Source of the DNA: Zygnema circumcarinatum SAG 698-1b
Lineage: Eukaryota > Plantae > Zygnematophyceae
Direction of reading: 5' to 3'
NCBI GenBank assembly: GCA_037447605.1
Contig: CM074815.1
Coordinates: 2,418,001 to 2,482,000, forward strand
DNA length: 64,000 nt
Shown piece by piece: positions 1 to 64,000 of the stretch. A model generated the notes under the pieces. That model was not told the DNA's origin. It was given only the letters and a program-made list of their open reading frames with translations, and did no database searches. Within the stretch, counting starts at the first letter, position 1, and the number at the start of each line of letters is the position of its first letter. The position numbers were made by a program, and so were the translations under genes.

Positions 1-110
1 AAGAATTGCTTCTAAACGAAGCAATAATAGAACTCGTCATTTACGCCATGCAGCTGACATTTTTTTTTGAATGAAATGGAGATAACGGCAAAAGGAGTTC
101 CTGTGTTCAC

Positions 111-650
111 CTCAAAGCAGAATTTCCGCAAGTAAACGCGGAAACCTGTTGTTTTCCCAGATAGCAGCAAAAAACTGTCGCCTCCAACCTTCACTTGAAC
201 ATTCTCTGCAGACTCCAGCTGAGCCATTCCACACACGAAAAACTATTAAAAACCCATACACATGATCGCAGGTACGGGAATCATAAAAAAAAACAAAATA
301 GCTATTGCGGAACACAAATGACAGCAACAAAGTGAACGAAGAGGTGTAGCATGTTCACGAAACCTCCCGTTTCCTAGTTTCCCAGTCAGTACCTTCTCCT
401 TCACCAGCCTTCCAAGTATGTTTGAGAGTAACCCTCCCACTATGCTGAACCCCGGCCCTTCCCCCGCCCTGTCGGAGAAGATCGGCCATAGACTGTACTC
501 AGACTGCGCTGCGATTCGCCCTTCCTCCACATTGTCGCTCAGCGTGACATCTGTCACAGGTATTAACGGCGGCTGAAACTTACTGCCAGTGAGGGCAATC
601 GCTCGAGAGGGAGACTCGGGCAAAGACGTCTGCTCGGTTGGAAGAGGGGA

Positions 651-681
<31 letters not shown>

Positions 682-691
682 NNNNNNNNNN

Positions 692-730
<39 letters not shown>

Positions 731-3219
731 GTGAGGGGATGGAATGTACATGAAAGCAGGAAGTACATGGAACATTGGAAGGAAACAAAGGGGTCCATAG
801 TTCTGTGACGTTTCACAGAACTCAGCTCTAACATCGATTATGAAATAGCAAAGTCAGCTTTGAGGGAATTCCTGCGTTTATATGGCATTCATACAGACGC
901 ATTCCAAAACCATGTGCCATGTTCTATGCAGTTGAATGAGTTGGCCTTGCTGCCTGCACGCGTTTGGGGGTAGGCAAACAAAGACATCTTCAGTGAGATG
1001 GAAGTCAGCTCGCACCTGTACACTTTCAGCCGCCGGCATTTGTAGCAGGCAGTAAAATGACCCCGCTACAAGGCCGATCAGAAACATTAGGCCAAGAACG
1101 AGCCATCGTAGAAAACTATTTTCCGGGCTGCTTTCGGATTCGTCGAAGGCCAATGTAACTGCAACATTTTCCGGATTGGCAGTTACGACCTGCACAATCT
1201 CTGTATCTGGTAGAAGGACTGTTTCGTTCGACTTGCTGACAACATAGTCGCTGGTTTGGGTAGCTGTTCCCCCCTGCAGATTGTAAACACTCGCAGTAGC
1301 CGGCATCCTTTCATCGGTGAGGGTATCTGCTACAATGCTTCCGGAATCAGAATGACTTGAAGTGACTTCCAGTACATTCAATTCTGCTGTTGCATCGTTT
1401 GAATTCGAAACAAGTACTCGCCGAAGTGCAGGCCGTCGAAGGTCGGAATGAATCCTAGACTTGAAAAGTCGTAGCAATTCGGTCCAGAAGAACTTGCCAT
1501 ATTGTGCATCGACGATGGGAGCCATTATTGAGAAGGAATGCCTGTCAAAAGCACAGCAGAAAGAGGAACGGAAACTTCATAAGTTTCTAAACTTGCTATT
1601 TCCATAATTGACAAAGCACCTTAGCACGTTTAAGCTTTTGCTGCATTCTCCTTTCGCATTCTCCTTTTCACTGTCCATCCATCCGCACAAGGCAAAACTG
1701 AACCCTCCTCACCATCGCGCTTCGCTCAAATCTGCCGAAATCTCGCCACTTGATCCGACGGCCCACAGGAGGTCCACTGGTTGCGTGCGCAAGTAAGCGA
1801 TTTCCTTTGTGCCAATTTTCTGCTCAAACCTGTCGTCGCCAAAGGTCACACGATCATGCTATTTAAGTTAGCATGTGCATATGTTTTTTAGTTAGTTAGT
1901 TAGTTAGTTTCACGTGTGTTAGACATGATCTCGAGGATGCAAGCCATGTGAGGAAGAGCCTTAGTTTATCTTTCGCTTTGTACCATACAGAAAAGAGATG
2001 CACAATTAAGCTAAGAATTTGCGATTGAAAATCTTATGTACCAACTAAGTTCATTCTTGCAAAGAACTAACTTTATGTTCTCCCTCGGCGCAATTCATTT
2101 ATTCTCGCTGCAAGTGTTCTTCACAGTCCTTCACACTATGGTCTTTATAAGCTGTTAAAAGCGTCCCTTTCTGCATCGAACTTTCCATACCCGCCTCCAT
2201 TGAGTACATTATCATTCAGTTATGCTTTTCCCCATTGAAATTAAGCATCCTTGACACTTCCTTCTGTAGTTAGGACAGTGGCGTGTTGGAAGGGAGGGGT
2301 GGGGAATTGAGGGAAAGTGAACGAAAAGAGAGGACTCGCACCTTAACGAGATTTTGCCATTTTTGGCTTCTGCAGAAGCTTCCTTCACAATCAACCTGAA
2401 CAGTTCAAACCTAAAAATTAGAACAAGAAGGTCGTCGGTTATGATGTTGAAGTGAAAGCAATTTCATTTAGGGAAAGGCTTAAAAATTCGCGTAAAGTGC
2501 AATCAGTCACAAGGGGGGACAGCTGCCTGAAGTATCTCCCACCTCTCAGCCGGCCTTGTGCATGCACTGCCGCTGCTCTTCAGAGCGACTGTCACAATTC
2601 TAGTTGTGCCACCTGGCAGCTGCTCAAGGATCAGTCCTGAACTGTCTGCCACGTGTTCCCCCGGGGCGAAGATAAGGCCCATCCATCCGCCTGTGCGGGC
2701 TTCCACTGCGAATCGAATGCTGTCATCGGTGTACTGCCAATGGACCGACAACCTGCAAACTCGACGCGGGCTGCTTGCATCAGAGGGGGGCAAGGGAGTG
2801 GCTTCAGGTGGAAAAAGGAGGGAGAGGAAAGGCCAAATGAATATATATATGGGGCACTGAAAGAGCGGAAGAAAAGAGAGAGAGAGAGAGACAGAAGGAG
2901 AGAGTAAGAGAAAGAGAGAGATACAGCGACCCCTGAGCAGCTTGCCAAAGGCCAGATCTAACGCAATTATTGAGCGTTCAGTGCCACAGGTGCAGTGCAT
3001 GGCCATGACCAGCTCTGCCTCCCTCGCTGCGCGCACTCACCTGAAGCTGCCGGTCGCCTCGTGCACGCACTGGAAGCCCTCCAACCACGAGGGGGCGCAT
3101 GGGCTCTCCTTGGCTAAAGTCAACGTTGAATGCCACATGGCAAGGAAAGCAGCCATCACGATACTGCCAGATGGAAGCCTGTGCTTTCCCCGACGAGACA
3201 TTCCCCTCTCGCGCTTCAT
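111..3219 (-). CDS. Signal peptide-DOMON-TM-DUF2993(LmeA-like) membrane protein; 3' end runs off the window start. Exons 3219-3041, 2752-2543, 2395-2342, 1829-1713, 1541-1016, 629-393, 218-111
   Basis: All junctions are GT-AG and phase-compatible (2,2,2,2,0,0). DOMON-like motifs LSVHWQY...IRFAVEARTGGWMGLIF and QPVDLLWAVG...RWH; hydrophobic segment WLVLGLMFLIGLVAGSFYCLL; C-terminal IVGGLLSNILGRLVKEK|LESAENVQVKVGGDSFLLLSGKTTGF matches the two DUF2993-like paralogs at 33-38 kb, including an identical 108-nt exon. Confidence 0.7.
651..729. repeat. Poly-G run flanking a 10-N assembly gap (N at 682-691); intronic in the model above
   Basis: Homopolymer G with Ns seen directly; it produces the spurious poly-Pro ORFs in the track. 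Confidence 0.9.
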
Positions 3220-3699
3220 CCCTGCCTGAGCCCGAGCACTCACAGTGATACACTGAAGCTCACTGCTCCGCAGATCTGGATTCTTTTTTACGAAACCAAC
3301 TTTTTCTACCTGCCTTTCCTCTTTTCTCCACTCCCTCGCCCTCTCACTCCCGCCCTTTCCTGCAATTCCCTAGCTTGTCTTCCCTACTTCCCTCGCTGTC
3401 TTCTCTGTGTTCCTCTTCCTCACCTTCTTCCGTCTTCTCTTTTACTCGTTCTCGTGCTTTTAATTCCCTGTCTCTACTCTTCTCATTTCAAAATCTTCTC
3501 TTCAGGGCGACCTGAAATTTAAGGAACTTGACGGGAAATCTCAATGCCACTGCAGGCGCTCCCGTGATGGAAAATCCGCGCATGCAGCACCTCCGGTGCA
3601 ATGCAGCCTTCCGCCTTTTCCCTTCACCGAGACAGCCAGCACCTCTCTCCCTCCCTCTCTCCCTCCCTGCTGCTTCAGCATAGCCCCTCCACGAGAGCC

Positions 3700-4200
3700 G
3701 AGCCTTCAGCGCTCGCTCGGCTCCCCTTCCGCCTGCTGTCCACGCGTCGCCTGCTCATTGGGCCCAGCCACATCCGCGGCTTCCTCTTCCCGCCTCCCCA
3801 TGGCGTCCGCCACGTCACGTGCCAGCAGGAATGCGCGCGCGCGATGCCGGCTAATGGGAAGGTACCACGTGGCACGGACATTTTTTATCACGCGCGGCCC
3901 TCGGAGATCAGAACGAGTATGTCGCTAGCGTCGTATCGAGGGCCTCCGGACGGTGGAGATGTTGCCACGTGACCATCGATCCTTGCCGCGGGCCGTGTCC
4001 GTCAACGTGTCGCCCGCTCGGAACGGTGTGGTCGACTGGTCGGTGCGCCCTCCCGCGCGCCACGTGGCGCTGTGCGTGCGAATGGGCGCCCTTATCGGCG
4101 CGTGTGGAGCGTCCGATGGCGGTCAACGCGGCGGAGCGCTGACCAGATCGACGGTGGCCACCTCGCCGCAGGCCGCCCTCCACCCTACCTGTTGCCCGCG
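3700..4200. promoter_or_regulatory. GC-rich promoter island with several CACGTG G-boxes, upstream of the DOMON gene (probably bidirectional)
   Basis: High GC/CpG; repeated (c)cacgtg(g) motifs between about 3810 and 4070; same architecture as other gene starts in the window. Confidence 0.5.
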
Positions 4201-6452
4201 GGCCTCCAAAAGCCCAAGAAGCTTCAGGCTTGTCCGTACTTGAAGCTTTCCTTGGAAAGGGCGCAGCATTCCTCTGTCAGTCAGGGGCACTCGAACCTCA
4301 CTCAGGTCCGCGATGAGGGAGGGGGAGCGCACGCGGACTGTGAGGCTGTGCGAAGAAGCTCGCCCTCTCCTTACACCGAGGGGGGTTGACGGGCTGGTGA
4401 GGCCATACTATTTCAGCATCTTAGTGTGTCTCTCTCTTTCACCCCTTATTCCGGTGGATAGAGTAAGCCGGCTGGGGGCTCCCAACATCAGTGGCGGATC
4501 CAGGATTTTTTCCGAGGGGGGCTAAGCCCACTTTCAGCATAAAATACATAAGACAAAGTAAAAAAAAGTTGAATTTTCAAAATCTGAGGGGGGGGGTAAG
4601 CCCTCCCAACTCGTATACGTAGGTCGTCCACGGCCCATCAGTCATGCTGAGCATTTACTGTCTCAACATCTTCGTGAATTTGTTTAGCTAGCCCTCATCC
4701 TCTATCGCTCTCCTTAACGGAGCAGCAGCTGATAGAGGAAATTTAGCCTTTCTTATGCGAGGTTCTGGTGGTGGCACCATGACGCAGGTACATTAGGTTT
4801 AGATAGTAGAACTCCGCACATACTGGTGCCTACTAATCTTCGTTGTCTCGGAGCTCAGAGACAACTTAGCGTGCGTGGAGGCGTCACGTGTAGTGGCGGA
4901 CCTACATCTACGAGTTGGGGGCTTAGCCGTCCTGAGATATTGAAATTCAACTTTTATTTTACTTTATGTTATGTATTTTATGCTGAAAGAGGGCTCAGCC
5001 TCCCCTGAGCAAAGATCCTGGATCCGCCACTGGTCACGTGGCCAGGGGTAGCCCGTGGCATGGTGTTTCTATCCCGCGCTGCACGGTCCTTCCATATAGA
5101 CGTTGCAGGCCACGGGGTGCAGTCGGGTGTACGGAGCTGCTAGACATCGCAATTGGCTGGAGCAACTTATGGCAGGACTGGAAAGGGTGCGAAGTTGCCC
5201 GATGAGTTCTTAGGGTCTTCTGTTCTGGTCTTGGGGCTGGGCCGTGTATTTTTGTAAGCGTCTTAGTCTTGGAATGGATTAAGATAACAATTTTTACTAG
5301 GGTTAGCAGGCTTTCAGTTTGTAGGCTTTGCTATTCCAACGGTGCATGAACAGCATCGCGTGGCGAGGGCGGTTCCGATGCGCTCTCATGAAGTTTCATT
5401 AGTGGAGGAGGAACCTTCTTTCCCGACACCCTTTGAGGCTTGCATGAGTCGTTACGTGGGGAGCTGGTGTTATGATGCTGCAAGAGAATATGGGCAGGGA
5501 TGTGGAAAAATAAAGTGAATTATTTCGTGCTTGAAGTGAGCATTCCCCCATTTGGCAACATTTGGAGGCACGAAAGTGGGGAGAAATGAATGGGAAATAG
5601 GAGAGCAGCGAGCACAGGTTCGACTTCAAGACTTCGTACAGCAACGGAAGCTGTGTACAGTGGAAAGAATGGAGAACGCTTTTCAAAGATCATGAAAATG
5701 ATAGCTAACGTAGTGATTGCCGCAAAGAGAAAGGAAAGTCGGAAGTCGAGGGAAGTCGGTGATTGGAGCAAAAAGGAGCACGTGGATGACAATGAGTGAC
5801 AGTTCCATAGAGACCTTCATGTGCTGCTTTGCTTTTAATTCTTGTCGTAACATTTGCTGACTGATGTATGAGAGGGTTTTGTGTGAGTGTAACGATGCGC
5901 GACTCGCCAGTTTACAGAGGATCAACAAATAAATTTGTGTTCTTCTGCAGAGGTTCCCTTGTTGCCACTAGGGTGTTCCGCTGCTCTCATAAATGATTAC
6001 TTTCACAATTACTTCACGTGTATCTGCGAAGGGAATGAGTTGGAACTGGTGCTGGATGACGGGATGCAAGTGAATGGCAGGACGTGATATGTAACGTTGG
6101 AAGAGAGCATGCCTCAGATAACTGGTAAAAACGGTTCCGCAAGGTCTGAAGAGCCTCAAATCTCCAAAGCAGTCGATGATATGAAACATTTGCACGATAA
6201 ATAGCAGACAATTTTTTGGTAAGCATAAAGAACTCTCCAGGATCAACCAACGATTGGGCAGTTGAGCTAATCCACAAAACTATCTCAGCACGCTTGGATT
6301 ACCTTACGTTTTCACCACGAACAACGCTTCTTACAGCGACGGCCTCATCCATGTTTCTTTCTTCCGTTGCACACTCTGGTGAAGTCATCACTTCTGGTGA
6401 GCACATCAGTAGAAAAAGTCAGCAGACTATTGCCAATAACCCATGGAAATGA
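4070..6452 (+). CDS. Putative multi-exon gene of unknown function (model unresolved)
   Basis: Exon-like blocks with plausible splice sites, e.g. ~5109-5187 ATGCSRVYGAARHRNWLEQLMAGLER and ~5485-5690 RIWAGMWKNKVNYFVLEVSIPPFGNIWRHESGRNEWEIGEQRAQVRLQDFVQQRK; follows a GC island. No family recognised. Confidence 0.3.
4489..4633 (+). mobile_element. hAT-type MITE copy 1 (~145 bp)
   Basis: Starts CAGTGGCGGATCCAGGAT and ends gtaggtcgtccacgg (degenerate TIR); reverse-complement homolog of 4891-5032; degenerate flanks cccaacat/cccatcag. Confidence 0.75.
4891..5032 (-). mobile_element. hAT-type MITE copy 2 (142 bp) with 8-bp target site duplication
   Basis: Imperfect TIRs TAGTGGCGGACCTA ... TGGATCCGCCACTG; perfect 8-bp TSD GTCACGTG at 4883-4890 and 5033-5040 (8-bp TSDs are characteristic of hAT). 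Confidence 0.85.
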
Positions 6453-6579
6453 GGGACCAGAATGCCCTTAGAGATCAAACATTTTAATCGGAGCCCTGAT
6501 CAAACTCCCGGATAGCCCTACTTCGGTATCCGAGCTGTGACGGCTCCTGCCTCGATGGCCTTGATCAATAAAGAGGCAG

Positions 6580-7660
6580 GCGAGCTGTGACTGTAACCGC
6601 GCAACCACGCCGGCGCCACCACCGACACGTTCGGTGGCGAACGTCGCGCGCGGGGGCGTCTGCGGCCTCCTCGCGGGGCCTCGCTCGCGGCCGGCGCCAT
6701 AACCGCCGCGCGAAGCGAAGCCCTCAGTCTTCTTCCAGTCGCCGCCAGGCGGGCGGCCGCCCCCCCGCCATGAGTGCTCCGCGGGGGAGCGGAGGCCGCG
6801 GGCGGTTAGCGGCGGCCTCGCCCTAATGAGCCGCCGCCGCCGCCCGGGCGGCCGGAGCCAATCGGCGCGCTGGCGGGCCACCCGCCCCACGGGCCGACAG
6901 GACATGACGTGGCGCGTCAAAGCGCGGATTCGGCCGGCGACCAACGGCGGCCTTCAAGCCCCAGATAGTGCCAGCTGGCGCGCGGTCGGCCGCGTGGCGG
7001 GGGGCAGGCCCTCTGGGGCTGGTCCCTGTGGGTCCCGCATTGAGTGGCATGCCATGAAATGCCATGAAATGCCATGAAATGCCATGCCATGCCATGCCAT
7101 GCCATACATGCATGCCCATCCCGTCATAATGGCCCTCTCGGCGCGAGTCGCCCTCCCTCCGTCCTCCCGCGCCGGTTCCATGCGCGGTCGGCGCGCGGCA
7201 GTTACGCGCGCGCCCCGGGCCGCCCGCCCGCCCTCCCGCACGTGCGCCGACTCCCAGGTGCCCGCGCGCGGCCGCCCGCCCGTGGTCGGCGGCGCGCCGG
7301 CGGTTCGCGGCCGTACCGTACGGTGCGGGCCGGGCCCTGCGCGCGCGGGCGGGCGGTAACGGCGCGTTAACGCGCGGTGCTGCGTGACATGACGTGACGT
7401 GACGGGGCGCGGCGTAACGGGCGGAAACGGCCCGGGGTGGGGGCCAGTGGGCGCCACGTGCCGGGCGGGCGGGGGGGTGAGCTGGGGGCAGCTGGCGGCT
7501 ACTACCCCCCTCAGGCCGCCTCCGCACAGCCGCAGGGAGCAGCCCGCGGGCCCGCCCCGCCGCGCAGCAAGCCGCGGCGGAGAAAGAGGCGAGGACCGGC
7601 GCTCACCTCCCGGAGGAACTGGAGGCTGAGGAGGAGGACGAAGGGGACTTCGCGCAGACA
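6580..7660. promoter_or_regulatory. GC-rich island upstream of kinase A, with G-box (7455-7460) and a CCAAT motif
   Basis: Very high GC/CpG; the many overlapping Arg/Pro/Ala/Gly ORFs here are compositional artefacts. Confidence 0.5.
7051..7114. repeat. (GCCATGAAAT)3-(GCCAT)5 microsatellite ending in an RY-type CATGCATG
   Basis: Seen directly. Confidence 0.85.
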
Positions 7661-7723
7661 GACAGGCCCGCCACTCGTGGTGTGTGGCGTAAGTAGAGCA
7701 GGTAGTTTCAGAAGTAGGATACC

Positions 7724-9951
7724 ATGGGTGCACCATCACTGCCTCAGCACACGCGCTTCCAATCGGAGTGTAGAGCATACGTGCTGCCCGAGGAAATGAT
7801 GGTGGATCCCGCAGACTATGTGAAATTACCGTATGCGCGGCTGCCAGCGGTTCTTCAGAAACTGAAGACACATATTCTGGGGATTCCTTATAACAATATA
7901 GAGGAGAGGTATATTATTGGTCCTGAACTCGGAGCGGGCCTTGCGGGTGTGATACGCTACTGCGTGGACCGATACACAGGGGAGGCCCTGGCATGCAAGA
8001 CTCTGCCGAAAGGGCAAATGGTTTCTATTGCAGACATAGCCTCTGTGCGCACAGAAGTGCTCGCACTGCGGAGGGCGGGTAATCATCCAGCTGTCGCGGG
8101 TATGCGGGCTGTGGCGGAGGATGAAGAGGTGAGCGGGACACTGAATGCTGGAGGTCTTTCCAATTCAGAATTGTACATTGGTTGTTTTCGCTCAGCTGCG
8201 AACCACTCCTGACATGAACATCCTTGCCTGTATGTGATATCCAGCATGTCCACATTGTCATGGAGCTCGGTGAAGGGGGTGACCTTTTTGACCGCATCCA
8301 GCAGCGCGGCCGGTTCACAGAGCGCAATGCAGCACTTCTGTGTCGTTCGCTTTTCTCTGTTGTCCACTTCTGCCATAGTAAGGGCTTGATGCACCGCGAT
8401 ATCAAGCCGGAAAACATCCTCCTGACATCCTCCCACTCGGACACGTCAATCAAGCTTGTCGACTTTGGACAATCTGTGTTTATCAGACCGGGGATGAAGT
8501 TGACCCATCCCATTGGAACACCGTGAGTACTTCCTATCCTTTTTCCGGGATGCTAAGATGCATTGGCGGTGCTAATACATTGAATGCAGGTCTCTTTAGT
8601 GGAGACGTTTCCTGCTTTTGCTGGTCCATGCGATGGAGCTAGAGTCAGGGGCCACATTTTGTTGTCTGCATTTTCTCGACCTGCAGTCTGTCTTATCAGT
8701 TCTGCCCTTACTTTGCAGGTATTACATTGCTCCCGAAGTCCTGGACTGCTCGTATGGCCTGGAAGCCGACGTATGGAGCTTAGGAGTTGTGCTGTACGTC
8801 CTGCTTTGCGGCGTGCCTCCTTTCTGGGAAGACAGCCAGGAGGAGACCTTTGAAAAGATTCGAACAGCGGCCTTAGACGTAGAAAGTGGACCTTGGAGAG
8901 AGATTTCAAGCGAAGCCAAAGATCTCGTTTCTCGTTTGTTGTGTCGAGATCCTGCAAAACGAATCACCCTCCAGGAGGCAAAAGGTATAGTCCTTTTCTA
9001 AAGTGAGCCTCGACAGGACTTCGATTGGTTCTTTCCTATGTGCAGGCTATTCTGTTACTTTACCAGTTATATGTTGTCTGAACATCGCATGTCATTGTTT
9101 TGCAGTTCATCCGTGGATTCTTCAACACTGCACAAGCGATGTTCTGTTCACAGCGAGCCCAAGAGCCGCCCCTGACGACTTGGCTGCATTGTCGCCTTCC
9201 TCAAAGAGGGCGAGGTGCATTGCCCAGGCAGCCTCGGACATCCCCTCTCTCCTAACCATCAGTCTGCCTTTGGAACTGGCTGAACCTGTCCTTTCGCCGA
9301 CAACGGTACTGGCAGTCAATGATAAAGCATTCCTGGACCCGCGAAGCAATGGCTTACTTGGGATGGACTCATCACGTACATGTGCAGTTGGTGAGTACAT
9401 GCCCTTTTGCCTTAGGGTATTTTGAAAGTTTGAGGCGTCACAGCTTTCTCTGTGATCAATATGATTGAATAGGCATGTTGTTTCTGCTCTCAATCAAGTG
9501 CACATTATATCTTATGGTAAAATGGTGATGCGACGACTTCTGCCTTACTCGGTTTTATTCTTTCGTTTGTTTTTTCAGAGATGAAGAACACGCACAGAGT
9601 GACGGAAAGAGATTGCTACAAGGACCAGATGGGTCTCTCCGCCCTCCATTCAGCGCTGCTTTCGGCCATGATGGTGCAGCCGTGATTCTGTTGAAGGTGA
9701 TGATGCCTGCTCGTCTCCTTTACACGAGAGACGTGCGACTCCAAGATGAGACCCCGCCCCCCCCCCGCCTCCCACTCGTCCGAATGGAGAGAGGGAGGGA
9801 AGGGGGGGGAGGGGTAGGAGCGAGGAGGCTGCTTCACCTTCACAGGATGACCACTTGTACCGCCATGGCTACGAAGCCTATTGATGTAGGCGCTGTTCAC
9901 AGCAGAGACTGCTCAAAGAGGGAGCAGGCCCAGTCTCAAGAGAAGTTTTGA
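7724..9951 (+). CDS. PEPRK-like (EF-hand-less CDPK superfamily) Ser/Thr kinase, copy A. Exons 7724-8128, 8245-8522, 8719-8984, 9106-9390, last exon from ~9579/9581 (frame and stop uncertain)
   Basis: LGAGLAG G-loop, LACK, HRDIKPEN, DFGQ, GTPYYIAPE, DVWSLGV, HPW; phase-consistent GT-AG introns; Ser/Pro-rich tail without EF hands. Confidence 0.9.
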
Positions 9952-11018
9952 TTCGAGCAAGTACATATGTCTATCATTCAATAATCCGTAAGGGTTTTGT
10001 TCTCCCCTGGCTGTCACTGCAAAGAAGCAGTAGAAGCTGTTTCACGCGGTTTTTTAAGAGGAGTAGATCCGCATGAGTTGTGGATTTAGTATAATTATGT
10101 ACATTTAGAATTGGATTTGATGAAGTGAGTTTTATGTTGTCATTTAGATGTGATGTTTCCGAACTTAGAAACCGTTTATAGAGGCTGCTGCCATTCTGCT
10201 GCGTGGAAGGCCGAAGAGGGAGTGTGTTACCCCTTCTGCCTCCTTGGAGCAGGCATGGCAGCAGTGCTGCAGCGTAGTGCTAGCTCCATCCATACCCTCG
10301 TATTCCCAATTATGTATTATCTGCTCGGCTTTAAACTTCTCAACTGGACTTGCGCCATTTTTTACCTTGTCCAATGTGAATCTTCCTTTTCTTTTCACCA
10401 TGCTTTGTCCAATTGCGTTGCCCTAGTTATGTGCATGTGTGCTGGCGTGACGCTTTTGCTTGGATATTTGGCCATACTCCGTGGCCTGCAGCAGTCGGCT
10501 ACGCATGCGGCCATCTATGCATTCAGCCTGCCCCCCATGAGCGAGCATGCATGCCCATCCATGGCCATGGTGCGGGGCCAACCGCCCGCCCGGGACCGCC
10601 GACCGGCGAGCAGGCGGGCGGCGCGGGCCGTACGCCCTCCCCTCTGGCGGCCCGCGTCCGCCCGCCGCCGCCAGCCAGCTGGCGGCCTGAGGGCGCGCCG
10701 GCCCGGCGCGGCGGACCGCGAATCGACGGCGGACGCGCGTCCGTACGACGCGGCGGCGAACCGGCGGAAGTCGGTTTGTACGGATGGCCGGGGGACCGGA
10801 CCAGGGGCGAGGGCCGCCGCAGGGCTCGCGGCCTCGATATGATGTTATGAGATACGATACGATACAGTCGCTGCTTCCGACCACCGCGAGGCCCAGGACC
10901 TGGTCACAAGTCGTGACGTCATCGTACATTTACTGATGGCACTTCCGTACGACTCGCGGGCCATTTCCGTGCGCCAGTTCAACGACCACAGTTACGCTCT
11001 GTAGAACAGGGCCACTAG

Positions 11019-11192
11019 GGGAACCACGAGAAACTAACTGGTCACAAAGGACCTAAGGTCGAAAGAAAAAAGCTCGGAACGGCAAACTACGCCGCTTCAA
11101 GCCCTCCCTCCCTCCCTCGAAGCAGCCGCGAAGGTCGCCGATCGGTGTGCGGCACATCACATCGCACGGAGGGAGGGAGGGAGCGGCGGAAG
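11019..11192 (-). ncRNA. Candidate structured RNA / conserved non-coding element, copy 1
   Basis: Colinear conserved blocks shared with 23924-24073 (GAACCACGA, AACTGGTCACAAAGGACC, AAACTACGCC, GAAGCAGCCGCGAAGGTC, GGCACATC, GAGGGAGCGGCGGAAG); several hairpins are preserved in both copies. Confidence 0.4.
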
Positions 11193-12239
11193 GCCACCGC
11201 CACGGTCACCAACAACCGAAGGAGCGTAGAAGCGAAGAGGAGGGCACCGCTGAAGGGCGACGAAAATGCTCTGTCGATAAAAAGCAGCGAGGATCGCCGA
11301 AGGAGGAGAGGAGGGCTTCCTTCCTTCCGGGGCCGTGCGCGCATCTCCAAGGAGCGACGGGCGCACTGGCGGAGGAAGGACGGCATCCAGAGGGGCCTCG
11401 TCGAGGCAACAAAAATCGCAACAGCCATAGGAACAAACTCGTCGGCCGCGTCATGTCACGGCGGGCATGTGCGCGCTCCTTGCGGAGGGAGGGCCGCATC
11501 GCAGCCCCGCCTTCATGGTGCGCTGCACGCGACAGAAAATTGGTTTAGGGTCTTTAAGGTTTCGGGTTTTTTTTAGTGTCGTGTTTTAGAATTTCTGACT
11601 GGATTCTAAAACAGAATTCCCTAGTCCAGACTGGGCCGGGCCGGGCCGCCGTGCCAAGCGGCTCGCCGTACATCTGTACGGCGGACGGACGGAAGGCCCA
11701 GCGAAGAGTTTGCCGTTCCCTCCCTCCCTCCCTCCCTCCCTCGCCTTCTTTGCCAGTTGGGGGATGGATGCTATGGGTTACTGAAATGGAAAATTTATTC
11801 TTTGAAAAGTTGTGACCATGTGGTTTCTCCTTCCCTCGCGGTCTTTGTTTTCTTCCCACCATGTTATTAATCTGTTCATTTGTTTTCTTTGAATTGTTGA
11901 CGAATCCGCTGCCTGCTTTCACGTAGAGCCGATGAGAGAACCTTAGAGACGAACAAAAATAACTGCAGACTTTGGGAGACACTGAAACTTCTTCGTTTTC
12001 AAACTTTGGGTTCGACTATGTGAGGGTTTTGGTCTGGAGCAGTGGCGGATCTACGGCTGTTGTTGGAGGGCTTAGCTTTTGGTTCAATTATTTCGGTTTG
12101 CTTTAGTTTGGAAGACTTTGTGATTCCCTCTCTCCCTGACGGACTGCTGCATCCCATCCCATGCAGCTCGTGTTCATTGGGAAAAACGCCTTCCGAAGCC
12201 ATGCAACATGATTTGAAGGGCGAGGAAGCGCTGCCCCTC

Positions 12240-13760
12240 CACGGGAAGTCAGCGCGCGAGGCCGCGGCCCGGCCCCCCCGGGGGGAGTTCCATGCTGCCC
12301 CCGCGCTCGCCGCGTTTCCGTCCACGCCAAGCGAGATATATCGCGATACTTTCAGGCACCGGCGGGCGGCGGATGTGCCGTTGACACGTGTCGGCGTCAC
12401 CCGCGGCCGCCCGCCCGGCCGCCCGCGAGATCTGACCGCGATCCGCCTGTCGGCGGCAGATTGCGTGGCGCCAAGTGGGACCAAGTGCGCCATGTACGCA
12501 ATCATGGCGTGCCACGCGTCATGATCTCTGTTGCCACTTCATTTTTTGCAATATTTTTTGCTCGCCACGTGGTACCCCGTGGCCTTCAGCTGCTTACAGT
12601 GATCTTGTTTACTGCCACGTGGCGTGATTCTTCCGGAAGTATCGGGGAATCTTCAGCATCAGGCGACGGCTGGAGTGGCTTCCGGGTGAGGTGGCGCGCA
12701 GCTGGCAGGCCGCGGCCCCCTCCGCCCGGCCGGGCCCGACCTGACCATGACAGACAGCCTTCAGTCTCTGCGCTTGTGACGTGACAACGACAAGCCTTGT
12801 CGAATCACAGCCAATCAGCAGCCGCCACGCGTCACATGGCTGAGGCGTGTCCCCGCACTGCTACAAAAAGCGCTGTGCCGCTAACTGGGCCACGTGTCCT
12901 GCTGCCTGGACGTGGCCGACCGCCGCAGCGCCCGCCGGTACGGCCGACGGCCGACCGCGAGACCGTCAGGCCTTTCGCGCGCCTGCTGTTTGTACGGTAA
13001 CCAATAACGACACGGGGCCCGCGCAACGAAGCAGCTGGACGATCCTGCGCTGTACGGGCCGAGGCTGACAGGTCGGTGGGCCGCTCCCCCGCGTGCCAGC
13101 GCCTGCCTGGATTGGTCGCGTGATGACGTGGTGGCGCCTTAGCCTTGCCGCCCTCCGCTGCGCAGCATCCGAAATATCGAAAGTGCGAATGCCGTACCGC
13201 GGCGATGGACCACGTACGAAGCCGTACGGTCGCTGCTCCAAATTTAACATAAAAAAATTGTCGGAAGCGGCCACGCGCTCCGCCAAACGTTTCGGCGCTG
13301 CCCGAGTCTCGCTCGCCGCCGCGGGCTGATCTCTCGAGATAAGCAGAAGGACTGTTCGTACGTCATTCGTACACAATTCATACTTCATCCGTACGCAGGT
13401 CGCCGGGCGACGCCAGCGGCGGCCCGAAGTCCTTAGCCGCGCCAGCTGGTGGGCAATCATTGGGATCGGTCCCGCCGCCGCACGGCCCCCCTCCGCGGGC
13501 GCCACGCGTCGCCCGCTCCCTCGCGAGCCGGCGGCGCCAGCGCGGCGGCCACCCTCCGGTCCCGCCCGCCGCAGGACGCGGCCGCGGGCCCTTTTCAGCG
13601 CGCGCCGACCCTCGGGCCTCCCTCGGACCGGGAGCGGGAGGACCGAGGGAGGGAGGGAGGGAGGGAGGGAGGGAGGGAGGGAGGGAGGGAGGAGGGAGGG
13701 AGGGAGGGAGGGAGGGAGGGAGGGAGGGAGTGAGGGCAGGGCGCGGCGGCGGGCGGGCGG
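12240..13760. promoter_or_regulatory. GC-rich upstream region of kinase B with G-boxes (12566, 12616, 12891), a GTAC cluster (12938-13394) and a (GGGA)n tract (~13645-13730)
   Basis: Motifs read directly from the sequence. Confidence 0.55.
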
Positions 13761-13789
13761 GCGGGCGGGGCAGCCGCCGCAGCATTTCG

Positions 13790-16700
13790 ATGGTCCGACG
13801 TCTGCACACTTCGGACTCTTTGGAAAGTCGCAAACGCATGGAGGTCCAGGTGCAGCCGGACCGCAGCCTTTCGGCGAAGAGCGGGAGCGTGGCGATGGCG
13901 GTGGATGTACCGACGGAATGGCACGAGGAGGGGCAGCGCAGCGCGCAGCGGCTGGCGACGGGCATGCGGTTGACGGAGCGGCACGAGCAGCTGCTGAGTA
14001 CGCCCTACGCGGACATGGAGCAGCACTACGCGCTGGGGGCTCAGCTAGGGGAGGGCATGGCGGGCGTAGTGCGCCGCTGCACTGACCGGCGCAGCGGGGA
14101 GACGCTTGCCTGTAAGACGCTCTCCAAACGTCGCATGGCGGATTTCGGCGAGATTGAAAGAGTGCGCACGGAGGTCCGCACCATGAAGCTCGCGGGGGCA
14201 CACCCCGCCGTCGTGAGCGTGCGCTCTGTGCTTGAGGACGAAGAGGTGAGGAGAAGCCTCCCGCCGCAGGCCTCAAGCCCGCCTTACTTTAGCTCGCAGA
14301 GAGCTAATGAAGGGAGGGGATAGGACAGTGGGAGTGCAAGTGAAGCGATAATAGAAGAGAAGCAGAATGTGAGAGTTGCGTTGCAAGTGTGCGTGGAAGT
14401 GGGAGTGGCGTGAGGGAACATGAGCATGAGAGTGAGAGTCTAGGGCATGCACCTTTCTTTCCGTGCGATGCAAACTCAATGTGCAGCGCAGCGTGAGACA
14501 GTTGGCATGCTCTACGAGATAGCACTGACAGGGTGCTGTTTTCATTTTGCCAGCACGTTCATATCATCATGGAGATGTGTGAAGGCGGAGACCTGTTTGA
14601 CAGAATCAAGCAGCGGAGGCGGTACTCGGAAAAAGACGCTGCACGAGTGTGCCGCTCCCTCGCCTCCGTGGTCCAATACTGCCACTCCAAAGGCATCATG
14701 CACCGCGACCTGAAGCCCGAGAACGTCCTCCTCACCTCGGAACACTCGAACACCGACATCAAGCTTGCGGACTTCGGACAGGCAGTCTTCTTCTCGCCCG
14801 GGACGAAGCTGACAGAAACAGTGGGAACTTTGTGAGTCCCCTCTTACTGCAGCTCCGCCCGTAGAGACCCCACGAGCCCTCATGCAGTAGCCGAAATCTC
14901 ACCAAAATCATCCCCAAGTGTATTCTCGTTGGAGCAAAAGCCTCCCCAGACGGGGGTTTGGTGGGTCGTGAATTGTGGCGTCCAAACGGCGGCCCCTGAA
15001 CCCTTGCCGCCGGGCGGGCGGGCGCGCAGGTATTACATGGCCCCGGAGGTTTTGGCCTGCGCGTACGGCCCCGAGGCGGACGTGTGGAGTCTGGGAGTGG
15101 TCCTGTACGTCCTGCTCAGCGGGGGGCCGCCCTTCTATGGGAAGACGCAGCAGAGCACGATCGCTAAGATTCGCGGGGGAGTTTTGGACCTCGAGGGGGG
15201 GCCATGGCGGCACGTGTCCAGCGAGGCTAAGGACCTAGTGGCCAAAATGCTCTGCCCTGACCCTGCTCAGAGGATCACCGCACAGAAGGCCAAAGGTGGA
15301 TTCCTTAAACCCTAAAACAGAAACCCTAAAACGCATGCAGTTGTATCGTAATGGTCACGAAGAAAGCGCAATGGATGTTAGCTGGAATCTTCGTTTTAGC
15401 TTCAAGGTGTAGTGTTCTGTTGCAGAAATGCATGTTCTGCTTTAAGGCTTATGATATGCTGGCAGGGAGTGCACGCCGCGTTCAGCACACTTGGTTGGTT
15501 TGCTGTCAAGGTAGGCAGGCTGCTGAGAGTTACGCTCGGTAGAACCCAGCCATTTTGCGCACCTTTTCCTCAGCTTTGACGCAAGCAGAGATCACTGAGA
15601 GTCCATCAGCTTGGAACAAACTCTCAACGTGATTAGGGTTTGATTCAGGTCCCCTGATTTTAGACTGAACATGCCTACCCATCCATCACATCATCCACAC
15701 ACGTGTGCTGAGCTACAGCAATTTGTCATTTTGACACGCATACTGCACAAATTGGGCTGTCGTACGTTGGAGGCCCTACGAGCTCAACCCTCACAGCAGC
15801 ATTTACAACCTTCCTTTTTGGCTTCCTGCTAACTGCGATCCATATCTCAATTTTCTCAGGGCATCCATGGATTCGCCAGCAGTGCCGGTGCGACATCAGC
15901 ATACCCTCCACGCCGTCAATTCCGTCACCGCGGTCGGACGAGGATGAGAGCAGCAAGAGTTCCCACGACGGCGGGATGCCGACCAAATCGCCATTGCCAC
16001 GACCTGCCTTCCCGCATATCATCATCCCCCCGAGCCCCTCCTTCCCCTTCTCCTTCCCCAGCACCCCTCAGCGGACGGTCCGGCAGTCGAGCAGCTCGCG
16101 CCATGGCGGCCTCTCGTCCGGGTGCCCCTGTCCTGGCCATGGCGGCCCGCGGGGGGCCATGGAATCCCCCAAAGGGCTTCCCCCCCAACCGCACTCGAGG
16201 GACATGCTCAAGTCGCCCGCTAAAAAGGTGCACTCCACGTGTACTTCGCTCTCTGATTTGGTGCAGCAAAGCCAAGTAACGTCGTCAGATACGGCTCCTT
16301 CCTCGAAGCAGTCGTCGCCGTGCAGCAATAATCATCCCCTAGAGATGCATCAGCAGGGAAAGCCTGCAGAATCCTCCTCCGTAGCACAACTAATTCTGGC
16401 AGTGGCGCAACGGCTAAAGCAAGTGGAACAGGCAACCGGCTCCTTGCCTTTGTCGAACAACGGCAATGCAGGAGCGTGCACAGTCGGTACGTTCACTTTG
16501 CAAGCTTCAGAAGGTCAGAATTTGAGGCGGTGTTGTTCGCGTAGTGAAAACAACTTTTTAAGCTGTGCATTTCTGGCAATGTGTTGTATGTACTCCCTTC
16601 CTTTGTCACTCGTACCCTCTGCCAGTTGTTCTGTTGCTCGCTGACTGCCGTCGCCTGTTCTTTAACTGATGAAAAATCACATTACTGATCAAGTTATTGT

Positions 16701-16847
16701 CGAACACACCTTGCGCTAATTCCTGCTACTTTGTGAGGACCCTGACGCTTTCAAACAATTGCCTTCCGTGCCGCAGAGTTCGAAGGTGGCTTAGTAGAGC
16801 TTCAGTACTTGGAGAGAGAAAGGCAGGTCCGCATTTCCTTCAAGTAA
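13790..16847 (+). CDS. PEPRK-like kinase, copy B. Exons 13790-14245, 14554-14831, 15030-15295, 15860-16486, 16777-16847
   Basis: [35 protein letters not shown]; 278-nt and 266-nt exons identical in size to the other copies; last exon less certain. Confidence 0.92.
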
Positions 16848-16949
16848 GGCTTCTGCGCTTACGATGTTCAATAAAATCAGTGGGGGAGGCCGATTCTGAG
16901 GATGACAACAGCGACCTCTAACTCGACCACTGCAATAAGTCGCTGCCTA

Positions 16950-18796
16950 CGTGCAGTGTTTCTCTCCATCTCTCGAAGGCGAGTCCTCCTGCTCGGCCCC
17001 CTCTTCCAGCAAGTTAGCCACTGCCCAGGATATGGAGAGTCCACCAAGTCCGCCCTCCCCGCTAGTAATAAAACTTTTACTCCGGATGGCGATCTGACCC
17101 GTGCACGTCCAACCGCAGAGGGCAGAGGACGGCGCGGATCCGTTCATTCGGAACCATCCAACGGCCCAGCGCGGGCCTGTAGAGCTTCCGGCTCCCTCCC
17201 TCCCTCCGGACTGTTCAGTATTGGCAAACGACACCAATCAGCACCCGCAAGATTTGGCTGTCTGCAAGTTGTTTATAAATAGAACACCAAACGTGTAGCT
17301 TTGGGAAATCCATTTAGCTGCTGATGAGGACAATAAAACCTCGTCTATGCCTTCTGATTTTTTTCAGGCTTGGAGTTTAACCAGAACTGCCATTTAATTG
17401 TTTCTTCAGTGCCATTTATACAGGAGAAGGTGCCTTTTTCAGAGATAAATAGTATGGAGATGACATTGAGTATAGCAGCATGATCAGCACACCTCCCCCA
17501 AGCACAACGTATATGCTGGAAAGCGCAATGTATTTGACTTCTTAGACATCTTTATGGTTACACTTTAAGACACGAAAAAATCTAGAAGCCTTAAGTGCCC
17601 TCCGTGGGACAGGGGGGTACGCCAAAAAAAGTCTGCTCGTGCCGAGCACCTCAACCGTGCACCAGGTAATACGTACTGTCATTATCCTCAAAACTCGTAT
17701 ACATTTTGGCTGCAGTTTTGAAATGCAAAGTCCATTAACATTTCCTTGCAATGTTCGGAGTCTACGATCTGGCGAACACACACAGAGCGCGGTGATCCAT
17801 GTCTAGAGATTCCAGAGCCATGTTTGCAAAACTGTAATACATATGCCATTTTTCTCTCCATGATGTGTGATTGAGATTTGCAGCATCAAAACTATCTTCA
17901 CTGTGCCCGCCCAGCCATTACAGCGTGGCTCATTCAAATTTAGCCTGTATCCTGCTTGAGTCTTCTGAAAGCCAATGTTATCTTCTGTGTCTGACTGCTA
18001 TATCAAACGTTTCACATTCAACTCAGTACTCTAGCTACGATGCAATACATTCCATCCTTCCTCGAAATAAAATAAAAAAAATCTCGTGAAAATGAAAATG
18101 AAAATTCAATTTTGCTGACTCAACTCTTTAAAAGTATGAGCGCCTTTCAAACAAAAGCTTCTCAGAAAGGAGAGCACGTTACCCCAGATTGCACAAGTTA
18201 AGACGAGCGGTCTTATTCGCGGCACGTCGAGGCCACGATGTGCCATACCCATACTTCATCGAGCATCACAAATGGCCAGAGCCGTACAACATCCCCTTGC
18301 AGCCTGCACTGCTCGCGTCGCCGGCCGTACGAGTCCGTACGAGGCCGCGAAGGATGGCGCGAGAACACGCGCACAACGGAGCCGCGGGTCGATCTGCAGC
18401 GAGGGCAAGAGAGGGGCTCGTAACCTCGGGCTTAAAAGAATCTCCGCCCAGACAGAGCTTCTCTTCACCGGCCTTCAGAGCTGATGCGTTCCGGCATTGT
18501 GAGCTTCCATCATCGTTCATCACTTCCAGAATTCATAGCTTCCATTGTTTTTAGGAATCCAGCAAGATGTATTCCAACACCCGTGCATGGAGGCTTTCCA
18601 CATTCATGCCATCCATAACAACGGCTTCTAAAAATCCATAACTTACAGCAGGCACAGCCTCCTGGGTCAACGGATTCCAGAATCCATGATTTGCAGCGAC
18701 CATGGTTTTAGAAACGAATGAGTTCCAGTATCCATGGCCTCTGTCAGCTTGTTTTGGATGCAGCGTCCACGGCCTCCCTCCCCAAGGCGGAGCCAT
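16950..18796 (-). CDS. Putative multi-exon gene of unknown function, head-to-head with kinase C
   Basis: ATG at 18796, MAPPWGGRPWTLHPKQADRGHGYWNSFVSKTMVAANHGFWNPLTQEAVPA followed by a gtaagt donor; further protein-like blocks (RLQGDVVRLWPFVMLDEVWVWHIVAS; PALGRWMVPNERIRAVLCPLRLD). Exon chain not resolved. Confidence 0.35.
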
Positions 18797-19569
18797 GGCG
18801 GCCGGGCCTCCCTGCGCTCTCTTCCTCCCTCCCTCGCTTAGCCGACGTGGAGGCGGTCAAGCGGCAAATTCCACGGCGCGACATTCGCGTTCGGCCGCCG
18901 CGCGCCGCAAGTGCGAATTCCAGTTTCCGCCGCGCGGCGCCACTCGCCCACTGCTGGCGGACCTGGGATGCCACGTGGTGAGACCGCCAGGTGCCCCCGC
19001 GATCGCCCCCTGCAGTTCACTTTCCCGCTGCACGCTCAACAGCGCACATGGAGCGGGCATGTGCCAGGGCGTGACGCGGTCGTACTCCCGGGAGTCCGTA
19101 CCGTACGGCCTTGACCGAGCGGAGATCTCCGAAGACCGGCCCGGCCTGCCAGGTGGCGCGCAGGGGCGCCGCCAGGCTGGCACCGCCCGGCAAGGTCCCA
19201 GTTCCGCGGGGCCGGCCACGTGGCGTGAAATGGACTCGCGGAAGAAGCCCCGGAACGAGGTTCAACTCCGCCACGTGTCGCGTCAAGACGGGCCCACCGA
19301 GGTCCACGTCCAGCGCCGCCCGCGTCCTCCGCAGAGACGGGGCGGGTCCCGCCCCTCTCCCTCCCCTCCCCTTCCTCCCTCCCCTCCCTCGCGCTCTCGC
19401 GGGCGGGCGGGCGGGCGGCGGTCTCTCTATCGCGATGCCGCCCGGCAAGAAGATCCTCGTCGCTGCGGCGCGCGGCCGCCTCCCCGGCGCGCTATAAGCG
19501 GCGCGCGGTGGCCTCCCTCGGCGGACTGGCTGGCGAGGCGCAGCGCTTGCTCGCTGCTGCACGGGCGCC

Positions 19570-21790
19570 ATGGCGCGGGCCGACGCTGAGCTCGCGCTGA
19601 GGCCTGCAAGCGCCACGTGGAGTGACCACCTCCTCCGGACAGACGTGGCGGAGGGAAACGGGTTGAGCATTTTCGGAATGGAGTACGACGACGTGGAGAG
19701 GGGCTACCGACTGGGCCCGGTGCTGGGCCGCGGCGTGATGGGCGTGGTGCGGCGGTGCGTGAGCGTGCGCACGGGCGAGGTGTTCGCCTGCAAGACGCTC
19801 TCCAAGCGCCGCATGACGTATGTTGCGGACGTTGAGGACGTGCGGGCGGAGGTGGCGGCGCTGAGCGCTGTCAGCGGCCACCCCGCTGTCGCAGCCGTGG
19901 AAGACGTGGTGGAAGACGAGGAGGTGAGGGAGGATGAATATGATCATGTTGATGGTCATGGTCGTAGTGGATGGAAGGAGTCAAACGCTAACTCACTTAC
20001 ATTTTATTTCTCACCCGGTGGGGCAGCAGTGGTTCCGTACCAGCTTCTTAAGAGAAAATAGCATCCATTTTTTTTCGTTCCATCCCCTCCTATTTCGGCT
20101 GCAGCTGTCTTGAGCCCGCATGCATCCCCAGGGCCCACATGTAGCAATGGTGCGCTGGAGTAGGACAAAGTCGCAAGGAAGCGAGTTCCCTATTGACGTT
20201 TTCCTTCTCCAAACCTCGCATGCTCCTGTTCTCGCATCACTTAACAAAAGGACATTATTGCGATGCAGAGCGTCCACATCATCATGGAGTTCTGCCAAGG
20301 GGGCAACCTCCTCGACCGCATCAAGCAGAGGCGGCGTTTCTCCGAGAGGTGCGCGGCGCAGGCGTGCCGCGCGCTGCTGTCGGCGGTGCGGCACTGCCAC
20401 GCGCGGGGGGTCATGCACCGCGACCTCAAGCCCGAAAACGTCCTCCTCACGTCGCTGCACTCCGACTCGGCCATCAAAGTGGCGGACTTCGGGCAGGCAG
20501 TCTTCTTCAGCCCTCGGCAAAAGCTGACCCAGGCAGTGGGAACCCCGTGAGCCGCCCTCTCCCTCCCCCTCCTGCGCGCACTCCTTCTCACATTTGGGCG
20601 TCCGCTTGGTCTTGCGCTCTCTGCCTTTCCCTCTGCATGTGATCCTGGTCCACCCTGTTGGGGTACATTGTTGCCTCGCCAGAACACCGGACGAACTCTC
20701 CGCTGACAGCCTAATGTTTGAAAACTCGCAGGTACTATGTAGCCCCGGAGGTTTTGAGCCATTCCTACGGCCCTGAAGCCGACATTTGGAGCGTTGGCGT
20801 CATTCTCTACATGCTGCTCTGTGGGATCCCACCCTTTCGTGCAAAGTCTCGGCAAGCTATCTTTGCTAAAATCAAAGAGGGTGTTTATGACTTGAAAGTG
20901 GGCCCATGGCGGCACATCTCAGACGCGGCCAAGGACCTCGTCCAGAGGATGCTGTCCCTTGACCCTGCGGAGAGGATCACTGCTCAAGATGCACACGGTA
21001 GATGCTGCTCACCCTGCCTGCCTGCATGCTGAAGAAAACCGCCATTGTTCCGGCAAAGCGGCCCCATAGAATGTATTTGACGCAGCATTGTTTGTCGATA
21101 CAGGCGCTCTGCTTGGGAATTTGATGCTGCATGTGCAGTTCCTGACGTTAACCCTCTGGAAACCTACTGAAATGCTCATTTGTGATCCTGCAATCCGATT
21201 ACTACAGTCAAATTCACTCTTGGCAGCACACTCCTTTGCTTGCAGAACATCCATGGCTTCAGCAACAGTGTGAATCACACTACCAAACAGCGTTTCAGCC
21301 ATTTTACAAATCCGCATCTTGGGATTCTTTGGCGGAGTTCGATCGATTTCCAACGGAGAATATGCACAGCATCGATGGGACCTTCGTGAACACCGACCGC
21401 AGTATGAGTGACGAGCACTGCACACAGTGGCATATATCGCAAGATCTGACACGTAGCACATCCAACGCGTCCCTTTTTGGGCATGCAAGGTCCAGCAGCT
21501 CATCAGCCTATGGTTCAAGCGCTGTCGTCAACATCATTTCAACTGCAGCGGACTTCACTCCCACACGCAAAGCAACTCATTCTTGTTACAAGTCGCTCCA
21601 TGAGTCGCAAGAGAAGTGCAGAGCTGCATACAGTCCCCACATTCCTCAGATGTCCTCACCTCCCTGCAAGTCTCCTCCTCATATCACCTTCCCATTCCAC
21701 TCCAGCCATCGGAGGCTTCTATTCCGCTTGAAATCTGGAAGAACACTGCCAGCACAACCAATGCACACGGGGATTCGGCAAAGTCGGTGA
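19570..21790 (+). CDS. PEPRK-like kinase, copy C. Exons 19570-19923, 20269-20546, 20732-20997, 21246-21790
   Basis: [35 protein letters not shown]; phase-consistent introns. Confidence 0.92.
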
Positions 21791-23923
21791 TTGGGCAGCC
21801 AAGTCCAATCAGCTGGAAGCTGTTTCTCAAGAAGACGCACCGATCAAGAAAGTGGTATGTGTCACCCCCTTGTTGATCGTAATATTGAAGTGGAAGTAGT
21901 GGACATTGCAAGCACAAATGAAGAGGAAAAAGCAAGGACAAAAGGGAGCAGTCCTCTTTAGAAAGGGTGCTTGCACAATGAAGTCGTTTATTTACGAAGT
22001 CATGGATCTAAGAAAAAATGTGTGCTAACAAAGGATTTATTCGCAGATCGTCTGGTTAAGAGTCTGACTAATAGTCTGACTGAGAATATGACTAATATCT
22101 CACTAAAAAAATAATTTGAGAAACGGCTCAGGAGGTTCTCGCGGATCTGCCCGGATGAAGTCAAGGCTGAATAAGTACAAATGAGTTAAGAGAGTACGGA
22201 GAAATATGCAATTGTTATAACACAACACGTAACTCCCACGTAGGTTCTGGATGCGGGAATTCCGTCTAACTGTCATTTGAAAGGCACCGTACAACAGTCA
22301 AAGCGAGACTTTAGAAAGTTTTCTGACTCACTCAATTTCTCTTCTGCAGGGAAGTGACATCGTGTACAAAGGGACACTAGGGCCTGAAAAGCTCATGCGA
22401 GGTCACTGCTTGCTGCAATTCAGTCGTTCAACTGACACTAAAAAATGGCAGCGACCAGAGCCCACTCTGACTGCCTCGACTGTGCACCTCTGCGAGTATT
22501 TTGTCAACAATTTGCAAGTCAAGCGATGTGGTAAACCATGCAGCTAAAACATGCAGCGTGAACAGTGATAGATAGAAAGCCTCCAGGTGTGGAAGTGGTT
22601 GGGAATCAGAATCCAATCATTCCGCAGAATTTAGTTTAGCACGCTAACTTTTTCAGGCCTTCGCGGCTCACTTTCCATTCAGATCCGCACTTTAGTGGTT
22701 TTTAGAAATAACAACATTCTTTTGAGTATCAGCAAATAAAAGAGCGAATGCTTAGCAAGCACTAAGCTAAACAGCTAGCAATTAGCTCAGTTCTCAATCA
22801 TTCTTTTTCCAATAATGCAAGAGGCCCATGCCTCTGGTAAAATCTTGACTTAGGCCGGTCCAGTCGGCAGACTGTTGTGGCCGCAATGCCAAGCGTATTG
22901 GCTCGCAAGTAAACTATTGACTTTTTTTCTGAAAAAAAATCGTATCGTCTCTTATTTCTCGATGCTGAATGTTCCGGAGTTGATAATTGTATATATATCT
23001 GCCAAATTTCCTGGAATCACAGGTAGCAAGTGCAAGCGTGGAGCCTGCTTCCGTTTTGAGAAAAAAGAAACGGTATCCAACATAGCAATCCAGCGTTGAA
23101 AAGCGCAGAGAGAACGGCGAGAGCTTGGCAAGAGATGGAAGAAGGAAACCGGATGGAGTAAGGAAGATCCTAGGGCAAGAAGGGAAACGCGGGGGAAGGT
23201 AAAGGGAGCGAAGGAGGGAGAACAGCGCATGAAGCGCGGGATCCGGCGCTCAATGTCATAAAAGGAAGTTCTTTCAGGGAGGGAAGGCGAGGACGATGCA
23301 GAGGACAACCAGAGAATCCAACCGAGAAAGACAGGCAGGAAGACAGTGACCGGCGAGCATGTACAACAAGAAGGAGAAGCACCAGGCAGACGCAGTGCGG
23401 CGAGCGTGCAGAGAGAGACGCAACAGCAGTGAGGAGGAGGTGCGGGAGAACAGCGGGGAAGCACGAGCAAGAGCAAGAGCAGGAGGCAGGCCATGCCGCA
23501 CGGGGCTGGCTGACTGGCTGGTCGCGGACTGTACGGCGGCAGCCGAGGAGCGAGGCCCAACCGGCAGGCCTCCTCAGTAGGGTTTATCCCCTAAATATCG
23601 TGAATATCTTATTTATGGGAGAAATTGAGTTAAGTTTTAAGTGATTTAACCTTGAATACCATACAAGCCCTTAAAAAGCATTTTTTTGGTAAAAAAGATT
23701 GAAATGAATTGCATTGATAACGATGTCGTTGAAAGATACTTTGACGGATGCATATTCGTTTATGTTGGGGCGCGCAGCTACAGCCTTGCACTCACGATAG
23801 CGATGTCATCATATGTATATGAACTCTACTTGTTGGTGTAACAGCACGGCTTTAGAAGTGGAAAACTTTCATTGAACTCGCGATGGCAAGGCCATCAAAT
23901 GTACATGGACAAAGGCAAAATGT

Positions 23924-24073
23924 GGAACCACGAAGAACTGGTCACAAAGGACCGAAACACAATAAAACGAAGCTAGGAGCGGAAAACTACGCCTAGGCAC
24001 AACAACGCAGCCCTTAGAAGCAGCCGCGAAGGTCACCGATGTGAGGCACATCGCGAGGAGGGAGCGGCGGAAG
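23924..24073 (-). ncRNA. Candidate structured RNA / conserved non-coding element, copy 2
   Basis: Homologous to 11019-11192, with indels confined to the spacers between conserved blocks. Confidence 0.4.
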
Positions 24074-25301
24074 TGCACTCCGCAACTCCGTTGGTGCAAA
24101 CTCTTCAACTCTAATAGAAGATTGGGTTTATTGACCAATCAATCAGAACACTTGTGCCTTAGGCAACCACAACACATGGTCACTCATTCAACGACCCAAT
24201 TGGGCGAGCAGCTTGCGGAAGGAACCTCCACGAGCAGGCGCCAACCGGCAAGCAAAAGGCGGGAGTATTCCTGCGTTGTCCGTATATGCACGGCCGGGTC
24301 CGTACAGGTCGTAGTTTCGGGTTTCTTCAACCCCAAATTCGGGGCCCGTCCATCCCCTCCCCTCCCCTCCCCTCCCGCCCGGTTGGAGGCGGCCCCGAGG
24401 CGTGGAGGGCCACGTGGCGGGCCGCCAGCTGGCGGCGGATCCGCCCGGCGCGGCGCGATTGGGCCGCTCGGAGTCGAAGCCAATCAGCGCGCGGGGCGGG
24501 GTGGCCGTACGGAAGGCGAGGGCCCAGGGGTAGGGGTGGAGGGAGGGAGGGCGCCAGGCAGGAAGGGCCGTAGAAGCAATCGATGCACGGGACAAGAACT
24601 TCCAATTGCAGAAGTCTTAATGTGCAGGTTCAGCAAGACAAGGAAACGCCTGCCTTCCTGATCTCTCTATAGAAATAGAATATGGGGTACTGTACGCAAC
24701 ATTGTGATGGTTACTATCTATTGGATGAACCGAAAGAAAAATGGATCACTGCGAATGTAGGATGGTCGTAATGATCACGCAAAGTTGAATTTTAGAAACG
24801 CACTTGCCTATTGCGCAAGTGTGGTCATCTCCTTCAGTCGCCGGAGACAGCAAACAACCTACATGAATTATTGCCAACAGTTCCCGGGAACAGGTAAGAC
24901 TCATCTTCAGGTACTGGGACACTGCATCAGTCAAACTGCAATGTCTGCAAGCCAGTCTTGCATTGCTGTCTTTATAAATCCAGAGACACGGTAAATAGTG
25001 GAACGTGGGGCAAAAATGACATTACTATCAAAAGAATCCCAACACTAGTCCTACTGGTGACCGGAGAACCGAGCCACTGATTAGATTGAGCTTCCGATAT
25101 TTTGACATTCGAATCGATAAAGTTACATCTGGTTGAACGGACCAATTCCTGCAAATTCCCGAAAGCGATGCTTCAGTTAGCACAATGTTGACCCTCGCGC
25201 ACAAATGCAGGGAAGGCACTCATGTGAAACAGAAGTGCTTGGTTTGACTCACCTATAATGCGAGCCTCATGGAGCATAGGTGATTTGAAACCGTGCCCTG
25301 C

Positions 25302-28097
25302 TCATCTTCGCCCAAAAGCAGTACAACATCCACCTCGGTTAACAACAGATCTCAAAGGAGGAGTGAGTCCCTCCCTGGAAAGCCTTTGGGAGTTCGAACT
25401 TGAGGAGAACGCACAAGAGAGCGGGAGGGTAATTGGAAAGGGCAGTTTGCATCTTAACCGCCCTTTACGTGGATGCAGACTGTATGTGGAGGTCCATCGA
25501 GACTGGTAGATCATTTTATGGTGTGAGTGAAAACTGAACTGCGGCGTGCTCTCATCAGCCGTAGTTGATGCAATGCTTAACTCGCTGTCTAGTGAAGAGC
25601 TGGAATAGCTGCCAGACCCGTTACTGTACGACGAGTTGCGCACAACTGTTGCTGCCGGCTGACTTGGTGGAAGTAGCTGACAGTCATACAGATGATCCGC
25701 AAACCACAGCTCGGGTGAAACAAGAGCAGGAGAGTATCTCGATCGACTCGAAGCTGTGGAGGGATGGTTGCTCGATCGGGCAAAATCTGTAAGGCGGTCA
25801 GAAAGGGTGCCTTCTTCTTGCTCTGATAAGGACGGATAAGAGGACTGCGTGTAACTATAGGCAGGCTGGCAGTTCCACTTGATCCACGGATGTTCTGCAT
25901 TGGCACATGCTGGAAATGAGGCGTGAACATAAAACAGGAGAAAAGCAATTTGCGACTCTAATATGAGAAACTTTCCTTAAGGAGGGTGCAGAAATTCACC
26001 TTTGGCTTCCTCAGGCGTGATTCTTTTCACCGGGTCTAAGCAGAGCATTAGGCTGACGAGATCCTTTGCCTCCGCTGAGATGTAGCGCCACGGCCCCGAT
26101 TCCAAGTCAAAAATACCTGCCTTGATTTTTACAAAAATGGCGTTCCTTGTCTCTGCCCAGAACGGCGGCACTCCACATAGAAGTATGTAGAGGATGACTC
26201 CCAGACTCCACACATCCGCCTCGCGGCCGTACGATCGGCGGAGGACCTCCGGTGCGACGTAGTACCTTCAGATCAACAAAATGGCATGGGCCGCCGGTAA
26301 GTTCAGCACTTGTGCGCTGAAAATAATCCTTCTCAAACGATGCGCAGAGCTTGTGATCCGTTGACTGGAGCTAAATGTGACGGGAAAACTCGGGAACAGA
26401 TCAAGAAGAGATGAGAGTAATGTTAACTTAAATCTAAACTAATCGACAAATACAACGAAAAGACATGGACATGGTAAACATACGGAGTACCCACTGCCTG
26501 GTGCAGCTTCACTCCTTTCTTGAGCAACGCGGCCTGCCCAAAGTCCACCACTTTGATGGCGGAGTTGGAGGTGGGGGACATCATGAGGATGTTCTCCGGC
26601 TTCAAGTCGCGGTGCACTACGCCCTTTGCGTGGCAGTACTGCACGACGGAGAGGAGCTGCCGGCACAGCGCGGCGGCCTCCTTTTCTGAAAACTGCTTCC
26701 GTTGCTTGATGTGGCCGAGCAGATCTCCGCCTTCGCAGGGCTCCATGATAATGTGGACATTCTGATGATAATTCACCCCAAAGCAAAGCTCATCCGTAAA
26801 TCACTGAGTATATTAGCATTGCATACTCCGCTGGTAAATTAAAAAGGTGTTCCCACCAAACAATGCCTGCTTATGGGCAGGCATGGCATGGCTTACATAC
26901 AGGGCTGGAAACCCATCTGAAGACTCATTTTCCATTGAAGTCGCAGTTATTAAGATCAATTAGCTGCTAAGATTGGATAATAGCCCGTCAAGGTCAAAAA
27001 AATATAAAGTTCAAAAGATTGAGAGGGGGGAAGGTCAAGCCTTATTCTGTCAATCAAGGACTTTGGTTATTTTTTTCTTGCGATGATTAGCTAGCCGATC
27101 AATACTTGAGTATGTAGCTGCCCAGTTTATCGACGGTGCCTTCTACTCGAATTCCTGCCAACGCCGTTGTACTGTTGACTCTCTTAACATAGTTTACTTC
27201 TTGACCATGATCAGCCTCACACGTATTCGAACTACCAGAAAGAATCATGTAAAGGATTTTAAGAGCAAACTAACCAGTACTTACATGTATCCATCTTCCC
27301 ACCAATCGGATACCAATATTACATGATTGCCACGTTTTTCATGTTCCATACTTGGCATCCTAAGCGATCGTTTCTTATTCCTAACGTCACGCATACAACG
27401 TGATCGTCTGAACACTTGTTACTCCTGGACTCCTCGTTGATTGCTGCCAAGTTCTAGGCTCAGAATCACTTGACGCGCGACAAATCGTCTAGAACAAATC
27501 GAGCATCGCCATGTGAATCACAAAACGGCCGTTCCCCTCCCGCATGCATAATGACACACTTGCTCACCCAGCCATTCATTCCAGCGACCCAAGCTCAAGG
27601 CCATGGCGTACAGGCTGCTTCCCCACCTTCTCGTCTTCCATCACCGCCTTCATCCTCGCCACGCCGCCATGCCTCCTCACCCGCCTCATGGCTCGCACCT
27701 CCGCGCGCACCGCCGCAACGTCGCGCGGTCCGCTGAGGTCGGCCTTCCGGAGCGTCTTGCAGGCGAAGACCTCGCCCGTCCTGCGGCTCGTGCAGCGCCG
27801 CACCACTCCCGACATCCCCTCGCCGAGCTGCCTCCCCAGCACGTACTCGTCCTCTACGCTGCTGTACGGAATGCCCAGAACGCGAGGTGTCAGCCGGAAC
27901 GCCTCCGCCGACTCAGCGATAATGAGCGGAGTCTGGAGTGGCACCATGCGGACGCCCTCCTCGTGCAGGCGCCTGCTCCGACGGTGCCGCCCGTGACTGC
28001 CCGGCAGCCCGGCAGCAGCCATGGCTGCGGCCCGCGGGTCTTTGCGGAGTAGGGCCGTGTTTGGTCGCGCAGGAGAGCCAAGGCGGCGGTCCACCAT
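25302..28097 (-). CDS. PEPRK-like kinase, copy D. Exons 28097-27627, 26761-26484, 26265-26000, 25894-25302
   Basis: [35 protein letters not shown]; same intron positions as the other copies. Confidence 0.92.
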
Positions 28098-28911
28098 GGA
28101 CGAAGGGTGCGTGGAAGGCGAGAGTGACGAGGCAGCGCAGCGCAGGGTGGAAGGAGGCCCGGCAATCCCTCCCTCCCTTCCTTCTCTCCTCCCTCTCCTT
28201 TCCTCTCGTCTCGTCTCCTCTCCTCTCCTCTCCTCTCCTCTCCTCCCTCTCCTCTCCTCTCCTCTCCTCTCCTCTCCTGGCGATTTGGCGAGTGGCGCCT
28301 CGGCTGGCCGCCAGTGGGTGGCTGGCGCCTGGCGGGCGGCCCGGGGGGAGGCAGGGAGGGAGGGAGGGAGGTTGGGAGGGAGGGAGGGAGGGAGGGAGGG
28401 AGGGCGAGTGGCGGCCCGCAGCGGCGCGATCCGCGAACCACGTGGAACCGTTTTTCGCGTGGCAGCGCGGCATTGGTCCCTGCCGCCCTCATTGACCGCG
28501 CTCGTGCGGAGCGGTCGCTGAAAAGTGCGCGCGAGATCTGCCGGGCCGCAAAGCGACAAACACGCCTGGTGCTTGCCGACCTACGCGAACAGCTAGGCAT
28601 GTCGGCCACTTGCGCGTACGGCCGGGCGGGCGGGGGAATTGGTTACAGTACTGATCGCGGCCGCTACGCAACGGGTCGCACACGTGGCAGGCGCGGGTCG
28701 CGCCGCGTGGCACGGGCGAGATCTCCCGCGGTCCGGCCGTTGCGTGGGCTGACTTGGCAGCGAGGGGAGCGGTCAGCGCCAGGGTGGCAGCGCGCGAGTG
28801 CCAGCGTGGCGGCCCGCCGGGGGGTGGGGGGGGTGGGGGGCTCGCCGAACAGGGCGGACCGTTGGACCAACCATTGGCTGCCTGCGACCATTCGTTTGCA
28901 ACCCAGCCAAC

Positions 28912-28987
28912 CATTGATGTGGTTGTCAATCATTGACGTGGTTGCCAACCATTGACGTGGTTGCCAACCATTGACGTGGTTGCCAGC
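28912..28987. repeat. 4 x 19-bp tandem repeat CATTGACGTGGTTGCCAAC in the bidirectional promoter between kinase D and the Gdown1-like gene
   Basis: Units at 28912, 28931, 28950 and 28969; three carry TGACGTGG, a bZIP Hex/ABRE-type motif. Confidence 0.85.
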
Positions 28988-29292
28988 CGTTGACCAATGG
29001 CGTAAGTCCGCGGCCAAAGGCCGGGCGGTTAGGACCAAGCTTAGGCTGCACGCAGGCCCCGCCCGCGTTAGATTCCCGGGCGGGAAACACGGGGCGCGAC
29101 CAAGTGGGCCCTTTGGCTGAGGCGAGGGCGGGCGGGTGGCGCCACTCACTGCTCGGCCGGGTCCATGCGCGCTCGCTCTGTCTCGACCCATCGCGACCGT
29201 CCGCTGCGCGCTAGCATCCGACGGCCCTGGAGTTGCCAACCGTCCGAGGGGGCGCTCGGCCCAGCCCGTCCGCCCGTCAGCTCCGGGCGGCC

Positions 29293-31718
29293 ATGGCTGC
29301 TGGAGAGCGCTCGGCGAGCCTCTCTGCGCGGGGCGGCCTCCTCTCTAGCATCCGCAAGCAGCAGGTAGGCACCCATGTCGGCCCGGTGCGCACGCTTGCC
29401 GGTACTGCTAAGCTTTGACAGAACAGACAGATTGAAGCTGAGCTGTCGGGGTCCGCAGCGCGTCCTGGCCTTAGGGTTGCCAGAGATTCGATACGCGCTT
29501 GTTTGGAAAAGTCTGCAAGGGGCTCTCAGGTAGAGAGCTTGTCTGCAAATCATAGGAGGAGATTGAGAAGCAGAGAGATGCTGCAAGCTAAACCTAATCT
29601 CAGAGATTTTAGAAACGCGGTGATGCGTGTGGGTACATGACGACGACTTTGATTCACACTCTACGTCAGCAACCTAAAATCCAACCCTAATGAAGGATAT
29701 CATTCCTTAAGTTTTAAGGTTAATCGTCCGCTTAGTCCTTCGCTGAAATTCGATGATGTTTTTGTGCCCTTGTGTCGTAGGACCTCCTTGCACGGGTGCG
29801 GTCAGGCGAGCTGAAACTTCCAGATGGCGGCGCAAAGGTCGAGGCAAAATTGCTGGAGATGGAGGCCGCCTTGGAGCGCTTGAACAATGCGAAAGGCGCT
29901 CTCAGAGATAAGGCGGAGGGCGACGGAGAGGAGCAGCCAGACTCGGCCATGGGGGCAGCGGTGGAGAGTGAGGGGCGGTCGCCGCAGGATGCGCCAGTGA
30001 GTCTGCATCGTGGTAGTACAATCTGCTGCCAATTTCTCACTCTAGAAAGTCGATTTATTTGTTGATTTGGATAACTGATGCTGGCGTGCATCTGCTAAAT
30101 AAGTTTGATGAACTGAAGAGGTGATGTTGGCCCTCCGATAGTGCAAACGAACACCGTTTCCTATTGTCACTTTGCAGTTTATTGCAGGTGTCCGCAGGAT
30201 CCACTGTTGCAAAAATCAGCAAATGCTGACTGTGCCATTGAACGCGTATTCAATTACTGTAGCACGAGTTTAAGCAGCTCGTTTCTCTCCGGTAGAGGCC
30301 CTGTGCTTTTCTGACTTGTCTGGTCGTTAAATAGTGCTCAGGAACTGGGAATGCTTCGTGGATTAGCTTAGTGACTGTCCTGGCTTTTGTGTGTTTAATT
30401 TTCAAATGGCTTGACTTGACCAGTTTCCTTCTCGTCTGTATGCGCTTTGCTATACAGCTGGAAAGGCTACTCCAACCTTTCCTTCTTCTCTCCCTCCCGA
30501 TGCTCGGCGCATTTTGGAATTACGGAGATTAGCAGAGAAAGAGACAGTTCAGGACGAAGATATCTCTCCACTGCGGCCGAAGCCGGGAGGGCTTTACCGA
30601 GAGAGGAACGGCATGCTGGAGCCCGCAGTAGGGCGAATCTCGAGAGAAGCTGCAGCTCGTGCACGCAGGAAGGCAGAAAAGGAAATCGCTGAGGAGGTGG
30701 ATGCCCAGGCAGACCAACTCGCTTCTCTGCGCTTAGATGGCGATGCTCCTGCCAGCCAGGAGATGACTGCCACAGCGGGACTGGGGGATGGGAGGGCTGC
30801 CTCAAAGGGCGATGAGGAAGGGTGGAAAGACGAAGCGATTGAGACAGGGCCCAGGGTGGTCCCGGGACATCGGAGTGTGAAGTTGATCTCTGTGGAGGAA
30901 GCAGCAGAGTGGGAGAAGCAACATGAGCGTGCAGTCAAGGTGAGGGAGCTTTTGTGCTGTGCAGTTAAGCACACATACATACGTGAAATGTGCATGGCTC
31001 ATAAAGCACCGGCATAATGAAAGGTGTAGACTTATGCTTCCCTTTCGATTACTGGACAACCTATCTTGTCCTGGATGAGAGAAGAGTAGAGAGAGCATCT
31101 GCCACTTGAATCAACTTTGTGGTCCCGATTGGTTGGCAAAAAGTCAGAAAGCAATGCACCGTCTGAGAATCATTAGAAGTTGAGAGAGAATACTTAAATG
31201 TAGCGCAGTTTACTGTGAAGTGAGGTGTGAGATGGCCTCGCTGATCCGACTGCCTGACGAGAAGTGTGTAGCTTCAGTTTGCTAACAGGGTCAGTGCTTT
31301 CCGACTGTCGGCTCCCACCGGCAGGTTTCTTCCAATGTGAATTTCGCTTGGAAGGCACATGCAGCCTGCTGAGTTATCTTGCTTAGGCCTGCATGAGCAT
31401 CATCTCTCTCTATATTGCATATGATGCCACCTTTTCTCTTCTCTGGATATTGACAAATTTCGTTTAGAAAAATATTTCAGCTTTCTGGTCGATTTCCAAC
31501 TTTCTTGCTGTGTTGCTGTTCTACAGGCCCACGAAGAAAAGATTTTTGCTCGGCACTTGGCTGCCCAGGCCGGCTCAAGAGGGGACACACGCGAATTCTC
31601 GGTTTGGGAGGGACGGAAGGTTGCAGAGGTGGGGGAGAGCAGTGACGAGGATGAGGAGTCCACCTCCGACGGTGAGGGAGACGAGCTTGAACCTGATGAC
31701 GATGCGAACGAGAGGTGA
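29293..31718 (+). CDS. Gdown1/GRINL1A (POLR2M, GCOM2-domain)-like protein. Exons 29293-29364, 29781-~29967/29996, 30458-30939, 31527-31718 (one internal junction unresolved)
   Basis: N-terminal LSSIRKQQ|DLLARVRSGELKLPDGGAKVEAKLLEMEAALE and C-terminal VKLISVEEAAEWEKQHERAVK|AHEEKIFARHLAAQ plus an acidic tail. These parallel the two conserved blocks of animal Gdown1 as I recall them (RQERLL...KLPDKGKKI; QLLSIEESLALQKQQ...KLAAQKLA). Confidence 0.65.
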
Positions 31719-31840
31719 CACCAGCCCTGGCGACCATGGAAGGTTTTGTGTCCAGTGCTGCCGAAGAAAGGAAGGGGAAGAAGAGTGGCCGCAGCCGGGA
31801 ATTGGACGGGCCTCATAATGGCATTAGGGCACGCCGCTCG

Positions 31841-31933
31841 CTGTGCGCCAAACGTTGCATCCGCGTGCGCTGTGCGTCAAACGTTGCATCCGCGTACGCT
31901 GTGCGTCAAACGTTGCATCCGCGTGCGCTATGC
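31841..31933. repeat. 3 x 29-bp tandem repeat CTGTGCGTCAAACGTTGCATCCGCGTRCG
   Basis: Units at 31841, 31870 and 31899 plus a partial unit; contiguous, no spacers. Confidence 0.9.
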
Positions 31934-32359
31934 CGTGCTCTCGCAAGAAATTCCGAACGCGCTCCACAGAACTTTTGTGCAGCCCTGTGGTCACAGCGAC
32001 CCTGAGAACGAACAAAAGTGTTATGTTGTGGTGTGGTGCCTCAACCCATGTAAAAGGAAGATGACGGAATGCAGTGCTGAACCAAGTGCTGCATGAGTCG
32101 TTGTGCCCGTGACAATTTGCAGCATTAGGGCTTGTCAAACTTGAAAAACTACCACTCTTTGAAAATCAATTATCCTACTTGGGCGTGTCACCCGTTGGCA
32201 CTGACCTTCGAGATTTATTTCAAACCAGTAATTTCGGATTTTGCCTTCACTACTTATTTCCGGGGAATGCATGTACCAACCTTTGACGAGCGGCTCTTAA
32301 AATAGCCGTTGGGGCCCGGAACTGGATGGCACAACCCGCCGGCCGAGTCTGGATCGGAT

Positions 32360-32410
32360 GGACGGACAACGGACGGACGGACGGACGGACGGACGGACGG
32401 ACGGACGGAC
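32360..32410. repeat. (GGAC)n microsatellite (a second tract at ~38600-38652)
   Basis: Seen directly. Confidence 0.85.
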
Positions 32411-33029
32411 TGAAGGGACGCTCGCCGGCCTCCCTCCCTCCCCCCGGAACTCGCCCTTCGGCCAGTTGCCGGCCACGCCCCTCCCGGCCGGCAGCCCACC
32501 GGCCCGCCCGGCCGCTTAGTCATCCCTAGTTAGTCGTGACTAGTCAGACCCGACTAGCCTCGAGTCGGGCTAGCGGAAGAGGGCCACCGTACGAAAAATC
32601 TCCCTCCGTACGGCGTTGGGGCCCCGCTGGACCAATCGCGGCGCGTAACGTGGCGCGCGGGGAGGGGCTGGCGGGGCCGCGTCAGCCCCCGCGCGGGCGA
32701 GGGGCCACGCGGCGGCTGACGCGGCCCCGCGAAGCCGCCACGCGGCGGGCGGGCGGGCGGGCACGATCCACGTGGCGCGCGAGGCGGGAGGCGCCCGCAG
32801 CCGGTAAAGAGGCGGAGGCGCAGCGCTTTGTTCAAGCGTGCGTGGGGAAGACGGAGAGAGAGGGAGAGAGAGTGAGAGAGGGGGAGAGGGCAGGAGAGGA
32901 GGGAAGAGCAGGCGCAGCAGGAGGAGGGAGTGAAGGGAGGCGGACAAGTGTGGTAGGACAGGAAAAGGAGGAGGGAGAATATTAAAGGTCCTCTCGGCAC
33001 TTTCCTTTCGAGCAGCCGCGCGAGCGAGC

Positions 33030-34838
33030 ATGGGCCAGGGAGACGGAGTCCTCGTGGCCCCGTACGCGCCGTCCCCCGAATGGACGGACGTCCTCTCGCA
33101 GGGGCTCAGCGCTGCGGCGGTTTCCAACTTCATCGCGCAAGGGCGGGGGACGCGGGACGAAGGGCGCACTTCATCTTTCTCCGCGGTGAAGAATCACGAC
33201 TTGGACATCCTTCCGTCAGACTCAGAGTCTGTCTCTGACCGCAGATCGGGGAAATTCGTGACTCTTGACGAAGACGATGGGTGGAACTATCTGCATCGGC
33301 TGGACTCGGACGACCTGCCGAAGCTGAGCATTGTCGGGAGCGCCATGGCGACAGTGCTCAAGTTCTTCGTGCGGCAGAAGGTAACGTCGCCGTCTCCTGC
33401 TGCACTGTTTGTTCACTTTCTTAGCGCGATGCTTGAAGTAGAAGTCTTCATTTGAGCTGACTCGAGGACTTTAGAGAAACTTTCGCCTTTCATCTATCAC
33501 TATGAAAAAAAGCGGCAGTGGTGACAGATCGCCTCAACTGACATCAGCAGAATCAATTTTTAATTTTTAATTCACGTTTTATAATTGTATATGAAAAGTT
33601 CATCTGGTACGGTCTGTGTGTCTGATTACGTACGTGTGCAATGTGCAGATGGAATATGTGGGGCAGTGCAACGTGGCGATTGGGGGAGAGAGCTGGCAGC
33701 TGCTGCGAGGCGAAGTAAAAAGCTTTCAAATTTACATGCAAGACTTTTGCTTCAGAGTAAGGCACACTACGGAATTGTTTTTTCGTTCTTTTCCCTAACT
33801 GCACACTCATATCCATGAACATGGCTAAAGAAAAAAACTCATAGATTAGCTGTCGCTTTTAAATGCGACATGGATTGATATTCTTTCACAGCCTCAACTT
33901 TCCTTCATGGCCCCTTGCAGGGTATGCGCACCACAGAAGCCGAATTGCACACATTGGACGACGGCGGCGGCATGAAGTTCAACCTCAGAAGTGCAGGCAC
34001 GGGGTAAGAGCCGGCACTTACCCGAAATGTCAGAGGACAAACTTTCTCTTCTCTGCTTCAATCTTTTCCTTTTGAAGAGGGCGACAGGTGACCAGTTTTT
34101 TATCAGATATTAATAGCTGCTTTTCCCTTCCGAATGCACAGGGGGAAGCTCTTGGAGCGAAAGGTGCCGATGCTGCTCTCTGTTCGGGAAAGCGAAGCGG
34201 ATGCCCTTCCAAGGTACGCATTCGCATACAGATATTTAAACATGTCGATGGGAGCTTAAGGACAAAGCTAACGATATGTTGACCTTTGGCAAATGGAGTT
34301 CATGATGTACCCATTTTAACAGCATCCTTTTTCATTGTTGTCTCCTTGTCGCAGCCTCCATAGGAACAACCTTCTGCATAAAACGGTTCAGGAGTGTTGG
34401 AATTATATCCATGGCGTCTCTGTGGCGGAGTACATCACAGATGACGCCCCTGATGCAGTCCCCAACTTCCCCCTTCCACTGCCCGAGCTGTCCCTTAAGC
34501 TTGCTGATGGTTTAGCTCTCTTTGAGGAGGTCCAGGAGGATCGAGTCGTTGCTTCGAATGGTGAGGCAAAAAATCCAATTAGGTTTGCGTTAAATTTTAG
34601 TGTTGAAAGGGTTGGGGAACTAGAGGAACTGGTAGTGTCGGAAGTTGATTGGCCAATTAGAGTTTTCCAGCCGGAAAAAGGCTGTGCAGAAACGGAGTTG
34701 GAGGGCGTGAGGGTGACGCTGGCAGAGCGTGCAAAGTGGCGGAAGGTGGTAAAAATGTCAAATGATATTAGGTTTCAGAGTTTTTCGGTCCGAAAAGGTT
34801 GGTTTTGCTATTCGTACAAGTTTTCATTGGACTTGTAA
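33030..34838 (+). CDS. DUF2993/LmeA-like protein, paralog 2. Exons 33030-33380, 33649-33756, 33921-34003, 34142-34213, 34355-34838
   Basis: Phase-consistent model: IVGSAMATVLKFFVRQK|MEYVGQCNVAIGGESWQLLRGE...KLLERKVPMLLSVRESEAD...DIRFQSFSVRKGWFCYSYKFSLDL. Resembles the cyanobacterial DUF2993 pattern as recalled (LRLWLRSQ-EQL-V-I-GGDRQILSG...LLEP-PV...EADLN). Confidence 0.75.
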
Positions 34839-35700
34839 GATAAATCACATTCAGCTTAAATTGAGCACTCTTCACATGTACATAAGAGGAACGAACTCCC
34901 AGTTTGCTTCAATTAGATATCTAGTAACTATATTTTAAGGTGAACAGGCGTTGAAAGGTGCTAGTTCAAACTAGCGCAGAATACTCTGTTGCCAGGAACG
35001 ATGACACGTTCATCCTTTCATTCTTGTACTGTACCATCTATAGGTGGTGGGATGTATGCTCCGCCCTTTAATTGATTGCCGTTGAACACTTCTGTGAATC
35101 GATTCCTGCCCCGTGTGTATGGGAAGGCCAAAGCAAAAACACCCCATATGTTTATGTTGAATGAAAAAAAAAAAAATGTTGTTGAATTTCCAGAACAAAA
35201 AGAGAATTTTGTTTTCCTTTGCATGTGACTAATGCAAAGCGTATAGTTGTCCCCTCTGTCCTGAGAGAGCAGCGCGCTGTTTTCTACACGGACTCTTTTG
35301 CACATTGTTAATAGGTCCAACGTGATAATAAAAAATTGATAACGCATGTTGTCATGTCATAGGTCTCATCCTCTTTCACCCTAAGAACATTTTCACTAAT
35401 TGTACAGGACTTTCTAACCCCCTCTCTTGGCCTGAAATATCTGCTGCAGATTTTTTGCCTCGAGTCACTGATAAAGCACAGAAAAAAAAGAAAAAAAATT
35501 GTGCGTACATGTACCGTACGACAGGAAGTGAAACATCCACTGGTTAAAATGTTGTATGGCTCGAAAAATAAAAACTTGCGGTTTTTCGAGCTAACTGAGG
35601 ACACGTGGCGCACATCGCAAGCACGATGAGCCCATCGGACGGCGCAGGGCACTTTCAAGTGTATTTTGTTGCTCGAGTTCCTTCGAATTTCCTGCCCTTT

Positions 35701-37988
35701 CTAGAGATCAAGATCGAAGGCGTAAGAGCAGCTGAGCCAACCCTTCTCCACAGTGAAGTTTTTGAAGCGGATGTCCGGCGGCAGGTCCATGATCTTAAAC
35801 CACTTCTCGCGGTGTTCACCGACTTGATGCTTTGGAGTGGTGGAGTCCGCGTGGGGCCACCGCGCCTCCATCACCTTCAGCCTTTCGTATCCATCGATGA
35901 TTTCAATCTTGAATTGCAGGGCCATCCTTGCCGGCTCCTTGTGTCCCTCGCTTTGCTTCAACTCGTTGTCAATAATCTCCTCATACAAGGCAAGTCCGTC
36001 GACGAATGTCACTCGAAAAAGCGGAAGCGGCAATAGAGGAGGTTGCGTGGAATCGGGCTGACAGGCTTCGCCGAGTTTTACGTTCCGGCCATTCATGTGA
36101 TTCCAGCATTCGTGCAGCGTTTCTCTCAGTAACTTGTTGCAATTCTCGGCGATGCTGCAAGCACCCGGAGACAGACTAAGTAGTGTGGAGATCACGACCG
36201 AGGTATTAGTCACTCGCGCAAGGTCGCCAAGGCACTTTGACAGGTAAAAACCCTAAAAACCAAGCACGTCTGCATGACGCAAGTGGACGCATCAAGTAAA
36301 CCTGGAAGGTCACCTTGAGGTCGCGCCTGACTCCCTAACGCGAATTGACATCTTCATTGGCACCCGCTTTGTCAAGAGCTTTCCCCTGGCATCCCAGAAA
36401 AACAAAAACTTGATTTGTTGGGAAAGAGAAATGCCCAGCCATGCCCTTGCTCCTGAAGGAGCGCAATTCAGCCGGGTCGCCAGAAAGCTCACGCACTCAC
36501 CCATTGCGAGCGCTGCTGAGATTAAAGTCAATGCGGCCTGCCTCGGGCAGTGTCTGAGCCTCCGCTTCTGCCACCAAGCAGTTCTGCAGAATTTTTCATT
36601 GGAGGACGAGAGAGTGAGAGACTTGAAAAAGAACACGTAGCTGGATTTAAACCAGAACACGCTCCTGTCTCCCTCCCCCTTCCCCCACCCCCTCTCTCCC
36701 CTTGGTCCACTCGGTCGTCTCTCTATTTCCTCACTAAGCAGTGTGGTTAATTTTCACATTCGTGAATTAGTTTGCAAAATACTACAAAAATTGTTTGCAG
36801 AACCTCACAAATCAGCAGGTTGAACTCTTCTTTGTAATTGCAGCGAAAGGCACCTCATAGGAAAATCTTTGCATGTATATGCGGAAGCCTGTCGTTCGTC
36901 CTGATAGCAACTGCAGACTGCTTCCACCAATAGCCACGTGGAGCTTGCCACAGAAGTCCATCTGTCACGCCATGAGCCAGTAATAGGTTAAAATGCGCAG
37001 CACGCATCCCAGTCTCTCGTCAGCATTGCCTCATCTTAGAATTCTAATACCTATTTTTCAAGAGAATACAACAAAAGCAACAATCCAGGAACACGGTACC
37101 ATTTGCTCCATAAATCACGCTTCTACGAGGGCGGCGTTATACCTTTCGCCGAACAAACATCTTGAGCAGATTCGAAACCACTCCTCCAACAATTCCACTT
37201 CGCGGTGCCCCCTCTGATGGTTTCTCAAAGAGGTATTCTGTTCCAGGTGACGAAATTTCGTCCATCAACCCACTGCCTTTGCCGTAATAAATCGGCGAAT
37301 TCAGGTAAAATGGACTCATGACAGCCATGGACGAGCCCGGCGAAGGCACCCATGAAGGAGTGCTCAGCTTCGCGCTTCGTGGAGCAACGTCTCTGAATGC
37401 GGCAGGTGGACTCGAGCACTCGCTTGGGCACCCACTAGACCCATGAGCCTCGGTCCATTCTGCAGGCTGGTCGACACGTGGCAAGCTTGGAGACGGTGAG
37501 TTGGCAGGTGTTCTGCTCTTCTGCTTGACCCGTGCTTCTACCAAAGGGCTTTGCATTGCAATTCCTGCAAGCCGAATCGCCTCGACTTGTGTTGGAGTAT
37601 TCAATGGTTGGGGAGACGGCAGCTGCACATGGTTGGGAAGTGGAGATCTGCCATTCAAGAGGCCCGACTTTGAGCTCTTCCCAGGTCGCTTTCCCGCAGA
37701 ATTGACGCCCTGAACATGATGCAGAACCGAGCCGCGTGGTGAAAACTGTGGGCGCGGCGAATTCTGTCGACCGTTGATGATGAGATGCGAGAGCGGACGA
37801 GGCCTGCGGATGGACGTTGTTGGAGCCGTCATTGTGAGAGAAAGACAAGAGTTGCATAAAAGGAGTCTGACGCCCTGCGAGGGGGTCGTCTGCCTCGCCT
37901 GACAGTCACACTTCACGAGCCCGACTCTACTTCTTAACGGATGTGAAGGAGCGACCACGACTATCCGTCCAGAGGGGCTCTCCTGCAT
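35701..37988 (-). CDS. DUF2993/LmeA-like protein, paralog 3, with a long Ser/Pro/Arg-rich N-terminus. Exons ~37988(or 37832)-37143, 36961-36854, 36583-36501, 36385-36314, 36154-35701
   Basis: Internal exon sizes 108/83/72 nt identical to paralog 2; IVGGVVSNLLKMFVRRK|MDFCGKLHVAIGGSSLQLLSG...DIRFKNFTVEKGWLSCSYAFDLDL. Confidence 0.78.
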
Positions 37989-38989
37989 GACTTATAGTTT
38001 TCGGCTGCATTTGCCTCCCTTTCTCTGCTGAATCAGAGCCGAAGCTCGATGGCATTCCTGCCAAGCCGGCATTCCTGCGAGCCGAGCCGCCCCCCGTCCC
38101 CTCCCTCCGCCTGCAAGCCCCGCCGCTTCCTTCATAGCGCGCGGGGGGCGGGCGGGCCCTCCGAGGCGAGGCCCCGCGTGACGCGACGCGACGCGGGGGA
38201 CGGCCGGTCCCGCTCACGTCCCGCGCGTCACCCGCCGTCACGCGCGCTGACGGAAACGGTCACCGCCTGTCCGGTCAGGACGGCCGAACCCTCCCTTTGT
38301 GCGGCGCGACGCGCCCATTCGCCGGGCGGGGTCCCGCTGAAACTGTAAGCCCACGTTGTGCCACGCGGGCAGGCCGTTGGGCCACGTTGGCAGGCCGTTG
38401 GCGCCACGTTGGCCGGCCGTTGGCGCCACGTGTGCTTTCACTGCGGTATCTGGGCAACTGGCGACGACTATAACACTGACGTGGCACTATGCCAAGCTGG
38501 CAACCCCGGCATGTACAGCTGATTGCCGAGCCTACGTGGCGGCAGGCTCGGTACGCGCCCCCCCCCCCCAGCTGCATGCGCTACCTGGATGAAATGGACG
38601 AACGGACGGATGGACGGACGGACGGACGGATGGACGGACGGACGGACGGACGGCACATAACATCGCCGGCTGGACGACAAAACCGACAACGCTGACAAAT
38701 CGATCGAACCTTTGTCCTCGCCGATGCATCAACTTGCTTCAACTTGCTTCAACCACACTCTTTATCAACGCAAACGGAAGGACATGGCGGCGGGGGGAGG
38801 TGCTACAGGCAGTGTGTGATAGCTCTGGATAGCAAAGTGAATGTCTTTCTATGAGAAACTCTGTCCTGTAACCACCAACTGATGGCTCTTCAAACTTCCT
38901 ACTAGAAACACCACAAGCCAGGCTCTAGTCTCCTATTGAAATACTCTTCAAGCTGAAGGAACCACGGGGTGAAGAGCAGGGCGATCGAA

Positions 38990-41900
38990 CTAAAGCTGCC
39001 TCCTCATCCCTGTCATCCAATACAAACGCACGTCTTCCCTCCTTTCTCTGCGCCAGGAGGGAAAGCACGAGGGCGGAAAGAGAGGTCGGGTGACATCCAC
39101 AATGCTCAAACCGGCCGCTCTTGCCTGTGCTTCAAACAGAGCTAGAGTTGACTCGTTTCTGACAGCTGTAGCAACCAATGCCACGGGACCTTCTGTAACT
39201 GAACTACCGGATCGCTCACAAGCTAAAAATGTCGGCAGATCCTTAACAAAACTTTGACTGTCGCCTTCATTTGCTGCTTCATGCGGCAGCTGCTCAGGTC
39301 GCGTCATTTCACTTCCGCCATAGCTGGTTGGTTCAGCACAGCTCTGACCTAAACACGGCTCATCAGCCAAGAAGACAGGGCCAGGTGGCACTCCATCATT
39401 GGCTGGCAGATCATCCGGGCGCTGAAGCAGTGCACTCAACACTCTCACGAGACTCGGTATGACAGACGGGTCGTAAACAACATCTGCTCCCAGAATCAGA
39501 TCTGCTTGTAGGGAGTGCAAAAAGGCATCCGAAGCCGTTTCCCAATCAAGATTCAAGCAAGCCACCTGTCACATTTTCAACGATACAATTAATTGTGTGG
39601 ACACGGACTTCTGCAAAGCCATCATAATACAAATACTCGGTACGTGTCGCCTACATAGCAAGGAGTAAGGTGCGACCAGGACAGCAACAACTGCAGACTG
39701 GAGGGCTCTACGGAGGTAGCTTTCTGCGGCAGCGACTGTTGCGAAAACTACATGGAAAGAAAGTCCAAAAAGCGAGCAACAAAGGAATGCAGAAATGCCA
39801 AGAAACCATATGCATCTGCACTGCGATGGAATCTCTCTCCTCATTCAGAGCGTTCAATCTCCATCAACTCGGCTACCAGTTTCCAGGAAACAAGACCCTA
39901 CCCGATGCTGAGCAGCCACTATTTCCAAGCGGTTGCTTGCAGCCTCTGCTCCCGCGGTGCGGTCAAGCGAGTGTCCGCCATTGGCTGCACTTGAAGTGAC
40001 AACGCCATTAATCTCCAGATTGTGAATAAGATTTTCCATCGTCTCCGGGTTGCCATCAGTCAAAATCACCTGCTACCAACAGTGTATGTGTCAGGGCGTG
40101 TAGTTCGATGCTAGACAATAGAAACCACAGAGCCAAGTTTCGTCTCTGAGATGTCTAATTTTGATTGAACCGATTGATGTTCTTAAGACAAGCAAGCACA
40201 ACAACACCTAATACCATCAGCCTGTGAAGAGTATCAGAAAAAAGAAACAAAATCTTTCTGTTGTGAAAAGTTACCTTACCAGCTGGAAGACGGCTCAGAC
40301 AAACTCCAGTGAGCCCGGATCCACTTCCAAGTTCCAAACACGACTTCCGATCAACAAGACGAGGCCAGTTCAACAAAACGGACACAAGATGAAAGCTGGC
40401 CGGCCATACGTAGCAGCTGCATGGAGCCACCGAAAGCCCAAAAAGTCTTCAATCTCAGAGTAATCCGATATCCAGCAAAGCCTCTGAAACTCTGAGATTC
40501 TCATTCAGCTTGTCCCTCAAACTAGACATGCATACATTTTTGCAACCCACAATAAAGACTGAACCAAAAACGAGCTTACCCGGTCCCACCCTGCAGCATG
40601 TTTAACGACAGCCGTAAAGTGACGAGCTCGCTCGCACTGGCTGCCACTTCCACCCCACATTCGTGCCCTCCTTCTCGCCCACCTTTTCTTACAAACCCGC
40701 AAAAGTCACAACTAGTCACAATGAGTTTCTCTGCAACTAGATTTCCCTTTGACGGCTGAGCTTCAACCTCTCGGCCGCCGAGAGCTGGACCTTTCACAGC
40801 AGCGCAAGAAGCATTGCGAGAGGGCACAGCCTCGCTCTTGGTTGAAATGGGAGAGACTTGTGAGTCTGAGTGAAAGCTTGGAAGAAAAGCTGACGGAGGT
40901 GGGTTGCAATACACATAGGTGCGGTAGCACCATAGCGGAGCATCTGACAGCTGTCCGAGTTGGCTCTGTTGGTCCCACAAGGTCCTGCAACCATGTCAGG
41001 AACAACACTACAGTTTCTCATTTCGCACATAGCACGTTCCTATTGTTTGCAGGTAGTAGACATAATTAAGCATGAGCATTTACTGCAAATTTGTACAGAT
41101 AAGAGAAATGAAGTGTATGAAATGATTTGACTAAGCAAGTTTTCTTTTACTTATCGTCAATTCTATGAAAAGAGGTAGCTTAGGCGTACAGTCGGTTGCA
41201 TTAGCAATGCAGGATAAGACTTACCATGGCTACGCAGAGTTCCTGGTAAAGCTCCTCTATGACTTCTGCATCTTCCCCTTCCTCGCAATGTCCAGCTCCC
41301 TCTGCGCCTTCCCTTCCAACGCCGACTTCATTGTGCATCCTCTTCACGTCCTCTTCAGCTGCAGCAATTACTGCTTTGAGTACGCGCACAATGTAGGCTG
41401 GGTCCGGGGGATAGTTCTTTGAGATCTGACAGCGGAACCAACATATAGTTCGCAAAAAAACAATCGCTTTATGAAAGAAAACACATGCCCGAGTGACTGA
41501 CAAAAATATAAGTAAAGGTAACTAGTTCCGAAATCAATGAATGACGACCGAAGGCCAACATAAATTGCAGGGCTCTCTCATGGAATGCTGTTTGACTGCA
41601 ACTCCAAGAGTTTTGAGGGGCGAGAGCAACGACGAGCATTTGTCAAAACGCTCCTTCAACGCATGTATTCCAATCAGATATCAATAACAGAAAAATTCTA
41701 AACGAAAATACTTGACATAGTCTCTTCAAATTGAGGTACCGGGTGATGCAGAACTTCAGAGCAAAAGGAGCGCTGCCTGCCAGGTGTCAGCAGGCCGTTG
41801 CCTACCGAATCCCTGCAATCATACAACAGCCGTTGCTGAAAAACACTTCTCCAAGCGAGAGACATGATTAGAGTTTGAGCAATGAAGTCGGCTTTTCAAA

Positions 41901-42124
41901 ATTCTCTTGCCTTGTGTTTGTGTGATCAAAAAAGTGCAAAAGCCCTTGTTCCCCTCTCTCTCTCTCTCCTATTTTGCCCTCCGCTTTTCCCAGTGAGAAC
42001 CCTAAAATGGCCGCGAGAGAACGCAGTGAGAGAGTCGGAGAGGGAGAGGGCAGCCATACCTTGCGCAGGCCACGACCAGCGTAGGCGGCGCCATTACCCA
42101 GTAAGCCTGCCGCACTCTCTCCAT
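38990..42124 (-). CDS. EEF2KMT: Protein-lysine N-methyltransferase EEF2KMT/FAM86 (Methyltransf_16), multi-exon
   Basis: MERVRQAYWVMAPP (plant FAM86-type N-terminus), NYPPDPAYIVRVLKAVI, LNMLQGGTG|CYVWPA, CLELGSGSGLTG, ILTDGN, LDW, DLILGADVVYDP, ATAVRNESTL. Confidence 0.88.
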
Positions 42125-42643
42125 CACGCTGCACAGGATGCCCCCCTCAACCCTCCTACCCACAATACGAAGAAACAGGGTAGTGCGTCTGAGAGAGCGC
42201 GAGGCACGCCTGCCTCCTCTCCTCTCCTCTCCTCAAGAAGGCAGCGGTTGGCCGCGCGAAAGGGAAAGGGAGAGGCGGCCTCGAGCGTATCGTACCGCCA
42301 CGGCCGATACCGCGGTCCAGCAGCTCAGAGGCGGGCGCTGCAACCGTCGGCCTTGATCCTCCTTGACGCGGCAGCGACAGGAGGCGGGAGGAGGAGGAAG
42401 CGGAGGAAGGCGAACAAATGGCTGCTTCTGCAGACGAGCAAGGGGTACAAATGCAGGAATGAAAGACGGAGGTGCTGCAAAAGGGTCACACAGCATAATG
42501 GAAGCAGTTAACGCTCAAAGGAATTGACTTAAAGCAGCACGCCAGGGTGCTGCACACGCATTCGGGTTCTCATGCATTCTGGTGTTCACGGGAAGGTCAA
42601 TTTTTAAGGAATTCTAAAGCTCCCTGCAAATTATTCCTTGCAC

Positions 42644-44486
42644 ATGGCTTCGCTGCGTCGCCTTGCTTCACAAAGTAAAAAGTCGTTGCAGCCTTCAGAA
42701 AAGCTCAGCAGATGCGTTAGAATCCTCGCAGCCCCTCTCTCTTTCCCTTTCCAGCCTCCATTATCTCCTGCAAGGCCTTCCAGAGGGTCCTCTACATTTA
42801 AAGCCACCAACGACACTCCTGCGGAGGAGAAGAAGACGCGGGGAATGCGATGCAGGGAGTCACTCTGCCCTGCATTCAGCTCCTACAGTACATGCCCAAT
42901 TCGCTCTTCTCCAATTCTAGTCTCAGGCTCTCACCACGATGCTTTACAAACGTCACGCCGCGAACGAAGCCATTTCTCGCCTGCTCGTCCCTCTCCGGCA
43001 CTACGAACCTCCGCTATTTGCAGCATTCGGAGGGCGTCGACCTTAGCTTCTGGCTCGACTCCTCTTTCAGAAACCGCAGCGAAGGCAAAGTCTGCAGAAT
43101 CAAACTCCTCGCCCACCAATGGCTCGTTTTCCAAGATCTTGATCGCTAATCGCGGCGAAATTGCGTGTAGAATCATCAGAACGGCGGAGAGGTTAGGGCT
43201 GAGGACGGTGGCAGTGTACAGCGAGGCCGACAGGAACGCGAGACACGTAAAGGAAGCCGACGAGGCGTACTGCATTGGAGGGGCTCCCTCGGACCAAAGC
43301 TACCTCCGAGGAGAGGCCATTCTGTCAGTCGCTGCATCCACTGGGGCGCAGGTATCATCCCTTTACATGAGTGAAATACACGTGGTGTGTAGTTGCTGTG
43401 CATGATGGCGGCTGGAGGCTGTTTTCTTGACTCCCCATTTAAACTATACTGGAAATGACAATTAGAAGCGACTCGCAAATTTTCTTTAATGAAACATTTC
43501 CCATAATTTGGAGCTCGGGTCCATCCTCTCAAAAGAATCGTGGCAGAGTTCATTTTGAAACGCTTTTTGCTGTAGATTTGAAATGTTGAAGTGCTGGAGA
43601 TCGGACGGTGATGCATTCCTCACAGTGTCGGCAGGCACCATTCAAGGTTGCAAAATGTATGTGCGGGCATGTAGTGAAGGACTCAGAAAAGCTCAGATTG
43701 TCGCAATACGAATGGAAGGTTCCAGGTTTTTCTTTTCGCCATTGCATGGCGAAAGGTTCGTATGCATGAATGTATGAATGATTGCGATGCCGCAATGGTC
43801 GAGATCAACGAAGGATATCATTATGGGAAGGTTTCTCCTCAGCATCACCTTCAGAAAGCATTTTGTGACGCTCAGACAGAAAGGCTCCGTAATCTGATGC
43901 CTTTCGACTGCAAACCCCTCTGTATGAGCCAAAAGGTTTGCTTTCCATGTTCGCAGTTCGAATTCCAGGAGAAAGCCGAAACTAAATACCTGTTACGGCT
44001 TAACTATTTGCAGGCCATCCATCCTGGATATGGATTCTTGTCAGAAAACGCTGCATTTGCAGAACTCTGTTCAGAACGAGGCGTTGAATTTATCGGCCCT
44101 CCAGCAGCAGCAATCCGCGCCATGGGCGACAAAAGGTATGCGCACACTCCCCCCCAAAAGACTCGATGGGGGGCACCACCCTTCCTTCCAGGTCAAACCG
44201 TTTGCTGGCCACTCTTCCATTCCGTAGACCGCAAGAAGCCAATAAAAAAAAAGGCAGTGTCCCTGCGTGCAGCGCCGCCAAGGCTCTGATGGCGTGTGCG
44301 GGTATCCCCGTGGTGCCGGGATCCCTCGGGTCCGACCAGAGCCCCTCCGCGCTGCTGGCAGCCGCAGAGGAGGTCGGCTTCCCCGTGCTGGTTAAGGCCA
44401 CGCAGGGGGGAGGGGGAAAGGTTGGGCCCTTCTAGGCAATTCTCTCCCTCGCTCTCCCTTACTCTCTCTCTCTCTCACACTCACTC

Positions 44487-44539
<53 letters not shown>

Positions 44540-44549
44540 NNNNNNNNNN

Positions 44550-44609
<60 letters not shown>

Positions 44610-45220
44610 CCCTCTCTCTCTCCCCTCTCTCTCTCTCTCACTCTCTTACGCTCGCTATCTCTCGTGTGCTTCCCGCCCACAGGGAATGCGCATTGTAGAA
44701 CGGAAAGAAGAGGATTTTTTGGAGAGTCTGGCGAGCGCCAAGAGGGAGGCTCGCGCTGCCTTTGGAGACGAGCGGGTCCTGGTGGAGCGCTACGTGTCCC
44801 AACCGCGCCACGTGGAAGTGCAGGTAGCCAATCTCCCACTGACACGTGGCATGCAGCGTGGGGAGGCCTGCACCAGTGCATCTAGCACTGAATCCGGGTC
44901 GTATCTATGATCGGTTTGATCACCCTCGGATTCGTGGGCCAAGAACGTTTTGATTTCCGCACTCGATCCAATAAATAACCCTTTCACTGGGATGCTTGTT
45001 ACATTATAAACAGAAAGAAATCAGCGCCGTTGCTGATAGCTCAGAAGTTTAAAATGTGCATTGTTAACAGCATTAACTGGATTGTAAGATGCCACACACG
45101 TGCATGTCTGCAATTCAGATTTTCGGAGACAAGCATGGAAACGTTGTCCATCTGTTCGAGCGGGACTGCAGTGTGCAGCGCCGACACCAGAAAATAATTG
45201 AAGAGGCCCCTGCTGTGCGT

Positions 45221-45254
<34 letters not shown>

Positions 45255-45339
45255 NNNNNNNNNNCCCCCCCCCCCCCCTCCGCCTCCCACTCTCTCCTGC
45301 TTTCCTTCTTAACTCTCTTCTCTGTTTTCTCTCTCTCTC

Positions 45340-45373
<34 letters not shown>

Positions 45374-46853
45374 CCCCGGGGGGTCTGAACAGGCGGTGGG
45401 GTACGAGAGCGCGGGCACGGTGGAGTTCCTTGTGGACGCAGCGACCGGCGACTTCTTCTTCCTGGAAATGAACACTCGCCTGCAGGTGAGGCAGACTCTT
45501 CCTCGTCTTCGTCTTCTGCAACGAAACGACTGTGCCTGCTTTATCCTTGCCTTTCCACTGACGGCGTTCCATGGTGGTAACTTCAGACGGCCTCTCTACC
45601 CTTTTTTTTGGTTGCTTTATCTCTCTCTCCCCCCTCTCCCTTCCCCTCTCCCTGTCTCTTCCTCTCTCTCTCTCTCTCTCGAAAGAACATGAGCGACTCT
45701 TGGCTTGGCAGGTGGAGCATCCAATCACGGAGCTGATAACAGGGCAAGACTTAGTCGAGTGGCAGATCTTAGTGGCGGCCGGCCGGCCCCTGCCTGCGAG
45801 GCAGAGTCAGCTTACGGCGGCGGGTGAGGAGAAAATGCTTCAGGAAAATACTAAGAGCAGCAAAATCACTGCGTTGAAAAGCTTAGGATGGTTCACCAAA
45901 AACTTGCGAAAATTACTTTCCTCTGCAGCTCGCTAGACTGTTAATCCTGCCACGTGACTCGCTGTGGTTTGTGCGAATGCAGGCCATGCATTTGAGGCGC
46001 GTGTCTATGCTGAAAACGTGCCACGTGGCTTCTTGCCGGCCGCTGGGCGGCTGCGGCGATGCCGCCCTCCTCCCTCCTCCCCTACCGGTGGGTTTGCCTC
46101 CCTCCATCGCCCTGCCTGGGGAAGGAGGCCTCTCTCCCTCCTTCCGCGAGTCGTAGAGAGTGGAAGAGACCTGCCCTGCTTTAGCTCACTTCGACACGTG
46201 TTGAAGTCGAATGAAGCAAAGCCGACACCGTCCTTTCCAGCGGACCGGGTCAGAGCGCAGGAGGGAGGAGGGAGGGAGTGCTGGAGGAGCCCCTCCTCCG
46301 TCTCTCTCACTCTCTCTCTCTCTCTATCTGAGGGGCGGGTGAGAGGGGGGGAGGGGGGGCAGTGCGTGTGGAGACGGGAGTGGGAGAGGGTGACTCTGTG
46401 AGCGTGCACTACGACCCCCTCATTGCGAAGCTCGCGGTGTGGGGACCGGACCGGGGGACGGCTCTCCTCTCTCTGCAGCGGGGGCTTGCTCACTATCAGG
46501 TAACCATATCGATATCGATATTCATTTGATAAATTTTGGGTCAAGTATGAGCATTGACATCGGTGTCACGGTCTGCATCAATGTCGGTGTTGACATGGAC
46601 ATCAGTTATTATCGATATCTTTGGTACCGCTATCACTCTTATCGCATCAGTATATCATCATCGTCAATTTTGATGTCGATTACTGTATCATCATGTCAGC
46701 ATAAGTGTCGATGTCAAGAAAGATAAACAATCAATATAGTTCTTGGTTAATAAGGATGTTATGATCGAGTGTTGATGTCAGTAACGAAGTCAACATTCGA
46801 TAATGCCGACCCTTGCAGGTACAGCACTGTAGTAGAACGCAGAGGGAGTTAGA

Positions 46854-46912
<59 letters not shown>

Positions 46913-48733
46913 GTACAGAGAGCGAGGAAGGGAGGGCAAGGACACAGAACGAGGAGGGGTACATCGGTCAGACGAATGCGTAGAGAAACGAGAAAGGTGG
47001 AAGAAAGAGTGACAAAGAAGCTATCGACATGCGTTGCCTTCTCCACTCCACTCGCCATCCTTCCCCTTTCTCTGAGCCCGCTCTTACCCTGCAATTGTGC
47101 AGATTGCCGGAGTCGTGACCAACCTCTCCTTCCTGCAGGCGCTAGCGGCACACCCAGCCTTTGTGGCGGGGGAGGTAGACACACACTTTATTCCGCGACA
47201 CAGGGAGGATTTGTTCCCTCTTGCGAGACTTTCCAAGGAGGAGGAGGAGAAGGAGGAGGCGAAAGAGGGAGAGCTCTCTCTCAGAGAGGCAGACATGGGA
47301 GCTGCGGTTGCGGCTGCAGGGCTATGCTTGCAGGACAGGTGGCGGGCAAGGAGGGGCTCTTCTGCACAGGGCCAAAACAGTGAGAGAAACTCCGAGTCAT
47401 GAAGGGACAACTTTAAAACGGGGATAAGAACGGGCCCTTGTTTTTTCCTGTTTTTTTAATTTTAATGTTTGGGTCGGCAGAGGGTCATGAAACTAAACGA
47501 GCCCTAAGTTGCTGATCCAAATTTTAGCACTATGTCGAATGTCGTTTCCACAGGCTTGTCCTCAATGTGGGCATCCGGATCGGGATTTCGAGTGAACCAC
47601 ATGCATGCCCGCCACGTGGCGTTGGCTCCGGCCAATGAAGGCGGAGACGAGTCCGTTCGCCCCATAGAAATGGCAGTTCAGTACTGCCGGAACGGCGAGT
47701 TTGAAGTGCAGGTGAACCTGCCTGCTCGCCCTTGCAGGGTTGTACGGATGGAGCGGGACCTGCTATGCAAAATGACTGTCTACATCTGTCTATGACATCT
47801 TTGCCCGACAAATCTCTTATTTTCTTTTGTTTTTTTTTTTTTTTTTTGGTTCATGTCGCGGTGGGTGCAGTCGAAGGGCCGCAAATCCGTTGTGGTTTCC
47901 GGAGTTGTGGAGAGTGAGGATGGGACAGAGCTGAGACTCACCATTGGAGACCTTTCCACAACAGCTTCTCTCGTGCAATATGCGGAGGTAAAATCAGACG
48001 CTCTGTTGTTTGGCAATGTTTCCTTGACAGTCTTTGTCAATTAGTCTCGTCATTTGGACCTGAGAGAGCCTTGCAATCATCAAATCTTGAAGAAACATGC
48101 GAACCTCGCAGTTGAATGCCTGACGTTTCATCACATATTTCTTCGTAGACCTTTTGTAGACCTCCTCTTTTGTCAAACACACATACCCTTATTCCCACAT
48201 CCCTGCATACCTATCTGCTCTGCAGGGAGAACACGAGCACGTCCATTTGTGGCTAGGAGGCTGCCACCACCACTTTTTGATTCCCTTGAAGGTGCACATT
48301 GCGGCCGATCCACGCAACGGAGGGAGCAGTTCCATGCTCGCCCCGCAAAGCCGTGTGGAGGGGGCCGTCTTCTCCCCCATGGCCGGGCGAGTAGTGAAGG
48401 TTTGCTGCACAGCCGGCAGCGCTGTGGAGGAAGGGGACCCCGTCGTGCTCTTGGAGGCCATGAAGATGGAGGTCAGTAGTGGTCGGATAATGTGGATCTG
48501 GATAGTGGATCGGGATAACCCATCTTGTTGATCTTGTTGATCTTGTTGATCTTGTTGATCTTGTTGATCTTGTTGATGTTTTTGACGCGTTGACACTTTG
48601 ACTTTTGCAGCACGCGGTGCGCGCACCCCGGGGGGGACACGTGGCGGAGCTGCGCGCGGAGGTGGGGCAGCAGGTGGCCGACGGCGCACTCCTCTTCACG
48701 CTGCAGGTGAAACCCTGCAACGGGAACGGCTAA
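42644..48733 (+). CDS. MCCA: 3-methylcrotonyl-CoA carboxylase alpha (biotin-containing) subunit with mitochondrial-type presequence; multi-exon, two assembly gaps inside
   Basis: [66 protein letters not shown]...[20 protein letters not shown], biotinylation motif EAMKME. Confidence 0.93.
44460..44645. repeat. (CT)n microsatellite with a 10-N gap; further (CT)/(GA)n tracts at ~45225-45375 (gap 45255-45264), ~45615-45680 and ~46850-46910, all in MCCA introns
   Basis: Seen directly. Confidence 0.9.
48521..48578. repeat. (ATCTTGTTG)n 9-bp tandem repeat, about 6 units, in the last MCCA intron
   Basis: Seen directly. Confidence 0.88.
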
Positions 48734-51340
48734 AAACCCATGAAATGCGGAATGATCCCACCACACTGTAACTTTTGCGATGCAATTTTAACATGAGCAT
48801 TGATGTGTTAAATTGATGTATCAAGCGTCTTTTTGTGTAAGTTCATTAAAAGTAGCAGAAGCGTGTGACTGTTTTAGTTAAGAACGCCGATTGGCTGACT
48901 GTAGTGGTGGATGCATTCGAGTTCAAAATGGGTATTTCGCAATTTTTCAGGGGTCTCCAAGGAGCAGCCTACACTAGGAGCACTGGTGTGTGTTTAAGAA
49001 GGGTTTTGTTATGTCGTAACTCCCTCTCCTTTTTCTATTTTCTTTCCACTGAATAGGATTTGGAGACGCGTTCTGTGGTACCATGAGGCAGGACTGGACG
49101 AGGCCCATCTCGAGAGGTTACTGGAATGGAGTTTGTTGGAGGCTTGTATTTTAAATGCATGAAAATGCTTTGTAAATATGTTCGTTTTTGTTCATATGTC
49201 CGTCAGCTTAAGACGCGGCGGTGTTTTGCTTAGAGAAGGGTCAGGGTTGCGGGCTTGTAATTTTGTATCCTAAAAGATGGGGATTTGGAGTTTGTAGGAG
49301 TGGCCAATTTGTGAGGCGGAGGGAAGCTTACATAGAATACATAGAAGCTACAATTGGCGTTGTTTTACAGTTACAGTTCCAGTTTGATACTTTGTCTCTT
49401 CAACAGAAGAGGAGCCCAACTTTATCTCATGGAATGCCATGTTCCATGGGGAGAGTTCGTCATAGAGTGCTTACAGTGTACGGACAGAGTCCAGACAGAC
49501 GGGCGGCGCTGGGCAGCAAAGCCTCCCCTGTTTCAACGTCTCATCATGCCAGCTTTCCTTTACCAGATGAAGTCTGTTCAAAGTCAGGTCTCGTCTCATG
49601 CCAATTCTCGTCCCCGCTTATTGTTTGTGACTTCATCACCACGAAGTCATATTTCACAGACCTCTCCCCTAGTAGTGAAGTGGTGCAAAAGTCGTGACGT
49701 AGAAATTCCTGTTTCTAAACGGAATTTTCCAGCAAACTCCCTGATTATCTGTAAAGAGACCCATCGCCATCGCCTAATTGCTCATGGAAAATCCTATTCA
49801 TCGACTAAGACCATGCCCTGGGCCATAACATTTTTAAACACAAAAACAAGTAAAGCATTGTCATGTTTCCTAGTGCCGTTTGAGTCGCGCGGTCACTTCC
49901 CCCATGTCTGGATGCGTCTCCCTTGAGTCTGCTCACTTTTGCACCATCCTTCCCTCCTTCCCTCCCTTTCTTTCTTTCTTTCTTTCTTTCTATCTTTCTT
50001 TCTTTCTTTCTTTCTTTCCTTCGCAGTCAAACAGTCGCCGCCGCGGTTTTTGCTTTTCTCCGCAGTCCGGCACTGTATCGTACTGTGACGATATAGTCTG
50101 ATACGATATCAATGCGGTGCGATACGATATTGCCTGTCGCGCATTCCGGATCGCCACCGGCCGTCGCTAATGCCGCTCTCCCCTGCCTCTCACTCTCTCC
50201 TTCTCTCCCTTCCACCCTCCCTCCCTCCTTCCTCCCTCCTTCCTCCTCCCTCCCTCCTTCCTCCCTCCTTCCTCCCTCCCTCCTTCCTCTCGCCATGCTG
50301 CATTGCCGCGTGCGGTCCATAGGAGGTTGCACTGATTACTCCAGTTGCGCTGGTGGAAACAAGCGGAGAACGTAGCCATCGGTTTGGCACTTTCTCGCCC
50401 CCTCACTCACTCTCGCTCTTTCTCTCTCTCCCTCTCTCTCTCTCTCGCTCTCTACCCCCCTCCACCTCTCCCTCCCTCTTCCCATCCCCCCCCCCTTTTC
50501 CTCCACTATCGCTTCCTTTCTCGTCGCTCAGCTTACGGGCACGACCACTGCCCTGCTTTTTACCGGGTGCGCGTTTCACCTAAAGCTTTTGAGCGTAAGA
50601 CATCGAGAAATGGGGGGAATAGGATTTGAGATGTACGAAGATTAGTTTCGCAGCTCTCAATTATGAACCTTCTCCCGCTCTTGCCACACTTTTCCTCCCC
50701 TTTAAGAGAACATCGTTCTGCCATTCATTCTTCAACTGCATTTCCTCCACTTTCCATCTAATTCCCATGTGGTACGCCCAGTTTTTTCCCAGTAATCTTC
50801 CCAATTTTGTCTGAGCGGCAGCCTATTCCATTCGCTCGAATTAAACTTTATTGTCAAGTCTGACGAATAAGTGGAAATGTTTGGCTAAATTTCGCAATAT
50901 GGGAAGCGAAGGCGTGAGAGGAAACCTGTCTTCTGTTGTGGGTTGTGCTTGATAGATCCGTTTCTTTGTTTCACTGTGCGTATTTAATTATGCAACCGCA
51001 CCTGGAAAAGAATGCAATTCAGATTAGGTCTATGGAATTGGTTGACGAGCAATGTACAGCTTGGGACGAGGTATGTGGTTGTCTGTCGAGCAATCGACAA
51101 GCTGCAGTATCTTATCTAGCAATCGTATATCCGTGCAGGGCATTCTCCTCCTTCGAGAGTTCTCTTCAAATCACTTCATGTTTGGCGTACGTTTCAATGC
51201 CAGCGTCCATTGCAAATCGAGGGCGAAAGAGGAAAATTTGGGAGCGACTTTTACGTCCTTGATCTTGCAAATTTGGCATCGTTCAAGTGGACGACGAGCC
51301 GAACCTTTGACCTTTGACCCTTTGCCCAAGTCGCCTCTGA

Positions 51341-53986
51341 ATGGCTTCTCCAAGCCTGGGCGGTAAGACACGTGGCATTTATTCTGTGGGACGGAATAGT
51401 CCGGAAAATACAAACCAGTCCCTTGCAAACCGCTCCTTGCAAACCTTTTCGCCGTTGGAGACAGTTGACGTGGACATTGAAATAGGCAACAATCCGTTTA
51501 GTAAAAGTCTAGGCGACTCTGCAAACCCCGTCGGAGGCTCTTCCGCGATACCCACAAGAGCGATGTCGAATACGAAGAACGTCTATTTTCTATTTGGAGT
51601 AGTGGCTTTTGGTATTTTGTTGGTCACTGCTCTGCTGCTTGCCTTTGCGCAGCTGTTTTCAGCTGACAGCGATGTGCAGTACAGCATTGTTATGGACTGC
51701 GGGAGTACTGGGACCCGCCTTTATATCTATGAGTGGAGAGGGGGGGATGCGGGGTCACTTCCGGAGGTGAAAGTGATGGAGGCAGGGAGGGAGGGAGGGA
51801 GTGGGAAGGCTTACAATAGGAAAGAAACAGAGCCCGGACTTGATAAATTTGTAGGAGATGCACAGACTCTACGGGAGAAAGCATTGAAGCCTTTGTTAGA
51901 CTGGGCTGCGGAACAAGTACCCAGACAGAGACACAAGACTACACCTTTGTTTTTATTTGCCACAGCGGGATTGAGAAAATTACCTGAAGCAGATTCTCTT
52001 TGGGTTTTAGAAGAAGTTCGCAACGTCTTAGAAAGCAGTCCGTTTTACTTTGAAAGAGGATGGGCTCGGATCATCTCCGGCATCGACGAGGCTATGTATG
52101 GTTGGATTGCGCTAAATTATGTACTCGGGCAGTTCGGGCAGGGCCACGAATATTTCAGTTTGGGGGCACTTGACTTAGGGGGCAGTTCTCTTGAAGTGAC
52201 CTTTGTTCCTCCGAGGGAAGCCCTCTCCCAAGGCTCCGCAAATGTGACGATTAAATCGCGGGAATATCATTTGTATGCACATTCACATGCGGGCTATGGA
52301 ATGAACGATGGGTTTGATCGATCGGTGACCGCTCTCCTGCATGCCATGGACAGAAATTTGGGAGTAAAGAGTGGCAGTGTTGGAAGTTTTGGGAGCGAGG
52401 AGCACAGAGGAGACGAGCTTAGAGAGCCCTCAAAGAGGAGTGGTAGACTGACTGTTGCAGAAGCAGGGGGAGAAGAGCATGGGAGACGATTAAGATATTT
52501 GGATGCTGTGAAGAATCGAAACCCCATAATCGTAGAGCATCCCTGTCTTCAGAATGGTTATAATGTGACATATGCGCGATCGAAGGTGTTGATGAGGAAG
52601 GCTGCTCAGGAGAGGGAGGAGGGGAGGGAGGGGAGGAATGTGAGGAAGCTTCACGGTTCTGTGGGAGATGCGAGTGTGAGAGGAGAAACGAACGATGGAG
52701 AGAGCTCGTTGGGGTTAGTGAAAGAGGAGGAGAAGGAGAGCTATCGACGGAAAGCTATGGAGGGTGTCCATAGACATAGAGACAGTCCCGCCGTCCTTGA
52801 AGAAGTAGTTCAGTTGGTCGGTGCGTCTAACTGGGACAGGTGTCAAGCCTTAGCAGCAGCAGTGATACGTTCAGCCCCAAAATGTTCAACTCAGCCTTGC
52901 GCATTAGGAGCACATCAGCCGCATCTGAGAGGAAAGTTTTACGCCTTGACCGGTTTCTTTGTGGTTTATCATTTTTTTGGGCTGCCCGGAGACGCCCCAT
53001 TGGACGCACTGCTTGAGAAAGCACGTGCTTTTTGCGGCCGGCCATGGATGGAGGTGGAAACTGAACTCGGGGAGGTGCGGGGAGTCGATAGAAACTGTTT
53101 TCGTGCTCCCTATGTGGTTTCTCTTCTAAGGGAAGGGTTGGGACTTTTGGACAGCCAAATCACTGTTGGGTCAGGCGACATGACTTGGACATTGGGAGCT
53201 GCTCTCTATGAGGGGGGTTCAGTTGTGGGTAGTGTGCGAGCAAAGTCGACATTGCCTCTCCCTCCCGAGAGAGCTAAAGCAGCAGACCTTGTGAGACAGG
53301 GGAATGTGGGAGGGGAGTCGGAAGGGAGGCTCAATCAGCACACGACACGTCTCCTTGTGATGATGCTCGTGGTTTGTGCTGTTGGCATCTTCATAACAGT
53401 CCGACGGTGGACCTCCCCGGGTGGATCACTCCGGAGGGGAACCCTTGTGGGGCGAAGTTCAACTGGAGGGCAGGGAGTGTATGCATCGTGGATATTTGAT
53501 TTTTCGACAAGCGGAGACAACAGCAGCTACAGTGGAAGCGGAGGACGGTTCAATCCCGGAGGGCGAATCGGTGAGTGAGGTCAGAGCCTGCCCCTCCACA
53601 ATGACAGCCCAAACCTGCAATTGGGTGCCCTAATTTTGCATCATAATTCACCCACAGACTTACGGCTCCCTCTTCTTACTGTGACCCTCTCCCCTTTACT
53701 GAATGGGCCAAACTAAAGGTAATCCATGGGTGCAGGAGACCGAGGGAAGCATCTCAGCCACTCTCCCGATCGCAGCGAAGTCCTGAAAGCTCGAGGAGCG
53801 CGAGGCGAGTGGGCGGAGAGGGGGGTTGCGGCGGCGGAGGAGGGCGGGAAGGGGTCGGTCGAGAGGTCGAGCCATGGCGGGTGTCCCCCCCAGCCCTCCC
53901 GCAACGTGGCGCGGCGGACGGCCTCGCAGGGGGACATGAGCCGCTTCGATGCGCGGAACGACGACGACTCGAAGGGAGAGAATTGA
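51341..53986 (+). CDS. APY7: Apyrase / NTPDase (GDA1-CD39), APY7 type, with N- and C-terminal TM helices. Exons 51341-53570, 53736-53986
   Basis: ACR motifs DCGSTGTR, ATAGLR, SGIDEAMYGW, DLGGSSLE, TWTLGA; two hydrophobic segments; a phase-1 intron joins GRIG to DRGKH...RRTASQGDM. Confidence 0.93.
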
Positions 53987-54522
53987 CGCGGCGGCTCGCC
54001 ATGAATGGGGCTCGAGTCGACGACATTGGGCTTTTGCGAACACATTAGTCTGCACCCGTCGTTGTTTAACAACAACAAGCCTTTTGTACTAAATTTTTAG
54101 CGTGGCGGATTAAGAATAGGATTGTAGGATTGTACATTCTTGTAATTTCACACATGATGTGGCGCATGCGCTTTGAGCTATGTTCAACAACACACGACAT
54201 TCTCCCTCATGGGCGAGGGGATGGTTCAGATGTACTTTGGCGACGCTCAGCCGGTCAGATGCGTCCCCCGCGCGTGTGACAATGACACGCGTACGGCTCC
54301 GATCAATTGTTCTCGATCGTTTCCATGGACCGTCGTTCCATGCTCGCCGTTCCGTCGAACGGTCTCAGCGCATGTGTACCGTACGGATTCTGTAACGTCC
54401 CGGTTCCACAAGTCGCCCAGGTCCACGCCATGTTCAAGGTGGACCTGAGGAGTGGATAGTCGAGTGCCCTCGAGTTTAACCAACGCTCGCAGCGTGCCTC
54501 TGCGGGAGTCGAGGCGGCAGCC

Positions 54523-57225
54523 ATGGAAGACAGGTGAGCGCGGGGCCGTGCGGTAGCGTCTAAACTTATTATGCGCTGCCTTATGAATGCTCTCTATGCT
54601 TAATAAAGGCTCATTCCTTTCCCCTGCAATTTAACCCACCTCTCCTGTTGCAACATCGCTGTCTGTAGATGTTTCCTTTCGCGGAGTTAAATGCATCGAG
54701 TTTTAAGCAGACATGGTTTTTTCTTCCACCTTAGACGCTGCTTTTAAACGCAATCATAATCGCATCCTAACCCAATATTACTTTGGTTTTAGGCCTAGTT
54801 TTAGTGTTTACCGTAAAACCGGTCCCTGACCGTCGATGGTTCCGCACTCGCAAAGGGATGTGCTGAAAAATCGCAAGCTTTTCTGGCAAAAAAAAAAAAA
54901 AAATTCTCCCTTGCACTTACAAGGCCGTCTCCCTTGTTGCATTTTCTTCTCCGGGACAGATTCAATTCCCCCTCCACAAAGGTGGTTGAGATAGAAGTGA
55001 TGAACCACACCCTCCGCTTGGCCCAGGTACTGCATGCATGCTCTCTCGGGTTCCCTAGAAAGTAACTACTTTAATTCTGATTTCTGGAGACTTTCTTTCT
55101 TTTTCCTGATTTTCTTGCTCGAAAAGCATCTGAGCGCCTGTTTGTCCTTGCATTTGTGACCCAATTCAGGACCCTAATTCACAAAACGTCGGAACCACTG
55201 TATGGGACTCGTCGCTGGTGGTGGCCAAATATCTCGTGAGCCGACCATCTCCTCACAGCCTCACTCACTCAGATAAATCATATTTGCTTACTCTGTTTCA
55301 TTTTCCTCTGTATTCACAGTTGACTACTTCGTTTGAAGCAGGAGAAAAATAGTCGGGCGGGTGAATTTTCTCGCAGCAAAGTGACTGGAAAAAGGTGCAT
55401 AGAACTCGGTGCAGGATGTGGTCTGGCGGGAATAGGTGCGTCTGTGCCCTAATTGTCTCTGTTTTCATCATACATGCACCCAAGTGAAATCGTGGGGATT
55501 CTCATGTCCCGGAGATGGCCTTTTTGGACAAATGCTGTGAGTTGATCGGTGTGGAATCTGGGTCCACCAGGCTTCGCCCTCTTGGGCTGCGACGTGGTGT
55601 TGACGGATCAAGCAGACGTGCTGCCCATATTAAAGCAGAACGTGGACCGGAACGGATCCATGGCCCACATGGCAACTTCTGGCGATAATTTTCTTGGTAA
55701 GAAGATGATCTCGGTTTCAAACCACGTAGTCTCGGCTTCAAGGCTGAAATTAGCTGCATTTCAAAACAAAGGCTTTCTGTGCAGGTCCAATAGGGAAAAT
55801 GGACGTTTTGGAGCTCGACTGGGGGAATGCGGCGCACATTGATGCCACGAATCCGCCGTTTGACTTCATTGTGGGCACCGACGTGGTAAGTTCACCGTTG
55901 TTGACTTTATCACATTTGGTGCGAAAGCTGATATAAATGGGGTAGGAGAGGTCTCTTTGTCGTTGAAAAAATCTTTCGGAATGATTTGTTTCCAAAGTTT
56001 CATGCGTGCTTTCTGCCACGGAGTGAAAAAGTAGTCCTTGTCGTGTTCTCTGTACAACGGAGTGCAGGTCTATGTGGAGAACATGGTGGAGGAATTGTTC
56101 GACACCATGTTGCGCTTAAGTCATCGAAGGACGGTGATTTTGGCAAGTGACAATCTCGTTGTGGCTATTGTGGGAATAATGTCCTTCCGCTTTTGCAGAA
56201 ACGATGGATACTATATTGCAAGTCACATTTATAACGGGGTTTTGGGTCGTTCTCGAATTTCAAATATGTGCAGTTGGGCTATGAGTTCCGATCGATGACA
56301 GTGCACGAGAGACTCCATGCGCTCTGTCGGCAGCGTTGGAATGTTAAGCAGGTCATGCGGCGGCAGGTGATGCATCGACTTTGCCGTTTCTGCATGGCGG
56401 CGAAACTGCTCTAAACTTCATCAAGAACAACAAAAAAAAAAAAAAAAAATGAATCCGACTTTGGTTTTTTTGTTTCGACCGAAATGGTAAAGCTCTATTT
56501 CACACAGATGCCAACGTGGCACCTGCTGGTTGGCCAGATGGATTCGCACTACCAACACAAATCCATCGATCTCTTTGTCATGAAGCGCAAGGGTGGTCCC
56601 TTGCAGGTGAAAGACATTTTCCTTCCAAATAAGAAAGGCTTTCTGACCCAAACTCGCCCAATACAGTCCACATTTGTTGCCCGTTTTGAATCATCGATAA
56701 CCTGTGCGCCTTAACCGTAGCAGCTCGAGCTAAAGGGGAAGAGAGAGAGAGAGGAAAAGGTGGAGAGAGAGAGTGAAAAACTTATTCTTGTGTCGATTAA
56801 AATGTCTCGTTTCCTTGGGTTTGCAGCCCGAAACTAGCGGTTCGAGCATTGTGGCTCGTGCTATGGCGACAACTCTTGTCGACGAGGAAAAGCCTTCCTC
56901 TCTAAGGACACCCTCTTCTCCGAGTGATAGGGAGGCAGACGATGCGGAAGCTGTGAAGATAGCAGAGAGCTGTAGGGAGGAGGGGATTGCCCTTAATGCC
57001 TATGAGAGGGTACCCCTCGAGTGTGCTGCTACACCTGATTCTGGAGGTCTACACATGGAGGTCATGGATGGAAGTGAGCAAAGCGATTTGGGGACCTTGG
57101 AAGGGGAGAATGAGGAATGTACGGAAGCAGAGAGGCAGACGAGAGTGCATGGCGATTGGGAGACGCGGAGGGCAGGGGCGGAGGCAGCGCGGCTGCTCGC
57201 TTCAATTATAGCCCCAAGTCAGTAG
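54523..57225 (+). CDS. METTL21-like lysine methyltransferase (Methyltransf_16, plant type), multi-exon
   Basis: MEDR|FNSPSTKVVEIEVMNHTLRLAQ|DPNSQNVGTTVWDSS, KRCIELGAGCG, LTDQADVLP, LELDWG, PFDFIVGTDV, LGYEFRS, C-terminal GDWETRRAGAEAARLL. Confidence 0.88.
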
Positions 57226-57566
57226 GCTCGGTGTTTGGAGGAAGGCAACAGATGAATCTCATTTGAAAAAGAAATAAGAGAAATGGAAATGGAAACATGT
57301 CTTTTTGTGATGCAGACCTGCAGATGAGGCTGGTTGATATCTGCCTGTGACATCAGAAAGTGACAGGCGCTATGGAAGCGTTCAATTATTTTAAAACTTT
57401 CTACAAAAAAAAAATGCTCGGGTTGAGCACAACTTGGCTTCTTGAAAAGAATAAAGAATTGGTCATGTAACGACTCTTTTATGCTACATAGTGCTAAAGT
57501 GGGCAGGACCTGCTTTGCCCGAAATTACTGCCAGACCCGTCTGCGTGTCAGATTGAATTTCAGTCT

Positions 57567-59455
57567 TCAGTCGCTGTTGGGTCGACTCAGGCCACTGTCT
57601 GCGTTGAACCATTTATCCGACGGCACGCCTTCAGAAGGTCCTGCAGCCCAGCAGCAACGGTCCCCCACATGGAACCTCTTGTTCCGTGTTGGGAGCTGTT
57701 CCGTAGGAAAACGGAACTGTGCAGCCAAGCCATCCTTCGCGCTCCGACTGTCCGAAGGAGAGAGCGATGGCCGCTGCTTGCCTTCCCCTGTGGACGATGA
57801 TGCCAAGTCAAAGGATTTTGACCATTTCGAAAACGCCACGTGTCGGTAGCTCCGGTCGATCCCCAAAGAGATGTCGCTTCTGAGGGAGAGGCCGGAGGGG
57901 GCGGGGGAGGGAGGCGCCGCGTCTGCCGCCGTCTTGCATTGTGGCGGGCACTCGGGGGACTTGGAATTGGGCCGGCAATGCTGCAGAATCCATGGATGTG
58001 CTGCAGCAAGAGGACACGCGTCAGCAATGCTTTTGTCCGCAGTTGGATTATAGTTAAGATGCCCTTCTCTGCGAGTGGAGCAGTGGGGCGCGAATTGCAC
58101 CTTGCGCCGCGTCAAGTGTGATTCGCGCCTTGGGGTCGCGGCAGAGCATGCGGCCGACGAGGTCTTTGGCTCTGGTAGAGACAGTTTTCCATACGCCGCG
58201 GTCGAGGCCGACTTCGCCGTCTCTGATCATTTGAAGGAGCTCTTCATCCGTCTGAGCAGAGAATGGACGCTGCCCGCTCAACAGAATGTAGAGAGTTATG
58301 CCCAAACTCCAGATGTCCACTTCTGGACCGTATGAGCAGTTGAGGACCTCCGGCGCGACATAGTACCTGTCGACGGAACGAAAGGCAATGTGCAACGGAG
58401 TCAACGTTTATTCGAACGTGGGTATCATTGCCTGACGACAGGCATAACTTGTAATTTGTAGAGATGTCAGCATGCAGATATTGAACTAGGAGGCGTCCGA
58501 GGCGGTGATGCAACAATATGAATGTGTATTTTTGGGACACAAAAGTGTACTTGTGAAATACAGACGAAATCAAGGTGCGAGTAGAGAAGTGACCCTACAT
58601 GGATCCCACAGGCCGCGTAAGCTCCTGTCCGTGAACAAAGAACGCCGCCTGTCCGAAGTCTGCGAGTTTGACGTCCGTCTCGGAATCCCGCGACACCATG
58701 ACCACGTTTTCCAGCTTCACATCGCGGTGCACGATGCCCTTCCCGTGGCAGTAATGCAGCGCAGACAGGATCGTCTGACACACGTGCGCTGCCTCCCGCT
58801 CAGAGAACCGCTTCCGCCGCCTCATGCGGTCGACGAGATCGCCGCCTTCGCAGAGCTCCGTGATGATGTGAACGTTCTGCAAATCCATTAAAAAGACCAT
58901 CAGGATCACGTACGTACTAATTATACCGCGAATCGCGACATCAGAGAAGAATTGTGAGGAGCTGCTGACCTCCTCGTCTTCGAGTACATCCCAGAGAGTC
59001 ACCGTGGCTGGATGCTTTCCCATCACTTGCAGGGCGCAAACCTCCGAGCGAACGCTGTCTACCTCGGCCCTCGACGCCATGGCGCGCTTCTCCAGCGTCT
59101 TGCAAGCCAGCACCTGCCCCGTGCAGAGGTCCTGGCAGCGCCGCACTCGTCCGGTCGTACCCTCTCCGACGAGAGCGCCCAGCTCATAGCGCTGCCGGAT
59201 GTCGCTGTACGGAATGTGGAGGATCCTCTCCGTGTGGTCGGGGGGGGCCCTCTGCACCGAGGGAATAAGCGGGAGGCGCAAGGCGCAGGTTACGGGAGGA
59301 GGAGGAGGCTTGAGCTTGCACTTCAGGCGAGTGCGATAATGGAACTTTCGGGAAGATCGGGGAGAGGCGAGGGTCACTGCGGCTGACAGCGACGATGGCG
59401 ACGAGGGTGGCGCGGGCACGCGGCGTTCAGTCGTCCCTCTCGCTTTGGCCCGCAT
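57567..59455 (-). CDS. PEPRK-like kinase, copy E. Exons 59455-58970, 58876-58599, 58366-58101, 58000-57567
   Basis: VGEGTTG, LACK, HRDVKLEN, DFGQ, GSMYYVAPE, HPW; same intron positions as the other copies. Confidence 0.92.
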
Positions 59456-59559
59456 TGGGAGGGAGGTGAGGGAGAAGGAGAGAGAGAAAGAGGGAGAGAG
59501 AGAGAGAGCGAGAGAGAGATGAAGGGGCGGGGGTGCAAGCGGAAGGGAGGGAGGTAGCC

Positions 59560-60860
59560 GCAGCCGCCAGCCTCTCTCTGCCCGTGAGCTGGCCGCGGCG
59601 AGTTAAAGAAGACGCGATGGCAGCCGCCGCCGCTCCACCTCCGCTGTCGGAACGGCGGCGGCAGCAGCCGTACGGATGGACGGGGCCGCCCGCCGTCGGC
59701 AGCCACCACGTGGCGCGCACTGCGCCCTCTGCGCTGGCCGCCGGCCTACGCTCCCGCGGCCTAGCCTTGACGCCGCGGGCAGCCACCGAAATGTTTGCCC
59801 AACGGGCAGATCGTGCCGCCAGATCCGGCCGAGCGCGGCGGCCACGTGGCGCCACGCAGCCGCAGGGCGGCGATAGACCCGCTCGCGGCCGACCAGCCGT
59901 ACGGCGCGGAGGGCAAGTTGCTACACAGGACCAATCGTGTAGCGGGGTCACATGTGTGAAGGCGAGCCCTGGTCGTTTGGGCCAGTCGAACGACGGATCT
60001 GCGAATCAATGCGAGCGCACATGACGACAGAGACCGTCCGTACGAGGGGGCCGCGCGGTTAGCTTCAACCGGCCAATGGTGGCGAGGATGGGGACAAGAA
60101 ATGCCGACAGCCGTACAGGCCTCGAATCAATGTTATCGAAAACGACACACATGGACAAAACCGTACATTCAAATCTCGCTGTTGTGACATAAAATATCTC
60201 GTATCACGTTGACAAGGTCTTGCAGAAAAGATCTGGAACCACTCGGTTCGTATCTGAGGATATCCAAAGCATCCCAAGATTCCGTCTGGGGGCGATTTTT
60301 CTCTTGCATTGAAAATCGTTTCGGATTCAGCCGCAATCTGGGCGGTTACTGGCCCTTTGGACCCCTCGCGGTCGACACGTCTCCCGGCCGAATCAGATGC
60401 GATACGTACCTTTCCTCAGATACGGAGTGAGTCAAGATCTGGCGGTGCCACTCTTTCTTTATATGTCAGTACGGAGGCTATTGCTCTAACCGCATGCCGT
60501 ACTGAAGCGCCGCGAGGAGGGCGTGCCGCCCGCGAGGCGCAAGGCTGGCGGCGGCGGCCGGTCGGCCGCCCGACCGACCGCCGCCGTCCGTCCGTCCGTC
60601 TGTCCGTCCGCCGGAGCGCCGCGGGCCAAGGGCGCGCGCGTTTTAGGGCTTTCAGGGTTTTAGTGGCCGCGGCCATGGCGGCTCGCCGGCGCAGGAGTGA
60701 AGCCCCCGCGGGGCGCAGCGTCGGGGCGGGCAGTACGTGTCCCCGCGCCGCGGTCTGAGGCAGGCTGCTGGCCCACACGAGGAGACCGCGGCGGGTTCGT
60801 ACCCGGACCCTCCTCGAGCTCGTCCCGTGTTTGGCGCGCAGAAAAACAGTGTGTACGTGC
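59560..60860. promoter_or_regulatory. GC-rich islands upstream of kinase E (G-boxes 59707, 59843), possibly bidirectional
   Basis: Composition and motifs seen directly. Confidence 0.45.
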
Positions 60861-61674
60861 TGCCGATCGCGGAGGAGTGAACCGGGACATGGACGAGCAC
60901 GCATTCAAATATTTCGGTCGGGTTTTTTAGATTTCTTTCTTAAAATACAAGAACAAAATGACTGCAATAGCATAATCTAGAGAAGCAGTTACATGATACC
61001 TAGAAAAGGTGGCTGGTGCTGAATTGTGAAATTGGTTCGTCTAGGCAAACCAACATTCTGCATTTCCGCCGCTCCCACAAAGGCGTACACTTCCCATTGC
61101 AAGAATCTGGCCCCATTGTCGCACAGACCGGCACAGATTAAGGGTGACGATAGTTAAAAATGAAAGCCCTTGGGATTGATGTCCCGGGCATTAAGGCACA
61201 TAACTTACTTCTACGGCCCAACCTCTCAAACTAACACCGCCTGAGGCCTTTCTACAGTGTTCACTAACGACTACAACCTATCAATATCGGCCAAAACTGT
61301 TTATGTACACGAAGCAAATCTTTTTCGCTTGTATCGCCGTTGGACGTTCTTTTCCGCCGATCACCTAAAGGAGAGCTAACAAGGCTAGGCGGTAGCCTCG
61401 CAAATACCATTCTATGTGGTGGGCCACAGAAGAAAATTCGTGCGTTCATGTTCTTTTTCTTAGAATCTTGCACCTACAAAGACATTCGGGGGGTCGCAGT
61501 GGAGAAGTCACCCCACCGAATGTGGGTTCACATGCGAAGGACAGTCTCCATCAGTCCTGCAGCAATCTGCCGTCCTCGGCAAGAGCTCTGCGACCGGGAA
61601 TAGTACAGGATGGTGGTACTCATACGTGAACGAACATGTTGAAAAGGAGGAATATGTCTGACACAATGCTTCGT

Positions 61675-63692
61675 TCATGTCGATGGAACGGCCTTGTCGT
61701 AGTGGAAGTAGATTCCAAAATTGTGCATTTGTTGGTCGTATTCGACCTGAACTTGCATGCCCTCCAAGTCTGAACATGCACAAAACACAGAGGTGAGGTT
61801 AGTGAAACAATGAAACGTTACAGTCCTGTCGATTCCACAGCATGCGGCACAAGATTGAAACATCACTTTGTCCTTCTCTGCAACGTCTGCAATTGTTGTC
61901 TTGAAAATGGAAGAAGAGGATAACTATCTTACCGAGAGAAACGATCGTTTTTTGTGAGTCGCCCACCAAAGGAAACAGGTCTTCATCTGCATCTCTCGGC
62001 CTAAGTTTCTCTGCAATTGCTGCAATCAGTGTTGAAGCGGACTGATGGTAAAAATCCCCTGAATTCCGTGGTGATTGTTGAGTCGGGCTCCTTTGGGTAT
62101 TAGACGCACACAAATTCTGACTGCCGTTACTCCATGATCGAAACTGCTTATCTCCTACGATCCTGTCAGGCCCACCAGTTTGGGATCGAGCCTGCGATGA
62201 TGGATACGAATGTGATGCGTTCGGAGAGTTACCGCCTTTCCAATGTCGAACTTTTGGGGGAAGGCCGGGACTGCGACAGGACAAGGGACTGCCCTGAGGT
62301 GGAGATGTCGGGGAGCATGAGCTTTTCCGACTGAACCGGTCATGAGGGCTTCCTGAGAAAGCTTCCGCCAATTGGGGACTTGTCGGAGCGGACGGGGGAG
62401 ACGTTGGAAAATGGGGTACTTGTATCGATGAAAGTTCGCTTTGAGGGTTTCCAAGAGGAGATCTTGCGAGTAAAGTCGAGGCATGGGGAGACGGCGGTTT
62501 CATGCTGTGAAGAGAGATTTTTGAACGTGTTTGTATGTCGCCTTGATGCTGCTTGTGAAATTGTGGGTAAGAGTTCCATGTCCCATTGCCAAGTCGCTGG
62601 CTGCAGTGTCGTTGAATCCACGAATGAGCTGCAAGTAAAGGAGAACATCATGGGGAAATGTATGTCTTAGCAAACAGAAAAGAACAGAGAAAAGGGAGCA
62701 GAACCTACTTTTCCTAACGCTGTTTAAAACTCTGCCCGAAATGACAACAGCTTGCGAATACACCAGGTTGGGTGCTTCGTTTTAAGCGCACAAGTGTACC
62801 TTGAACCTCCTCTGGTGTTATCCTTTTTGTCGGATCTTTGCATAGCATTCGGCAGACGAGGTCTTTCGCCTGTGATGAAATGGCGCGCCACGGTCCCTTC
62901 TCGATATCAAAAACTCCGGTTTGAATCTTCATAAAGATATCCTTTGTTGTTTCACCAAAGAATGGGGGAACCCCACAAAGGAGTGTGTAGAAGATCACTC
63001 CCAAACTCCACATGTCCGCCTCGAGTCCATACGAACAGTTTAGAACCTCTGGTGCTATGTAGTACCTGCATCAGCACCCGAGGTTAAGGGTCAGGAACCG
63101 AAACGTGCCAACGAGTAAAGGGAAAATCATCCATCATAATCTGCCTCTTAGGGCTCGCTCTCGCGCCCATACCCGTTTCCTCCCTTTCCTCTCGAAACTT
63201 CCTCCTCTCCCTGCTTCTTAGTCCCTCTCCCTTCTTCCGCAGCGTCTCTCTGCCCACCTTCGCTCTATTCCCTTCCTCTTCCTCTTCGTTGGCCCTCCTC
63301 CCCCTTTCCCCCTCCCTTCTCCTCCTTCCCCACTCCTTCTTCCCTCCCTCCTCTCTCTACTCACCCTCCATCTCCTTCATTTCCCCCCAGACAACAAGGA
63401 AAGCTGGCACTCACTGTGTCCCCACTGGCTTGGTGAGCTTCACGCCTTCCGTAATGTAGACCGCCTGCCCGAAGTCGACCACCTTGACGTCGACATGTGA
63501 GCGCGTGGAAGTGAGCAGAATGTTCTCGGGCTTCAGGTCGCGGTGCATTATGCCCTTCTTGCCGCAGAGGCGCAGAAAGGACGCGAGGGAGAAGCAAATC
63601 TGCGCCGCGTCCTCCTCCGGAAAGCTCGTCCGCTGCTTGATCCGCTCGAAGAGGTCGCCGCCCTCGCAGAGCTCCATCATGATGTGCACGTT
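61675..63692 (-). CDS. PEPRK-like kinase, copy F, 5'-partial (exon 1 lies beyond the window end). Exons 63692-63415, 63065-62800, 62628-61933, 61769-61675
   Basis: [24 protein letters not shown]; 278-nt and 266-nt exons; long Ser/Pro-rich tail. Confidence 0.9.
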
Positions 63693-64000
63693 CTGCTCTC
63701 CAAGGAAAACCGAGAGAGTTGAACACCGGGGGACGGGGTTAAGATGTAATGTAGATTTTTTACAAGAGAGTTATTTCTTAGTCGCGATCATAGTTGCACT
63801 ATTCGCGTTTTTCTGCTTTCTATGCGTGGGATGGGTGACTTTCGACGAATGGATACTTCGCGTAAAGTTCGTACCTTTGCACCCTCCCTAATTTGGATTT
63901 TCCCCACTACTATCTCATAACCAAGTTCAACACTCACAATTCACTTTTAAATTTAGAGGACTTGAAAGGAGTTTGAAATTTAAAGATTTTCCACCTTCGG

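Follow-up and report, generated by a model that had tools for sequence, protein, structure and literature searches.

An unusual gene of Zygnema circumcarinatum joins a probable DOMON ectodomain and a single membrane helix to a conserved tail module

The DOMON proteins of Arabidopsis comprise 10 CYBDOMs, which serve in electron transfer, and AIR12 (PMC10784544). Plant CYBDOMs such as HYP1 and CRR (PMC10784544, PMC10784552) have a signal peptide, an outward-facing DOMON domain of the PF03351 type, membrane anchoring and a cytochrome b561 core. In Arabidopsis HYP1, M90 and H174 are the predicted haem ligands, and DOMON domains bind sugars too (PMC10784544). AIR12 is a DOMON-only, GPI-anchored plant haem b protein (PMC10784544). 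The other family considered here is LmeA/DUF2993 (PF11209; mycobacterial LmeA, Rv0817c), whose members are membrane-anchored (PMC6791001).

The gene described here, gene A, lies on the minus strand of a 64,000-nucleotide stretch of the Z. circumcarinatum SAG 698-1b genome (the window). Seven of its exons fall within the window; they join in frame through GT..AG introns and encode 477 residues without a stop. The features are as follows.

3220..3627, minus strand: 5' UTR of gene A, with the mRNA 5' end near 3627
3041..3219, minus strand: exon 1 (start codon at 3219), whose first residues (about 1-36) resemble a signal peptide; joint 3041/2752
2543..2752, minus strand: exon 2, core of the probable DOMON domain including the GEHVAD stretch (H93), with a Pfam PF03351 match
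2342..2395, minus strand: exon 3 (54 nt); joint seen as 2393->2541 (cut shifted by +2) in three runs
1713..1829, minus strand: exon 4, probable C-terminal DOMON strands, ending ..EARW
1016..1541, minus strand: exon 5, with H188 as its first residue, then the end of the probable DOMON domain, a Ser/Thr-rich stalk and the single transmembrane (TM) helix
630..1015, minus strand: intron 5, containing the N gap 682-691 and a poly-C run, spliced out in transcripts
393..629, minus strand: exon 6, predicted cytosolic linker, after which the conserved tail module begins (..SIVGGLLSNILGRLVKEK)
111..218, minus strand: exon 7 (36 residues), the second exon of the tail module; joint 218/393

All six joints (3041/2752, 2543/2395, 2342/1829, 1713/1541, 1016/629 and 393/218) are present in spliced contigs, at a depth of 15-24, from three public runs (X1, X2 and X3) belonging to two studies (P1 and P2). 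That these runs are RNA is our guess; their contigs lack every one of the six introns found in the genomic window. The exon chain of gene A is real and represents one gene and one mRNA. The first-pass annotation had joined seven exons in frame through canonical sites, and the spliced contigs uphold this chain. Two acceptors differ from those that the sequence alone would suggest: transcripts use 2395 for exon 3 rather than the nearer AG at 2410 (a difference of -15 nt) and 218 for exon 7 rather than the nearer AG at 242 (-24 nt), the frame being kept in both cases. Upstream, contigs of X2 and X3 continue without a break from 3039 to 3600 and then for about 27 nt more, and within the 5' UTR short uORFs begin at 3583 and at 3486. 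At the other end a donor (111|GT) closes exon 7 and contig sequence runs past the window start, so that gene A is cut by the window edge. The transcript contig of X3 is 2871 nt long. Its mRNA extends 182-1031 nt beyond position 1, depending on the contig, that is, by at least 1031 nt. Three or four further exons probably lie before position 1, and judging from the paralogues described below they should include exons of 83, 72 and about 450 nt, the last ending in ..LDL, and the full protein should have about 680 residues.

Could the DOMON-TM part and the tail module belong to two separate genes, wrongly joined by a chimeric assembly over the gap or by read-through? Genes B and C, which have the module by itself, show that the halves can part in evolution, and between the halves of gene A lies the N gap together with a homopolymer. 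Intron 5 also contains low-depth contigs (743-983, depth about 5). Against this, the 1016/629 joint, which skips 386 nt with CT..AC ends and occurs in X1, X2 and X3, has canonical ends, a shorter side of 237 nt and full transcript depth in three runs from two studies. Introns 3, 6 and 7 hold comparable low-depth pieces too, and those in intron 5 therefore look like pre-mRNA and not like products of an internal promoter; retention of intron 6 was also observed. The gap and the poly-C run (652-729) fall wholly within intron 5 (1015..630); since the gap is intronic and the RNA spans the joint, the coding frame is unaffected by it. Nor does a GC island separate the halves, as the first pass had remarked: GC at 401-1000 is only 0.55-0.61, with a strong skew that is due to the homopolymer, compared with 0.65-0.81 in the islands at 3601-4400 and 6601-7600. 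The outcome that had been named beforehand as telling against a single mRNA, transcripts ending at the stop at 878 and restarting near 800, is contradicted by the spliced contigs. We therefore reject the two-gene or chimeric reading on the strength of the contigs across 1016/629 and give it almost no credence.

With gene A thus a single transcription unit, its N-terminal half can be set beside the known DOMON proteins. Four exons encode the domain, which was scored exon by exon. Exon 2 alone matches Pfam PF03351 with E 5e-4 and 20.7 bits over profile positions 5-63 of 124, below the gathering score of 32.7 for a query from which half of the domain can be scored. Exons 3, 4 and 5, scored singly, gave no separate Pfam DOMON match. 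The DOMON label proposed at first reading is therefore supported by exon 2, although below the cut-off and with nothing added by exons 3-5, and we regard the ectodomain as a probable DOMON domain. The Pfam family of AIR12 is DUF568, not PF03351.

Gene A appears to provide the extracytosolic context expected of a DOMON domain. Its N-terminus carries a net charge of +6 in residues 1-16 and has IVMAAFLA as its hydrophobic core, with a cleavage region resembling TLA|KE, features that agree with the signal peptide originally proposed. The single TM helix that had also been predicted corresponds to the only hydrophobic segment of the protein, at residues 333-355 (1105..1037), with a hydropathy peak of 2.33. 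A positive-inside signal is missing from the flanks of this helix, where the N side has one Arg and the C side none in its first 15 residues. For the topology of gene A we therefore rely on the signal peptide and the paralogues: genes B and C, having neither signal peptide nor TM helix, fit a cytosolic module and hence an N-out, C-in arrangement. We infer a type I topology.

Gene A resembles the CYBDOMs in its predicted signal peptide, outward PF03351-type DOMON domain and membrane anchoring, and in having a His close to where their C-terminal haem ligand sits. It differs in having only one TM helix and no cytochrome b561 core, in a His instead of Met where the first ligand is presumed to lie, and in a large conserved module, probably cytosolic, that CYBDOMs lack. 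No Pfam match to cytochrome b561 was obtained on any gene A exon, and we rejected CYBDOM membership because this domain is absent. AIR12 has a single extracellular DOMON domain and a membrane tether without b561, as gene A probably does, but its tether is a GPI anchor and it has no cytosolic part (PMC10784544).

The two histidines raise the possibility that H93 and H188 form a bis-His ligand pair for haem b in the DOMON domain and that the protein acts as a cell-surface redox component exchanging electrons with a separate partner. H93 and H188 lie close to M90 and H174 of HYP1 (PMC10784544), by residue number only and not by alignment, and the domain is of the PF03351 type found in plant CYBDOM proteins. 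However, nothing was returned when the exons were used as queries in word, PDB and Atlas searches. Moreover, a lone TM helix could not carry electrons across the membrane in the absence of a b561 domain, and sugars are alternative DOMON ligands (PMC10784544). We consider this reading improbable.

The C-terminal part of gene A belongs to a conserved module some 260 residues long, common to gene A, to two paralogues about 30 kb away in the same window, and to a metagenome contig (L001). About 55 module residues of gene A fall within the window and roughly 200 residues at the C-terminus lie beyond it. The start of the module in exon 6 was placed by alignment with the paralogues and L001. Genes B and C, modelled from homology and splice sites rather than from reads, are as follows.

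33030..34838, plus strand: paralogue C, 5 exons, 365 residues, starting MGQGDG, with the whole tail module
33030-33380, 33649-33756, 33921-34003, 34142-34213 and 34355-34838, plus strand: exons of paralogue C
35701..37988, minus strand: paralogue B, 5 exons, up to 520 residues, with the whole tail module
37988-37143, 36961-36854, 36583-36501, 36385-36314 and 36154-35701, minus strand: exons of paralogue B

Exon 7 of gene A matches these two loci with E 3e-8 and 5e-7. Genes B and C have five collinear blocks in common; their module exons measure 108, 83 and 72 nt, followed by a last exon of about 450 nt, with identical phases, and their last exons are 37.5% identical over 160 residues (E 1e-25). 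A fourth family member, L001/P0003, matches the profile of the B and C last exons with E 5e-30; it is an algal-looking metagenome contig, incomplete upstream, in which the fourth and fifth module exons are fused. Over the 36 residues of exon 7 the identity of gene A is 61% with L001, 44% with gene B and 36% with gene C; across the family it is 36-61% in this exon and about 37-44% in the last exons. The 30-nt loose end after exon 7 (at 110) reads G-ATTTEAEAH and matches the third exon of C, B and L001. Thus B, C and L001 share the tail module, its exon sizes and its phases with gene A, whereas B and C lack the signal peptide, DOMON domain and TM helix (maximum hydropathy 1.23), and the N-terminus of B is disordered and Ser/Pro-rich. 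The tail module defines a small gene family not described in the libraries queried.

Exon-by-exon scoring gave the tail module no Pfam or NCBIfam family, and NCBIfam matched none of the pieces. Exon 6, the sole query free of a length limit and the carrier of about 20 module residues, hit two spurious repeat proteins and no true relatives when run by HMMER against 1.84 billion representatives. The word search, which returned nothing for exon 5 or for exon 2 (queried through a stop-free ORF), covers proteins of 0.55-1.75 times the query length. Module-bearing proteins longer than about 260-330 residues are thus out of reach of these searches, which do not establish an absence of relatives. Exons 5 and 7 had no match in the ESM Atlas, nor had exon 7 by tblastn against plasmids, exons 2, 6 and 7 and profiles A2 and A4 by PDB sequence search, or the exon-5 ORF by exact look-up. 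Exon 5 and alignments A1, A2 and A6, used as patterns to scan metagenome, genome and viral contigs, likewise yielded nothing, and within these search-length limits no bacterial match to the tail module was found. Two fold models of the module were poor (pLDDT 57 and 52), and Foldseek against PDB, Atlas and VIA-align wide with the pLDDT 57 model returned only noise.

The first-pass annotation had assigned the tail to DUF2993/LmeA. The tail may indeed be a divergent homologue (chorein-N-like plus TULIP) that is now cytosolic, coupling the DOMON domain to lipid binding or transfer. Scored exon by exon against PF11209 (gathering score 27.3 bits), genes A and B gave the two best results, each with E 0.13 (12.7 and 12.8 bits, over about 31 residues), and their registers agree (profile positions 20-52 for gene A, 27-59 for gene B). 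In that register paralogue conservation begins about 20 residues earlier, roughly at profile position 1. The layout fits Levine's description of DUF2993, about 110 residues of mixed structure, a long helix and seven strands, in membrane-anchored proteins, and Pfam reports the domain in some mosses and picoalgae (PMC6791001). The module resembles LmeA also in its size, in the order of its secondary-structure elements and in a short N-terminal motif (V-x-V-x-G-G, then L-L-x-G), the source of these faint matches. However, an E of 0.13 is insignificant, and the two matches are not independent because their source sequences are homologous. The gene A match (12.7 bits) came from a 44-residue piece with the wrong acceptor; the true 36-residue exon 7 has no LmeA match in Pfam, and neither has L001. 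The last exons of B (150 residues), C (160) and L001 (198), where a TULIP-like half is expected, likewise had none in Pfam or NCBIfam at E up to 10. No relative turned up when 185,579 bacterial and archaeal genomes were scanned by pattern. Gene A is eukaryotic, intron-rich and probably cytosolic in its module, while bacterial DUF2993 faces the periplasm, and its TM helix lies about 70 residues before the module and is missing from B and C. The original label thus lacks significant support, and LmeA/DUF2993 kinship is not established; we hold it as a tentative possibility. A more specific version, in which a cyanobacterium-derived DUF2993-type domain became cytosolic in streptophyte algae, was locally duplicated and was fused once to signal peptide-DOMON-TM as a receptor-like link from haem or glycan to lipid, appears unlikely.

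Our preferred explanation as a whole combines the architecture of gene A with a DOMON sensor and a module at the membrane face, and we regard it as reasonably probable. The architecture itself, signal peptide-DOMON-stalk-TM-module in a single-pass protein, is very probably correct. The product would be a type I protein with a cleavable signal peptide, its DOMON beta-sandwich lying outside, in the apoplast or lumen, followed by the Ser/Thr-rich stalk and one TM helix, with the module on the cytosolic side. The DOMON domain would be a ligand-binding sensor for haem b or a glycan; since there is no cytochrome b561 core, it would not form part of a transmembrane electron wire. The tail module would act at the cytosolic face of the membrane, tethered by the TM helix in gene A, and in gene C N-myristoylation may provide the tether. 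A membrane or lipid role of the module is, on present evidence, a possibility at less than even odds.

The fusion of DOMON and tail module is real and unusual. The first-pass statement that no such fusion is known is not contradicted by the Arabidopsis census (PMC10784544), and our literature search for LmeA together with DOMON retrieved no paper. The present value of gene A is that of a well-defined target and not of a solved mechanism. It adds a third DOMON design beside CYBDOM and AIR12, as counted in Arabidopsis (PMC10784544), and places it in a green alga that is a close relative of land plants. If the DUF2993-fusion reading were true, the architecture would be one not described in plants, and an LmeA- or TULIP-like module would mean that a eukaryote has put a lipid-binding domain of the bacterial envelope to use in its cytosol. 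If the module is not LmeA-like, it would be an orphan domain with a clear experimental handle, because its three paralogues have different membrane tethers.

Logan contigs from four public runs, all from this organism, were aligned to positions 1-3600 of the window. Gene A, on the minus strand, is within the window a stop-free chain of seven exons running from 3219 to 111 and joined in frame across GT..AG introns. In each of X1, X2 and X3, runs that come from two studies, one long contig omits six segments whose plus-strand ends are CT..AC, equivalent to GT..AG on the minus strand. Since every genomic intron is absent from these contigs, they represent spliced transcripts, the RNA nature of the three runs being presumed.

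Exons of gene A in the spliced contigs
3219..3041, minus strand, exon 1
2752..2543, minus strand, exon 2
2395..2342, minus strand, exon 3
1829..1713, minus strand, exon 4
1541..1016, minus strand, exon 5
629..393, minus strand, exon 6
218..111, minus strand, exon 7

The transcripts use the acceptors at 2395 (nearest AG 2410) and 218 (nearest AG 242); these shifts of 15 and 24 nt leave the frame intact, and the window encodes 477 aa of the product. The fusion in gene A is real and transcribed. As the first-pass annotation had proposed, a single transcript spans both halves, the 1016/629 joint being present in all three runs with a shorter side of 237 nt. The two-gene alternative, a transcript ending near 878 and a separate one starting near 800, fails against the spliced contigs. 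A run of Ns at 682-691, embedded in a homopolymer of ~78 nt, lies inside intron 5 (1015..630) and, given the joint seen in every one of these runs, has no effect on the frame. Low-depth contigs do occur within intron 5 (743-983, depth ~5). Comparable pieces are found in introns 3, 6 and 7, however, so the intron 5 contigs more probably derive from pre-mRNA or intron retention than from an internal promoter. The reported absence of a GC island between the halves was also borne out: GC content there is 0.55-0.61, strongly skewed by the homopolymer, versus 0.65-0.81 in real islands.

The X2 and X3 contigs reach ~27 nt beyond 3600, giving gene A a 5′ UTR of ~408 nt with two short uORFs, one of 31 codons from 3583 and one of 8 codons from 3486; the latter shares the frame of the main ORF, yet is closed by a stop. 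At the other end, exon 7 terminates at a donor, and the contigs go on past 110 by 182 nt (X1) to 1031 nt (X3). Gene A is thus truncated by the window edge, and most of the proposed C-terminal domain lies outside the window. One X2 contig, across 191-422, leaves intron 6 unspliced at a depth of 10.8, versus 22-33 for the spliced form; such an isoform would stop at 246, shortly past the start of the conserved C-terminal region (the tail module).

Domains were scored exon by exon, which is weaker than joined scoring. Exon 1 starts with a basic stretch (net +6 over 16 residues); IVMAAFLA forms its hydrophobic core, and the cleavage region is marked by small residues. Exon 2 by itself matches the Pfam DOMON profile PF03351 (E = 5e-4, profile positions 5-63 of 124); its 20.7 bits fall under the cut-off of 32.7, which is in line with half a domain being scored, and the remaining DOMON exons are too short for scoring. 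On this match, the DOMON label given to gene A earlier is probable. The claim of one TM helix agrees with the single hydrophobic segment of gene A, aa 333-355, which fits such a helix. None of the in-window exons matches cytochrome b561. The 11 DOMON proteins of Arabidopsis are ten CYBDOMs and AIR12, so the architecture of gene A is not an Arabidopsis one (PMC10784544). By residue number only, H93 (GEHVAD) and H188 (ARWH) of gene A lie near M90 and H174 of Arabidopsis HYP1, which are predicted to ligate haem (PMC10784544).

When each exon was compared with the window by local tblastn, exon 7 gave two relatives (E = 3e-8 and 5e-7), which belong to a convergent gene pair.

Paralogues sharing the tail module
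33030-34838, plus strand, gene C, 365 aa, N-terminus MGQGDG
37988-35701, minus strand, gene B, up to 520 aa, N-terminus Ser/Pro-rich

Five collinear blocks are common to B and C, and their exons agree in size at 108, 83 and 72 nt before a final exon of 454-484 nt; the two final exons show 37.5% identity across 160 aa (E = 1e-25). Exon 7 of gene A is 108 nt long, as is the second module exon of B and C, and the 30-nt loose end past it reads G-ATTTEAEAH, matching the start of the third exon in C, B and the metagenome contig L001. Gene A therefore has the same module of ~260 residues, and comparison with the relatives predicts a full-length protein of about 680 aa. A signal peptide, a DOMON and a TM helix are all missing from both B and C; the lack of signal peptide and TM helix supports a predicted cytosolic position for the tail module.

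The MGQGDG start of gene C (33030-33050) conforms to the loose consensus for N-myristoylation, with Gly2 and a small amino acid at position 6, and myristoylation would provide this DOMON-less product with a lipid anchor. One tetranucleotide repeat, CGGA/GGAC, recurs with ~14 copies each in the promoter-side flanks of C (32355-32410) and B (38596-38653), at GC 0.68-0.70 and on the same strand despite the convergent genes. Adjoining gene B is an ORF of 191 aa (38990-39565, minus strand) with a GADVVYD-type stretch, as is typical of class I methyltransferases.

In a word search of 5.8 billion sequences, a profile built from the final exons of B and C retrieved one protein, P0003 (E = 5e-30), encoded on L001, a 1262-nt ENA contig. 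L001 carries the whole tail module in the same exon layout, except that module exons four and five are fused, and its 36-aa exon shares 61% identity with that of gene A; the contig is truncated at its upstream end and does not include the N-terminal part. The fused exon (L001 649-1245) implies the loss or gain of an intron in the course of this small family's evolution. All other searches gave no further relatives; the word search reaches only proteins of query-like length and the sole length-unlimited search used exon 6, with ~20 module residues, so that longer plant or algal relatives could exist unseen.

The first-pass annotation had described the cytosolic domain as DUF2993/LmeA-like. A 44-aa version of the gene A exon (242..111) matches LmeA at E = 0.13 (12.7 bits), and the true 36-aa exon 7 does not match it; this is not a family assignment. 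True kinship with LmeA is conceivable, though we rather doubt it. The 36-aa exon of gene B likewise matches (E = 0.13), in register with the gene A match, but the two matches are neither significant nor independent. DUF2993 comprises a TM anchor along with chorein-N-like and TULIP parts, and occurs in actinobacteria and cyanobacteria and, per Pfam, in some mosses and picoalgae (Levine 2019, PMC6791001). The conserved region of the module begins roughly at the expected start of the LmeA profile, and its order of ~110 mixed residues, a long helix and seven strands resembles that of DUF2993. However, the final exons (150-200 aa) of B, C and L001 match no LmeA profile in Pfam or NCBIfam, PDB sequence searches gave no match, and the two AlphaFold2 models, built on alignments of two and three sequences, were of low quality (pLDDT 57 and 52). 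LmeA, too, was scored on single exons, a weaker approach than scoring the joined module. The DUF2993 label may serve as a lead and is not a finding. The new result is a small family that shares an uncharacterised module; its three local members differ in their N-terminal parts.

Follow-up and report, generated by a model that had tools for sequence, protein, structure and literature searches.

A four-exon gene on the + strand of a Zygnema circumcarinatum contig, running from an ATG at position 29293 to a stop codon ending at 31718 of the window (the whole stretch of 64,000 nucleotides that was analysed), is confirmed by RNA as real; judged from its sequence, the product probably belongs, as a distant member, to the Gdown1 (POLR2M/GRINL1A, Pfam GCOM2) family. 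In the literature up to 2026, reviews and structural studies describe Gdown1 as metazoan-specific and as missing from yeast and worms; models of Mediator dependence, of promoter-proximal pausing control and of cytoplasmic RNA polymerase II (Pol II) assembly see in it an acquisition of animals, and a search for papers on a Gdown1 of plants or algae found none.

The gene and its product

The spliced coding sequence measures 978 nt and translates into 325 amino acids. RNA contigs assembled from four public runs (X1, X2, X3 and X7) join all four exons across GT..AG introns, in agreement with the preliminary description of this DNA, whose spliced reading frame with an N-terminal helix, a RILELRR motif, a C-terminal helix and an acidic tail was found where it had been placed. 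The features of the locus, including the protein regions discussed below, are:

29293-29364, + strand: exon 1, coding part, 24 codons ending ...IRKQQ, followed by the donor GT at 29365
29341-29873, + strand: RBR-like N-terminal module, residues 17-55, interrupted by intron 1
29418-29529, + strand: alternative 5' exon within intron 1, with donor GT at 29530, spliced to exon 2
29781-30012, + strand: exon 2, 232 nt, encoding DLLARVRSGELKLPDGGAKVE..., then a disordered acidic linker
29997-30012, + strand: 16-nt segment between the two donors of intron 2, the alternative GT at 29997 and the productive GT at 30013
30458-30939, + strand: exon 3, 482 nt, phase 1, from RNA contigs
30496-30525, + strand: central block PDARRILELR, residues 115-124
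30868-31670, + strand: PBR-like C-terminal module, residues 239-310, interrupted by intron 3
31527-31718, + strand: exon 4, coding part, encoding AHEEKIFARHLAAQ..., then a Ser/Asp/Glu tail, with the stop TGA at 31716-31718
31719-32100, + strand: 3' UTR, reaching at least to 32086-32100; 31525-32100 is covered by contigs to full depth in each of the four runs

The first in-frame ATG, at 29293, stands in the context gccATGg, and a contig of X3 extends upstream as far as 29157. Intron 1 (29365-29780) is removed by the joint 29364>29781 in contigs of X3 and X7, and intron 3 (30940-31526) by the joint 30939>31527 in each of the four runs. The junction of exons 2 and 3, left open in the preliminary description, is settled by RNA-seq, with the joint 30012>30458 occurring in X2, X3 and X7 (donor GT at 30013, acceptor AG at 30456-30457); as the reading frame is restored solely by the donor at 30013, and not by that at 29997, the former is the productive one. 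Two other gene models, one using donor 29997 and acceptor 30466, the other donor 29968 and acceptor 30458, are contradicted by the RNA joints.

The protein is charged, rich in A, E, R, G and D, and mostly disordered. Its N-terminal stretch with KLPDGG occupies residues 22-55, RILELRR residues 118-124 and KLISVEE...KIFARHLA residues 243-274, the last spanning the exon 3/4 junction at K262|A263, and the chain ends in an acidic Ser/Asp/Glu tail. Modelled from its single sequence with AF2, the part encoded by exon 2 takes the form of a helix, a loop and a helix, and its pLDDT exceeds 90 for exon-2 residues 1-40. Exon 3 encodes a central helix (PDARRILELRRLAEKE) and another long helix, which is charged, together with a disordered segment, and the C-terminal helix begins in it; AF2 predicts helices at exon-3 residues 13-28, 62-93 and 145-159. 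When the exon-2 model was searched by fold in AlphaFold clusters, PDB and the ESM Atlas, the matches were generic helices only.

Likeness to human GDOWN1

The protein was compared with human GDOWN1 (POLR2M, GRINL1A), the Pol II(G) subunit, using the chain 28jc_M/9t5h (PDB 28jc chain M, 9t5h); this has 368 aa, as against 325 in the alga, and both are mostly disordered. The conserved human blocks listed in the preliminary description proved correct when checked on this chain. Its claim that all of them recur in the alga in the same order is supported for the N-terminal and C-terminal blocks, both of which match above chance, and is not supported for the central one, where RILELRR meets human EVLEMR at the level of shuffled sequences.

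At the N-terminal end, residues 17-55 align without gaps to human residues 24-62, and LPDGG (residues 37-41, positions 29817-29831) falls on human LPDKG (44-48), so that L37, P38, D39 and G41 pair with L44, P45, D46 and G48, whereas the fourth residue of the motif is K in the human protein and G in the algal one. The human residues R30 and R33, named contacts of Pol II, are not conserved either, their places being taken by Q23 and L26. The Smith-Waterman (SW) score of this match is 50-52, against a shuffle mean of 23-30, and it was reached by none of 3000 shuffles of the 35-aa segment and by one of 3000, a tie, of the 80-aa segment; phmmer gives the block 6.9 bits (P 2.7e-4). In both proteins an N-terminal helix, an LPDxG loop and a second helix lie equally far from the start, and the helices around LPD(K/R)G near residue 45, by which the RPB10-binding region is recognised, have their counterpart here.

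The C-terminal match is the stronger of the two. Residues 239-310, consisting of KLISVEE (243-249), a helix over K262|A263 and the acidic tail, align to human 298-366, with L244 and I245 pairing with L303 and L304, and the helix that follows KLISVEE runs across the RNA-confirmed exon 3/4 junction. The SW score is 73 against a shuffle mean of 34-37, a value attained by at most one of 3000 shuffles, while the best unrelated frame of the window scores 38; block and tail together give 12.0 bits in phmmer (P 7.5e-6). In both proteins a long helix comes after (K/Q)L(I/L)S(V/I)EE and the chain closes with acidic Ser/Asp/Glu residues, and the algal protein thus has what marks the protrusion-binding region, namely an LLSIEE-type core, a long helix and an acidic end. 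As the bit scores at the two ends tell, the likeness goes beyond the LPDxG motif, in line with the preliminary description.

Both end matches are collinear with the human protein and as far from the ends of the chain as in GDOWN1; both outscore every other open frame of the window and, but for one tie of the longer N-terminal segment, each of 2000-3000 shuffles, and block shuffles, which keep the local composition, almost never attain the observed scores. Taken pairwise, the joint probability of the two is about 2e-9 if they are independent, a figure to be read with the caveat that both matched regions are charged helices, where shuffle statistics run lenient.

The central block PDARRILELR had been matched to PHYMEVLEMR in the human external-binding region (residues 224-255, helix alpha-4). 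It is predicted to be helical; its best local alignment with human residues 224-262, however, scores 22 against a shuffle mean of 23, which is not above chance, and a two-sequence profile yields -3.2 bits. The algal protein is not recognisably similar to human GDOWN1 in the external-binding region.

Database searches and a relative

The Pfam check proposed in the preliminary description came back negative for the pieces searched: neither exons 1-4 nor the 47-aa N-terminal and 48-aa C-terminal pieces that span the junctions matched GCOM2 (PF15328) at E-values up to 10, let alone attained its gathering score of 27 bits, and the same E-value limit brought no match for pieces of the relative described below (P0002 or L001). 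The control, 35 residues of the human protein (28-62), scored 64.2 bits on positions 2-36 of the 214 of the profile. The GCOM2 model covers the N-terminal and central part of Gdown1 only, the human C-terminal region lying outside it, and a C-terminal GCOM2 hit, to which the preliminary description had looked, therefore cannot serve as a test. The exons contain no Pfam domain whatever, helicase domain included. With phmmer, the exon pieces did not reach GDOWN1 among PDB sequences; the matches that were returned, to a VIPP1-like protein, the DC-SIGNR neck repeats, Rpb1 (E 1.5) and L32e, were dismissed as noise.

The ESM Atlas, in which scores under 0.9 are leads only, ranked first among the named matches of exon 2 a PF15328 GCOM2 cluster (score 0.85, 187/256 features) with 130 members, mostly Streptophyta, a representative of 93 aa and 55% of its proteins carrying PF15328. 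GCOM2 clusters made up six of the top seven named matches, the next family following at 0.54, and the fused exon 2-3 of the relative likewise found six of them in its top seven, the best at 0.79, whereas exon 3 alone had no GCOM2 neighbour. The nearest named neighbours in this independent representation are family members. The Streptophyta cluster, compared here by language-model features, presumably shares the N-terminal LPDxG module and the same broad lineage, and its 93-aa representative may be without the C-terminal module of the algal protein.

An unnamed Euglenozoa cluster ranked first or second in both Atlas searches, that with exon 2 and that with exon 2-3 of the relative.

An exhaustive search with exon 3 against 1.84 billion representatives found one true relative, P0002, whose locus (L001) lies on an ENA metagenome scaffold of 2347 bp; the two proteins are 36% identical over 271 aligned positions, and 42% identical to each other over exon-3 residues 15-92. 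The relative keeps IRKQ|DLL...LPDGG.KVE, R.LEL.R (its central block reading RFLELSR), QLISV.E and the acidic tail, and has introns 1 and 3 at the same positions as the Zygnema gene. It differs in being without intron 2, its exons 2 and 3 being fused; the beginning of its exon 1 falls into a scaffold gap and is missing, and the stored P0002 protein is mis-called, omitting the LPDGG region and running into intron 3. Its likeness to human GDOWN1 is weak (P 0.007 and 0.011), and a two-sequence profile that includes it scores below the window protein alone against the human sequence. P0002 was also the sole relative in a word-indexed protein search with exon 3 plus read-through, P0002 and exon 2-3 of L001, and metagenome scans by protein and by the degenerate pattern SG.L.LPDGG.K(V/I)(D/E) found none. 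P0001, a repetitive protein of 5332 aa, matches the charged helix only, in 17 places, and was rejected as low-complexity.

Origin of the likeness

In principle, a lineage-restricted disordered protein of the nucleus or cytoplasm, of unrelated origin, could come to resemble Gdown1 by chance through its charged amphipathic helices, its acidic tail and a five-residue motif. The failure of the Pfam, PDB-sequence and fold searches, the chance level of the central block, the marginal similarity of the relative to the human protein and the recovery of a single relative from very large searches would all fit such an origin, as would the abundance of A, E, R, G and D, which favours spurious alignments of helix to helix. 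We nevertheless consider it unlikely, since chance would have had to place two independent matches in the right order at the right ends (jointly about 2e-9 if independent), to produce scores that block shuffles almost never attain, and to put GCOM2 at six of the top seven places for two sequences only 36% identical, with other families far behind.

Gdown1 and the helicase TTF2 both have a conserved LPDKG motif, through which they are proposed to compete for one site on Pol II (PMC4007455). Given this precedent, the algal protein might be a different Pol II-associated protein that has the LPDxG short linear motif in common with Gdown1, by convergence or motif sharing, and nothing else; the strongest Atlas signal does come from the pieces holding LPDxG, exon 3 alone being without a GCOM2 neighbour, and yet this explanation is improbable, as the better match is the C-terminal one (12.0 bits), which has the LL(I)S(V/I)EE core within it and no LPDxG, and as the protein fits Gdown1 in its size, in the order of its motifs from N to C and in its acidic end. 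TTF2 itself is a large ATP-dependent helicase of the SNF2 family, whereas the algal protein, with 325 residues and a second match to the Gdown1 C-terminus, has no SNF2 helicase domain, or any other Pfam domain in its exons, next to its LPDxG region.

A possible Pol II companion in the green lineage

If the gene does belong to the Gdown1 family, its end modules can be read on the human complex, where cryo-EM of the Pol II-bound protein resolves GDOWN1 residues 19-73, LPDKG and L44 among them, and 290-344, which include L303/L304, and where the leucines of the LL(I)S(V/I)EE core are required for inhibition (PMC13443923). The two algal matches correspond to two of the three regions of human GDOWN1 seen on Pol II; in the third, the similarity is not above chance. 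The N-terminal module would be the counterpart of the region that binds RPB10 and RPB3, and the C-terminal module, with KLISVEE, an amphipathic helix and the acidic tail, that of the region binding the RPB2 protrusion. A protein held by these two end anchors would wrap around Pol II and, once bound, would occupy the surface used by TFIIF, so that its role might be that of a companion in Pol II assembly or import, of a brake on initiation, or of both. What we infer from the alignments is the homology, the binding to Pol II and whatever effect there may be on TFIIF or Mediator, and the ‘ancient Pol II(G) regulator’ of the preliminary description would be of the same standing.

It is tempting to go one step further and to suggest, tentatively, that Gdown1 is an ancient eukaryotic companion of Pol II, present in the green lineage and perhaps in Euglenozoa and lost in yeast and worms, and that plants and their algal relatives have a Pol II(G)-like form of the enzyme or Gdown1-assisted Pol II assembly or import. 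Some proteins of Streptophyta already carry a GCOM2 label from automatic annotation, a hint at plant members. A relative with the full architecture in a green alga near land plants would, if real, move the origin of Gdown1 back by more than 1 billion years, and would give plant transcription research a candidate sub-stoichiometric Pol II subunit that was never looked for.

Alternative transcripts and the 3' UTR

The donor at 29997, 16 nt upstream of that at 30013, is also used, the joint 29996>30458 being present in X1 (depth 150.7) and X7 (44.9); its use shifts the frame, and the protein stops after 120 codons. The alternative 5' exon within intron 1 is joined to exon 2 by 29529>29781 in X1 only (depth 150.7), in a transcript that is without the ATG at 29293. 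Downstream of the stop, Tandem Repeats Finder places a tandem repeat of a 29-bp unit, in 3.3 copies, at 31839-31933 of the 3' UTR.

Gene structure and transcripts

A reading frame starts with an ATG at window position 29293 and runs through four exons to 31718 on the + strand. Its splice joints were read from assembled contigs of four public RNA runs of the same organism (X1, X2, X3 and X7), aligned over window 29100-32100:

29293-29364, +, exon 1 (coding part)
29365-29780, +, intron 1 (GT..AG), joined in X3 and X7
29781-30012, +, exon 2
30458-30939, +, exon 3
30940-31526, +, intron 3, joined in all four runs
31527-31718, +, exon 4 (coding part)
to at least 32086-32100, +, 3′ UTR

In the RNA contigs, intron 2 has a single acceptor (AG at 30456-30457) common to two donors. 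The GT at 30013, seen in X2, X3 and X7, is the sole donor that preserves the frame, and the four exons joined through it therefore give a coding sequence of 978 nt and a protein of 325 aa; the GT at 29997, seen in X1 and X7, leads to a stop after 120 codons. The transcripts join the exons as the preliminary description had proposed, with contigs from the four runs covering introns 1-3, and the exon 2-3 junction, which it had left open, is settled by the RNA in favor of the donor at 30013.

The two intron-2 donors lie 16 nt apart; the upstream one, at 29997, gives the sole intron-2 joint of X1 and the stronger of the two in X7. X1 also has transcripts that begin with a different first exon, at about 29418-29529 (donor GT at 29530), and bypass the ATG at 29293, and intron 1 is read through unspliced in some contigs of X2, X3 and X7. 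A large share of the transcript output from this gene appears to be unproductive, and the pattern may be one of regulated unproductive splicing. One X3 contig, from 29157, has 29 extra 5′ letters that are absent from the entire 64-kb window; a spliced leader, a 5′ exon lying far away or a chimeric assembly could account for them. Transcripts beginning that far upstream (window 29157-29292) include a further ATG, at 29165, that is out of frame, has a weak context and overlaps the main start.

The protein is high in Ala, Glu, Arg, Gly and Asp, and all the blocks on which its likeness to Gdown1 had been proposed are found in it, at residues 22-55, 118-124 and 243-274, plus the acidic tail. Single-sequence AF2 models predict a short helix, an LPDGG-bearing loop and a long helix for exon 2, with the first 40 residues at pLDDT > 90, and three helices for exon 3, over PDARRILELRRLAEKE, ISREAAARARRKAEKEIAEEVDAQADQLASL and SVEEAAEWEKQHERAVK, with low-confidence stretches between them; the SVEEAAEWEKQHERAVK helix extends into exon 4.

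Comparison with human GDOWN1

The Gdown1 family profile GCOM2 (Pfam PF15328), which the preliminary description had named as a check, gave no match at E up to 10 in any exon, in the metagenomic relative described below or in two short junction-spanning pieces, and phmmer of pieces of the window protein against PDB sequences did not reach GDOWN1. Human segments were retrieved from the PDB sequence library by short probes, every one of which matched chain 28jc_M/9t5h (368 aa) with 100% identity; residues 8-87, 224-262 and 293-368 were verified in this way, and the human blocks quoted in the preliminary description were correct. As a control, GCOM2 gives the human 28-62 piece 64 bits, over positions 2-36 of the 214 in the profile, and the human 293-340 piece matches no Pfam family. 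The model therefore spans the N-terminal and central part only and is animal-tuned, so that the C-terminal GCOM2 hit by which homology was to be judged is unattainable for any protein.

The spliced window protein was compared with the verified human segments with all HMMER filters off, each comparison being a single test.

Table. Window protein against segments of human GDOWN1
N-terminal: window 17-55, human 24-62, ungapped; Smith-Waterman 50-52, shuffle mean 23-30; HMMER 6.9 bits, P 2.7e-4
Central: window 115-124, within human 224-262; Smith-Waterman 22, shuffle mean 23; no HMMER hit, not significant
C-terminal: window 239-310, human 298-366; Smith-Waterman 73, shuffle mean 34-37; HMMER 12.0 bits, P 7.5e-6

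The N-terminal score was reached by none of 3000 shuffles with the 35-aa segment and by one of 3000 with the 80-aa segment, and the C-terminal score by at most one of 3000, including shuffling within 12-residue blocks. About two thirds of shuffles reached the central score, so the suggested resemblance of RILELRR to human EVLEMR does not rise above chance. In a control on real sequence, open frames in all six reading frames of the window (93,000 residues) were scored; for both terminal segments the exons of this gene rank top, the best unrelated frames scoring only 39 and 38. Window LPDGG pairs with human LPDKG (L37, P38, D39 and G41 with L44, P45, D46 and G48) and L244/I245 with L303/L304, whereas human R30 and R33 are not conserved; the C-terminal alignment has no gap in its first 36 positions, which span the exon 3/4 junction, as had been claimed. 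A cryo-EM study from 2026 sees GDOWN1 on Pol II in exactly three regions: residues 19-73, containing LPDKG and L44, lie on RPB10/RPB3, residues 224-255 on the external and protrusion domains of RPB2, and residues 290-344 on the protrusion, with L303/L304 required for inhibition (PMC13443923). The matched human segments are non-arbitrary, since they fall on the first and the last of these regions.

Relatives and database neighbours

Word-indexed protein searches returned no relative other than P0002, a stored protein model, which exon 3 matched in an exhaustive search of 1.84 billion representatives (E 1.3e-4, 42% identity); a repetitive 5332-aa protein, the other match of that search, was dismissed as a relative. 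P0002 lies on L001, an ENA metagenome scaffold of 2347 bp, and is a partial, mis-called model, as reading all frames of the scaffold revealed:

exon 1, ending ...IRKQK, then GT
fused exon 2-3, from DLLNLVKSGRLRLPDGGTKVE via RFLELSR to QLISVKE...ERSK, then GT
last exon, ...EDQILMRSRM..., Ser/Asp tail, stop

The two proteins share 36% identity over 271 aligned positions, most densely in the motifs near the two ends, the central block and the tail, and the L001 gene has introns 1 and 3 at the same positions, without intron 2. With its motifs conserved and its introns shared, the window gene is therefore no isolated frame, and the two genes form a conserved gene family, to which two metagenome scans added no further member. 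L001 resembles the human protein weakly (P 0.007 and 0.011), and a two-sequence profile gave no gain over the window protein alone. Between its N-terminal motif and central block (1217-1258, fused-exon residues 72-85), L001 holds a second LLSIEESLAL-like stretch, IPSKRLSFESSLAL, which against human 299-312 outscores its own C-terminal QLISVKE and has no counterpart there in the window protein.

In the alignment-free feature search of the ESM Atlas, where by the tool's own caveat scores < 0.9 count as leads, the first named neighbour of window exon 2 is a GCOM2 (PF15328) cluster whose 130 members come mostly from Streptophyta (0.85, 187/256 features shared). Behind it come an unnamed cluster of Euglenozoa and five further clusters of GCOM2, before a drop to 0.54. 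For L001 exon 2-3, the Euglenozoa cluster scores 0.84 and six GCOM2 clusters follow from 0.79, then 0.54; exon 3 by itself gave no result. With either query the Euglenozoa cluster (57 proteins, most of them from Euglenozoa; 210 aa) takes first or second place, and it may represent a branch of the GCOM2 family that has gone unrecognised in a eukaryotic lineage very remote from this one.

Identity and possible role

The window protein is probably a distant member of the Gdown1/GCOM2 family. That it is a lineage-restricted disordered protein, like Gdown1 only by chance, seems unlikely, a chance origin being hard to credit when, in the ESM Atlas search, two sequences only 36% identical converge on one family with a wide gap to the next. 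Less probable still is a non-orthologous Pol II partner sharing the LPDxG motif alone, for which TTF2 is a precedent (PMC4007455), since the C-terminal match is the stronger one and, having no LPDxG, carries the resemblance beyond that motif. As a Gdown1 relative docked in the manner of its human counterpart, the protein would place its N-terminal module on RPB10/RPB3 and its C-terminal module on the RPB2 protrusion, with a long flexible linker connecting them, and might either escort Pol II through assembly and import or impede TFIIF-dependent initiation.

Papers from 2013 to 2026 term Gdown1 metazoan-specific, as the preliminary description did, and missing from yeast and worms; no report of a homolog in plants or algae turned up in a literature search. 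Some plant proteins are already tagged GCOM2 by automatic annotation, as the ESM Atlas result shows. With the family already described and plant members hinted at in databases, the gene would be an addition to it, in an unexpected lineage and with both end modules.

Gene surroundings

Upstream and head-to-head lies an open frame (27576-28556, - strand) that starts a protein-kinase domain, matching positions 1-71 of the Pfam Pkinase profile at 36 bits, so that both genes have a divergent promoter region in common. Within it, a 19-bp tandem repeat (28906-28994, 4.7 copies, unit GCCAACCATTGACGTGGTT) has in every unit TGACGTGG, an ACGT-core sequence of the type bound by plant bZIP factors. The transcribed 3′ UTR contains a 29-bp tandem repeat (31839-31933, 3.3 copies, 93% matches) whose unit holds the palindrome AACGTT, and microsatellites, (CTCTC)n, (GGGA)n and (CGGA)n, lie on both sides of the gene, at 28184-28404 and 32355-32410.
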